64,000 nt of DNA from assembly GCF_009914755.1 (NCBI RefSeq), contig NC_060926.1; one strand, written 5' to 3'. The notes below the pieces were generated by a model. That model was not told the origin of the DNA, did no database searches, and saw nothing but the letters and a program-made list of their open reading frames with translations. Within the stretch, counting starts at the first letter, position 1. Every line of letters starts with the position of its first letter. This DNA comes from the human T2T-CHM13v2.0 reference genome, Homo sapiens. Position numbers and translations under genes: made by a program. Positions 1 through 64,000 of this stretch are shown piece after piece.

Positions 1-919
1 AGATTAACACTAAAAATATTTAACAATCTCTCTCATTTTTATCTTTTCTTTCTTTTTCTCTTTGTCTTTCTCACTCTCTATTTATCCTGTTACATCTTTG
101 CTTCTATCTCTTTCTCTGTTTTTTTTTTTTAATATTTAAATAATGCTTCTGTCTGAGGAGGTTAAGAAGTGAAAGAAGACATTGTGAGATGGAGAATCTT
201 TATTAAGATAGAAGACAAAGAGGGGATGATGTGGACACTTTCAGGATGTGGAATGGTTACATACATTATTCTGTTATCACAAGGTTAGCTAAACTCTCTT
301 TCATAAAATCTCTCTTGTTTCTTACTCCCTAAATCTCAAATAAGTGACTAAAAAATGCCTGGATGACCCCAAACAGTAAGAATAGCTTGTAGGTCTCTGA
401 AGATGTTATCTTTTGCCCTGGGAAGGTGGATTCCTATACTAACACCTGCACTTGAAAAGGTGAACAAGATAATTTTGTATTTATTTTCTCACTACCACTG
501 CAGGTAGCATGGGACACTTCTTTATTATTCACAAGAAGAGTTGCTTAATTTTTTCGTTTCCTGATGCTTTCAGCATGGCCCCTTTGGCAGAGGACATTTA
601 ATTCTTCTGGGCTTCAGGGAACAAAAGTTGTGCTTACTTTGCCATTGGAGTTTTCTTGTCTTCCTTGTATGATATGCTTATTTGGATGGGTCAGAAAGAA
701 TTGGTATGTGCTGCCTCCCCCTTAATTCCTTCACCTGAACTCAAGGCTTTTGTAGACTACAACCTGAAGTAATCGATGGCTTCTCTGTTATCAACTTTGT
801 AATCACCTAAGATGTGGGAATTTTCACAAAATGACAAAAAGCATCCGTATGTTCTGATGCTAGAAGCTTTCTCATTTTCTCATCTTTTTCTTTGTTTAAC
901 ATAGATTTCAGGAAAGGTT

Positions 920-1500
920 ACTTTTATGTGTCAACTTGACTAGGCTATGCAATGCCCAGATATTTGGTAAGCAGAAACCACATCACTAATCTTTGCTACA
1001 GATGCATGTTACACTTAAGTGGCCTAGAAACAATGACTTTGCAAGTACCATATGTTGACATCGGTTGGATGGCAGCTAAGATAGATTAGTGATAGTCTTC
1101 ACAAGGGTTTCTTTTTTTTTCTTTTTTAAAAATTATATGCTTTATTTTTAGATAGTGGTAGATTCACAGGTAGTTATAAGAAATAATTTCAGATTGATCT
1201 GGTGTACCCTTTACCTAGTTTACCCCAATAGTAACATTTTGCCAAATTATAATACCATATCGCAGCCAGATACAGAAATCCCTCATGTCTCCCTTTTACG
1301 TCCACAGCCACTACCTTCCCTACCCCACTCGCTTTCACTCTTTTTAGTTGTGGCCTGGCAAGGGTGTTCACCTAGGCCCACATTGGTCTTCGCTGGCATG
1401 GGTGGAGATGAAGCTTTCTTTTCCTTGCTGAATTTTGGCTGGAATAGAGTAGTTATTGTCTAAAAGTTTTCTCTCTTATTCCAATACTTTGATTAGAGGC
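920..1500. mobile_element. Mosaic of old fragments: short MLT2-like LTR start (~920-968) plus L1MC/L1M-type pieces
   Basis: ttatgtgtcaacttgactaggctatg...cccagatatttggt resembles an MLT2 5' end; gtagattcacaggtagttataagaaataat...ccctttacctagtt resembles an L1MC 3' UTR (recalled consensus); boundaries approximate. Confidence 0.45.
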
Positions 1501-2029
1501 AGCAGTGTTTTTTGGAGCTGTGCTTATCAACTTTTATGAGTTGCCAGCCTCTGCAGTTCCATATCTGTGGAATATGGGGCAGAAAGAAAACCCAGAGGAC
1601 TCAGAACCATACCACCCCTGGGTTCCCAGGTGCCCAGCTTTATCTGTCTTTATCTCTCCACTTTGCAGCATCTTCTTCTATTTGCTGTATATATAATGTT
1701 CATGGTCTTAAGTTGTACGTTGCAGAAAAAAATAGGAAAAGTATGTCTCCTCCATCTTCTTGAAAAGGAAACTTTATTTTTTTTAAGTCATTTTTACATT
1801 ACATCATGTTTTTGTTGGCAAGTGCTTAGGCTATATCACTTGATAAAATATTTCTTGATGTAGTTAACATTGAAAGATATCTTTTCTGTATCTGTTTCTC
1901 CTCTAGTGATATAAAGATTAAATTATGCATCATGCTTGGACAGCTTAAATGTTGAATGTGAAATGCTAAAATATTTCATCAAAAATATTTTAAAATAAAT
2001 TAGAACATGCTCTACCGTTTAAGGGTTGA

Positions 2030-2188
<159 letters not shown>

Positions 2189-3093
2189 TAAATAAAATAA
2201 TTCAATTTTAGATCCAAATGTATTAATATCTCAACTTGCTTCACAATTGTCTAAGGAAGCTAAAATTGGGAAAAGAAAAATAAGATAAAATTTTAATAAG
2301 GGTCCAAGCATCAAGACCAGAGGAAAAAATGGAGAAGAATAGGAAGTGAGCAAAGGGGAAGCAATGCTAATTCAATGGTCTAGAATGCCCTGCCCTACAT
2401 GCCTGCAGGTGTTCAGATTTGCTTTTGTGCCCCAGTTTTTTCATAGGAAAAGAAGGCAATGTATATCACTTTTGTCATCACAAAAGTGTAGCAGGATGTC
2501 TTAGTGAAAGCAAAACTTTCCCTAGACAGGTTGTATTACATATACATTATCTTTTGAACTGTGTTCTTTCCTTTAGGGAGATGTTTTTAAGATTCTCTGA
2601 TTTTCAAAAAATATTTTTTATCTATCACAAGACCATCATCTACAATTGAAATATATATATATATTTCCCCCTCTAATGATAATCTTGACATTTTTTATTA
2701 GTTTAAAAAACTGTGTTTATTTGTTTAGCTTCTCAGTGAGCCTGTTTCAATGGCTTTCTCTAATAGAACATGGTTAAAACAAAAAGTGTATGCATAAATA
2801 ACTGAAAATTTGTATATTTTTTTCTTGCTGGCATGAAGTGCAACTCATTTAAATTACCTTCTGATTCATTTTCTCTGCATTCAAAGTTTTAGATTCCTTA
2901 AGATTCATGGGCACCCTCACTGACAAAACATATCTATAATTTAATTTCACAAACAATTTATTATCCACATCAAGCTTGTCACAGCACTAGGCCCTGGAGA
3001 TACAGGAGCACCTAAGGAACAGTTGTCTTCAGGATGTGTGACTCTAATTCAGGAAGAAAGCTGGTATGCAAATAAATATTCAGCATTATATTA

Positions 3094-3522
3094 CAGTTGG
3101 CCCTTGAACAATGAAAAAGTTAATGGCACTAATCTCTGTAGAGTCGAAAATCTGCACATAAATTTTCACTCCCTGTAAACTTAACTCCTAATAGCCTACC
3201 ATTGACAAGAGGCCTTACTGATAAACAGTTGACAAACCCCTATTTTGTATATATATTTTGTACTGTCTTCTTATAATCAAGTAAGCTAAAGAAAAGAAAA
3301 TGTTATTAAGAAAATCATACGGAAGAGAAAACGTATTTACTATTCACTAGGTGGAAGTGGATCATCATAAAGTTCTTCATCCTCATTGTCTTCATGTTGA
3401 GTAGACTGAGGAGGTGGAAGAAGAGGGATTGGTTTTGCCATTTCAGGGGTGACAGAGGTAGAAGAAAATCTACATATAAATGGACCATGCAGTTCAAACT
3501 CATGTTGTTCAAGGGCCAACCA
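3094..3522 (-). mobile_element. Tigger2a (MER28)-like DNA transposon MITE
   Basis: TIRs cagttggcccttgaaca ... tgttcaagggccaac, TA on both sides, ~430 bp. Confidence 0.85.
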
Positions 3523-4602
3523 TATAGCATAGGTCAGAATAACCAAAAAAGTGAGTATAGACTGTGAAGGTATAGGGAAAATAAAATGATTAGTTTAATG
3601 AGCAGAAGATCAGAATGGATTCTTGGAAATGATTTTGAAGGATACTAAAAGGTCTTCTAGGCAGATGAGAACTGGTGGTCATTTTCTAAGCAGAGGAAAG
3701 AGATTATTCTTTCTAACTTTCTGAACCTAGGATGGTACTAAGAATTTACATTAAATTGACAAGAGGGACAATTACATAAAGATCTTAAAGTACATTTAGA
3801 GTTTTTTTTTTTTGACAAAGATCTATGCTTATGTACAAAGTAAAATCTTTTAGTTAGTACTGAAGCAATTTTGTTTTAATTATTCTGATTTTTATAAATC
3901 ACTTTGCTTCATGCTCGTCTTGTCTAAAAAGAATTTATAGCCTCTAAAACATACATTTAGAATGGATCAGGGGAAGGAGAAGTTCTGCAAGCTAAGAAAT
4001 ATAAAGATATGTCTAATATATTTTTATGTAACATTATGGCTAGTCATACTATTTTAGTTATTTGAAAGTATGTCCAATTATAATTTTCTGAATCTTAACT
4101 TCATTGAAGATTTAATGCGTTAACTTTTAAAAGAGAAATTCTGAAAAAAACAAATGACTTGGCTGTAGTTAAGCAACATTTTAGGTGTGATTGCTCTGAG
4201 CATGCCATTTTACAAACCACCAATTTACCAATAACATTAGACTATCATGGTTTTCCTTTAGGTTCACTTAAGTAGGCAGTACTTTTTTTTTTTTTCAAAT
4301 AACTGATTATGGAGAAGGAACATTCTAAAATTTTAATTGTGTCACTGTACTTTCAAAATTTAGATTACAAAGAATATATTTCCAGCCAACCCACATTCCA
4401 AAGCAAATCAGATGAATTAAAGAAAGGCTTTTTTTTTTTTTTTTTTTTTTTTTTTGCAATTGGACCTGTGTTTTCATCTCAGTAAGTACAACTCTGAAAA
4501 ATCATTTTCACTACTTTTAGAATCCCAGTATGTTCTTAAGTGGCTTTACCTGGTAGAGATAAAACTGGTGTTAGGAATTGGTCTAGCACAGGGAATATTT
4601 AA

Positions 4603-4909
<307 letters not shown>

Positions 4910-5005
4910 TAATATTTTTATCAGTAGGTCTACTAAAGTTCAAATTTAAGGTTGAAGTTGGGAAGATCATATATGGTTCAACTCAGACACCTAAAAAGCC
5001 TTGCT

Positions 5006-5296
5006 GGCTGGGCATGATGGCTCACAACTGTAATCCCAGCAGTTTGGGAGGCCAAGGTGGGCGGATCATGAGGTCAGGAGTTTGAGACCAGCCTGACCAA
5101 CATAGTAAAACTCTAAATCTACTAAAAATACAAAAATTAGCCAGGTGTGGTGTCATGTGCCTGTAGTCCCAGCTACTCAGGAGGCTGAGGCAGGAGAATC
5201 TTTTGAACCTGGGAGGTGGAGGTTGAAGCGAGCCAAGACTGCACCATTGCACTCCAGCCTGGATGACAGAGCAAGATTCCATCTCAAAAGAAAAAT
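5006..5296 (+). mobile_element. Full-length AluS (Sg-like)
   Basis: ggctgggcatgatggctcac...gcaagattccatctcaaaa; imperfect TSD aaagcctt(t)gc. Confidence 0.95.
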
Positions 5297-5599
5297 AAAG
5301 CCTTTGCCAAACAACTCTTGCTATCTTCAGTTGTTTGAATCAATATTGATTTCACAAATTAAACTGTAACATTTATTAAGATTACTTCAATAATATTAAC
5401 TCAGGGTAAAGACACAAATACTTTCATAAACAAGAGTTTGAAGTGCTTATTTTTATTATATGAGTATACAATTTCTCTATTCGTCGGGGAGGTAGGGAGA
5501 CATATGAAAACTACTTGAGAAGCTCTTCTAGAATGCCTTTCTTCACGAGAGTCCCGCTTGAGAATCACAGCTCATAATGCTGATGGAAAGAGGCGGTAT

Positions 5600-6020
5600 G
5601 TTGCTTATCTCATCCCTCTTCCATTTGGGTTGGCAATGTGCCCAGCTTCCCCCATCACTAGGTATGACCATGCTATCAAGTTCTAACACGGAGATGTGAA
5701 AAGAAATGTGTGCAGTATCTGGGAAGTTTTCTTTGAAGGGAGGAAACAATGACTTTCTTCTTCCATTTCCATCCAGCTCCACAAAACTTGTCATGGCTCT
5801 GGCCTCTCCAGCGACCTCAGAACACAAAGATGATGATCACATTTTAAAAATGGCACAGGAGTGATATTTGGAGCCTGGGTCCTTGATGGTCATGGAGTGT
5901 TTATAGCTGTGTTGATTGCCTAACTCTGACCTTCTTTTGCATAAGAGAAAAATAAACTTTATATTGTATGTGCCACTGTTGTTATGGATTTGCTGTCCAG
6001 TACAGCCAATTGCTAACTTG
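5600..6020 (+). mobile_element. Old MaLR LTR (MLT1I/J-like)
   Basis: ggagcctgggtccttgatg...aagagaaaaataaactt...gccactgtt is a typical MLT1 3' part; edges approximate. Confidence 0.6.
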
Positions 6021-6114
6021 TGTAGATGGATAGTGTCCCACATTGCTGGGTTTATGTGAACCCAAATGGTGATTGCAAACCTATGATCTGGAGTGCTTAA
6101 TACTTTTAAAATAA

Positions 6115-6355
6115 GAGTGTTGCCATGGGCTTGGGAAACAACAGATCTCTTTCAAATTCCTGCTGCTGTAATTACTTGTTTTAAGTGATTTATTTACTTT
6201 GTCTGAGTGAGCATTTAGCCTGTGGGAACTTCATCTTCCTAACCTGTGAGGTGGGGACAATAATATTATCTAGGAGGGCTGTGTGAGTAGCAAATGACGT
6301 GATGTTGATGAAGAGCCCGCCATACATCGGATGGCCATAGCATATTCAAATGTCT
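6115..6355 (+). mobile_element. MIR SINE
   Basis: MIR core-like ttcatcttcctaacctgtgaggtggggacaataata. Confidence 0.6.
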
Positions 6356-7400
6356 TTTGTCTACTATTTCTCTTTGTAACATTTGCATGACAGTTAAGAC
6401 TCTCAGAGCTTCCTCTATTCATTACAACTATAAAGGAAGACAACTGTAGATCTTACTGCCTGAACACGTTTTATCTCGAAGTTCCTAAAACATCAGAAGT
6501 TCCTCTTTTTACAGTTGCCATTTGTAGACAGCTATTCGAGAGTCATTTCTCTAAGAAAAATTATCAGTGTTTTTAGTGATTTAATCGAAAAGCCAATCTA
6601 AAATTGTATATCTGAATATCACTAAGGTTCATTATTTCCATTTTGAACATAATGAGAATAAAGAATTTTAACAGCTGTTCAGAGACAAGAGAGTACGCAT
6701 TATGGGCTCAGCCATAAATGCACAGTCAACTCCAGTCAATCAGACAAAGCTGTTTGTACCCAGCTGGGACGAGGAGGAAGGGCACATGGTGGCTGCCTCA
6801 GAGGAGTGGGTGATGCACGGAGTCATGGCTGCGGCCCAGGCTGAACTCACTGGGAAGGTGCCATCTGAAAAGACAGCAGGAAAAGGTGCAAACAGGACCT
6901 TGGACACAGTTTTTATGGTCCATTGAGTGAGCCTGCCTTCTTTTTTCCCCCTGCAGAATGAAGTACCTCACTTCATAATTCTTGAGAGATCAGAGCAATT
7001 GCAAACAAAAGATCTTAAATATTACCTGACCTATAGTAGGAAATAATGCTTTTTTTATTAAAACCAGGAAAAATAAATTATTTTATAATTTTTTTTTCCA
7101 GAAACGTTCAGAAATGAGTTTCTGGAATGGGCATTTGTTTCTACTAAAGCCTGAAAATCAATTCTCGGTTGCCTGGGGGTAAGAGCTTTGCCATTGGTGA
7201 GAGATTTCTGTGGCACACCTTATGGAACTGCAACTCCAAAGGTGTCTGTGCCTCACTGTTTTCTCAGCAAAACACCTCCTTCTCCCCTCCCCCTCCCCGA
7301 CCCCTCCCTCTGCTTCACACACCTCCCACACATGCACAGACACTTGTACACACAGATGCACACACAACAGAACACAAACACACTATACACACAGCATTCA

Positions 7401-8128
7401 TGTTAAAATAGAGATGGTAAGATTGACAGAACAGACTCTCTGTGGCAATAAGATACAAAATTATTAACAGGACCTAAGGCCATGCCAGGCCAGGGTGAAG
7501 TCTCACACTCTAAACTTAAAGAATAAATGACGTTCTCACTGCCACAGGCTTTTCATTTTCTCTAGCAGCTAAACAAACATTGCCCCCAAAATTAGCAAGA
7601 CTAAAACCGTTACAAGCCATCCAGCTCACAGACACTGACTAATTAACCCCCGTTCCACAAGCTGTAACTACAGCTTTCACTGGACAAGGGACTGATTTCA
7701 GTAACTTTCTTCTCACACGAAGACCACCCACCATCGACTGGTTCTGGCCGGTCTGCAGAGGCTGCCTTCATGTCCTGAAAATTTCTTTTGATGCATAGGG
7801 TCTAGACTGTAATACATTTAGATCTTAAATCTCCACTCAAAAATGAACTTGAGTTGTATGTTACAGGCATCTTTGTTCAATACGCATGCATCAGGACCAC
7901 TTCATGAATATTCACAGCTCCTCCTGTAACCTGTTGATCCTCCAGCCCATTCAGCATAAAGCTCCTGCCCCAACCCCTTCTCCTCCAAGGTGCCTGTTTC
8001 TGATCTCTGCGGGAGGCTGTGCTTCCCAGCCTGTGGGATGCCACCTTGCAGAGTGTAACTCTTTCCAAGAAATCATGTCTCCTTTTCCAAATTTATTAAT
8101 TGTGTGTTTTTTTTTCTTTAAGTTAATA
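7401..8128 (+). mobile_element. ERV1 solo LTR, MER39-like
   Basis: Starts tgttaa; acagactctctgtggcaataagatac, aggacctaaggccatgccagg and ggactgatttcagtaactttct match the recalled MER39 consensus; ~730 bp. Confidence 0.7.
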
Positions 8129-8721
8129 GCTGTTTAAAGGCTTGGGGAAATTGGGAGAGGGGAACGGAAAGTCAAGAGGTGGGAGAAATAAGGGAAGAGC
8201 TGTATCCAGCTCTGCAGTGACTCCACCCAGGTTTCAGGAGACCCCGTCCATGCCTTTGGGGAAGAGTGCATTCAAAGCCTTCGACAACTTGTGTCTATAT
8301 TTTATTTGTTTTCTCCATAATGAGGGGATTTTCTTCTATACTCAAGTTATGTATGAATATTGAAAACAAGAAGCCTCATAGGAGGGTCCAGGGGCACACA
8401 GAGATTGATTTCAAACATTTGCATTAACTAGGGTTGGAAGATTTGTAGAGATGGTTAGATCATAGAATTCCCAATGTATTATACACTAATTGAAAGTCTA
8501 TTTGTTAAGTTTTGTGTACTTTCCATTTTTCACTTTTTAACAACAATGAAGCCTGAAAACTAACACTGTTTTCACAAATAGACTTATTTTTCAGAATGGC
8601 AAATTGTAAGTATGAGTCACACGACATTGAAATATTCCAGGGGAACTGAGGAGCTTGAGAAACCTAAAATCCTGACAGTGTCCACCTGAAAGAGCGCTGG
8701 TATGACTTCCTCACTTTGAAA

Positions 8722-9377
8722 ATATATATATATATTTCATATGTATATGTATTCCATATATATATTCCATATATATGTATTCCATATATATATTCCATAT
8801 ATATGTATTCCATATATATATTCCATATATATGTATTCCATATATACATTCCATATATATGTATTCCATATATACATTCCATATATATGTATTCCATATA
8901 TATATTCCATATATGTATTCCATGTATATATTCCATATATATGTATTCCATGTATATATTCCATATATATGTATTCCATGTATATATTCCATATATATGT
9001 ATTCCATGTATATATTCCATATATATGTATTCCATATATATATTCCATATATATATCATATGTATATGTATTCCATATATATATTCCATATGTATATGTA
9101 TTCCATATATATTCCATATATATATTCCGTATATATTCCATATATATATTCCGTATATGTTCCATATATATATTCCGTATATGTTCCATATATATATTCC
9201 GTATATGTTCCATATATATATTCCGTATATGTTCCATATATATATTCCGTATATGTTCCATATATATATTCTGTATATGTTCCATATATATATATTCTGT
9301 ATGTTCCATATATATATATTCCGTATATATTCCATATATATATTCCGTATATATCTATCTATCTCATATATATGGAA
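8722..9377. repeat. AT-rich minisatellite/VNTR of TTCC+(AT)n units
   Basis: Alternating ttccatatatata / ttccatatatatgta (28-bp period), then ttccatatatata / ttccgtatatg (24-bp period). Confidence 0.97.
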
Positions 9378-10382
9378 ATCTTTAGTCACTTGTGGGTGGC
9401 ATAAAGAGAAAGAACCAAGTTTAGATGTTGCCATGGCTTGTCAAAGAACTCCTATGTGTTGAAGGACATAGAATTAAAATCTATATTGACCATGAAGAAA
9501 TGCAGTCTTGGGGATCAAGAGGAGCTCAGGGGGCCCTTCTGCTGAGACCTAACAAAGACCTCCCAGGGCTCCCTTGCCCTGCCCAGAGGACCACCTGCAT
9601 AACAGGGTGATCAATAAGTAAAGCCATGGTGTTAATGTCACCAATGTTGTGGAAAGAGCACAGGAATAAGGCTCAGGAGGCTCTGCCTTAGTGGTAAAAG
9701 TGAGGGCAATAATATCACTTACTTCCTAGCACTGTTGAATTAAATGGCTGATTATGAGGAAAGTAAAATATGAAATGTAAGCTTCTAGCAGCATGCCTGG
9801 CAATGAGTACTTGAATTATTCTTTAGTTTCAAAAAGAATCAATTCTTTTAAATCCATGTCCCACTTTTCTTACTTTTACAACTTTTAGTACCACAAAATC
9901 CAGATGTATAAACAGCATGTTATTTTCCCATTTAGGGATCTTGAGAAATGACTTTCTTTTGATATAAATAAGAACAGCCACTCACTGGCCTAAACATCCA
10001 TTGTTAACATTACTTTTCCAATGGATAGGCTATGCTCTAAGATGAACAATTAAAGATTTTAGAACATCCTTTCTGTCTTAGAAATATATTATTTAAAAAT
10101 GTAAAATACTAATTAATTAAATTATTTCTTGGGTTAACTCCAGGATGTTGGGTTTTAAAGAAATAAATTGAACATAGATGGTTATCTAAAGCACTTGTTA
10201 AACTTGTAAATTTGAATGCAAAATTGTAAATGTCACTCTCAATTCTTTTTAAACTTAGGGTGGAGCAATAATAGTTATAAACACATTAATATTTCTGCTG
10301 ATTTTTTCATCTAATATTAATAGTAACTATAGGATGGAATCCTAAGGATAAATATTTATTGAGTATTAATATATGCCAGACA

Positions 10383-10759
10383 TTATTATTTGAATGTTTG
10401 CCTCCTCCAAATTTATGTTGAAATTTAATTGCCATTGTAACAGTATTAATAGGTGGGACCTTTATGAGGTGATTAGGCCATAAGGGCTGGGCCCTCATGG
10501 GCGGATTAATGCCATTATTAAAGGACAAGTTCAGCCCCCTTTTGCCTCTTTGCCCTTCAGCCTTCTGCCATGTGAGGACCTGGCATTCTTCCTCTGTGGA
10601 GGACACAGCATTCAAGGCGCCATCTTGGAATCAGAATCACTAACCACATCAAAGCCTAATACTGGACTTCCCAACCTCCTAAACTGTAAGCAAATAATTT
10701 TGTTCATAAGTTACCCAGCCTGTGCTATTCTTCTATACCAGCACATATGGACTAAGACA
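10383..10759 (+). mobile_element. MST-family MaLR solo LTR (MSTD-like), nested in a MIR-like element
   Basis: gttgaaatttaattgccattgtaacagtatta...cattcaaggcgccatcttggaa...ggactaagaca; MIR core cccattttacagatgagaaaactga resumes at ~10810. Confidence 0.8.
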
Positions 10760-11730
10760 CTACGTATTCTAATAAGTGTGTGAAAACCCAAGATAAAATA
10801 GGCGTTATTTCCCATTTTACAGATGAGAAAACTGAAGCTTGAGGAATTTGTGAATTTGTTTAATCCAAATCTGTTAGAAAATAGTAGACCTCACCTCTTC
10901 AATAGTTGAGCATGGATAATTATGATACTAATTTTAGACTCATATTTCTTCATTTGTACATGATTTAAATCTCAGAAAAAATTTAGAATTTCTCTTTACT
11001 GTCTGTTGGTATTATGAAATGTGATAGCAGTATGTCTAGGCACAGATTTTTTTTTTTTTTTTCCTTAGCAGGGGTAGTTATTTTTTTCTTTCTTAGCAAG
11101 GGTGGCTTTTTCAGTCTGAAAGCTGAGACATACACTTTTCTCTGAGAAGAAATATTTTCTATTATTTGAATGTTTCACCTCTCCTTTTTCCTATTCTCTC
11201 TTTCTGAGACATACATTGATTCTCCAAGTTATCATCTTTCTCTCTTATCTCTATGTTTGTCTTTGGTTCTCTTTTTTCTCTGTATTCTGGGAAATTTTCA
11301 TAGCTTTATTCAAGTTCATTTTTCAAGCTCTAAGAACTCTCTTTTTGTCTGATTTTACCATTTTTATTATACTAGTTGTTACAGTTTTGATAGATAAACT
11401 ATCTTCCAAAATTTCTAAACGTATGGGTTTGGGAAATTGCTTTTAAAATCCTTAGGGATATAGCCAAATTACAGCATGCCAAGAAATGACAGAAATGTAT
11501 TTTTTAATTAAAAAAAGGAGTATTAGTAAAGCTTCAACTTTAGAACAGGGTCTATGTCAGAGAAACACCACAGAGCAATGAAAACTGTGTTCTCCAAATT
11601 ATTTAGAACGTAGGAGGATTTCCAAAATATTTATTTATTTTGAAAGTAGAATGATTAACATCTGCTGTCTATAAGCAACACTTTTGAAAAAAGGAATTTA
11701 CTCCCTCCAATTTGCTCCATAGCCTACAGT

Positions 11731-13200
11731 TTCTTCTTTTATCTACCTCTTCCTCCTCCTCCTCCACCACCTTCTTTTCTTGTTGTTGTTGTTGTTCTTC
11801 TTCTTCCTCCTCCTCCTCTTCCTCTTCTTCTTCTTCTCCTTCTTCTTCCCCTCCCTTCCTTCCTTCCTTCTTTCCTTCCTTCCTTCCTCTTGTTCTTCTT
11901 CTTCCTCTTATTCTCCTTCTCCTTCTTCTTCTTCTCCTGCTTCTTCCTCTTCTCCTTCTTCTTCTTCCTCCTCCTCCTTCTTCTCTTCTTCTGCTTTTCT
12001 TCTCTTCTTCTTCTCTTTTCCTTCCTTCCTTCTTTCCTTCCTCTTCTTTCTCTTCTTCTTCCTCTTATTCTCCTTCTTCCTCCTCTTCTCCTTCTTCCTT
12101 CTCCTCCTCTTCCTCCTCGTTGTTCTTGTCATTGTTGTTTTTGTTGTTCTTCCTCCTCTTCTCTCTCCTCCTTCTCCTCCTCCTCCTCCTTCTTCTTCTC
12201 CTTGTCCTCCTCCTCTGTCTCTGTCTTCTTCTTTTTCTTCTTGTTCCTCTTCTTCTTCCTCTTATTCTCCTTCTTCTTCCTCCCCTTCTCCCTCTTCCGT
12301 CTTCTCCTCCTCCTCCCTCTTCCTTCTTCTCCTCCTCCTCCTTCTTTTTCTTTCTTCTTCTTTCTTCTTGTTCTTGTTCTTCTTCTTCTTCCTCCTCCTC
12401 ATCCTTCTTCTCTTCTTCTGCTTTTCTTCTGTTCTTCTTCTTCTTTCCCTCCCTCCCTCCCTCCCTCCCTTCCTTCCTTCCTTCCTTCCTCTTCTTTCTC
12501 CTCTTCTTCTTCTTGTTCTTGTTCTTCTTCTTCCTCTTATTCTCCTTCTTCCTCCTCTTCTCCTTCTTCTTCCTTTTGCTCCTCTTCCTCCTTCTTGTTG
12601 TTGTTGTTCTTCTTCTTCTTCCTCTCATTCTTCTTCTTCCTCCTCTTCTCCCTCCTCCTTCTCCTCCTCCTCCTTCTTCTTCTCCTTCTCCTCCTCCTTT
12701 TTCTTCTCCTTCTCCTCCTCTTCCATCTCTGTCTTTGCCTTCTTCTTCTTGTTCCTCATCTTCTTCTTCCTCTTATTCTCCTTCTTCTTCCTTCCCTTCT
12801 CCCTCTTCCTTTTTCTCCTCCTCCTCCTTCTTTCTTCTTTCTTCCTTCTTCTTCTTTCTCTTCTTCTTCTTCTCCTTCTTCTTCTTCCTCCTCCTCCTCC
12901 CCTTCCCCCTTCCCCTCCTCCTCCTCCTTCTCCTCCTTCTCCTCCTCCTTCTTCTTCTTCCTCTTCTTCTTCTTCTTCTCCTTCTTCTTCTTCTCCTTCT
13001 TCTTCTTCTTCCTCCTCCTCCTCCCCTTCTCCCTTCCTCTCCTCCTCCTCCTCCTTCTCCTCCTCCTTCTTCTTCTTCTTCTTCTTCTTCTTCTTCTTCT
13101 TCCTCTTCCTCTTCCTCTTCTTCTCCTTCTTCTTCTCCTTCTTCTTCCTCTTATTCTTCTTCTTCTTCTCCTTCTCCTTCTTTTTTCTTTCTTCTCTCAC
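11731..13200. repeat. ~1.5-kb polypyrimidine (CTT/CCT/CCTT)n compound repeat
   Basis: Almost exclusively C/T on the + strand; source of the spurious S/L/F/P- and E/K/R-rich ORFs. Confidence 0.98.
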
Positions 13201-13399
13201 TCTCTTTCAATTTGTCATTTATCATTTCTCATTCTGGTCCCATTAATGTTATTCTTCAAATTGTGATTCTAAATCCCTTGTACAAGACTCTGCAAAGGTA
13301 CTTATATATAATTTCTCAAACTTCTGGAAACAAGTAACTCATAGAAATGTTTAGAAACTTTAAAAAAAATTTTGTTAAAAATTATAGCTCTAGTGTTAC

Positions 13400-13591
13400 G
13401 GGATAACATCTGTGCAGGTGCTAACATGCGTTTTAACTGGTTTGCTGCCCCTGTCAACCTGCCATCTAGGTTTTAAGCCCGACATACATTAGCTATTTAT
13501 CCTGATGCTCTCCCTCCTCTCAACCCCCATGCACCGACAGGCCCTGGGATGTGTCGTTCCTCTCCCTGTGTCCATGTGTTCTCATTGTTCA
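13400..13591 (-). mobile_element. L1PA (PA8-PA10-like) 3' UTR, distal piece
   Basis: ctaggttttaagccc...cattagctatttatcctgatgctctccctcc...gtgtccatgtgttctcattgttca. Confidence 0.85.
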
Positions 13592-13888
13592 GGAGCATCT
13601 TTTCTGATTGTTTTCACAAACATTTTATACCAGTTGTGCTTGTACTTGGGTTGTGCTCCTTGCAGGGAAGCCAGACTGGTAGATGACCACAAGATTTTTT
13701 TATTCCTTGACAGCCGTCCTGCTCATTCTCTGGCTGAGATTTTCATAAAATATAACGTTTATACATGTATTTTCTTCTGAATGTGTCTTCCTTAATTCAG
13801 CCACGTGACCAGGATATCTTTAAATCAATAAAGAGTAAATATAAAAACATTTTCCTGAAAAGCACGTTAGCAGCAGTGAGCAGAGGTG

Positions 13889-14465
13889 CTCATTGTTCAA
13901 CTCCTGCTTATGAGTAAGAACATGAGGTGTTTGGTTTTCTGTTCCTGTGTTAGTTTGCTGAGGATAATGGCTTCTAGCTTCATCCATGTCCCTGCAAAGG
14001 ACATGATCTCATTCCTTTTTATGGCTGCATAGTATTCCATGGTGTTTATGTACCACATTTTCTTTATCCAGTCTATCATTTATGGGCATTTGGGTTGGTT
14101 CCATGTCTTTGCTATTGGAAATAGTGATGCAATAAACATACATTGCATGTGCCTTTATAGTACAATGATTTATATTCCTTTGGGTATATACCCAGTAATG
14201 GGATTGCTGGGTCATATGGTATTTCTAGTTCTAGATCCTTGAGGAATCACACTATTTTCTATAGTGGTCGAACTAATTTACATTCCCACCAATAGTGTAA
14301 AGAGTTCTTATTTCTCCACAGCCTTGTCAACATCTACTGTTTCTTGACTTTTTAATAATCGCCATTCTGACTGGCATGAGATGGTATCTCATTGTGGTTT
14401 TGATTTGCATTTCTCTAATAATCAGTGATGTTGAGCTTTTTTCATATGTTTGTTGGCTGCATAAA
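13889..14465 (-). mobile_element. Same L1PA, continuation (3' UTR and ORF2 C-terminus), 5'-truncated
   Basis: ctcattgttcaactcctgcttatgagt...; ORF 13897-14079 translates to an L1 ORF2 C-terminal-like WIKKMWYINTMEYYAAIKRNE. Confidence 0.92.
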
Positions 14466-15486
14466 GAACAGTCAGCCATCTTGGAATTACCTAGTTGAAT
14501 GCCTAAATCTGAGGGAAACTGGAAGAGCTTTCAAGAAAATAAGTTGGTATCAATAGTAATTCAGCCACAGTAGAAGAAAAGTCTTTGGTTTAGAAAGTTT
14601 TCCAAACAAGGGCAGTGATCGGAGGAAGATGTTGCCACATGGTGCAATGCAGCCCCAAACTTTACTTATAAAACTGGAAAAGTTGGATAAAATACAGCAA
14701 GTTGTACAGACTGTCTTTTGCTAACAGGAAAGGAGATAAAAGGAATCATAGCAAAATACGCCTGTAATCACTGTCGTGTGTGTATCCCTGCTCTTGTTAT
14801 TTTCATGAAATGATCCATTTTTTATGCTAAAATCATTGCTTGCTAATAAACTCAGTACTGTTCCCTTTAAGTAAAAAAAAAAAAAATAGAAACAAAAATA
14901 AAGAAATGTTAAAACATTGTGCTTGGATAGAGACAAAACTGGTTAGTGTCCTACAGGGCAATAAACCTAAAGTTTTGGGGTTATTCATTCTATCAAACAG
15001 AAATCATTTGTCTCCCCACTGGATAAAAATCTACACATTATGTTCTCTACTTTCAGAATTATGCCATAGCCAAGACAACACATTCAAGTTGAGCACTACA
15101 TTGAAATACTATGATCTCTTTCATCTATTTATTAGTTTAAGGAATTTTTTTCTGACACCAAATTAAAATGTGCTTGAGGCCAGTGACAGGAAGTTTGCTA
15201 GCTGTGAAGAAGAGAATCCCAGGAATGAGCCTGAATTTGCCACCCAGGCTCTAGGGATGCAGACCCTCACTGGAAAGAATAAAGAAGGAGACAACAGAAG
15301 ACAAAATAAAGAAGTGTTTTGCTTCCATTGTAAGAAATACTTTTCAACATTTTGTTTGTGAAGGGCACAGTTACGCTCTGCCCAGAGATCGATGACTTCT
15401 GTTGTATGTGTCTTTCATCAGAAGTTTCTGAGTTCAATCCTTTTCCCGGTCAAATCTCTTCAGGGCAATGTTTTGAGTTTGCTCCG

Positions 15487-15693
15487 CTGATGGTGCACTG
15501 ACTCACGCTGACATGTAAGAACCAACCGTATGTCTTTCCCCAACTCCACATTCAGTGATGCCATTTTGATTGCACAATATTGCTCATGGTGGAGGTTGTT
15601 GGCATTATGGAAACTGGCAACCACTACAACTCAGATGGTGGTGGTGGTACTTTTTCCAGAGGCTGGTTGTTGCCATTTCAGGGCACACTGCTG
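15487..15693 (+). mobile_element. MER63A-like hAT MITE
   Basis: tttccccaactccacattcagtgatg...catggtggag...ggaaactggcaa...gctggttgtt...gcacactgctg; ~205 bp. Confidence 0.65.
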
Positions 15694-16299
15694 CTCCTCT
15701 CCCTTTTGCAGGCAGGCACTCTCTGAAGGCTCCTATTGGCCAAACACCCCAAAGAGGGACCATCTCCCAGTGTACTCTTAATAATGACCTACTTTCCAAT
15801 GTCCTGAATTGCTTGTAAAACGTAGGTAACTGGTCCCGAGTCCAGGCTGTTTGAAATAGAATATGTAGCCCTTAAGTGTTGAAAGAATGTGTGTTTTACC
15901 AAGTTTCCCAAGTGATTTTCATATACTGTAAGGTTTGACAAAAATGTCATTAAGGACTTTTCTTATCTAATACATTTTTTGAGTGGTTAGTTTGCCTAAA
16001 TGCATTATATTCTGGGGCGAATTTAATTGCTTAATGGTTTGTCATGTTTTTATTAGCATTACAACATAGTCAATTTTTAGATTAGTATGAGAAGCCAAAG
16101 ATTTTCCTAGACAACAGAATAGATGAAGTAATCTGTCAGAGGACAGAGAGAAGAGCTGGCACTGAAGAAGGATGCACAGCCTGGACTCTATCTTTCTTCA
16201 AATAATCATCATGATATTTACAAATATGATACAAATTTTAAGTCTAAAATTATGTGAGGTAAAATTGTTGCTTTATAAATTTACTATATATACTTTTTT

Positions 16300-16466
16300 A
16301 CTTAATAACTAACATGATTTATTGACTGCAAGGCTAGATACTATTAATAAAGTAGCACATCTAGCAAGAACATGGCTGATCATTTGCAACAAGGACCTTA
16401 AGAGGTGTGTGTGTGTGTGTATGTGTGTGTGTGTGTGTGTGCGCGTTGTTAGCATAGCCCATATGT
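16300..16466 (+). repeat. Local duplication copy 1, including a (TG)n microsatellite
   Basis: Nearly identical to 18482-18672. Confidence 0.95.
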
Positions 16467-17489
16467 GAATTGAAACATGTACAGTATACTTAGGAGATAA
16501 TTCGTCAGGCTCTCATTGTGTCTTTTTTATTTTGTAGATAGCATGAGCTGGTTGGCAGTTAAGCATACTAGTAACAAAGATTATGAGTAGAAGATTTGCT
16601 GCTAGAAGCAGGTGTTACTGATTTTAAAGCTGTATAGGTATATAGGTGGAAGGAAGAAAAGATAGAGGTAAACTAGAAAATAAGAATAACTAAAAAATGA
16701 ATTATGCATCAGAAAAAAATTGCTTATAATAATACCTACCTTCTACAGGTATGTTGAAAAGGACACTGTTGTTCTGAATATTCTGAGATGCTGCCATGTG
16801 TAAGTTTGGTAATAAAAGCCAAAAAGGGTGGAATTTCTTTGTCTTGTAGAGAAGAAAATGATTTGAAATTCCAGAGAGGAGAATATGCAGACAGAAAGAG
16901 AAAGGAAGCAGCAAAGTTGATATTTTTTGAGGGAAAGAGGACTGGCGAAGAAAAAGAAAAAAAAAAAACAACCTTTGTTTATTGCTAAGGAATTTGAGTA
17001 GTTGTTTATCTCCTTATGGAATTTTTGGGAAAGTCTATTTCTTGTGGGGAGATGATTTTGGGAGACCGTTAAGTGGCAGTGACTGAAGTAGTATGCAAAG
17101 ACGTAGAATGTAGGTGGGAGACCATTTGAAAGTAAGGTCTTCAGAAATTTTCAGTTATCTTGTGGACAGCTTGGTTAAAACCATGAAATTTGGAATTCAT
17201 GTTACTATACTCACTCCATATTACAGTGTGGAGTTGATATTAGAATAGCAATTATATTTATTGTAAAAGAAAACTGGAATTGAACATTACACAATAGAAA
17301 AAGTTAATCCCAAATGAAAATGCTTCAGTACTTCATTTCCAAATATGTTCTGAGTGACTGTGAAGCACAAGTACTGAGCACCTCCATGAAACATAATTTA
17401 GAGCAAACAAGCAGGCTCCGTTCACATCAGTGCCAACTCCTGAGGGATGAGTTGGGTTGGCCAGTCGGATCATCAGGGTGAGGCAGAGA

Positions 17490-17790
17490 CTGGAGAGTAG
17501 GGTGCATTCCAGGCTGAGAGCAGAGGATGTGCAAATGTATCCCGGTAGGAAAGAGTACTATGAGCCGCACGTGGTCCAGTAAAGCGGAAGGTAACAACAG
17601 CTGAGTCTACACAAATGGGTACATGAGCAATCTAATATGCCAAATTAAATAGTTTGAACATGTGTCCTTAATGTAGATGCTGAAAAAATAAAATAATAAG
17701 ATAAAATAAAATAGTTTGGACATTAACTGTACATAATGAATGATTTTGCATGATCAGATTTGCATTTAAAGACATCACTCTGGCAGAGTT
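17490..17790. mobile_element. L2 fragment
   Basis: gcattccaggctgagagcagaggatgtgcaaa and atgatcagatttgcatttaaagacatcactctggc are L2-like motifs. Confidence 0.55.
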
Positions 17791-18481
17791 TGTGGAACCT
17801 GTTGTTTAAGCAGAGAATAACCGTAATCTATCCATGGACTCTGATAGTTTGTTATCCGTAAAACCAGAAAACCCATTACCTGATGCTCATGGATAGGAAA
17901 GATGTTACTGAATGAATCCCTGTGTCCCTCTTGCTGTGATGGAGTATGTATTCACTCTCCTTCCACATCCTGAGTTCCTATGGACTTGAGACAGCGGATG
18001 GTGACCATGCACATATGCACATGACAAGGAATAAAGCCATTATCTTAGGCTGTGTCTTCTTATTTCTCACACAGTGTCCAAAGGGTGACTGTGTCCGCCA
18101 AAATGCTCCCCTCTCTCTTGCCTTCTCTTTCCCTGCTTACATATGCACGTGCTCATAACCATACACACATATTGCTCAGGGGAGGATTGTAACATTATTA
18201 TTTAATAGATACTTCAGAACACAGTGTTTTGCAGGTTCCAAGGTACTTAGGAACACCCTTGGTGGAACAGTTACAGATTTTCCAAAGTAGATTTTCTTAT
18301 TGTCAAAATAAGGAATCATATTGTTACTGAAGGCCAAGGTGAAAATTGGGAGGCCCAGTAGTAGAATGCAATGAATACAGGTTGTTGGCCTGAAAAAGAC
18401 ATTAAAGGATAAATCAGAATTACATAGACACATTGTGTTTTCCTAGGACAATGCCTTATTTCTCTGAGATGCCAATAACTA

Positions 18482-18614
18482 ACTTAATAACTAACATGAT
18501 TTACTAACTGCAGGGCTAGATACTATTAATAAAGTAGCACATCTAGCAAGAACATGGCTGATCATTTGCAGCAAGGACCTTAAGAGATGTGTGTGTCTTT
18601 GTGTGTGTGTGTGT

Positions 18615-18653
<39 letters not shown>

Positions 18654-18672
18654 GTTAGCATAGCCCATATGT
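18482..18672 (+). repeat. Local duplication copy 2, including a longer (TG)n
   Basis: Nearly identical to 16300-16466. Confidence 0.95.
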
Positions 18673-20824
18673 TTTACATGGGAAAAATAATGGTTACATG
18701 GAAGGGCAGATATGTGCTGATGAAGAGAACAGTCTATTGTCTGGCATGTAGAAGCTCAAGGAATATTAACCAAAATGGATAATGATGAAGATTTGATGGC
18801 TAATAATCATTTTATTTAAAGAACTTAAAATACATTAATAAGTTAGACAAGGCTTATGAATAATACATTTTAAATAGAGATATCTTATAGTATTTAATTA
18901 ATTTTGGAGGGTTTTCTCAGTACCCCAGAAGGTCTGTTTCAACACTCCATATCTTTGGTATCTATTACTACTGCTGTTTAGATACACAGCTAAACAATTA
19001 TATGAGGGAAAAGAAAACGTTTGAGGATAAAATACTTCGTATACTTTGAAATGCTTGTATTATAAAGTAGTCATTTGCTGTTAGGGGAAGGTGGAGGACT
19101 TCCAAATGATGTACAACGATAGGGAAGTGGCAGAAGTGTGTATTCCATCAGCCACTAACCACCAAACAGTATTTCTTTTTGGAACAGACAGAAGCTTTGT
19201 TAACAGATTATGTAACAAAATATCAATGATTCATGTACATATTTTTATTCTTCCTTTGCAAATTAGAGTTTTTTCTACAGAAATTAATTTGAAAACTCTT
19301 TGTTAAGGAACATCATGCACAATTCCATATTCTAACATTTGTTGAGACTGTTTTTTTTTTTATACAGATGATCACATTTTAGTTGCTTCTCAAAGTTTCA
19401 GGGAGAAAATGTTATTTTAGAATAGGGAAAGTGATATAATGAAGCATCACACAAAGCTCTTAGACAATCAAAAGTTTGATGTCTCAGGTATTATTTGAAA
19501 TATTTAAAATTTGTCCAAGTTTATTAAAGGTTGTATCTCCATTTTATATATAAATTTATACACAAAAGTTTATATTTTTATTGTCGATCTGTGAGAATAC
19601 TTAAGGCAGTTTTGCTGTAAAACATTTAATCAGTTAAGCTGTTTTTCCTATTTGCCTTAGGCTGTGCAAAATTTCAAAGAAGCTACAAAAAATTGAGTGA
19701 CCTTCAAAGATCCCCTGTAGGGTTCATTAGCACCACTGGGTGCTTATCTGAAATTTGCTTAATGCTTCTTGAATAAAATTTACCTAGATCCTAACGAGGA
19801 TTGATGAGGGGATTTGTAAAATTGGTTTTGATTTTTGAGAGGTAATGACCCTTGACTCTCAGCCGAGAGGTACTTGGCACTAATGAAGTGACAGGTTCAG
19901 TCCATACAAATATCCCTGCAGTTCTCTCAGCTGGTGAACTCAGCCGAACACTTGTAAAGTAAGAAATAATGTGGCCTACATATGATTGAACTGTGCAATC
20001 TCTGAAAAATTACCAAGAAAGCAGAGTGGTCACTTTAAATGAAACAGAAGTTAACTCTGTATGTACTTAAATGAGTTGAGCTAGTTGTTAATATATTCAG
20101 ATTTTATCTCTTAATGATCCTTCCCACTCTAACTATGTTATGTTCCCATAGAATATAACACAGATTTTTGAGGGTGGCAGAACGTTTTTAAAATACTCTT
20201 CTACAAACAATGCTCATGCAGAATGGTCTTTGTAATGGACGTGAGTGTAATTTATACAACATACAGAATATGACAGTCTCCAGCCTGGGTACATGCTCCT
20301 ATAGTATAACTGAAATCAATGGAAAAAGTGTAGTTTGAAATGAAATTTATCACATTCCTCACAACTCTTTGTACTTGTCCATAAGAAAAAAAATTGAAAA
20401 TATTTTTAGAAAAACCCCTTCTTCAAAGTATTAAGTGGTAAGTCCAGGTAATTCCACTTGTGTATCTATTGGTAAAACAGATATTTCATGGTAACATTAC
20501 CAGTCAAGCTAAATTATGCACATAAAGTTAAGGCTCATTCATGTGATGTTTATAGTATTAGTGAAAGATCCCAAAGTCTGTGAATTATTCTGGGAGTTGG
20601 TCTCTTACATAATTCCCACGATTTTCATTACCATTAATAATGCACATTGGCCTCATCTCTTTAAGTTTCATGTCATATTCCTTTTAAAGTAATATGATGG
20701 TCTTGTATCAAGTCCTAATAAATTTATCTTGACAGTTTTCGTTATAAGAATAAACATTTCTTTTAATGCATTTACAAACCCATGCATCCAATTTACAAAA
20801 ACACACTTTAGGTACTTAATAGCT

Positions 20825-21090
20825 TTCAGGAAAGACATCTGATTCCACTTTTATCCATTGCTGAGGTTCTAATTACATTGATATAATAGCTGTGGGATTT
20901 TATTTTTACTGATCAGAGAAATTCCTCACTAATGTGGAGCAGAAAAGAAATATTACAATTTTGTTCTCTCTTCAGGTGTATACTTAAAGTCAGTTGGATC
21001 TAATTTATTTACTCCAATTCTTTCATATTGAGGATATCTTTGATGTTCCTTTAGACGTATTTGTTCAGTGAGCCTAAATATTTGGTGCAC
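20825..21090 (+). repeat. Diverged dispersed element copy A (paralog of 53397-53665)
   Basis: Manual alignment; core 20841-20933 is ~80% identical to 53414-53508. Confidence 0.85.
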
Positions 21091-21320
21091 AATGAAGCCA
21101 AGAAAATAATTAATTAATTTGACTTGAACTTTTCTCTACAAAGCTGTGTACTCTGAGGCTGAAATGGGCTTGGTCTCACTATTGACTTAATACGTTTATT
21201 TGTGATACTGGTTCTTTTTTTAATAATACTGGACAGCATATCATTTAAAAATAATTACATGGCAATTAAAACAGTTTATATGGAAAAAGTTAGTGCTATA
21301 TAAATAATATACCAATATAA

Positions 21321-21665
<345 letters not shown>

Positions 21666-22504
21666 TGTATTATAATCCTAAAAGACATTTTATAAATATC
21701 ATATAATAGGTATCATTATACAATAATTATATACATTATAATATAATTATAAATATTAAAGCTAGAGCAGACTTAATAATTAATGACCTGAATTTTGAAT
21801 CTTCATTTTACCATTAATAATTGATAATCTTCAACCAAATCATAAATTCTCTGAGTTTAATATTTTAAATTGAGGCAAGTAATAACTGATTAATGGGACT
21901 GTTTTGAAGCTGAGAAATTATTTTCTGAAAGCATTTGGTAAGTAAAGAAAAGTTATACATATAACATTTACATTTTCTATTGGGTATATTCTCATGTCCT
22001 ATTTACATAGCAATATATAGTTTGATATATTTCATTTAAAAACAGAGGCAGTTTAAGTATTATGGGATAATACAAACTGAGATTAAATATCATGCAAATT
22101 AATTAAATAGTGCTCTACTTCTAAAATCCATAAAGAAATAATGAAAAACTTTATACTTGAAGTATTTTGGATAGTTTTCTGGGAGTGCCCACTACATAAT
22201 AGATTAAATCATGTCCTCACTGTGGTTAGTACAGATAAATGTTACATAAATTCCAGTTGGTAATGCAAGACGACATAGAATCATTTATACATAGGAGTGG
22301 AATAAAATTTTTATCTTAAAAAAAATTGTTTATATTTGTCAATTGTTCTTCTGTGATGTCAACATAAAAAATGCTTAGGATAGCTCCTTAAGATATACAC
22401 CACAAAGTATGTGTACACTATTATGTACTTGTAACTTATCTGATAAAAGATACACAGTACTGAAAATTATTTTAGTCCATTTATGTTTTATGTATTTCTT
22501 AGCA

Positions 22505-23016
22505 TATGTTATTATCGCCACAGTAATGGTATATAAGAAAGCAGACCCAAATTTAGTGGCTTAAAATAATAATTGATTTTCTGTTTGTCATACAGCTGTG
22601 AGTCAGATATAATGGACCTGGTCTAGGTTGGGCTTGAAAATGACTCTTTTTCAAGAGTGCTTCCGGCTGGCCTTGAATCCTCACTACAGCTTTGGCTCAT
22701 ATTTGTTCCATGTCTATTCACTCTGGAGCTGCAGCCACCCAGGGAAAGCTCTTCTAACAGGGATGGTCGAAGTGTAAGACAGGGAGACCAAGAAAGCCCC
22801 AGCATTTTAAGGCTGTGCTTGCATCACATTGCTAATAGTTTGTTGGCAAAGCAAGTTGCGTGGATGAGTCCAAACCCCGTAGGCTGGGAAGTAGACTGTA
22901 CCTACAAGGTTGCCAAAGACAGCCATGGTCCCAGCCCAACATTAGTATCCTATGAACAAGCACATGGAGAAGAGGAAAAGAGTAAATATTTGCCATGTAA
23001 AAATCTAATCAGCCAT
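22505..23016 (-). mobile_element. Old MaLR LTR (MLT1G/H-like)
   Basis: cccaaatttagtggcttaaaataata...ttggcaaagcaagttgcgtggatgagtccaaa; edges approximate. Confidence 0.6.
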
Positions 23017-23024
23017 ACTCGAGG

Positions 23025-23334
23025 TTTTGTTTTACTTTTTTGTTTTTTTTTTTGTTTGTTTTTTTGAGACAGGATCTCACTCTGTCATCTAGGCTGTGTA
23101 GCAGGCAGCAGCCTCAACCTCTGGGGTTCAAGCAGTCCTCCCACCTCAGCTTCCTGAGTAGCTGGGACCACAGGCATGAACAACCACCACACCCAGCTAA
23201 TTTTTAAAATTGTTTTGTAGAGATGGGGGTCTCACTGTGTTGCGCAGGCAGATCTTGAATTCCTGGGCTCAAGTGATATGCCCATCTTGGCCTCCCAAAG
23301 TTCATGGCCTGTGCATGAGCCATGGCGCCCAGTC
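23025..23334 (-). mobile_element. AluJ
   Basis: gagacaggatctcactctgtc...tcctgggctcaagtgat are J-type diagnostics; small internal deletions. Confidence 0.9.
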
Positions 23335-23577
23335 CTGAGTTTGTTATTTCAATGAGTTTTATTGAGAAATAATTTACACATAATGAATTAATTCAATGTC
23401 ATATTTCTTTGGAGATAATGTGATCATCTTGTGTCCGGCCATATTAAGCATTCAATAAAAGGCACCAAATGTAGGTGTACAGTTTGCTGAGTTTCAATGT
23501 ACACATAAGTCTCTCTCTATATTTATATATTACATTGTTATATTTATTATATTGCAATTATATGTATATTTAAAGTA

Positions 23578-23785
23578 CAGTAAGTCCTCACTTAATGTTC
23601 TTGATAGGTTCTTGGAAACTGTGACTTTAAGCAAAAGACATACAGCAGGTCCTGGAATAACATCATTTCCTTCAAGTTCATTTCATTATAACATTGATGA
23701 GAAAAAAATGGTTTTGTTATACATTGTTTCACTTAGAGTAGAAGTTTCCAAGAACCTATTAAAGATTTTAAGTAAGGACTTACTG
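23578..23785 (+). mobile_element. MER6B-like Tigger MITE
   Basis: Long TIRs cagtaagtcctcacttaa...ataggttcttggaaact / agtttccaagaacctat...ttaagtaaggacttactg; TA TSD. Confidence 0.85.
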
Positions 23786-25975
23786 TATACTTAGATTTTA
23801 TTATGATTATGTTTCTATCATGTATGTATTTCTATTATATTTATGTGTATATCTCTATGACTATGCCTATATGTATATAAATATCATCTATCTATACATA
23901 TAAAATGATTACAATCAAGATAATGGATGTTGTCATCATAACAAAATGTTTCCTCATGTCCAATCGCAGTGAATCCAACTCTCCTAAGCCTAGCCTAACC
24001 ATACCTGTTACCCTATGTCTCTTGCCCTATTTTTCTACCTTTTCTACAACCAGACTTTTTGAAAGAATTTTCTATACCTCCTGTATTTTCATACTCTTCT
24101 CACAGTCAATTTTCTAAGGCACTGTGGTAGTAACCACTCCGCAGAAATTCCTCTAGTCATGTTCATTAAAACTCATCTATTAATAAATCAAATGCACATA
24201 TTTCAATCCTTAACATTATCTGAATGTCCTGGATATCTTTATCTTCTTGATATATTAATATGTTCTTTCCCTGTGACCAAAACTATTTCCCCTTCCCCAC
24301 CTTCTTGCTGGAGTAACTTCTTAGCCTTCCGATTCTAGCCTAGATGTTATTATTTCCTGGAAACCTGCCTCAATTCTTCAATTCTGAGTTACATAATCCT
24401 GGAATATTCAGTGCTCTTCCAGTGTTAACTCATCTTTTTAAGTTACTGGATAGTTTCCTATATTGTAAGGCTCATATGGACATAGAATATAATTTTTTTA
24501 TCTCCATTGCATACATAGTGCCTATTGAAATGCTCGGTATATATTAAGTTTTATTTTCATGTACTTTCCAGGGCTAAATAATTAAACAGAATTATTCTTA
24601 CAAAGCCATTTATTATTTATCCCATTAGAAATGATCACTTGTTTTTGGAGACGTAACTGCACATATAATTTGTTGCTGCATTTATTTTTATGTATGTACG
24701 GCATTAGATTTAAAGACATTATGTATATTTTGCTTTCCTGATGCTCATTTCAATACACACAGTTTGGCACTTACAAAAGTTATTTTGTAGGAATGATTGG
24801 ATTGATGAACCTATTCTCTACCCAGGCATTTTCTCAGTGGCTTTCAACATGTTCTTCTCAGCCCTTCCACCAAAGCCCTCGGCCTCAGAATAGTGATTAG
24901 TGTCATTAAAGGTGAAATTTCTATTTCTTTAACAAATGTATATCTTGGTCCATGAAAATGAACCAAAATATCAAAAATATTCTCATACTTCTTGAGAATT
25001 TTCATATAAATAATTTTGTGCTTTTCCAGTGTATTGCTTCTTTACTTTGTGAAATGAAAAGCGTTTTTCCAAGTTTTCTTGTTTTTATACCTCAAAATTA
25101 TCCTGGTAGATCATTAAAAATATATATAAAAGAAAAAATAGTCACTGTTGAATTTAGGTTTCTTATCAATGGCATGTGTTCTCAAGGGGATATAAAATGA
25201 AACTTCCCATTTCCTGACTGCAATCCTGGGGTCTGGTGCTGCGCTGGTACCTGCCATGGCACATGCCGTTCTCCAGGGTGCACGCATCCTGCTCCCACGA
25301 CGCCTTGCAGAGGGAGGGCAGAGGTCACCTAAACACTGCAGATGCAGACTATGATGTCACCATACAATAGCAAGGGCTCTTTCAGCATCGTAGTAATCTG
25401 TTGGTATAAGTTTGATAGATTTTCCTTCAATTTGTTCTCATCTCATCAGATACATTTGTGAAGACAAGTCTTTGGCAGACCAATCAAAATGGTACTCTTG
25501 CTAAAAGGAAGAGGTCACAGCTATAAGTAGACGGTGACACGGTAGCATGCCTGATTCTAGACAGTCCTAGACGCTTTGTGTTACTCAGAGTAGCCTAGAA
25601 AAGCAGAGCCGACACGTGAAAAGGCTTGTTTGAAGAGCTGGTGAAAATGGTAACAAGTTCCTGGGACAAGTCAACCTTCACTGAGCACTCTCTTCGAATT
25701 TTAATATTTTATTTTGCTTATACCACACAATTAGGTACTTCTTGGTATATTTTTGTCTGTTTTATTTGAAAATATAATATTGTTTTTACAACTATGAGGA
25801 AAGCCCCTAGAGGATTTGAACATGGATTCTGTTCTTGCTTTTTTGTTATTATCAAATGGAATGCAGACCAGATAAAGAGAAGGATTTATATGATTACAAA
25901 TCTTGTCAATAGATACTTTGATCATGTATGCTTGTGAAGATTGGAACTTTCCTGATAGCAGTGATAGAATGAGAG

Positions 25976-26400
25976 TGCGGTAGGCAGAATCATGCCCTCC
26001 CCACAAGATATTTATGTCCTAGTTCCCAGAACCAATGAATAGGTTAGGTCCCATGGCAAAGGGAAATTAACATTTCATATAGAATTAATGTTGCTAATCA
26101 GCTGACCTTAAAACAGGAGATTATCCTGGATTATCTGGGTAGCACCAATGTAAGAACATGTGTCCTTAAAAGGAAGAGAGAAACAGAGAGATGGCAGCGT
26201 GAGAAATCAGCCCTGCATTTCTGAATTTGAAGGTGTAGGAAGGGGACAATGAACCGAGAAAAGTGACCTCTAAATGCTTGAAAAGGCAAGAAAATGGATC
26301 TTCCATACAGCCTCCAGAAGGGAAGGCACCATGCCAACACCTTGGCTTTAGTCCAGTGAAATCAGTGTCAGATTTCAAAACTGTAAAACTGTAAGAAAAA
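25976..26400 (+). mobile_element. MLT1D-like MaLR LTR, 3'-truncated, followed by a MIR fragment (~26410-26560)
   Basis: tgcggtaggcagaat...gttgctaatcagctgacctt...gattatcctggattatctgggt. Confidence 0.8.
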
Positions 26401-27329
26401 GCCAGCTTTTTGGCCCTGACCTGTGTCAAATGTGGGTCATAGGTCATATTAATCCATCTCTCGAAATCTCATTTCCTCCTTGGTAAAATGGGACCTGGGA
26501 TAATGAGCTTCAGTCATTATAAATATTAACAGAAGTGATTTATTTAGTAAGTATGTATTGGTGCTCAGCTGTATTTTACGCACTATGCTGGGCACTCAGT
26601 GTCCCAGTGTGCATGTAACCAGGCTTACAGCTCCATCCGTCTCAGGGGCTGATACAGAGTTGGCACTTGATAAAGTCACATTTTCAAATTGCTTTGCTCT
26701 GTCCCCTCTGCCCCAAAAATTATTAATACAAATATACTTTGTTTGTTGCTTTTCAAGTGAGCTACTTTTAAATAACAACTGACCAATGTCCTATCTTTCT
26801 GAAATCTTTATTGGTATCATGTATTGAAATTTGGAGGAAAATAGCAGAGACTGCCAAAGGTTAAGATAAATTATTTGGAAAAGGCACGTATTCTTCTACA
26901 ATGGTGATATGAAACAGTGTGTGTGTGTGTGTGTGTGCCTGTGTGTTTGTGTGTTCTTTCTGTTGAAATCATAACAGAAAAAGTGCACATCTGACAAAGC
27001 AAAAGAGATTCTTGGCTACAAAGGCGGTAGTAGAGATTATCCGATGATCACCTCAGGTTTCATTGTTTTCCATGCATATTCACTTTCCTCTTATTTACCA
27101 GTGCCATTTTACCCATTGTTACAAAAATGTTGGTTGTCTCTCCAAATGCTTTGCTGCCATTTTCTTATATTTTGCTAATAGTGCCTCACTTTTTAAAATT
27201 TTTTTTATTTTTTACATTATCCACCTTTAGTATGGTCACGTAACCAGGGGAAAAAATGCTCCCCAGCACCACCACCAGACTTCAGTGTCAATTTTGATTG
27301 TTTTAAACCAATTATGGTGATGTCTCTGC

Positions 27330-27715
27330 TAATACTTCTTTGAAGCAAAGCTTATGAAAATTCTAGTGCATGAGGAGACAGCACCCGAGATCTCTTCTGA
27401 GAAGCATCTTCTTCACTCTTAAAAAGAGTCATGTGAAGGGAATTTTCTTTTTATGAATACATATGGCTGTATGATGGGGAAATGCCTGGAGCTGTGGCGG
27501 CCATCAGGGAACAAAGCAATGGCCAAAAGCGAGCATGTGGAAGAGGGTGAGGAGGAAGAAGGAAGCGTTCTGGACCCGGATGCTGTGGCAGAGCTGAGTA
27601 GCCAGCCCACTCCAGAGCCCCTTAGCCTTTGGCTTCCTTGCTAGGGGAGATAGTAAGAGTCAATATGTTTAACCAGCACACTCAAAATGTTGTTGCCTGC
27701 AGCTGAATTTCTAAT
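27330..27715 (+). mobile_element. Old MaLR LTR fragment (MLT1K/L-like)
   Basis: atgcctggagctgtggcggccatc ... tgttgcctgcagctgaa. Confidence 0.45.
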
Positions 27716-28034
27716 AATTTATACTGTTTATATAGAAGTATGCCAGAAAATTTCATAAACACAGTGGGGAAACTTAATTTTAATCTTATGTAAATAGTTA
27801 CAATGCTGACAAAATTTAAAAGGATACAGTCAGAAATATTTAAAAGGCAAGTTTGTAACAGAAAGTTTATAAAATGTGAGTAAATTTTTCCTTTATTTAC
27901 TAATTCATTTATTACTTTGGTAAACCTTTAGTAAGTACCTATTATATATCTGAATTATATAAATTAAAAGAGCAATAAAGCTATCACTGAGCAGTTAAAC
28001 CATAGTCATCTTTTATGTCCTTGTATTATTCTGC

Positions 28035-29450
28035 TAATTTTGAATCACTTTCAAACTTACAGAAAAATTACAGATAGTTTTAAAAATTATTTGATGATAA
28101 ATTTTTAACTGAATCCTTCATCACCCTGGGGTGTGTAGTGTATTCTTTGTATACACAGGGCTATTTTCCTACATAACCATGACACAGCCATGGGATCAGG
28201 AAACTTGTGTCGATATAGTCCTGCCATCTAACTCAACACCAATCATTGTAAATGTCTTTTACAGAAAAGGATCTATTTCAGAGTTGGACATGCTATTAGT
28301 TGCAATATTGCATTCCTGTCCTACAACTTAAAACAACTCCCCAGGCTTATATAAGCTTAACGTTTTTGAAGACTGTGCATTTGTTATTTTACAGGATGAC
28401 TCTTGGTTTGGAGCCATCTGATATTTGCTCATGATGGTGTGCAGGTCTGAATCTTTGGCAGGAAAATCACAGAAGTGACGTTCTGCTCTCACTGCACCCT
28501 AAATGCCAGCACAAGCTTGGACCCCTCCTGCTACTCAGGAGGTTAACTTTCATCACCTGATCAAGGGGGTGTCTCTCAGGCTTCTCCATTTTTAACTCAC
28601 TCTTTCATATTTTGTAATGAATAAATATGCTGTGGGGTGGTGCTTTGACACTATAAATATTCTGTTTCTTAACAAACATGTAAGTTATTTACTTATTTAT
28701 TTATCAGTAGGAACTTGTATTTTCCATTTTAGTCAATGGATTATAAACCATTACTGTCAGCCTTTATTTTGATGTTCAAATTTCCGTCATGTTTATATCA
28801 CATCATAATATCGCCAACACTTCATGCTGGCTTCTGCATCCATTTGACATGTTCCTATCCTTTTTTAAGAACCTCATTACTTGCTGGTACAAGATGTTTC
28901 AGGCTGATTTTGTTCTTTCCCTGATCAGCTGTTTCTCTGAGAATCCCTGATTTCTTTTTATTCCCCTATTGTGCTATTGAACACTGAAACTTTTTTCTGT
29001 GATCTAAACGGTGTTTTTGCACCCATTATCCAACTTCCCTTTAAACTCCCCTCCCACTTCCCTTTTTGGCCCTGATTTTTTTTTTAGCAGAAACTTACAT
29101 TTATAATTAAAGCCTGGCATTATCTGTGCCCAAGGCTTCAGGTGCCTTCCTGAGTTCAGGCCTTGTCAGTGGGCACAGCCAGAGAGTATGTACATATTGA
29201 CACACACATATACACATTTACAGTTGTATGCATTTCCAGATCTATCTCTATGTTTATATGTAAAAGACTTGGGAGTCTGCACAGATAATTCTGATTCCAG
29301 TCCAACTCTATAGGATTCATTCTGGTTTCCACCCCACCCCCAGTCTTTCCATGTTTGCAATTCCCTTTTCAACAGTGAGAAATCCAACTTCCATTCTGCT
29401 AGAAACATATAGTTATTTTACAATGTTATTTGCTCAATCCTCTTGTGTGG
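28035..29450 (-). mobile_element. L1MC-like 3' region, with a small L1MA/PB-like piece at ~28960-29070
   Basis: ttttgaatcactttcaaacttacagaaaaatt; tttggcaggaaaatcacagaagtga; aagatgtttcaggctgattttg; ataattctgattccagtccaac. Confidence 0.6.
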
Positions 29451-30618
29451 AACTGACCTCCAGTCACTTCCGCCAATCCTTCCATGCATGAATCCAGTCC
29501 ACCACGCTTGGGCGGGCATCCACCTTCCTCCTTGACATCCTCTTTACCCACCTCAGTCTCTGAGACCTGCCCTGACTGGTGCCTTCCTCCCCATCTTCAG
29601 ACGCTGAGAGTGGCTCTGAGCTACACAGCTGCCATTCTTTCCACCTACCTGGATGACCTCCCATGGCATTGCCTACAAGCTTTAAGATTGAATCGTTGAG
29701 GAAGGAAGGGACAGGGATGATGGAGGAGGAAAGAAAAAGCCTCCAAAACTCTGCAATGGCATTTCCCAAAATAGTGATTTAGGTTTTCTTAAGATTATTG
29801 GGAGTCACAAACATTCTTATTTGAGAGGCTATAGGCCCCCAAATGGCAATAGGCAGCAGCTGAATGGGGGAAGGTAACTTTTATTTTTACATCTTACATT
29901 TCTCTTTTCTATGATTAAATTTAATGATAATCATTGAAACGTACCAGAGAAAGGGAAGTTATCTCCTAAGGGCACTACTATCAGGCGTGCAAATATCTAA
30001 CCATTATACAAGGTCAAGGGAATCCTGAATCATTTCCCAAATGCAGAGTGATGGAGAAATCTCATATGGGAGCATGGGGGAGCCTGCGATTGACTCATAT
30101 TGAGTAGGCAATGAGGGACAGTGTCCTTAACCATTCAACAGCTGGTTTGTCACTTTTAAGTTAAATCAGCTTTCAGTAGGCAGAGAAGGGTCAAAGGCAA
30201 CTGCAGCCTGGAGGAAGAACCTATGCAGGCACCCACAGGGAGAAACGAAGTGGCCTTTCGTTACTTCCTGGAGAGCAACATCAGGAAGAGTGTGATAATT
30301 TGAGGGAAAATCTTTATAACCATAAGGTGTGTGTGTGTTTGGATGTGGCCATGTGACTGAGTGGCAGATGGGTTACTGTACATGGATGTGTTTGTTTGTG
30401 GAGTGTGTGTGTTTGTGAGAGAGAGAGATATGCTACAGTGGAAACCAGGAGAGCTCCTCACCTGAAGGAAAGGTTCAAACTTAACGACATCTACTTTGTC
30501 TCTTTGAGGTTAAGATAACTCAGATGTTGAAGAAGCCCTGTCCTGAGTTAAATCAGGGTAGCACGTAAACATGTGATCCTTGCACATGTCAAAGGAGGAC
30601 TTCCATCCCATCATGCAT

Positions 30619-31004
30619 GGAGGAGGAGGAAGAGAAAAAGGAGGAGGAGGAGACGAGGAGGAGGAGAAGGAGGAGAACAAGGAGGAGGAGGAGAACGAGG
30701 AGGAGGAGAACGAGGAGGAGGAGGAGGAGAACAAGGAGGAGGAGGAGGAGAACAAGGAGGAGGAGGAGAACGAGGAGGAGGAGAACAAGGAGGAGGAGGA
30801 GGAAGAGGAGAAAAAGGAGGAGGAGGAGAACAAGGAGGAGGAGGAGGAGAACAAGGAGGAGGAGGAAGAGGAGAAAAAGGAGGAGGAGGAGAACAAGGAG
30901 GAGGAGGAGAACAAGGAGGAGGAGGAGGAAGAGGAGAAAAAGGAGGAGGAGGAGGTGGAAGAGGGGAAAAAGGAGGAGGAGGAGGAGACGAGGAAGAGGA
31001 GGAG
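30619..31004. repeat. Purine-rich (GAG)n compound repeat with AAC/AAG/AAA interruptions
   Basis: Units gaggaggag...gagaacaag; source of spurious poly-E/R/G ORFs. Confidence 0.97.
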
Positions 31005-31869
31005 CCTCTGATTTGTGTGACTTTCCACTGGAATGGTTAATGTTTATTGAAGGAACTCTCTCTTTCTAGCTTTGATTTTAAGCATACATCATAGCAAGTG
31101 AGAGAATATAATACAGTGAAAAAAACTAAACACACAAGAACTATCATAGCAATTCTTTGTATTTTTTTGATGCACACATATAAACTTTTAGATTTGAGTT
31201 TTGTTTCAGACAGCTGGGCAAGGCATCTACATTCTAGCACACTGTCTTAGCAATCATCAAACAAGTGAAAAGTTACTTATATAACAAAGACAAAGGGAAA
31301 ACTACGTAAGTGTCTAACACCAAATTTGCATCCTTCGATAAATTATCTTACAAAATATCAAACTTGTTCTTCCACTGTTTTACTTGTTGAAATTAAAAAA
31401 AGCACATTTAAAAATCTATAAGCTGGTACAGCAATTTAAGATCATTGTTTTTACATACTAAGTCTTTCAAATAAATTACACAAATTTAAGGTTTTTTTTT
31501 TTAAATAAAAGGTTCTACAGTATTCAAAGACCTAAACAACTGAAGAAAAAGCATGACATACACATTTCATTGACCCCACCTTCTTGTATCAATCTGTTGT
31601 TTCTCTTTTCTTATGTTCTTCCCATTTTCCTTTTTACCACAAATTTATTAAATACCTTCAATGCATCTGGAGCTCTGCTAGGCATTGAGGGTAAAACATT
31701 CAAAATGATATTCTCTACCAGAATAGTTCACAATGCAAAATAGAAATAGACAAACATTAAATATCTATGTCATTTTTCCTATATAAAATAATAAATGCTA
31801 AATTAGGTAAAACAACATACTTAGAAAACTCACACATGCTTCACATTTTCAACACCTGAACACATCTAA

Positions 31870-31980
31870 TATATGATTATATTATATATAATATATATAA
31901 TGTATATTATACATAATATATAATATATATAATATAATATATAATATTATATATAAATTGTATACACACACACACACACA
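31870..31980. repeat. AT-rich low complexity plus (CA)n microsatellite
   Basis: Seen directly. Confidence 0.9.
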
Positions 31981-33339
31981 GTAAATGAGGGTAGAAGTTG
32001 TCCTATTCACCATCCAAGGATCCATGCATCAGGCAAGATATTTTTAACAGGCCGAAATGGCCCTTTAAAGAAAGCAATCCCTTGGTTTCCTGAGAAGAAG
32101 CCAAGTGCCTAAAGGTAGAGTAATCTTTCGTTTTACCTAGGAAAAGTAAATAGATCTTCACACAATCAATTAAAATAGGATTATACTCATACACCAGAAG
32201 TTGTCTGTTTTTCATGACATTTCTGCTGTAAACCTTCAAGGTTAGTGAATCTCAGGCTGCAAAGTTTGTAGCTTTATGACTTGTTTGAGAGTATAATGGC
32301 TATTCTCATCTAGAAGCGCTTATAACAAGAAAACAAGGCAAAACCAAAAACAAAAACAAAACTCATCTGCAAGGCAAAACTCATGTACCTGGATGAGGGG
32401 AGACAACAGGGAAACTGCAGGGCACAATCAAAGAGACCCTAGAGGTAGGCCAATCTATAACTTTAGGATTTATGTCCCATCAGATTTGACTCAGCCACTC
32501 CTGTGGGTTTCTGTATCTTCTTCTTCTTGCAAATTCTGTCTTCAATCTGTAACAGAAAACTCACTCATGCTAAGGTGTGGTAAAAGTGGGCTGCAATCAC
32601 CAACAGCATAGCAATGGCCCTTGGATTTCTCTAACTTAGGCACTGCGGCCTGGAACTCTTTTGTCTTTGGAAATTTGGGTTATAATCTAGATTTTTGGCA
32701 AGAAGCAGTTGGCTGGAAATCTTGCCTGATGAGATTTTCTCTCTTCTCTGCTCACCCTCTTCATCTGCGAAGAAAGGACACTCCATACTCACCCAGCTCT
32801 GAGAAGCAAGTCAAGTTTGCTCTTGTTTCCTGTTTAACTTTTTCCTCTGAAAGCTAGCTAGGAATGTTTGGATACACTCTGCCATGTTGCTGGCCATTTT
32901 CTGGAAACTGCACCTGTTTCATTGGGAGTGAAACATCTGACTTTATTGTGGCCAGCTTAGGTTGTAGTAAGGACCCTCAGTCCTAACCTCCTGCTAGTAT
33001 CTGCCCTGAGTCACAGAAGCACCCGGGATGCTGAGTGACCAGGGACTCTGAAACTGCTCCAATTGTCTTTCTAAGAATATTTTGCTTTACTTTAGTGTGT
33101 TCTAGGCTTTAGGAAGAAAAACAGATACTCTATTGCCACTAGCAAGATAGGAATCCAGGGATGACAAGGAATGCAGCCCCACAGCAATGATTCTACCAAG
33201 GAATTCTGTCCTCAAGTCTTCCAGTACATTAACTGTTTGAGATCTGACACAAAAACAAGGGCCTACAAGAGGTTAGAAATTCTGTGAGTTCCTGAGTGCC
33301 TTGGACTATAGAATCATGACCTGGACAACTCTTCTATCT

Positions 33340-33895
33340 TGTATTAGTCAGGGTTCTCTATAGGGACAGAACTAATAGGATATATGTATACATGAAGCAT
33401 AGTTTATTAAGGAGTATTGACTCACACGATCACAAGGTGAAGTCCCAAAATAGGCTATCCCCAAGCTGAGGAGCAGGGAAGCCAGTCTGAGTCCCCAAAT
33501 CTCAAAAGTAGGGAAGCCGACAATGTAGCCTTCAGTCTGTGGTCGAAGACCTGAGAGCCTCTGGCAAACCACTGGTGTAAGTTCAAGAGTCCAAAAGCTG
33601 AAGAACTTGGAGTCTGATGTTCGAGGGCTGGAAGCATCCATCATGGGAGAAAGATGGAGGCCAGAAGACTCAGCCAGTCTAGTCCTTCCACATTCTTCTG
33701 CATGCTTTATCCTCACCATGCTGGCAGCAGATTGGATGGTGCCTACCCAGACTGAGGGTGGTTCTGCCTCTCTCAGTCCACTGACTCAAATGGTAATTTT
33801 CTTTTGTCACCACCCTCACAGACACACCCAGGAACAATACTTTGCATATACATCCATCCTTCAATCCAATTAAGTTGACAATATTAACCATCATA
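33340..33895 (-). mobile_element. HERV-L solo LTR (MLT2A2-like)
   Basis: tgtattagtcagggttctct...tattaaccatcata; perfect 5-bp TSD tatct at 33335-33339 and 33896-33900; ~555 bp. Confidence 0.92.
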
Positions 33896-34383
33896 TATCT
33901 TAAGGGAAAAAGGCTAGAGATCCACATTATTTGTTACCTTCTCTGAGTCAGCTATTGTCTATCTTTATTCTTGTATTTAACTTTCACAACATTGTCCTGT
34001 AGTTTTTATTATTTCCATTTTACAGGTGAGAAAAATGAAATTTATTAAAGTTAAAATAATAAATTTAATAAAGTTGAAAAGGACACACAGCCTATGACAC
34101 TTCCAATATAACATAATGCTTTCCTAGAAAGCCCCCGGTACATCTCATCTGAGCTAACATTCAATTTCCACCCCAGCACTTACTTTGTTGCTTTATAACA
34201 ATGACTTAATATCTTAACATGATTGGATGGATTAGCCATTGGACAAAACAAAAACAAAAAACCCGAAGACAAAAGAAAAAGTATTTATTGTGTTAGTTTA
34301 CACCTTAAAACTTTAACTATGGACAGTGGAAGTGGATAGCCCAGTTCCTACCCATATCTAATCCTAGATTTTGACTGGCCTGA

Positions 34384-34727
34384 TTTTATGGACTGAATGT
34401 TTGTGTCCCTCCAAAATTCCTGTTTTCTAATCCTCACTCTCACTGTAATGGTATTAGGAGGTGGGGCCTATGGAAGGTAATTAGGTCAATAGGGTAGAAT
34501 CATGAGAGACCCCAGAGAGGCCTCCTGTCCCCTTTCTGCCACATGAGGACACAGAAAGAAGACAATCAATCAGCTATGAAGCAAGAAGCAGCCCTCACAG
34601 GACACCGGATCTGCCAGTGCCTTGATCTTGGACTTCCCAGTCTCCAGAGCTGTACGAAATTAATGTTTGTTGTTTAAGTCACTCGGTGACTGATACTTTG
34701 TTATAACAGCCCAGACTGACTAAGATA
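34384..34727 (+). mobile_element. MLT1A0-like MaLR solo LTR
   Basis: tatggactgaatgtttgtgtccc...gccttgatcttggacttccc...gactgactaagata. Confidence 0.85.
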
Positions 34728-35989
34728 CCTCCTGTCAGGTATAACCCCCTGCCTAGAACCCTAATTTTAGGTACAGAGAGATTTTCCAGTCCACTTAAGT
34801 TCATATTTCAAAAATGTTCATTCTTAAAGCAGACAATTCTAAGAATATTATTGTAGAAAATGTTATGTAATTCAATTTTTACTAAAAAGTTTGAGAGCAA
34901 ATGACTGTTCCTGCTACCAGTCTTCCAAAATAAAATATTGATGTTTAAAACTCTGTATGGTAAGTAAGTAGTGAATGATAACAAAAAAACAAACAGACCA
35001 ACAACTCTTGGAAATTGAAGTAATAACAACAATGATCATAAGACTATTGTGGTTATAAAGAAGTATATTGCTATAATGTGAATAAAAGGTCTAGAAAATA
35101 GCTTAACTGCCCACATTAGCATGTGTATCCTGAGGTAAGAGTTACATCCATTACCATTGTTTTATTTCTTGTGTGTGTTGTGACATAGTTTCTATTTTTA
35201 GTGAGTGAAATTCAATAGAGTGCAGAGTTTGAATAAACAGATCCCAAATGAATAGCAGATATAATTGATTATATTAATTATTGTATATTTTTAAAATCAA
35301 AGTGGCATTATAATTTAAAGCTATGGAAGAAATTTCAGTTGAAAGACTAGTAAAGGAAAAGTAAGTTATATCTGCTATTTTTATTTCTCCACATAGAGTA
35401 TTTCTGTTTACTAATACAGTTTTCACCTATTTGTCCAGCATTATTTGGCAAAGAGATTATTTAGGTATGTTAAAATATTTTCAGTAACTAAAATTTTGGC
35501 ATTTAATACAATATTAACAGTTTTTATGAAAGTAATTCCAACATTTATTGTACATATGTCTATATTTTTAATCAATGTTGTGAGAGGTCTTTATCTCCAT
35601 TTTAAATATGGACAATTCACAGGGCTACTATCATGGGCTACTGAAAGATGTTGGACTACTTCCCTTTGACCACCTATTCTCAGATTCTTCGGGATTTAAG
35701 TATCTTCTCTGAATCATACCTTTGATGTCCAGTGTACCTGTTGCTGTCTGTTAGTGTTCTGTCTTTTAGTTTGCTTTATCCATATCTAGCTTATTGAATG
35801 AAGTGTGTTGACTTCATGGCAGTCAAATGGCTCGGCAGACCTTCTCCTTTATGTAGAATGCATGCGTTCCAGATATATGGCATTGCTGTAAGTTTGACCC
35901 ACTCAGTAGTCATACATTACTATACTTCTTAATGGTTACATTCACTAAATTATACTAATGCCATATAACAAAATGCATGTCAGCCACAT

Positions 35990-37010
35990 TCTTTGGCCAT
36001 ACTTGAAAACTTGGAGTCATTCTTGACTCATCTCTCCTGTTCATATTCTTGCCATTTTTTAAAGAATGAAATGATACTCATATTCATTCTTTCTGCTGCC
36101 ATAATACTTATTCAAGATTCTGCCAGCTCCATTTATGAATGGACAGAGTTTCTGTCTTCAATGGCCTTTCACAATCTGTCCCTAATAGCTACCCATGACA
36201 GTCACCACCATTTTCTTTTCCTGTGGACTCTGTGCTAAACACAACAGAAAACCTTCAATTTCCCAGTCTGTCATGTGTGTTGATAATGCATTAGCTCCAG
36301 GTGTCACCTCTGCCTGTGTCCTGAATGGAAAGCAATAAAGACACATCTAAGCCTCACTTTGTGATCATATGCTTTAAAATCCTCACCTATTCTTCCTGGG
36401 TTTATTATCTTGGTTAATGGTACCTCCATCCATCAACCTCCAACTCTGGATATTCAATAACCCTCATATCAAAGCCCTACTCATGCCTTTTCACATTCAT
36501 GTAATCTTGTCATTTTTAATGCAGAATTCTAGGTACTGTTCCTTTTATCCATCCCATCACTGTTTCTACTCCTTAGGTTATTATAAGTCTTCCTAACTTG
36601 CTCCAGAGCTGTGTTTCTAGGCTTACCATGAGAAATCCCTTCCTAAAAAGCAATCTGATCATGCCACTCTGCATGTAAATATTTTTGTTGTCTCCTCTTG
36701 TGCATAGAATAAAGCATAAACTTGTTAGAAGGGTATTATAAGGCCTTCAAATTTTACCTAGTCTCCAATTCCTCTCTGGCCATTCCCCAAAGCAAATATC
36801 TGCTGAGCTGACACGTTTTTCTTATATGGCTCCCCAGAATATGGCAAGCCTTGCCACAACATCATGCATTTCTACATGCAAATATTTATGCCACCATTGC
36901 TCTCTTCCCCACATGGAAAACTCCATTCATCTATCAAAACCTGCATAAAACGTCACCTGCTCATGAAGCGCTTTGAGACTCCCATAGCAGAAGTGATCAC
37001 TTCCTCCTCA
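35990..37010. mobile_element. Decayed L2 fragments
   Basis: aaaacttggagtcattcttgactc; ttcctaaaaagcaatctgatcatgccactct. Confidence 0.55.
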
Positions 37011-37015
37011 GTGCC

Positions 37016-37377
37016 TGATGTGTTTTGGCTGTGTCTCCACCCAAATCTCATCTTGAATTGTAGTTCCCATAATTCCCACGTGTTGTGTGAGGGATCTGGT
37101 GGGAAATAATTGAATCATAGAGGCAGTATCCCCCATACTGTTCTCATGGTAGTGAATAAGTCTCACAGGATCTGATGGTTTTATAAGGGGAAACCCCTTT
37201 CACTTGGTTCTCATTCTCTCTTGTCTGCCGCCATGTAAGACATGGCTTTTGCCTTCTGACATGATTGTGAGGCCTTCCCAGCCATGTGGAACTGTGAGAA
37301 CATTAAACCACTTTTTCTTTACAAATTACCCAGTCTCAGATATGTCTTTATCAGCAGCATGAAAATGGACTAATACA
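37016..37377 (+). mobile_element. THE1 (B/C-like) solo LTR
   Basis: tgatgtgttttggctgtgtc...ggactaataca; TSD gtgcc at 37011-37015 and 37378-37382. Confidence 0.95.
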
Positions 37378-38982
37378 GTGCCCCAGTAACAGTCTGTGCA
37401 CACTCTTGTTAAAGTATTTACCCCATGATGGCATTGATATTTGATTCTGTGCCCTTCTGTCCTATGTGACTTTGTTAGAGTGAAGTATGTTATTCATTTC
37501 TGTTTCTAAGCAATTGTAAATGCTTGAGGGTATGAGGTGCCTGCTCACTGAAAGTTCATTATGGTGTAAACAGTGCTCATTACTGCATGACCCATAGGTT
37601 GCTTAAGAGAGAGAAAGGTTTCCTCCACAAAACTGCACCCAACAAAATTGCATTTTCTTTGGATCTGTGCATGGTCTGTGAGGAGTGGGAGCAGGAAGAC
37701 CCAGCCCAGCTGTTTTAAGAGCCTCCACCTCATGGCCCATGTGTTCACATCTGCAGGAGGAACATGGTGTGTGCTGTTCACTCTCCTCCCTGGGCAGTCA
37801 ATCTAGGTGAGCAGCATTTCTATACTTTCATTCATGCATTATGGCCAAGGATAAAAGACTTATTGAAAAATCAAAACAACTGGTTTTGCTCACGTAGGGT
37901 CTTTTGTTTGTGGTTTGCAAGTCAAACACTCTTTTTCTCAAGCTTCAGATAGGAATGGTCCCCAGGAAAAATATCATCTTTCTTTTTCTACCATCAGCAC
38001 ACTTGCTAGTGTAATATAAGTGTGATTGTTGTAGCAACAATTTTGAGACTGTCAGAAAGCAGATGAGTCTCTCTGTGTGAATTTCAGACCTTGATCCATA
38101 CATCCTCCAGAATAAACACAGATAGAAAAACCAAGGGACATTAGTATGCTCAGCAGGCAAACATCAATTTCTGTGCTGAAGGGCTCACTGCAGAATGATA
38201 CCATTTCTCAGGAACACAAATAGCATATGTTCTAGGCAGAGGCCACAGATGCAAAGCTAATATCTCTGGATGTACTAACCTGTGGAACATGAGTGGGGAA
38301 TGAAAGAACCCCATTAGTGCCTGTGCCTGCTGGGGAAAGAGCAGACCAGAGCCCCTGAGAACTCCTGTGGATTAGGCATTTCATAGGATGAACACAGCAT
38401 CCAGGCTCAGGGACAAATTCCACAGAGAAGTTTGACAAAGCATGGATATGATGCTCACTGCTGTCTTGGGGGTCTATTTCTGTAAAACAAGCCGTACTGA
38501 GCCCACTGCCCTCCTTCAAAACATTCCTCTGTCCAATGACCCCCAGTGAGGTGGCTGCAGAATAGATGAGGTCATGTCTCATTAGTAATTAAAGTCTTAC
38601 ATCACATTAAATAGCCACTATGTACTTTAGTATTAATAATCGTTCTAGTAATAATCATACTATACTAAAAATAGTACTAGTAATAGTTATCAGTAATAGA
38701 AACATACCAGTTGGCATTGCTATGGTGCCATACAGTTTTGTTTAGTATTTTTACATGTAAAATCTCATTATGACTCTCAAAAACATGTCAGCATCATGTT
38801 TTTTTCTCATCCCCATTTTAAAAGTAAGGAGACTGATACATTGAAGCACTTAATTGCCTAAGAGTACTGCTATTGCAGGGCTGAATTGGGTCCTGAAACT
38901 AGTTACCATGATTGTCTGTCTCATGGTCCTCCTGCAGTTCACACATGAACTAACCTACTGAAATATTTGATAGCCAGTACAT

Positions 38983-41290
38983 TGCATTAGGCTAGTCTTT
39001 CATTGCTTTCAAAAAATTCCTGAGACTGAATAATTCAATAAAGAAAAAAGGTTTAATTGGCTCATGGTTCTGCAGGCTGCAGAAACATGGTGTTGCTATC
39101 TGCTTAGCTTCTGGGGCGGCCTCAGGGCGCTTTTACTCATGGCAGAAAGTGAAGCAGGAGCAGGCACTTCGCTTGTCTTAAGCAGGAGCAAGGGGGTGGG
39201 CAGGAGCCACACACTTTCAGGAAACCAGATCTCCTGAGAATTTACTCACTATCTCAAGGACAGCACCAAGCCATGAGGGATCTATTCCCATTACCCAAAC
39301 ACCTCCCACCAAGCCCAAGCCCAACATTGCAAATTCAACATGAGAATTTGTAGGGCACATATTCCAACTATATAATTCTGTCCATGGTCCCTCCAAACCT
39401 CATGCATGTCCTTCTCATATTGCAAAATACAATCATACTTTCCCAACAGTCCCTCAAAGTCTTAAGTTGCTCCAGCATAAACTCAAAAGTTCTAAGTCCC
39501 AAGTTCAAATCCAAAGTCTTATCTGGAGATGAGTTTATTCTACCTACAAGCCTGTAAAATCAAAACAAGTTACTTACCTCGAAGACATAATGGAGGTACC
39601 AACATTGGCTACAAATTCCCATTTCAAAAGTCAGAAATTGGCCAGAAGGAAGAGGCTACAGGCCTCACACAATTCTGAAACCTAAAGCTTCATAGTAGTC
39701 TCCTTTGACTTCATGTCCCACATCTTGGGCACACTGGTGCAAAGAATAGGCTCCCAAGGCCTCGAGCAGCTCCACCCCTACGTCTTCGCAGGGTTCAGCA
39801 CCATGACTGCTCTCACAGGTCATTGACTGCACGCAACTTTTCCAGGTAGGTGCTGGCTGAAACCTGCCAGTGGAGCTTCCATTCTGGGTTCTGGAGGATG
39901 ATGTCCTCCTTTCCACAGCTCCACTAGATGGTGCCCCAGTGGAAACTCTGTGTGAGGACTCCAACCTCATAGTTCCCCTCCACACTATCTTAGCAAAGGT
40001 ACTCTGTGAGGGTTTCACCTCTGTGGCAGGCTTCTGCCTGAGCACTCAGGCTTTCTCATACATCCTCTGAAATCTGGGTGCAGTTGGTGAAGCCTTCACT
40101 CTTGCACTCTTTGCGCTCACAAGCTTAATACCACATGGAAGCTACCAAGGCTTTTGGCTTGCATTCTTCAAAGTGGCAGCTCAAACTCTACCTGGGTCCC
40201 TTTGAGCCCTGGTAGGAGGTGGAGCAGCCAGGATGTGGGGAGCAGTGTTCCAACATTGTTCAGGGCAGCAGGGCTTGGCCCAGGAAACCATTCTTCCTTC
40301 CTAGGCCTCTGGGCCTATGATGGAAGGGTCTGTGGTGAAGGTCTCTGAAATGCCTTTGAGGCCTTTTTCCCATTATCTTGGATATTAGTACTCGACTCCC
40401 CTTTAATTATGTAAAATCTCTAGTACATGGTTGCTCCGCAGCCTGCTTGAATCCCTCTCTTGAAAAAGCTTTGTCCTTCATTGCCACATGTCTAGCCTGC
40501 AAATTTTTCAAACTTTTATGCTCTGCTTTCTGTTTAAATATAAGTTCCAAAGGTAAATCATTTATTTGCTCCTGCATCTGAGTATAGGTTGTTAGAAAGA
40601 GCCAGGCCACATCTTGAATGTTTTCATGCTTAGAAATTATGTCCACCAGATATTCTGGGTCATTACTCTCAAGTTCAAACCTCATCAACCTGAATATCAC
40701 TATCCATATTACTATTTGCATTTTAGTCACAATCATTTAACCAGTCTTTAAGAAGTGGCAGACATTCTCTTATCTTCCTATCTTCATCTGAGCCCTCCAA
40801 ACTCTTTCAAACTCTGCTTGTTACCCAGTTCCAAAGCTGATTCCATATTTTCATGTATCTTTATAGCAATGCCTTGGTACCAGTTTTCTGTGTTAGGCTG
40901 TTCTTGCATTGCTATAAAGAAATACATGAGATTGGGTAATTCATAAGGAAAAGAATTTTGATTGCCTCACGTTTCTGCTGGCTATAAAAGCATGGCACCA
41001 CCATCTGCTTGGATTCTGGGGAGATCTCAGAGTACTTTTACTCATGGAAGAATGTGAAGCAGGAGCAGATACCTCACATAGTAAAAGCAGGAGCAAGAGG
41101 GTAGGAGGAGCCACAGAGTTTTAAGCAACCAGATCTTGTGGGAACAATAACTCACTCACTTTCTCAAGGACAGCACCAAGCCATGAGGAATCCACCCCCA
41201 TGACCCAAACACTTCCCAACAGGCCCCACATCCAACATTGGGGATTACAAATCAACATAGATTTGGAGGGGACATATTCTAACTATATTA
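38983..41290 (-). mobile_element. Two-LTR MSTB-like MaLR provirus: LTR 38983-39375, internal 39376-40888, LTR 40889-41290
   Basis: Two matching LTRs (aaggacagcaccaagccatgag); MaLR-int ORF remnants; flanks tacat / tatat. Confidence 0.9.
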
Positions 41291-41339
41291 TATATCAAGG
41301 CAAAATCCTTATCTGAAAGCAGAAAATGTATGGGAAGTT

Positions 41340-41861
41340 TGTTAGAAACAAATTTTCGGTGCTGTAAAAGAAATAGCACTGTAACATAAATTTTCTCATT
41401 AAGACAATTTTACTTTTATAGAAGGGTTGTCTCACAGATGGAGAAATGGCAAGAGCACAGGAAACAAAGGAAAGAAGGGGTTTTTATCTTTAACTCATAG
41501 ACCCTATCTCTGTGTCACTCCCCCATGGGCTGGGATCAGACTGCACAAACTAAACTGACCTGATTGGCTACTTGTGAATATTTTTTCCCAAATAAGGAAG
41601 GGGCAAGGGGAAGGTGAGTTACAGTGGTGTGACATGCAGTCTCAAAGGGTTGACATGTGGTTTTGAAGGGTGGAATGGGTACAGAGTGAGTAACCAAGGA
41701 AACAGATGTGAGTTATTGATTAACATTGATGGGAAGGTTATTTACAGTAACCGAGGCAAGGAGACATGGAGAATCAGAAAGTAAGGTTTGAGAACAAAGA
41801 ACAAGAAAGCTAACAGGCTGAACTTTGAAGAGAAACACAAAGAAATTTATTGTATCTTTCA
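41340..41861 (-). mobile_element. ERV1 solo LTR, LTR10-like
   Basis: tgttagaaacaaattttcggtgctg...aagagcacaggaaacaaagg...gtatctttca; TG...CA ends; short internal tandem repeat (tgacatg...aaggg twice). Confidence 0.6.
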
Positions 41862-42372
41862 ATTTTCATCTCAAATGCTTCCAACATGGTGCTGGATTTC
41901 CATCTCCAAGTCTATATTTACATTTTTAGACTTTCCAGTAAACCCCTGCATTTCCTGTGATTACATTCATTTTGTTGCTGTCCTGGAGGCTAAGATGACA
42001 TAGCAAAAAGTACTCTCTGTTCCTTCTTAATGAGCCAACTTCTGAAAGCAAAATGAGGCAGACACATTTAGGGTGGAAAACACATTCTTGAAGACAATAT
42101 TTTGCTAATTATGTGCAGTAGAGGGTCAATTTTCTGAATTTGAACTGCAAGAGAGAAACTTACCCTTTAATTATGGAAATGTTCCAGGGTGAGAGAAATG
42201 AAGGAGCTGGCACTATGCTACTCTCTAACACTAGCCTAGACAAAATGCCCAAGCTCCATAAGGGTCAGTCTGCAGAGATCTTGTCTTCCCATAGAAATTC
42301 TATCTTGTCTTCCAAGCACAGTCTAAGTGCCTTGGTTTGATTCCAGATTTTGATACTTTCAAAGTCTGTAAC

Positions 42373-42800
42373 TGTGATGGTTAATACTGATTGTCAACTT
42401 GATTGGATTGAAGAATGCAAAGTATTGACCCTGGGTGTGTCTGTGAGGGTGTTGCCCAAGGAGATTAGTATTTGAGTCAGTGAGCTGGGAAAGGCAGACC
42501 CACTTTTAATCTGGGCGGGCACAGTCTAATCAGCTGCCAGCACAGCCAGAATAAGAAAGGCAGGCAGAAGAATGTGAAAAGACTAGACTGGCCTCCCAGC
42601 CTCCATCTTTCTCCCATGCTAGATGCTTCCTGTCCTCGAATATCTGACTCCAAGTTCTTCAGCTTTGGGACTCAGACTGGCTTCCTTGCTCCTCAGCTTG
42701 CAGACAGCCTATTGTGAGACCTTGTGATTGTGGGAGTATATATATTGTGTGAAATATATATATTTCCTATTAGTTCTGTCCCTCTAGAGGACCCTAAATA
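42373..42800 (+). mobile_element. MLT2A1 (HERV-L) LTR occupying the 5'-LTR position of a THE1 element
   Basis: tgtgatggttaatactga...cttgattggattgaag...cctctagaggaccct; homologous (inverted) to the HERV-L LTRs at 44583 and 50671. Confidence 0.93.
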
Positions 42801-44582
42801 GATATTGGTACCAGTAGAGTGGGTCACTGCTGTAGATACCCAAAAAATGTGGAAACAACTTTAGAACTGGGTAATGGGCAGGGTCTGGAACAGTTTGGAG
42901 AGCTCAGAAAAAGACAGGAAAATGTGGGAAAGTTTGGAACTTCCTAGACACTCGTTGAGTGGCTTTGCCCAAAATGCTGATAGTGATATGGACAATAATG
43001 TCCAGGCTGAGGTGGTCTCAGATGGAAATGAGGAGCTTGTTGGGAGCTGGAGCAAAGGTGACTCTTGTTATGTTTTAGCAAAGAGACTGGTGGCATTTTG
43101 CCTCTGCCCTACAGATTTGTGGAACTTTGAACTTGAGAGAGATAATTTAGGGTATCTGGCAGAAGAAATTCCTTTTTTGTTGTTTGTTTGTATGAGACAA
43201 AGTCTCGCTCTGTTGCCAGGCTGGAGTGCAGTGGTGCAATCTTGGCTCACTACAACGTCTGACTCCCTGGTTCAAGTGATTCTCCTGCTTCAGCCTCCTG
43301 AGTAGCTGGGATTACAGGCACATGCCACCACACCCAGCCAATTTTTGTATTTTTAGTAGAGATGAAGTTTCACCATGTTGGCCAGGATGGTCTCAATCTC
43401 CTGACCTCGTGATCTGCCCATCTGGCAGAAGAAATTTCTAAGCAGCAAAGCATTCAAGATGTGATTTGGATGCTGTTAAAGGCATTTAATGTTATAAGAG
43501 AAGCAGAGTGTAAAATTTTGGAAAATTTGCAGCCTGACAATGCAATAGAAAAGAAAATTCCATTTTCTACGGAGCAATTCAAGCCAGCTGCATAAATGTG
43601 CATAATTAATGAAGAGTCAATGTTAATTACGAAGATAATGGGGGAAAATGTCTCCATGGCTTGTCAGAGATCTTGGCAGCATCCCCTCCCATCACAGGCC
43701 TGGAGGTTTTGGAGGAAAAAATGGTTTCATGGGCTGGGCCCAGGTTCCCTCTGCTGTGTACAGTCTAATGACTTGGTGTCCTGCATCCCAGCCACTCCAG
43801 TCGTGACTAAAAGAGGTCAAGGTACATCTCAGGCTGTTGCTTCAGAGGGTGGAAGCCCCAAGCCTTGGCAGCTTCCACATGGTGTTGAGCCTGCAGGTGC
43901 ACAGTAGTCAAGAATTGAGGTTTGGAAACCTCTGCCTAGATTTCAGAGGAGGTATGGAAATGCCTGGATTCCCAGGCAGAAGTTTGCTGCAGGGGCAGAG
44001 CCCTCATGGAGAACCTCTGCTAGGGCAGTGCAGAAGGGAAATTTGGGGTCAGAGCCCCCACACACAGTCCCTAGTGGTGTACTGCTTAGTGAAGCTGTGA
44101 GAAGAGGGCCACCATCCTCCAGACCTTAGAATGGTAGATCCACTGACAAGTTGTACAGTGCACCTGGAAAAGTTGCAGATATTCAGCACCAGCCCATGAA
44201 AGCAGCCAGGAGAGGGGCTATATCCTGCAAAGCCACAGGGAAGGAGCTGCCCAAGACCATGGGAACCCACCTCTTGCATAAGGTGACCTAAATGTGAGAC
44301 ATGTAGTCAGAGGAGATCATTTTGAAGCTTTAAGATTTGACTGTTTTGCTGGATTTTGTCTTGCATGGGGCTTGTGGCCTCTTTGTTTTGGCCAATTTCT
44401 CTCACTTGGAATGGCTGTATTTACCCAATGCCTATATCTGCATTCTATTTAGGAAGTAACTAACTTGCTTTTGATTTTACAGGCTCATAGGTGGAAGGGA
44501 CTTTCCTTGTCTTCAATGAGACTTTGGACTGTGGACTTTTGGGTTAATGTTGAAATATTTTAAGACTTTGGGGGACTGTTGT
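42801..44582 (+). mobile_element. THE1 internal sequence (5' and main part; continues at 51114-51177)
   Basis: ttggtaccagtagagtggg...aatgtggaa...ggaaaatgtgggaaagtttggaacttcctaga; MaLR ORF remnant RKMWESLELPR...AEVVSDGNEELVGSWSKG. Confidence 0.93.
43171..43419 (-). mobile_element. 5'-truncated AluSc-like element inside THE1-int
   Basis: tcgctctgttgccaggctgg, gacctcgtgatc; 17-bp TSD atctggcagaagaaatt at 43154-43170 and 43420-43436. Confidence 0.93.
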
Positions 44583-45500
44583 TGTATTAGTCAGTGTTCT
44601 CTAGAGGTACAGAATCAATGGAATATATATATATATATACAAATATGGGAGTTTATTAACTCATATGATCACAAGGTCCTACAATAGGCTGTCTACAGGC
44701 TGAGGTGCAAGGAGAGCCAGTCCAAGTTCCAAAATGGAAGAACTTGGAATCTGATGTTCTAGGGCAGAAAGCATCCAGCATGGGAAAAAGATGTAGGTTG
44801 GGAGGCTGGGCCAGTCTTTCTTTTCACATTTTTCTGTCTACTTATATTCTAGCTGTGCTGGCAGCTGATTACATTTTGCCCACCTAGATAAAGGGTGAGT
44901 CTGCCTTTCCCAGCCCATTGACTCAAATGTTAATCTCCTTGGCAACACCCTCATAGACACACCCAGGATCAATGCTTTTTATCCTTCAAGCCAATCAAAT
45001 TGACGCTCAATATTAACCATCACAGGTCCACTCCTGTCCATTTCAACCCATACACATCTTCGAAGATCATACATAATCTTCAAGTAAAGAGAGTAATAAG
45101 GTCATAATTATGCCTAACATAATACAACTGTCTTTCGTACAACCAGAAATGCAGCAATCCTCAACCCAAATAGTATTACATAAAGTTAACAATACCTAAA
45201 TGCTGATGTGAAGTCAATAAATCTTATGTCACATGATAACAAAGAAAGACAATAAAATGAAGATATTTTCTTAGTACAAGTATATATATGCACAAATACA
45301 TTTTTTAACAAAAGAAGGAGGAAATACTCATGACAATTACAGTCCTCATTTTTGCAGCTGGTCACATGGTTATAGCTGGAATTGATGACTACCTTCTTCT
45401 ACTACTCATTCTGTATTCCCTTTGCCTTCAGCAAGCACCTCAGCAGGTTGTGTGGTTTTTTTTTGTTTGTTTGTTTGTTTGTTTGTTTTTTGTTTTTTCC

Positions 45501-45901
45501 TCACGGAGTGTCCCAAACCTTCATTTCTGAAGGTTCTGCATCATTTGTAGTCCTGCCTGGATTGGGCTGTTGTAGTTTCTCATTGACCTTAATCACAGGG
45601 CATGGTGATACTAAGAGACACCCTAATGGACCTCCTGTATTCCATGCATATTTGTCCTTACCTGAATAAGGAGGTAGTATACTGATTTCATCTTGATAGT
45701 TCTGGTCAGTCACCCCAGCCAACACTGTAACTCCTTCTTAGCCTGTAAACTTAAATGTAGGAGGAACCCAAAGTGTCTAGGTGGCAATCTTAACTTCCAA
45801 TTTAATGGAATTGTTGTTGTGTCTCCTGGTGGCAGCGTTCCTCCCTCTGGAACTAAGACCTCTAGGAGAGCAGAATGTAATGTCATGGGAACAGGAAACA
45901 A
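45501..45901 (-). pseudogene. dut: HERV-L dUTPase remnant
   Basis: LEVLVPEGGTLPPGDTTTIPLNWKLRLPPRHFG and LAGVTDQNYQDEI...WNTGGPLGCLLV; frameshifted; lies downstream of integrase as in ERV-L. Confidence 0.85.
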
Positions 45902-45917
45902 AAATTTTGCTAGTGGA

Positions 45918-48800
45918 TCATGGGGTGATGGTAAGTGGTGCCACTTCTACTTCCATCCCTTGATTCCTGGACCCATGAATACTTGCTATGGGAGAAAGAG
46001 TACCATATGCTGGATGCTGATGCAGAGCATACACAGCCTTCTGGAGAACTTTGCCCCAGCCCTGCAAAGTATTGTCACCTTGTTGGCATTGTAATTGTGA
46101 CTTCAAAAGGCCATTCCACAATTCTATCAATCCAGCTGCCTCAGGATAATGGGGAACATGGTAAGACAATGAATTCCGTGAGCATGAGCCCACTGCCACT
46201 CTTCTTTAGCCATAAAATGAGTGCCTTTGTCAGAGACAATGCTGTGTGGAATACCATGACAGTGGATAAGGCATTTCAAGAGTCCACGGGTGGTAGTCTT
46301 GGCAGAAGCATTGCATGCAGGACAGGCAAACCCATATGTGAAGAAAGTATCCATTCCAGTGAGGACAAACCTCTGCCCTTCCCATGATGGAAGAGGTCCA
46401 ATATAATGAGCCTGCCCCCAGGTAGCTGGCTTATCACCCCAAAGAATGGTGCCATATTGAGGGCTCAGTACTGGTCTCTGCCGCTGGAAAACTGGGCACT
46501 CAGCAGAGGCCATAGTGGGTCTGCTTTGGTGGGTGGAAGTACATGTTGCAGAGCCCATGGGCAACCTCCATCCTTCCCACCATGGCCACTTTGTTAATGG
46601 GCCCATTGGACAGTGACAGGGGTGGCTTGGGAAAGAGGCTGAGTAATGTCCACAGAATGGGTCATCCTATCCACTTGATTATTAAAATCCTCCTCTACTG
46701 AGGTCACCCTGTTGGTGAGCACTCACATGGGATACAAATATCTTCACAGTTTTTGGCCACTCAGAGAGGTCCATCCACATACCTCTCCCCCACATTTATT
46801 TGTCACCAATTTTCCAATCATGCTTCTTCCAAGTCCTTGACCATCCAGCCAAACAATTGGCTACAGCCCATGAATCAGTATATAATCACACATCTGGCCA
46901 TTTTTCCTTCCAGGCAAATTGCACAACCAGATATACTGCTCGAAGTTCTGCCCACTGGGATGATTTCCCTTCACCACTATCCTTCGGGGATGTCCTAGAA
47001 AGAGGCTGTAGTGATGCAGCTGTCCACTTTTGAATGGTGCCTGCATATTGTGCACAGAACCATCTATTAAATAGGTCCTAGTCTTCTCTCCCTCTGTCAT
47101 GGGAAACTTTCCATGAGTCCATCAGTGCAGGTTGTTGGAGAGAAGGCAGGGTGGCCAGAGTGGAGACCATGGACATCGAGCCACTTCCTCATGTAACTTC
47201 CTTGTACTTTCAGGACCTGCTCGAGCCTGATCACATATACACCACTTCCATTAGATGATGGAATGCTGCTGTGCATGACCCACTTTATGGCTAGATGGGT
47301 CAGAAGGCACTCAGTTCATGATAGGCAGTTCAGGTAGCATGGTGACTTGATGGCTCATAGTCAAACATTCAGTTTCCAGCGGAGCCCAGTAACAAGTCAA
47401 GAGCTTTCTCTCAAAAGGAGAATAATCTGCAGAAAATGGCAGGGCTTTGCTCCAAAATCCTAGAGGCCTCCACTGTGATTCACCTATGGGGTCCTGCCAA
47501 ATGCTCCAAACAGCATCCCTATCTGCCATTGACACCTCAAGCACCATTGGATCTGCTGGGTCATATGGCCCAAGTGGCAGAGCAGCAGAACAGCTGCCTG
47601 GACCTGTTGCAGAGCCTTCTGTTCTGGACCCCATTCAAAACTGGCAGCTGTTCAGGTCGCTCAATAAATGGGCCAGAGTAACACTCCCAAATGAGGAATG
47701 TGTTACATCCAAAAATCCAAATAGGCCCACTAAGCATTGTGGCTCTTTCGTGGTTGTAAGATGGGTCAAATGCAGCAACTTATCTTTCACTTTAGAAGGA
47801 ATATCTCAACAGGCCCCACTTCACTGAACCCCTAGAAACTTTACTGAGTTAGAAGGTCCCTGAATTTTAGTTGGATTTATTTCCCATCCTCTGCCATGCA
47901 AATGTCTCACCAACAAGTCCAGTTTGTTTGCTACTTTTTGCTCACTGGATTCAATCAGCATAATGTCATCTGTATAATGGACCAGTGTGATATCTGGCAG
48001 AAGAGGAAAGCAATCAAGGTCTCTCCAAATAAGATTGTGACACAAAGCTGGAGAGTTATATACTCCTGAGGTAACACAGTAAAGGTATAGTGCTGGCCTT
48101 GCCAGCTGAAGGCAAATGGCTTCTGGTGGGCCTTATGGACAGGAATGGAGATCAATGGCTTCATACCAGGTACCAGAAGATGTGTTAATTTGCTCAAGCA
48201 ATGAAAGCACTCTGGTACAGCAACTGCAATTGGAGTCACCACTTGGTTAAGCTTACAATAACCCACTGTCATTCTCCAAGATCCATCTATCTTCTGCACA
48301 GGTCAAATGGGAGAGTTGAATGGGGATGTGGTGGGAATCAACACCCCCATGTGTTTCAAGTCCTTGATGGTGGCACTAATCTCAGCAATCCCTCCAGGGA
48401 TGTGATATTGTTTTTGATTTATTATTTTTCTAGGTAGAGGCAGCTCTAATGGCCTCCATTTGGCCTTTCCCACCATAATATCCCTCACCCTACCAGTCAG
48501 GGAGCCAATGTGGGGTTTCTGCCAGCTGCTAAGTATTTCTATGCCCGTTATACATTCTGGCACTGCATAAATAACTACAGGATGAGTCTGGGGACCCACT
48601 GGACCCACTAGAAGTTGGACCTGAGCTAAAACTCCATTAATTCACTGACCTCAATAAGCCACTATTTAAGTGGCAGACCACAATGACGGTTTGTGTACCC
48701 TGGAATCAACATCAGCTCAGAGACAGTATCCATTGGTCCCCAAAATGTCTGATCATTTTCCTTTCCCCAATGCACAGTTACCCTGATAAAAGGCCAGAGC
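45918..48800 (-). pseudogene. pol: HERV-L pro-pol remnant (protease, RT, RNaseH, integrase) with multiple stops and frameshifts
   Basis: Protease site GPMDTVSEL (~48711-48740); [41 protein letters not shown] (RT); RPLGFWSKAL; YLIDGS (RNaseH); YIGPLP, HGIPHSIVSDKGTHF, YPEAAGLIELWNGLLK (IN). Confidence 0.92.
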
Positions 48801-48849
48801 TTTCCTTGGGGAAGGATGGGAGAAAGATTTACTGCATAAATTGTCGGTA

Positions 48850-50626
48850 ATATAGTATAGTCCTTCCTCTAGGGGACCTGGCCTCCCCTTCATTCAAGGG
48901 GTTCTGGGCTTGTAAACTGACTCATGTCTGGAACTTGATTAAGGGGTCATGATTCTGTTTTTATAATTCAAACTTGTCTTTTGTCAATGCAACCTAGAAG
49001 TTTTCTGCTTATATAAATTAAGTAGGAGTGCAGTAGAATTCCTATCAATTTCATTTCTAGGAACACTGTGATTAATTAGTCAATGCAGAGGTCTACACAA
49101 GTCAGACTATTCTGATTGCCACTTTGCCTCTACTGTCCATTACAGTAGCTATGCCCACGTTGCCTTTGATGGCTCAGTGCTGCCAGTTGGCCCTTGCCAC
49201 CTACAATTATTCTTATTGTATTTAAATTTTGTAGTTGAGTGAGTGTCTGTGGTTCCCATGGTTAGATCTGACATACAGAGAAGAGCAATTACAGGGTTCT
49301 CCAAAGATGCAGGTGCTGCCCTCACAAGTCTATTTCACAAGGCATTGGTCAAGGGTATAGCTTCTGGACCATCCCAGCTGGAATGAATAGGTCTAAAGTG
49401 ACTAATCCACTCCACCATCCCAATGTCCCTAAGCCTTTGGATTCCTTCCTCTATATTAAACCAAGGGAGATCAGGCATTTCCAGCTCACTCACAGTGGGC
49501 CAACTTTTAATCCAAGTTTCAGCTAACCAAAGCAAATAAACTATTCGAACCTTTTTTACCTCCCTGAGATGCAACATTAAATGCAGGGTCTCTACTTAGT
49601 GGGCCCAAATCCATAAATTCAGACTAATTCAATTCTATCTTACTTCTACCATTATCCCACATCCTTAATATCCATTTCCATGCCTATTCTTCAGGTTTCT
49701 GTTTATATAAATCAGAAAACTCAAGCAGTTCTTTCTGAGTGTAAGGCACCTCTTCATGGATCACACTCTCAATCTTATGTTTAGGAGCCCACCAATACTT
49801 TAGTCTAGTTATAGGTCTAGGAGCAAACAGGGGTGTTGGGGGTTGCTCCTGAGGAGAATCAACATTACCTTGCCTGGCAACGGCCTCAGGGGTGACCATC
49901 ACTGTTCCCTCAGGCAGTGCAGGGTGTATCTCCTCAAACAAAGCCGAAAGGCTGACGGAAGCGTGGGCCAGGAAGGGGATGTTGCCACTACTGGGGATGG
50001 GGAAGCTGTTTCTTCTGTCAAAAGAGGTTCATCAGAGTTTACAAACTCAGTGTCCTCAGCTCCATCAGGGTCCTCCCACATGCCCCTATTCCAAGTTGCA
50101 GGGCCCCATTCTTTTCCAATCATTGCCCTCACTTTAACAGTAGACACCTGGAGAGGCTGTGCACGCACCTTTTGTTGCATCAGCCACTCACACAATAAGA
50201 CATTGTGTCTGTTTTTTCCACAATTTTAGCTCTCTCTCTACAGGAGATAAGACTCTCACTCAGGGCAATCTTAGCAGGTTTGAGGCTCAATATCTGCTTC
50301 TGAAGCCAGGAGATAGAATCCTTAAGTTTATCATTTTCTCTCATCACTTTGTCCACTGAACTCAGGAGGAACCAACCAGCTTCGTTATGTTCCTGGGTTC
50401 TCCACATATGGTCAAAGGTATTATGTATAGAGTCACTAAACTCCTTGCCTCTCATGACCGATGAATCAGGAGTGTCAAATGCATTTATTTTGCATAACTC
50501 TCTAAACAGTTCATGCCAAGTACTATCAGTGTTCATACTCTTAAAAGTAGAGTCCTTAGCATTTTTGGGTCTAATCACATTAAGTGGCCAACTCCAGAAG
50601 CCCAAAAACCAATGAAAAAGCTCCAT
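48850..50626 (-). pseudogene. gag: HERV-L gag remnant, fragmented
   Basis: STWHELFRELCKINAFD, VKVRAMIGKEWGPATWNRGMWEDP, WPTVSELEMPDLPW..EEGIQRLRDIGMVEWI. Confidence 0.88.
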
Positions 50627-51177
50627 CCTTAATATTCTATTCCTCTAGAACCACTCCTGGTATCAAAATCTGTATCAGTCAGGGTTCTCTAGAGGCACAG
50701 AATTATATATATATATATTCCATATATATAAAGGAGTTTATTAAGTATTAACTCACATGATCACAAGGTCCAATAGGCTGTCTGCAGGCTGAGGAGCAAG
50801 GAGAGCCAGTCCAAGTCCCAAACTAAGTAACTTGGAGTCTGATGTTCAAGGGCAGGAAGCATCCAGCACAGGTGCAAGATGTAGGCTGGGAGGCTAGACC
50901 AGTCTCTCTTTTCACATTTTTCTGCCTGTTTATATTCTAGCTACATTGGCAGCTGATCTGACTGTGCCTTCCCAGATTTCCGGTGGTTCTGCCTTTTCCA
51001 ACTCACCAACTCAAATGTTAATCTCTTTTGGCAACACCCTCACAGACACATCCAGGATCAATACTTTGCATCCTTCAATCCAATCAAGTTGACATTCAGT
51101 ATTAACCATCATAGTTGGGAAGGCATGATTGGTTTTGAAATGTGAGAACACAAGATTTGGGAGGGGCTGGGGCAGAA

Positions 51178-51529
51178 TGGTATGGTTTGGCTTTGTGTCC
51201 CCATCCAAATCTTATCTTGAATTGTAGCTCCCACATATTCCATATGTTGTGGGAGGGACCCGGTGGGAAATGATTGAATCATGGGGGCAGGTCTTTCCTG
51301 TGCTGTTTTCATGATAGTGAATGAGTCTCAAGAGATCTGATGGTTTTGTAAGGGGGAGTTTCCCTGTACAAGCTCTCTCTTTGCCTGCTGCCATCCATAC
51401 AAGATGTGAGTTGCTTCTGTTTGCTTTCTGCCATGATTGTGAGGCCTCCCCAGCCATATGAAACTTCTTTCTTTTGTAAATTGCCCAGTCTCCAGGTGTT
51501 TATTAGCAGTGTGAAAACGGACTAATACA
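51178..51529 (+). mobile_element. THE1 (A/B-like) 3' LTR, preceded by the THE1-int tail and PPT (51114-51177)
   Basis: gggaggggctggggcagaa|tggtatggtttggc...aaaacggactaataca. Confidence 0.95.
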
Positions 51530-52399
51530 GTAGCCTTGTGTAATGAAACTGGCCGTACCATAACTTAATTTTCTAATTTGTAAGACAGAGATATTCACAT
51601 GTCACATGGAATGCTTAGAATGTGAAATGTGGGGGCATGGGCTCAGCAGAGCCCAGCTGTTGGCATGCCCTTCTGTCCCACTGGCCTCTTCATGGAGGGC
51701 ATTGTGAGGAACCAGTTGATAAGCTCTTCCTTCCAGGTGATGTTTTTAGGTAAGCCAGGGAGCTATTAGAGGTACACTGTCATCTCTGCCTAGAATAAAT
51801 AGTCGTGCTGCAAATTTTAAGTCAGAACAGAAGGGATGTAGGCTCTGCCTGGCATAGCATCATTAGCTGGCTGCCTAGTAAACCTGCCCAATTTCCATGA
51901 ATCTCCACCAGCACTACCCTGATGATGAACTTATTGTGATGGAAGAAAAGGAAGAAAAGAGAAAGAACTGCGTTACTGACAGCACACCATCTGCTTACAC
52001 ATGTCACATGGAGGCTGTGGCGAGGGCTGCAGAGAGAGCTGGCCATGACAGGGTGGTTGTCAACATCAACACAATCAATAACTCTGGTCTGTCTCTTCTC
52101 TGCCAAATGTGCCATCCCTCCAAAATCCTTACTGGTTGTAAAATGTCATCATCATCATTAATGAGCGTGAAGTAAATTACTGATAGAAAAGAAAAGTTTA
52201 ACAAAAGGTAGCATATGACATAATAGTTTCAAATTAAAGGCTGAATATTACTATTTATGAAATCATTTCACAACTGTTTTATGCAACACACTTTCCTGGA
52301 ATGCCATGTCTTTTAGTGAGAAGGTGGCAAAGGAAAGTGGCCCAGTTGATTGGCTTTGATGTAATTGCCTGGTCCTATAGCACAGAGTCAAAATCCCAG

Positions 52400-52580
52400 A
52401 TGCACAATTTAGAAGTTGCATGATACTGAGCAGTTGGCCTACATGAGTGAGGCAAGGCCATAATTTTCTCATCTCTAAACGGAAGTAACAATGCTTGAAG
52501 GTACATTGTGAGGATTACTGAATGCATTGCACTTCAAGCTTGAAGGCCTTGCCTGCCACATAGTGATGGGTCAATGTATG
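52400..52580 (+). mobile_element. MIR fragment
   Basis: ttttctcatctctaaacggaag...ttgtgaggattactga...cctgccacatagtga. Confidence 0.5.
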
Positions 52581-53396
52581 TTTAACATTAGTTATTATTT
52601 TATTAATATTACACTAGAAATACAAGGTATATCAATGTCTATGTGAATTCCAAATATTAGTCACTGCAAAATTGAAGGTCTGTTTTTTTATATATGACAT
52701 AACGAAGGGACATTGTTGACTGTTACCATAATGTGGAATAAATATTTAATTTGATACTAAATCATTCAAGCAATGATTTTATAACTAATTTTGTTGCATT
52801 TTGAGGATTTATTATGTTTTAAATTTATCTTTACTGTATACTCTGCAATGTATGTTATATTTCAGGATTAAAAACAGATGTGAAAAAAATGTTTTGTAGT
52901 ATTAGAATCTGCTTAACAGAGAAAGCCACTTGCCATTCAGCCACTTAACTCAAGGTTGAGTGCGGCTTTTATTCATGAAGCATCGGTGGCTGCTGTTTCT
53001 GCTGGTATCTTACTCTGCCCTTTAGTGGAGGTGATTTTTAATCCACAGCATATTTAATAGAATTTCCACTTTGTTTTGGGAGTTTGTTGAGTCAAATATA
53101 CCAGAATCCCAAAGGAAAGAAGAATTCTACATCAACAATATACCAGGCAAATATTAAATATCTGGGGACAACTGACGTATACACAGCTAGCTCCTATAGG
53201 TTGCTATCAAAGAGTAGCACATGGTTTTTAAACATCTAGTTTCACTATATAATTTATCTCCTGCATGAGAGAGGCAAAACATGTAGCTCAGGATAACCTG
53301 CATAACACGCACACACAAAGCACATCATAATATTTAGCTTCAGCTCTCCACCTGAAGTCATGGATTTTCAAATACCCCAGCCAATGGATAACTCCC

Positions 53397-53665
53397 AGCG
53401 AGGAAGAACATACGATTCCACTTTCACCCATCACTGGAGTTCTAATTACTTTGATTTAATGACTGTGGGATTGTATTTTTTTACTGTTTAGACAGATTCC
53501 TCACTAATACTTAACAGGCAAGAGACATTAAAATCCTGTTTGGTTTGACAGGAGCAGAGTTTAATGTCAGCTGGACTGAATTTGTTTTTCTAAGTTCTAT
53601 TTTTTCAAAAATATCTTTGATTTTTGCTTTAACCAGAATTGTTTAGGAAACAAACTCTGTGCTAT
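53397..53665 (+). repeat. Diverged dispersed element copy B (paralog of 20825-21090)
   Basis: Manual alignment, see copy A. Confidence 0.85.
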
Positions 53666-55374
53666 GTAGGGGGTCCAAATACATTTCTGATTCAATCATC
53701 GCATCAACATTTTACACACCACCCAGTTGATAATAAACAATTCACGTCAGACTTCCATCATAAATAGTCAGTGCAATCGATGGATGAACTCCACAACACT
53801 GATCAGCAACTATTTCTATTTAGGCAAAGTCTACAGCAAGAGAAAAATGTGTGATCAACCATCGGGATGTACATATTTACAAAATGCTTCTCTTCCAGGA
53901 AAATATTTTAATTTTTCTTGTATCACTGTCTGTTCTCTCTTATCTCCCTAAACTTATTTCCAACAAAGCACCTACCTCAGTAAGTTGGACTTAGGTTGTG
54001 TATCTTATGGACTGAGAGCATTTGGTGGCCAGTATGTTTCTCACATAGCAAAGCCATGAACAATATCTGATTGATGATTGTCAACTAGAACTACTTCTTG
54101 AATAAAATTGCATTTTACTTACTATTTTATTTGTAGAATATACCCATCTACTTTATATATCTGTATTGCAGAGCAAAAAACTTACCTTTGCATTATAAAA
54201 TATTGAAAAATAAATAGTTTTATTATCTATAAAAATGTATAGCAGCACATATAGGAATGGTTGGCAGTGAAAGATTAATATTTTTAATGACTGAATTGTT
54301 TGTAACTAGAACATTCATTATTTTGATTCCCAAGGATAGATATTAATGGATAAGTAGGGTCCAGTTTGTATTAGCCTGCACCATGCTGGATGCAAATGTC
54401 ATTCAACATTAGCTTTTGCAAAAGAAAGAATTTATTTACTCATGCATCTGAGAAAATGCTAAATGTGGCAGAGAATTTTGTCAGCTTCCCCAAAAGATAT
54501 CACCCCTCTTCATTACTGATTATAAAAAAATTTTAAAATAGAAGTAGGGAACTTTGATGCCATAGTATAGGTTTTAAAGTCCCTCCAATAGAAGACGTGT
54601 AACCCTAGTTCCAACCAATGGCATATGAATTATGTCTATTAGTTTAATTCTAGGAAATAATTTTCTTTGATAATATAGAGTAGGTGAAGAGAAAATCTCA
54701 ATTCCGTTTAATGCTTCTGATCACAATTCCTTGAGGAAGGAATGCCTGAAGCTGCAGCAGCTCCCTTGCAGCCAAGAAAGAGAGGCCAGATGTCCTGAAA
54801 TTACTAAAGAAGTGAATTAAGCCTAGAACTGCATATTCCAAGCATTCTTACTACTCAGGAAGATATAATTCTATTTATTTGGGGTCTCTAATGATGTATC
54901 CTTATTCATTCTGGAATTTTATAATTTCTTTTCTCTTTTTCCTTGATGTATATCACCTGGGGCTTAGTTGAAATAATCTTTTCAAAGAGCCAATTTTAGC
55001 TTTATTTCCTCTATTTTATGTATATATTCTATCCCATTGTCTTTTTTGTTTTTTATTATCATTTTCTTCCTTGGATTTTATCTTTTATTTACTTTTTTTC
55101 TAGGTTTTTAAGAAACTATGCATAAATTCTTTGAATCTATGTATAGATTTTCACAGATTTTGGATTGTGTTAACTTCCTATTGGATTGACCTCTTTATCA
55201 CTGTGAAATACACTTTTTTATTCCTATTCATGTTTCTTTGCTTAAAATCTTTTTCCTGATATTAGTAAATCTATTTTTATTTCATATTTCTTTGATAATT
55301 ATCTATACAGTATATCTTTATGTTCTTTCATTTTTAATTGTTCTGCATTCTTAAAAATATGTTTCTCGGTATCA

Positions 55375-56283
55375 CTTTTTTTTCCATATTTTTCATTTTG
55401 GTAAAATACACATGACATAAAATTTACATATAAACCATTTTTAAGTGTAGAGTTCATTGTTATTAATACATTTATAAGACTGTACAATCATCAGCATCAT
55501 CCACATCCAGAACACTTTTCTTCATGTGAAACTGAAATTTTGGACCCATTGAACACTGACATTACCATAACCCATTCAACATTATCCACTCCCTGCAGCT
55601 CCTGGCAACTGCCATTCTACTTTCTGTCTCTATGATTTTGACTTTCTAAGTACCACAAACCAGTGAAATTATACAATATTTGTCATTTTATATTGGCTTA
55701 TTTAGATTGGCTTATTTCACTTAGCATTATGTCCTCACATTTCATCTGTTTTGTAGCATGTGTCAGAATTTACTTCCTTTTTAAGGCTGAATAATATGCA
55801 TTGCATGTGGATAGCACATTCTGCTTATCTATTCGTCCCTCAATGGACACTTGGGTTGCTTCCATGTTTTAGTTATTGTGAATATTGCTGCTATAAACAT
55901 GGGTGTGCAAACATATCATTGAGGCCCTGCTTTCCATCCTTTGGGGTGTATATCCAGAAGTGGAATTGCTGGATCCTATGGTAATTCTATTTTTTTTTTT
56001 TTTTTAGTAACTGCCATACATATTTCACAGGGGTTGCACCATCTTACATTCTCACTATGTGTGCATAAGGCTACTCCAAATCTTTGCCAGCACTCGTTAT
56101 TTCCTGGGTTTTTGTTGTTGTGGATAGTAGACATTCTAATGATTGTGAAGTAGAATCTCATAGGAGTTTTGATTTGCATTCCCCTGGTGATTAGGAATGC
56201 TGAACATCTTTTCATGTGCTTATTAGCCATTTGACTGTCTTGTTTGTGGAAATGTCTATTCAAGAACTTTGCTTGTTTTTAAA
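55375..56283 (-). mobile_element. L1MB-like 3' end
   Basis: ggtaaaatacacatgacataaaattt...cctggcaactgccattctactttctgtctctatg; ORF2-like MNRHFHKQDSQMANKHMKRCS. Confidence 0.85.
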
Positions 56284-56289
56284 CCCCTT

Positions 56290-59030
<2,741 letters not shown>

Positions 59031-59103
59031 TGGTTAATAATTAATGAGAATGTTTTTCTGTAATTAGAAAAATTAGAATTTGGATATAATAGATCAATAG
59101 TGG

Positions 59104-59430
59104 GGCTGGGCGCAGTGGCTCACACCTGTAATCTCAACACTTTGGGAGGCCAAGCTGGGCAGATCAAGAGGTCAGGAGATGGAGGCCATCCTGGCTAACA
59201 CGGTGAAACCCCATCTCTACTAAAATTACAAAAATTAGCCAGGCGTGGTGGCAGGTGCCTGTAGTCCCAGCTACTCAGGAGGCTGAGGCAGGAGAATGGC
59301 GTGAACCTGGGAGGCGGAGCTTGCAGTGAGCCCAGATCGTGCCACGGCACTCCAGCCTGGGCAACAGAGCAAGACTCTGTCTCAAAAATAAAATGAAATA
59401 AAATGAAATAAAAATAAAAAATAAATAAAT
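59104..59430 (+). mobile_element. AluY with (AAAAT)n tail
   Basis: ggagaatggcgtgaacctgggaggcggagcttgcagtgag; imperfect TSD aatagatcaRtRgt. Confidence 0.93.
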
Positions 59431-59437
59431 AATAGAT

Positions 59438-59610
59438 CAGTGGTTCTCAAATTTCACTTGATAGTGAATTAGATGGGAAGATTTAAAAAACATACCATCC
59501 TCCATCTCAGAGGGAACTAATCCAAATTTCTGGAGTGGATGCTAGGAATTAATATATTTTAAAGTAACATCTCAAATCATCCAATATGAAGACAAAGTTA
59601 GATATTCATT
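59438..59610. mobile_element. MER5-like hAT-Charlie MITE
   Basis: Starts cagtggttctcaaa; ~170 bp. Confidence 0.55.
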
Positions 59611-61783
59611 TTTAAAGGCTGAACTGATTGTTCTTTAAATCTTAACCACCAACAGGACACATTCTATGACTTAAAAAATTCCCAGTGAGAAATCTAGGAA
59701 ATACCAGGAATGAGTAGATGGTTAGTGATATTGCCTTCACTAGGGAAGACATCTTTGGTATTTTTCGATTTATATCTTCAACTGGAAAATATTTCTACAT
59801 TTCTATTTGTTCTTTGGAAGAGAATTTCATTCTGGTGGGAAGACAGTTCCTTACAGACGGCATTTCTCTTAGTCCCAGAGAGGGTGGGGAGAAGGAGAGA
59901 GGCAAACATGCAAGGCCTTTTCACCGGCAAGGCTTTGTGCAGGCTTCAGGCAGTTTCCTCCTGAGCTGGAGAAGTGGAGGAGGCAGGAGAAAGGGTGAGT
60001 CATCCATGCCTCACTGGAGCTGAATTCACCTGGGTTATGAAAAGTGGCCTTGCCTTAACAAAAGAACATCCTCTGTAGGCTGATCGCCCCTAGGGATAGC
60101 TCACTTGGACTTCTGGTGCATTGAAGGACCTTGTCAGGAATCATTCACACTGATCACATTGTACCAGGCCTCTCAGTCTTCTATTTCTAGCTGCACCTTC
60201 TCCCTGACATTCCTCCTACATATTCACAAGGCAAACTCTCTGTTGAGTGACAGGAGGTGCTCCACATCCCTCAGAACCCAGGCAAGCTGCGCTGGAAGAG
60301 CCTTTTGTCCGCTTTCAGCTGTTCATCCAGCAGCACTTGCCAACCAGATGATACAACAAATGCTCAGATTGTTAGTGACTGAGTGTAAATTGTATTTAGA
60401 AAAATTAATTGTGGGCTACATTGTTTTTTTAAATAATCATATGTGCCTTTTATTTTTCATTATTATTGTAGCTATTATTTTATTATTGTTTCTTTGTTTT
60501 GGGGTTTTTGTCTTTTGTGGGGCTATATCATCAAATTAAAGTCTGGCATGCAAAATGGCGGGGGAATACATGCAAGAACTCTGTTTTAACATACACATAT
60601 TTCATCAGAGAAAAGACTCTAGTCTCTTGTTAAAAGGAGTTATTAAGAGTTTACTGGAAATGCAGCCATCTCTGATGGCTGAAGTCAACCTGGAAGAATC
60701 TTTTGGAAGAAGATGCATCTTCATATAGAGACTTATTTGTGTCATAAATAATGGCATTGACGACACACTGGATTTAGGATGAAATAATGATATATAGAAG
60801 CTTTTAACAAACATTACACCATAAGAATAATTGTTTTCCAAAAGTACCCTTATTTCGTTATGTTTCCTGGTCTATTACCTATCCCCCATGCTTTCTCCTC
60901 CATATTTTACTCTCTTTTTTATGACTTTACTCAAATATGGATTAGATCATGGACTGTTCATGCTCATTCCTTAATCTTGTCCAGTGACAGCGCATTAAGC
61001 TTAGCCTCATGACGACACTATTTAATGACACTGTTCTGCTGTGGAGAGCAAATGTTATTTGCTCTTGTTTTGTTGAAGAAAATAACCCCTGTGTTTTCAG
61101 ATTAATCTCCTCATGGTTATATGGGTATATATGGCCTTATGGCAGTTTGGCCATGTTGCTAAAGCTAAGCACTGGATCCTGATTGCCCACCATATTACTT
61201 ATAGACACTAGGACAAATGATTCAAATAACATTGTTAAGTATCAAAACTATGCATCACTTTTCCTAGCGTTTCTTAAACCCATGCATTACTGCAAGTGGT
61301 CTGTGCCAATAAATGAAGCTGTTGCTGACAAGGGAGTTATAAAAGTAACTTATTAACACTCATGTTAGAAAATTCCTGTTATGTATTAAAAGTAAGCCCA
61401 GAGTTTGATTATCTAAAATACACAGACAGCCAAAGAAGTAATGTATTAGCTGTTCTCACCTAAAATGAAAGCTTTACTTAAGTTTGGAAGTGCTCCTATC
61501 TTCAATGACATCCCTATAGGAGGACCCCCCACAAAACCCAGTCTTCTGCCTGTAGTATAGGTAGAGGCGTGGAACACAAGAGGGTGACAAGACAAATGAT
61601 CATTCATTTAGACACAGGATCTTCTTCCTGTCAGCTTTCCCATAGAGGAACTGGTGTGGGGCAGCTCTGCCTTCATCATCAGGGACAATGGAGCAGAGGC
61701 TAATAGAAATATTGGCAGTGATGTCCCAGAGGGGTCAAACATGAGCCAAGAAATCTTCAAAAATCCACTTTGAAGAGCCTATC

Positions 61784-62245
61784 TGTTATGGGTTGCATTG
61801 TCTCCCCCAAAAAGATATTGATGTCTTAACACTGAGGACCTAGGCTACGCAGGTGACCTTATTTGGACATAGGGTCTTTGCAGACGTAATTAGTTAATAT
61901 ATAGCCATTAGTGTTTACCCTAATCCAATATGACCGAGTTCTTATCAAAAGGAAAGATTTTGATGCAGAGACCCACACAGGAATAATGCATGTGAACGTG
62001 AAGGCAAAAATTGGGGTGACACGTCTATAAGTCAAGGAACACCAGAGGTTACTAGCAAATCACTAGGAGCTAGGAGAGTGGCATGGAACTGATCCTTCCT
62101 TCCCTAGCACCTCCAAAGGAAGCACAGCCCTGTCAACACTTTGCTCTTGGACTTCTAGCCTCCGGAACTGTGAAACAATACATTCCTGTTGTTTAAGCCA
62201 CTCAGCTTGTGGTACTTTGTTACAGCGGCCTAGGAAACTCATAGG
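61784..62245 (+). mobile_element. MLT1B/C-like MaLR solo LTR
   Basis: tgttatgggttg...gtgaccttatttgga...tggtactttgttacagc; TSD ctatc at 61779-61783 and 62246-62250. Confidence 0.88.
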
Positions 62246-62444
62246 CTATCCCAGCTTACAATTTCATGACTCCATGATAAGCCTTCTGCTTTAGGGTAGA
62301 AAATGCTTCCCAAAATATGTTCAAGAGAAAGGATATGAATCATTAATCAAGTTCACTCAGTCTATATTTCAAACTTATTTGATTTAGGGACTAGGATATA
62401 TTTTATTTGTCTTTGAATAACAACTACCTAGTATTTACATATAT

Positions 62445-63570
62445 GAATGATTAAAAAAACTTATATCCAAAACATGTAAATAATTCCTACAAGTCAAAAA
62501 TTAAATACAACTCTTTATTTTATCTTATATAAAATAAAATAATGGACATACATCTCTGTGTTCACAAAGAAGACATACAAATAGTAAGCTATAACAAGAT
62601 ATGAAACATCATTATTCAATAGGGAAATGTAAACTGAAATCACTATGAGATAGCACTATGTGGCCATCAGAATTGCTTAAATTAAAAAGACTCACAACAA
62701 CAAATGATTGCAAGGCTATGAAACAACCAGAACTCTCATATATTTTTAGTGAGAGTATAAGTTGTATAACCACTTTGGAAAAATGTCTAGCATTTTCTTA
62801 GAAAAATAAACATACACTTACATTATGACCCAGCAGTTCTACACCCAGACATTTCCTCAAAGGAAATGAAGCATACATTCACAAAATTACTTGTACATGA
62901 ATGTTTAAAGCAGCTTCATTCAAAATAGCCAAAACCTGAAAATGGCCCAGGTGTCAATCAACTGGAGAATGGATGAATACACTGTAGAGTGTTTCTATAG
63001 TGGAAGACTGCTCAGAAACAACAAAGGCTGAGTACAGGTACACAAAACCCATCTGCTGAGAAAAAGAAACCAGACACAGAAGCATATACGCTGTAGGGTT
63101 CCATTCATAGAAAGTGCTAAGACAGGCGAAACGAGACTTTCTTTAAACAGTCAGAAGAGTGGGGAAATGGGGTGAGCATTGACTGGGAGGGTTCCATGGC
63201 TACTTTGTGAAGTGACAGCAGTGCTCTGAAACTTGAGCTTTGGTTACACAAATGTGTGCATCTGCTAACTTTTAATGAAGATACATTTAAGTTTGGTTCA
63301 TTTCACACAACGTAAATTTTACTTAAATCAGCATAAAATATTTAATTGTAGTTAATGATACAGATTCTGAAGTGTTTAGGGGTGGCATATACAGGAATAT
63401 GCAACATATTTTGAAATGCATCAAAAAACAGAATTGATTAATGGCTCATAAAAAGGCAGATAAGTGATAACGCAAATAGAGCACACGTCTGCTGTAGAAC
63501 CCACGTGGGGTGTATTTGAGTTTTCAGCGCATCATTTTCCAACTTTTCTGTATGATGAAAGATTTTAATA
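62445..63570 (+). mobile_element. Old L1M (ME/MC-like) ORF2 end and 3' UTR
   Basis: ttcacaaagaagacatacaaat...agggaaatgtaaactgaaatcactatgagata...cattatgacccagcagttc. Confidence 0.75.
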
Positions 63571-64000
63571 ATCAGATATTATATAAAGACAACTTCAATT
63601 TTGAGACATTAATGTGCCGATCAAAATTGTTTCCTGATAGTAAACCCCTTACGAGTGGGAACAGTCACCCCACCTCACGTTGGCTGAGTGGATATAAGCA
63701 GATGCTTCCAGGGGTCACCTCTCGGCTAAGCTCCCCCAAAAAACATTTTATTTGGCCTGTTTCTTGAGTCCATTGCCTCTTTCATTTCTTCACTGTTATC
63801 CCTCATCTCTTTCATTTGAGTAAAATTGTGATAGCATAAGATGCTGTCCTGCCTCGCAGTCATGTGAAGAAGAGTCCCACTGGAAGTGTGGTGGAATGGG
63901 AAGGCGATAGAGTCTTAGGGAACACTGCAGAGGTCCCTTTTCAGATCCGGACTGCTCATCTTCATTCTCCTTGTAGGTTACAAATAAAATAAAGGTCTTG

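What the first reader, a model, noticed from the sequence alone, without database searches (positions are those of the whole stretch)
42368..51534. Chimeric provirus with discordant LTRs: HERV-L MLT2A1 5' LTR + THE1 body + THE1 3' LTR, joined at the shared PBS motif
Seen: the THE1 internal sequence (42801-44582, 51114-51177) ends in a THE1 LTR (51178-51529) but has no 5' THE1 LTR. A complete same-strand MLT2A1 LTR (42373-42800) sits flush in its place. The junction reads ...ccctaaata|gatattggtaccag|tagagtggg. The first 14 nt resemble the post-LTR sequence of the HERV-L in this window (gattttgataccag). The sequence then switches to THE1-int at the ttggtaccag motif common to both families (the MSTB here has gaaaactggtacca). 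The outer flanks are gtaac (42368-42372) and gtagc (51530-51534), a 4/5 TSD match of the ERVL/MaLR 5-bp size. The MLT2A1 differs from both nested HERV-L LTRs at positions those two share (agtctagtcttttcacattctt vs agtctYtcttttcacattttt), so it is not a copy of them. Known: MaLRs lack pol and are thought to be mobilised by ERV-L; normal reverse transcription yields identical LTRs; plus-strand strong-stop DNA (U3-R-U5-PBS) transfers via PBS pairing. Inference: intermolecular second-strand transfer in a particle co-packaging HERV-L and THE1 RNA would give exactly this structure, a molecular fossil of helper-parasite co-packaging.
Basis: partly seen in the sequence, partly recalled or inferred. 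Interest (0 to 1): 0.82.

Follow-up and report, generated by a model that had tools for sequence, protein, structure and literature searches.

The report
Provirus with two unrelated LTRs
This element has a HERV-L LTR at its front and a THE1 body and rear LTR, went into the genome as one piece, and is one of at least eleven such hybrids in the human genome, so it is physical evidence that the pol-less MaLR elements were reverse-transcribed alongside HERV-L.

Summary
Window 42373-51529 is an MLT2A-type (HERV-L) LTR, then a THE1/MaLR interior joined at the primer-binding site, then a THE1-type 3' LTR. GTAAC/GTAGC flank it. An Alu and a full HERV-L inserted into it later.

It is not a one-off. The same genome holds 10 more loci with this architecture. 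Both ends were read at 9 of the 11, and the flanking 5-mers could be compared at 8. They match 5/5 at five loci and 4/5 at three. Each hybrid therefore integrated as one unit, which excludes neighbouring insertions plus a deletion.

The MaLR 3' LTRs of the hybrids fall into at least 5 well-supported clades, so the hybrids arose repeatedly and are not copies of one founder. About 9 hybrid junctions compare with 2,348 ordinary MaLR 5' junctions at the same search stringency. No swap was found at the 3' LTR, against 5,548 ordinary 3' junctions.

Reciprocal hybrids also exist: MaLR 5' LTR, HERV-L leader, MLT2A 3' LTR.

Best explanation: plus-strand strong-stop DNA from one co-packaged genome transferred to the other's minus strand through the shared U5-end/PBS block. 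Eight literature searches found no description. Primate orthologues and a Dfam census were not available.

The parts
42368..42372 (.). Left copy of the target-site duplication (GTAAC)
   Evidence: It matches GTAGC at 51530-51534 at 4 of 5 positions.
42373..42800 (+). Complete MLT2A-type (HERV-L) LTR standing in the 5' LTR position
   Evidence: It is 428 nt long and 85-87% identical to the two LTRs of the pol-bearing nested HERV-L; it interleaves with ordinary HERV-L LTRs in a tree.
42801..42805 (+). 5-nt spacer GATAT between the LTR end and the PBS; it has the HERV-L length, not the MaLR length
   Evidence: Ordinary HERV-L has GATTT. Ordinary MaLR has the 6-nt GTAAAT.
42806..42825 (+). Primer-binding-site-like block TGGTACCAGTAGAGTGGGTC, in the MaLR version with a 2-nt TA insertion
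   Evidence: The same block follows the 5' LTR in 2,348 pattern matches of ordinary MaLR copies.
42801..43172 (+). MaLR (THE1-type) interior, first part
   Evidence: 84-90% identity to the 5' ends of about 25 other MaLR interiors.
43173..43419 (-). Later Alu insertion with its own ~15-nt duplication
   Evidence: Other MaLR copies align straight across the gap.
43420..44582 (+). MaLR interior, second part
44583..51113 (-). Later nested HERV-L provirus, with LTRs at 44583-45027 and 50667-51113 and flanks GTTGT/GTTGG
   Evidence: RVT_1, RNase H-like and integrase-core matches on the minus strand.
51114..51177 (+). MaLR interior, last part, with the purine-rich tract just before the LTR
51178..51529 (+). 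THE1-type MaLR 3' LTR
   Evidence: It sits inside a 100/99-supported clade of ordinary MaLR LTRs.
51530..51534 (.). Right copy of the target-site duplication (GTAGC)

Best explanation
The element is a hybrid provirus assembled before integration, inside a particle or at least a cell that held both a HERV-L genome and a MaLR (THE1) genome.

Proposed steps:
1. Both RNAs were copied into minus-strand DNA.
2. Plus-strand strong-stop DNA was made on the HERV-L minus strand. It carries MLT2A U3-R-U5, the spacer and a PBS copy.
3. It annealed to the PBS/U5-end complement at the 3' end of the MaLR minus strand instead of its own.
4. Extension of both strands gave MLT2A LTR - PBS - MaLR interior - MaLR LTR.
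5. Integrase inserted this as one unit with a 5-bp duplication.

A hybrid of this kind cannot breed true, because its RNA would have unlike R regions at its two ends. Each hybrid locus is therefore a separate event.

Shown here: the architecture, the single integration, the recurrence, the independent origins, the position and polarity of the junction, and the existence of the reciprocal class.

Inferred: co-packaging, and strand transfer by reverse transcriptase as the joining step.
For: 1. Architecture at the window.
2. Ten more loci have a full MLT2A-type 5' LTR joined to a MaLR interior: 4 loci; 4 more; 2 more.
3. Both ends were read at 9 of the 11 loci. Flanking 5-mers match 5/5 at 5 loci: AACCT, CCACT, GTACC, CATGG and AGGCA. 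They match 4/5 at 3 loci: the window and ACACT/ATACT, and CATAT/TATAT. One locus has a truncated 3' LTR end. Two random 5-mers match at 4 or more positions with probability 16/1024.
4. Independent origins. In the tree of 38 MaLR LTRs, the 8 hybrid 3' LTRs need 8 changes, and starred branches force at least 5 origins. The 9 hybrid interiors need 9 changes among 38 rows. The 9 hybrid 5' LTRs interleave with HERV-L LTRs.
5. Junction. Nine of 11 hybrids carry a 5-nt HERV-L-length spacer and 2 of 11 carry the 6-nt MaLR spacer. In 93 of the 100 HERV-L rows listed the spacer is GATTT. In the 100 rows listed the MaLR spacer is GTAAAT-type, by eye.
6. Polarity, at equal stringency (12+18 specified bases, up to 3 mismatches).
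   - 5' side: 9 hybrids among the 21 matches, against 2,348 ordinary MaLR junctions.
   - 3' side: 0 of 31 matches join a MaLR interior to an MLT2A start.
   - 3' side: 0 of 9 matches join a HERV-L interior to a MaLR start.
   - 3' side: ordinary MaLR 3' junctions number 5,548.
7. Reciprocal class. Four loci have a MaLR 5' LTR joined to the HERV-L leader. Three of them end in an MLT2A LTR where it could be read. Two of them have 4/5 TSDs: GATGT/AATGT and ACATC/GCATC.
8. HERV-L was active after this THE1 hybrid arrived, because a HERV-L is nested in it.
Against: - Nothing here shows co-packaging or the enzyme step directly. The sequence record gives only the product.
- In the simplest form of the model the spacer should always come from the LTR donor. 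It does not in 2 of 11 forward and 2 of 4 reciprocal hybrids. Those need a minus strand that ran on past the PBS, or a heteroduplex resolved either way.
- Three of 11 forward hybrids share GATAT, which is rare among HERV-L copies (3 of the 100 rows listed). This is unexplained.
- The shared U5-end/PBS block may be the only long homology between the two families. DNA-level recombination would then also land there, so junction position and polarity do not separate the two routes.
- Standard accounts hold the second strand transfer to be intramolecular (review PMC5086612, passages read).
- The window's own TSD is 4/5, not 5/5.
- Two reciprocal loci share one internal deletion. That sits uneasily with strictly independent events.
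Confidence: 0.78

Rival explanations
1. The two unintegrated DNAs (HERV-L and MaLR cDNA) were joined in the same cell before integration by cellular homologous recombination or repair, not by reverse-transcriptase strand transfer.
For: It gives the same product and the same single TSD. The junction lies in the only long block seen to be shared by both families, namely the U5 end GACTAATACA plus spacer plus PBS. Crossovers are spread over that block rather than fixed at the PBS: 2 of 11 forward and 2 of 4 reciprocal hybrids carry the acceptor-type spacer.
Against: The shared block is only about 35 nt, which is short for cellular recombination. The PBS is exactly where the replication scheme already requires a strand transfer. 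Three of 4 reciprocal hybrids lack the HERV-L polypurine tract. That is expected if a foreign strong-stop DNA completed a genome unable to prime its own plus strand. None of this is decisive.
Confidence: 0.12
2. Post-integration origin: a MaLR provirus landed next to or inside an older MLT2A LTR or HERV-L, and a deletion, ectopic recombination or gene conversion then removed the 5' MaLR LTR.
For: Both families are abundant and nest in each other, and a HERV-L is nested in this very element. MLT2A and MaLR LTR ends share about 11 nt.
Against: The 5-mer before the MLT2A LTR equals the 5-mer after the MaLR LTR at 8 of 8 assessable loci, 5/5 at five of them. Two separate insertions would not give that. 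The junction is base-precise at 11 loci. No 3'-side counterpart was found: 0 of 31 and 0 of 9 matches.
Confidence: 0.03
3. One founder hybrid arose once and then multiplied as a small family that keeps its unlike LTRs.
For: Three hybrids share the rare GATAT spacer. Two reciprocal loci share one internal deletion join. The interior tree is almost unresolved, with only 2 starred branches.
Against: Hybrid 3' LTRs lie in at least 5 strongly supported MaLR clades. The window's interior carries the CTGTAGATACC variant, while 8 of the other 10 carry CTGAAAAGATACC-type (L048 and L060 differ in this stretch). The 5' LTRs are not clustered, with 113 of 500 shuffles as low. By the standard replication scheme, RNA from such a provirus has unlike R regions and would give progeny with identical LTRs.
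Confidence: 0.05
4. Chance juxtaposition or mis-reading of repeat boundaries, so there is no real feature.
For: No Dfam or RepeatMasker run was possible, so family names are unverified.
Against: BLAST colinearity runs from the first LTR base to the last. The control patterns read backwards gave 0 matches in every pattern search. The TSDs match.
Confidence: 0.01

Closest known systems
Retroviral recombination between co-packaged RNAs (template switching and strand transfers during reverse transcription)
   Same: It needs two different genomes in one particle, and exchange occurs at homologous sequence. Review PMC5086612 (passages read) lists dimerisation, co-packaging and template switching as the required steps.
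   Different: Ordinary recombinants have two identical LTRs. Here the LTRs belong to two families, which requires the second (plus-strand) transfer to be intermolecular. The review passage cites a model in which that transfer is intramolecular. The review of recombination in LTR retrotransposons, PMC6894440 (passages read), names the first transfer and internal switching as the recombinogenic steps, not the second transfer.
Mosaic HERVs such as Harlequin, HERV18/HERVL32/HERVL66 and 'env snatching'
   Same: They are hybrids between ERV families fixed in the human genome. Sources: PMC5753468, passages read; PMC4724089, passages read.
   Different: Those are families that multiplied after recombining inside the coding region, and each has matching LTRs. 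The elements here are single-copy dead ends with unlike LTRs and a junction at the PBS. PMC4724089 treated most MaLR-containing chains as software artefacts and left MaLR outside its scope.
Complex LTR-retrotransposon insertions made by template switching in Triticeae (Sabot and Schulman 2007, PMC1950507)
   Same: [quoted passage not shown]
   Different: Those are large elements in which two elements share an LTR. Here there is a one-for-one swap of the 5' LTR between a helper and its non-autonomous dependant. Only the abstract was read.
Proviruses with mismatched LTRs from ectopic recombination between integrated HERV-K copies
   Same: The two LTRs of one provirus have different ancestry.
   Different: As recalled, those have non-matching target-site duplications because two integrated loci recombined. 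Here the duplications match.

Membership tests
ERVL-MaLR provirus (THE1/MST type) | MaLR LTR at both ends | tested here: not met
   The 3' LTR is MaLR-type. The 5' LTR is MLT2A-type.
ERVL-MaLR provirus (THE1/MST type) | Interior of about 1.6 kb colinear with other MaLR interiors and without pol | tested here: met
   colinear with about 25 copies over 42801-44582 once the Alu is removed; 51114-51177 matches the interior's end. The window's own interior was not compared with the HERV-L interior, nor scanned with Pfam. In the BLAST no HERV-L interior match was reported in the four hybrid loci L031-L034.
ERVL-MaLR provirus (THE1/MST type) | 5-bp target-site duplication | tested here: met
   GTAAC/GTAGC, 4 of 5. 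Seven other hybrids match at 4/5 or 5/5.
HERV-L provirus | MLT2A-type LTRs at both ends and a gag-pol interior | tested here: not met
   Only the 5' LTR is MLT2A-type, and the interior is MaLR. For contrast, the nested element at 44583-51113 has both LTRs and RT, RNase H and integrase matches.
Product of intermolecular plus-strand strong-stop transfer | Complete foreign 5' LTR, with the 3' LTR matching the interior | tested here: met
   LTR alignments start at base 1 of the MLT2A LTR at 10 of 11 loci. L078's LTR start lay outside the fetched stretch. All 9 loci whose 3' end was read end in a MaLR LTR.
Product of intermolecular plus-strand strong-stop transfer | Junction at the PBS or in the homology next to it | tested here: met
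   all 11 forward and 4 reciprocal junctions lie between the last ~11 nt of U5 and the PBS.
Product of intermolecular plus-strand strong-stop transfer | One target-site duplication around the whole hybrid | tested here: met
   Eight of 8 assessable forward loci and 2 of 2 assessable reciprocal loci at 4/5.
Product of intermolecular plus-strand strong-stop transfer | No exchange of the 3' LTR alone | tested here: met
   Zero of 31 and 0 of 9 pattern matches, against 5,548 ordinary 3' junctions. Pattern sensitivity limits this.
Product of intermolecular plus-strand strong-stop transfer | Spacer always inherited from the LTR donor | tested here: inconclusive
   Donor-length spacer in 9 of 11 forward and 2 of 4 reciprocal hybrids.
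Product of intermolecular plus-strand strong-stop transfer | Both RNAs in one particle and both reverse-transcribed | not testable with these tools
   This needs an experiment.
Ectopic-recombination provirus | Flanking duplications that do not match | tested here: not met
   The duplications match.

The most novel reading that the evidence does not exclude
The unlike-LTR hybrids are a genome-wide fossil record of intermolecular second-strand transfer. If so, they give the first direct sequence evidence that MaLR RNAs travelled in the same particles as HERV-L RNAs. They also give a rate, roughly 4 hybrids per 1,000 MaLR proviral 5' junctions. The exchange ran both ways: HERV-L deletion derivatives that had lost their polypurine tract could complete DNA synthesis only by borrowing strong-stop DNA from a MaLR partner. 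That would explain why 3 of 4 reciprocal hybrids lack that tract and why two of them share one deletion.
Probability: 0.45. Interest if true: 0.82.

Novelty: new variant of a known kind. Interest (0 to 1): 0.74.

Why it matters
MaLRs make up about 4% of the human genome (figure quoted in PMC10735291, passage read) and encode no polymerase. That ERV-L supplies their machinery is a long-standing assumption (recalled) resting on sequence likeness.

A class of proviruses that carry one LTR from each family inside a single target-site duplication shows more than likeness. It shows that replication intermediates of the two families met and were joined before integration. That makes the helper-dependant relation testable and countable from genome sequence alone.

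The hybrids also document, in nature and repeatedly, a strand-transfer outcome that one model cited in a standard review treats as intramolecular. And they flag a source of mis-annotation: MLT2A 'solo' LTRs abutting MaLR interiors are not independent insertions.

Tried and rejected
- Neighbouring insertions plus deletion, ectopic recombination and gene conversion: rejected on the TSDs.
- Segmental duplication of one hybrid: rejected. Alignments stop at the first LTR base, and identities between hybrids (78-87%) are no higher than to ordinary copies.
- A link between the 5' MLT2A LTR and the nested HERV-L in this window, through inversion or conversion: dropped. None of the other eight fully read hybrids showed a nested HERV-L interior; BLAST against the HERV-L interior gave no hit in seven, and L077 also gave none.
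- One candidate reciprocal locus (C13:59961221) was false. Its interior is MaLR.
- Four regions fetched at +4.8 to +7.3 kb to find the 3' ends of reciprocal hybrids missed three of them, because those elements are short. Nearer stretches were fetched instead.
- The 3' end of the C15 reciprocal hybrid dissolves into TA repeats, so no TSD can be read.
- The C2 reciprocal locus has a spacer and a PBS-like block after its MLT2A end, and its TSD could not be assessed.
- The 3' ends of two forward hybrids (C21:20745294 and C23:149710830) were not reached.
- Subfamily naming and orthologous primate loci were not possible, because no repeat library and no other primate genome was held.
- Literature: 8 full-text searches and passages or abstracts of 7 papers gave no description of MLT2A/MaLR unlike-LTR proviruses. 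Subscription journals and the early MaLR and HERV-L papers are outside that library. No supplements were opened, including the tables of PMC4724089.

Full report
OBSERVATION

- A 428-nt LTR starting TGTGATGGTTAAT occupies 42373-42800 on the + strand.
- It runs without a gap into GATAT TGGTACCAGTAGAGTGGG and a MaLR interior at 42801-43172, 43420-44582 and 51114-51177.
- The interior ends in a MaLR LTR at 51178-51529.
- The flanks are GTAAC and GTAGC.
- Two later insertions interrupt the interior. One is an Alu at 43173-43419 with its own ~15-nt duplication. The other is a 6.5-kb minus-strand HERV-L at 44583-51113 with flanks GTTGT/GTTGG. The HERV-L has RVT_1, RNase H-like and integrase-core matches in the order expected for pol (only RVT_1 passes Pfam's cut-off).
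- The 5' LTR is 85.3% and 87.0% identical to the two nested LTRs, which are 85.8% identical to each other. It is therefore the same kind of LTR, but it lies in the opposite orientation and has its own flanks.
- Subfamily names (MLT2A1, THE1) could not be checked, because no repeat library was held.

RECURRENCE

Searching the window's own assembly with 200 nt across the junction gave four other places that match on both sides of it.
- BLAST of the fetched loci showed the same layout in all four: a full MLT2A-type LTR from its first base, a MaLR interior, and a MaLR 3' LTR.
- Two pattern searches for an MLT2A 3' end followed by the MaLR version of the PBS added four more. One search gave 21 matches: 9 hybrids, 6 ordinary MaLR, 5 HERV-L-type and 1 spurious.
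- A pattern for the other PBS version added two.
- The total is 11 loci including the window. The backwards-read control patterns gave 0 matches in every search.

SINGLE INTEGRATION

Both ends were read at 9 of the 11 loci. The 5 bases before the MLT2A LTR and the 5 bases after the MaLR LTR compare as follows.

| Locus | 5' flank / 3' flank | Match |
|---|---|---|
| L031 (C21:23.76M) | AACCT / AACCT | 5/5 |
| L032 (C11:74.95M) | CCACT / CCACT | 5/5 |
| L033 (C7:149.02M) | GTACC / GTACC | 5/5 |
| L046 (C20:15.07M) | CATGG / CATGG | 5/5 |
| L048 (C3:105.58M) | AGGCA / AGGCA | 5/5 |
| window | GTAAC / GTAGC | 4/5 |
| L034 (C3:19.87M) | ACACT / ATACT | 4/5 |
| L077 (C8:126.94M) | CATAT / TATAT | 4/5 |
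| L044 (C6:82.21M) | 3' LTR end truncated | not readable |

Two random 5-mers agree at 4 or more positions with probability 16/1024, and 8 of 8 readable loci do. Each hybrid therefore entered the genome as one DNA with an MLT2A left end and a MaLR right end. This removes deletion between neighbours, ectopic recombination and gene conversion as explanations.

INDEPENDENT ORIGINS

- In a maximum-likelihood tree of 38 MaLR LTRs, the 8 hybrid 3' LTRs need 8 label changes. Branches with support of at least 95/80 force at least 5 origins. Four sit on each side of the deepest, 100/97-supported split, and the window's own lies in a different half from four others.
- The hybrid interiors are scattered: 9 changes for 9 rows among 38. 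That tree has only 2 well-supported branches, so it says little.
- The hybrid 5' LTRs interleave with LTRs of ordinary HERV-L copies: 5 changes, and 113 of 500 shuffles are as low.
- The window's interior carries CTGTAGATACC where 8 of the other 10 hybrids carry CTGAAAAGATACC-type; L048 and L060 differ in this stretch. Both variants are common among ordinary copies.
- By the standard replication scheme, RNA from such a provirus would have unlike R regions at its ends and could not reproduce the unlike-LTR state.
- Together these points argue against a multiplying founder.

JUNCTION AND POLARITY

- Ordinary HERV-L reads ...CTGACTAATACA GATTT TGGTACCAGGAGTGG. There are 314 pattern matches, and among the 100 rows listed 93 have GATTT and 3 have GATAT. 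That pattern fixed GAT and the last T, so only the fourth base was free.
- Ordinary MaLR reads ...GGACTAATACA GTAAAT TGGTACCAG(TA)GAGTGGGG. Both PBS versions, with and without the TA, are common in MaLR.
- The two families therefore share about 35 nt: the U5 end, the spacer and the PBS.
- All 11 hybrid junctions lie inside that block. Nine have a 5-nt spacer of HERV-L length: GATAT three times, GATTT twice, and GATGT, GAAAT, GGTAT and ACTTT once each. Two have the MaLR GTAAAT.
- Counts at equal stringency (12 + 18 specified bases, up to 3 mismatches):

| Junction searched | Matches |
|---|---|
| MLT2A 3' end to MaLR PBS (5' hybrids) | 9 hybrids among 21 matches |
| MaLR LTR to MaLR PBS (ordinary 5' junction) | 2,348 |
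| MaLR interior to MLT2A LTR start (3' hybrids) | 0 of 31 |
| HERV-L interior to MaLR LTR start (3' hybrids) | 0 of 9 |
| MaLR interior to MaLR LTR start (ordinary 3' junction) | 5,548 |

- If the 5' rate of about 0.4% held at the 3' side, about 21 cases would be expected there. These are pattern counts, not copy numbers. The anchors differ between the searches, so the comparison is rough.

RECIPROCAL HYBRIDS

A pattern for a MaLR LTR end followed by the HERV-L leader gave 88 matches. Most were ordinary MaLR copies with the TA-less PBS, and five were candidates. Four were confirmed at the 5' junction as a full MaLR-type LTR followed by the HERV-L leader. The fifth was false.

| Locus | Structure after the MaLR 5' LTR | Flanks |
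|---|---|---|
| C6:146.05 Mb | Leader 1-537, then MLT2A LTR from base 20 to its end | GATGT / AATGT (4/5) |
| C5:63.78 Mb | Leader 1-610, then MLT2A from base ~229 to its end | ACATC / GCATC (4/5) |
| C2:179.56 Mb | Same leader-610/LTR-230 join as C5, but a spacer and PBS-like block follow its MLT2A end | not assessable |
| C15:56.01 Mb | HERV-L interior with two deletions through to its end, then an MLT2A LTR that dissolves into TA repeats | not assessable |

The join shared by C2 and C5 was found only in those two among the 40 best candidates scored, of 2,651. Three of the four reciprocal hybrids lack the HERV-L polypurine tract.

MECHANISM

In the accepted scheme of reverse transcription (established knowledge), the 5' LTR of the final DNA is copied from plus-strand strong-stop DNA. 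That DNA is itself a copy of the 5' end of a minus strand. Two unlike LTRs can therefore arise during replication only if the strong-stop DNA made on one minus strand lands on the PBS complement of another.

That predicts the following, and all were found:
- a complete foreign 5' LTR;
- a junction at the PBS;
- a 3' LTR that matches the interior;
- one TSD around the whole;
- no 3'-only swaps;
- reciprocal products.

It requires that a HERV-L RNA and a MaLR RNA were in the same particle and that both were copied. That step is inferred, not shown.

Hybrids with an acceptor-type spacer (2 of 11 forward, 2 of 4 reciprocal) need a small extension of the model. Either the acceptor minus strand ran on past the PBS into the shared U5 end, or the mismatched duplex was resolved either way. 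From memory, experiments with PBS-mutant murine vectors described such extended minus strands; I did not see those papers here.

The missing polypurine tracts fit a simple idea. A HERV-L deletion RNA that cannot prime its own plus strand can be completed only by a partner's strong-stop DNA. That would also let one source RNA give two hybrids with the same deletion (C2 and C5). This is an inference resting on four loci.

The main rival is joining of the two unintegrated DNAs by cellular recombination. It gives the same product and is not excluded, because the U5-end/PBS block may be the only usable homology.

COMPARISON WITH THE LITERATURE

- Reviews of ERV recombinants list Harlequin, HERV18, HERVL32 and HERVL66 (PMC5753468, passages) and 'env snatching' (PMC4724089, passages). 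All of those are multiplying families with matching LTRs.
- PMC4724089 set MaLR aside.
- The 2023 study of primate MaLR succession does not mention HERV-L, MLT2 or chimeras. It says its model ignores recombination (PMC10735291, term search and passages).
- A review of recombination in LTR retrotransposons names the first strand transfer and internal switching as the recombinogenic steps (PMC6894440, passages).
- A review of co-packaging cites a model with an intramolecular second transfer (PMC5086612, passages).
- A plant study proposes template switching for complex fused elements (PMC1950507, abstract).
- Eight full-text searches found no account of MLT2A/MaLR unlike-LTR proviruses. The library lacks most subscription journals, and no supplements were opened, so prior description cannot be ruled out.

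VERDICT

The window's element is one member of a recurrent class of helper/dependant hybrids. Each was made anew and each was integrated once. I rate it a new variant of a known kind (retroviral recombination) with interest 0.74. The remaining doubt concerns the enzyme step and whether the class has been described in print.

Noticed in passing
G000:C2:179556151-179559350 and G000:C5:63778751-63781950 (loci L064+L079, L080+L066): Two reciprocal hybrids at unrelated sites share the same internal join: HERV-L leader base ~610 to MLT2A LTR base ~230. They are 83% identical overall. Among the 40 best candidates scored, only these two span that join. A shared PPT-less source RNA is one idea, but it is not shown.
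   Followed up: partly
window 42801-42805; L031, L034 junctions: Three of 11 forward hybrids have the spacer GATAT. That spacer is seen in only 3 of the 100 ordinary HERV-L junction rows listed and is not the MaLR spacer. It could be a crossover two bases before the PBS, or a rare donor subfamily.
   Followed up: partly
genome-wide: MaLR interiors come with two PBS versions: one with a 2-nt TA insertion (2,348 pattern matches) and one without (dozens of rows). How the inserted version persisted through many rounds of copying, when the plus strand copies the primer tRNA, is not obvious.
   Followed up: no
L058 = G000:C19:16034211-16037264: An MLT2A LTR and a PBS are followed directly by a second copy of the last ~45 nt of the LTR, and no interior follows.
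   Followed up: no
L059 = G000:C20:63862793-63865846: An MLT2A LTR with a 6-nt MaLR-length spacer (GTACAT) is followed by HERV-L interior starting at about base 4226. This is an internally deleted HERV-L with a MaLR-like spacer.
   Followed up: no
L023 and L024 = G000:C1:108427614-108430711 and C1:108330488-108333585: Two MaLR copies about 100 kb apart in opposite orientation are identical over the interior stretch and nearly identical in the LTR. This is probably a recent inverted segmental duplication.
   Followed up: no
window 37021-37377; 33587-33893 (-); 40875-40888 (-): The window also holds a solo MaLR LTR with no PBS after it, a further MLT2A-like LTR fragment on the minus strand, and a minus-strand MaLR LTR-PBS junction that reads GAAAACTGGTACCA.
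   Followed up: partly
L044/L061 = G000:C6:82212505-82216100: This forward hybrid has lost about the last 10 nt of its 3' LTR. The flanks read TCCCC and TCCTC but cannot be placed in register.
   Followed up: partly
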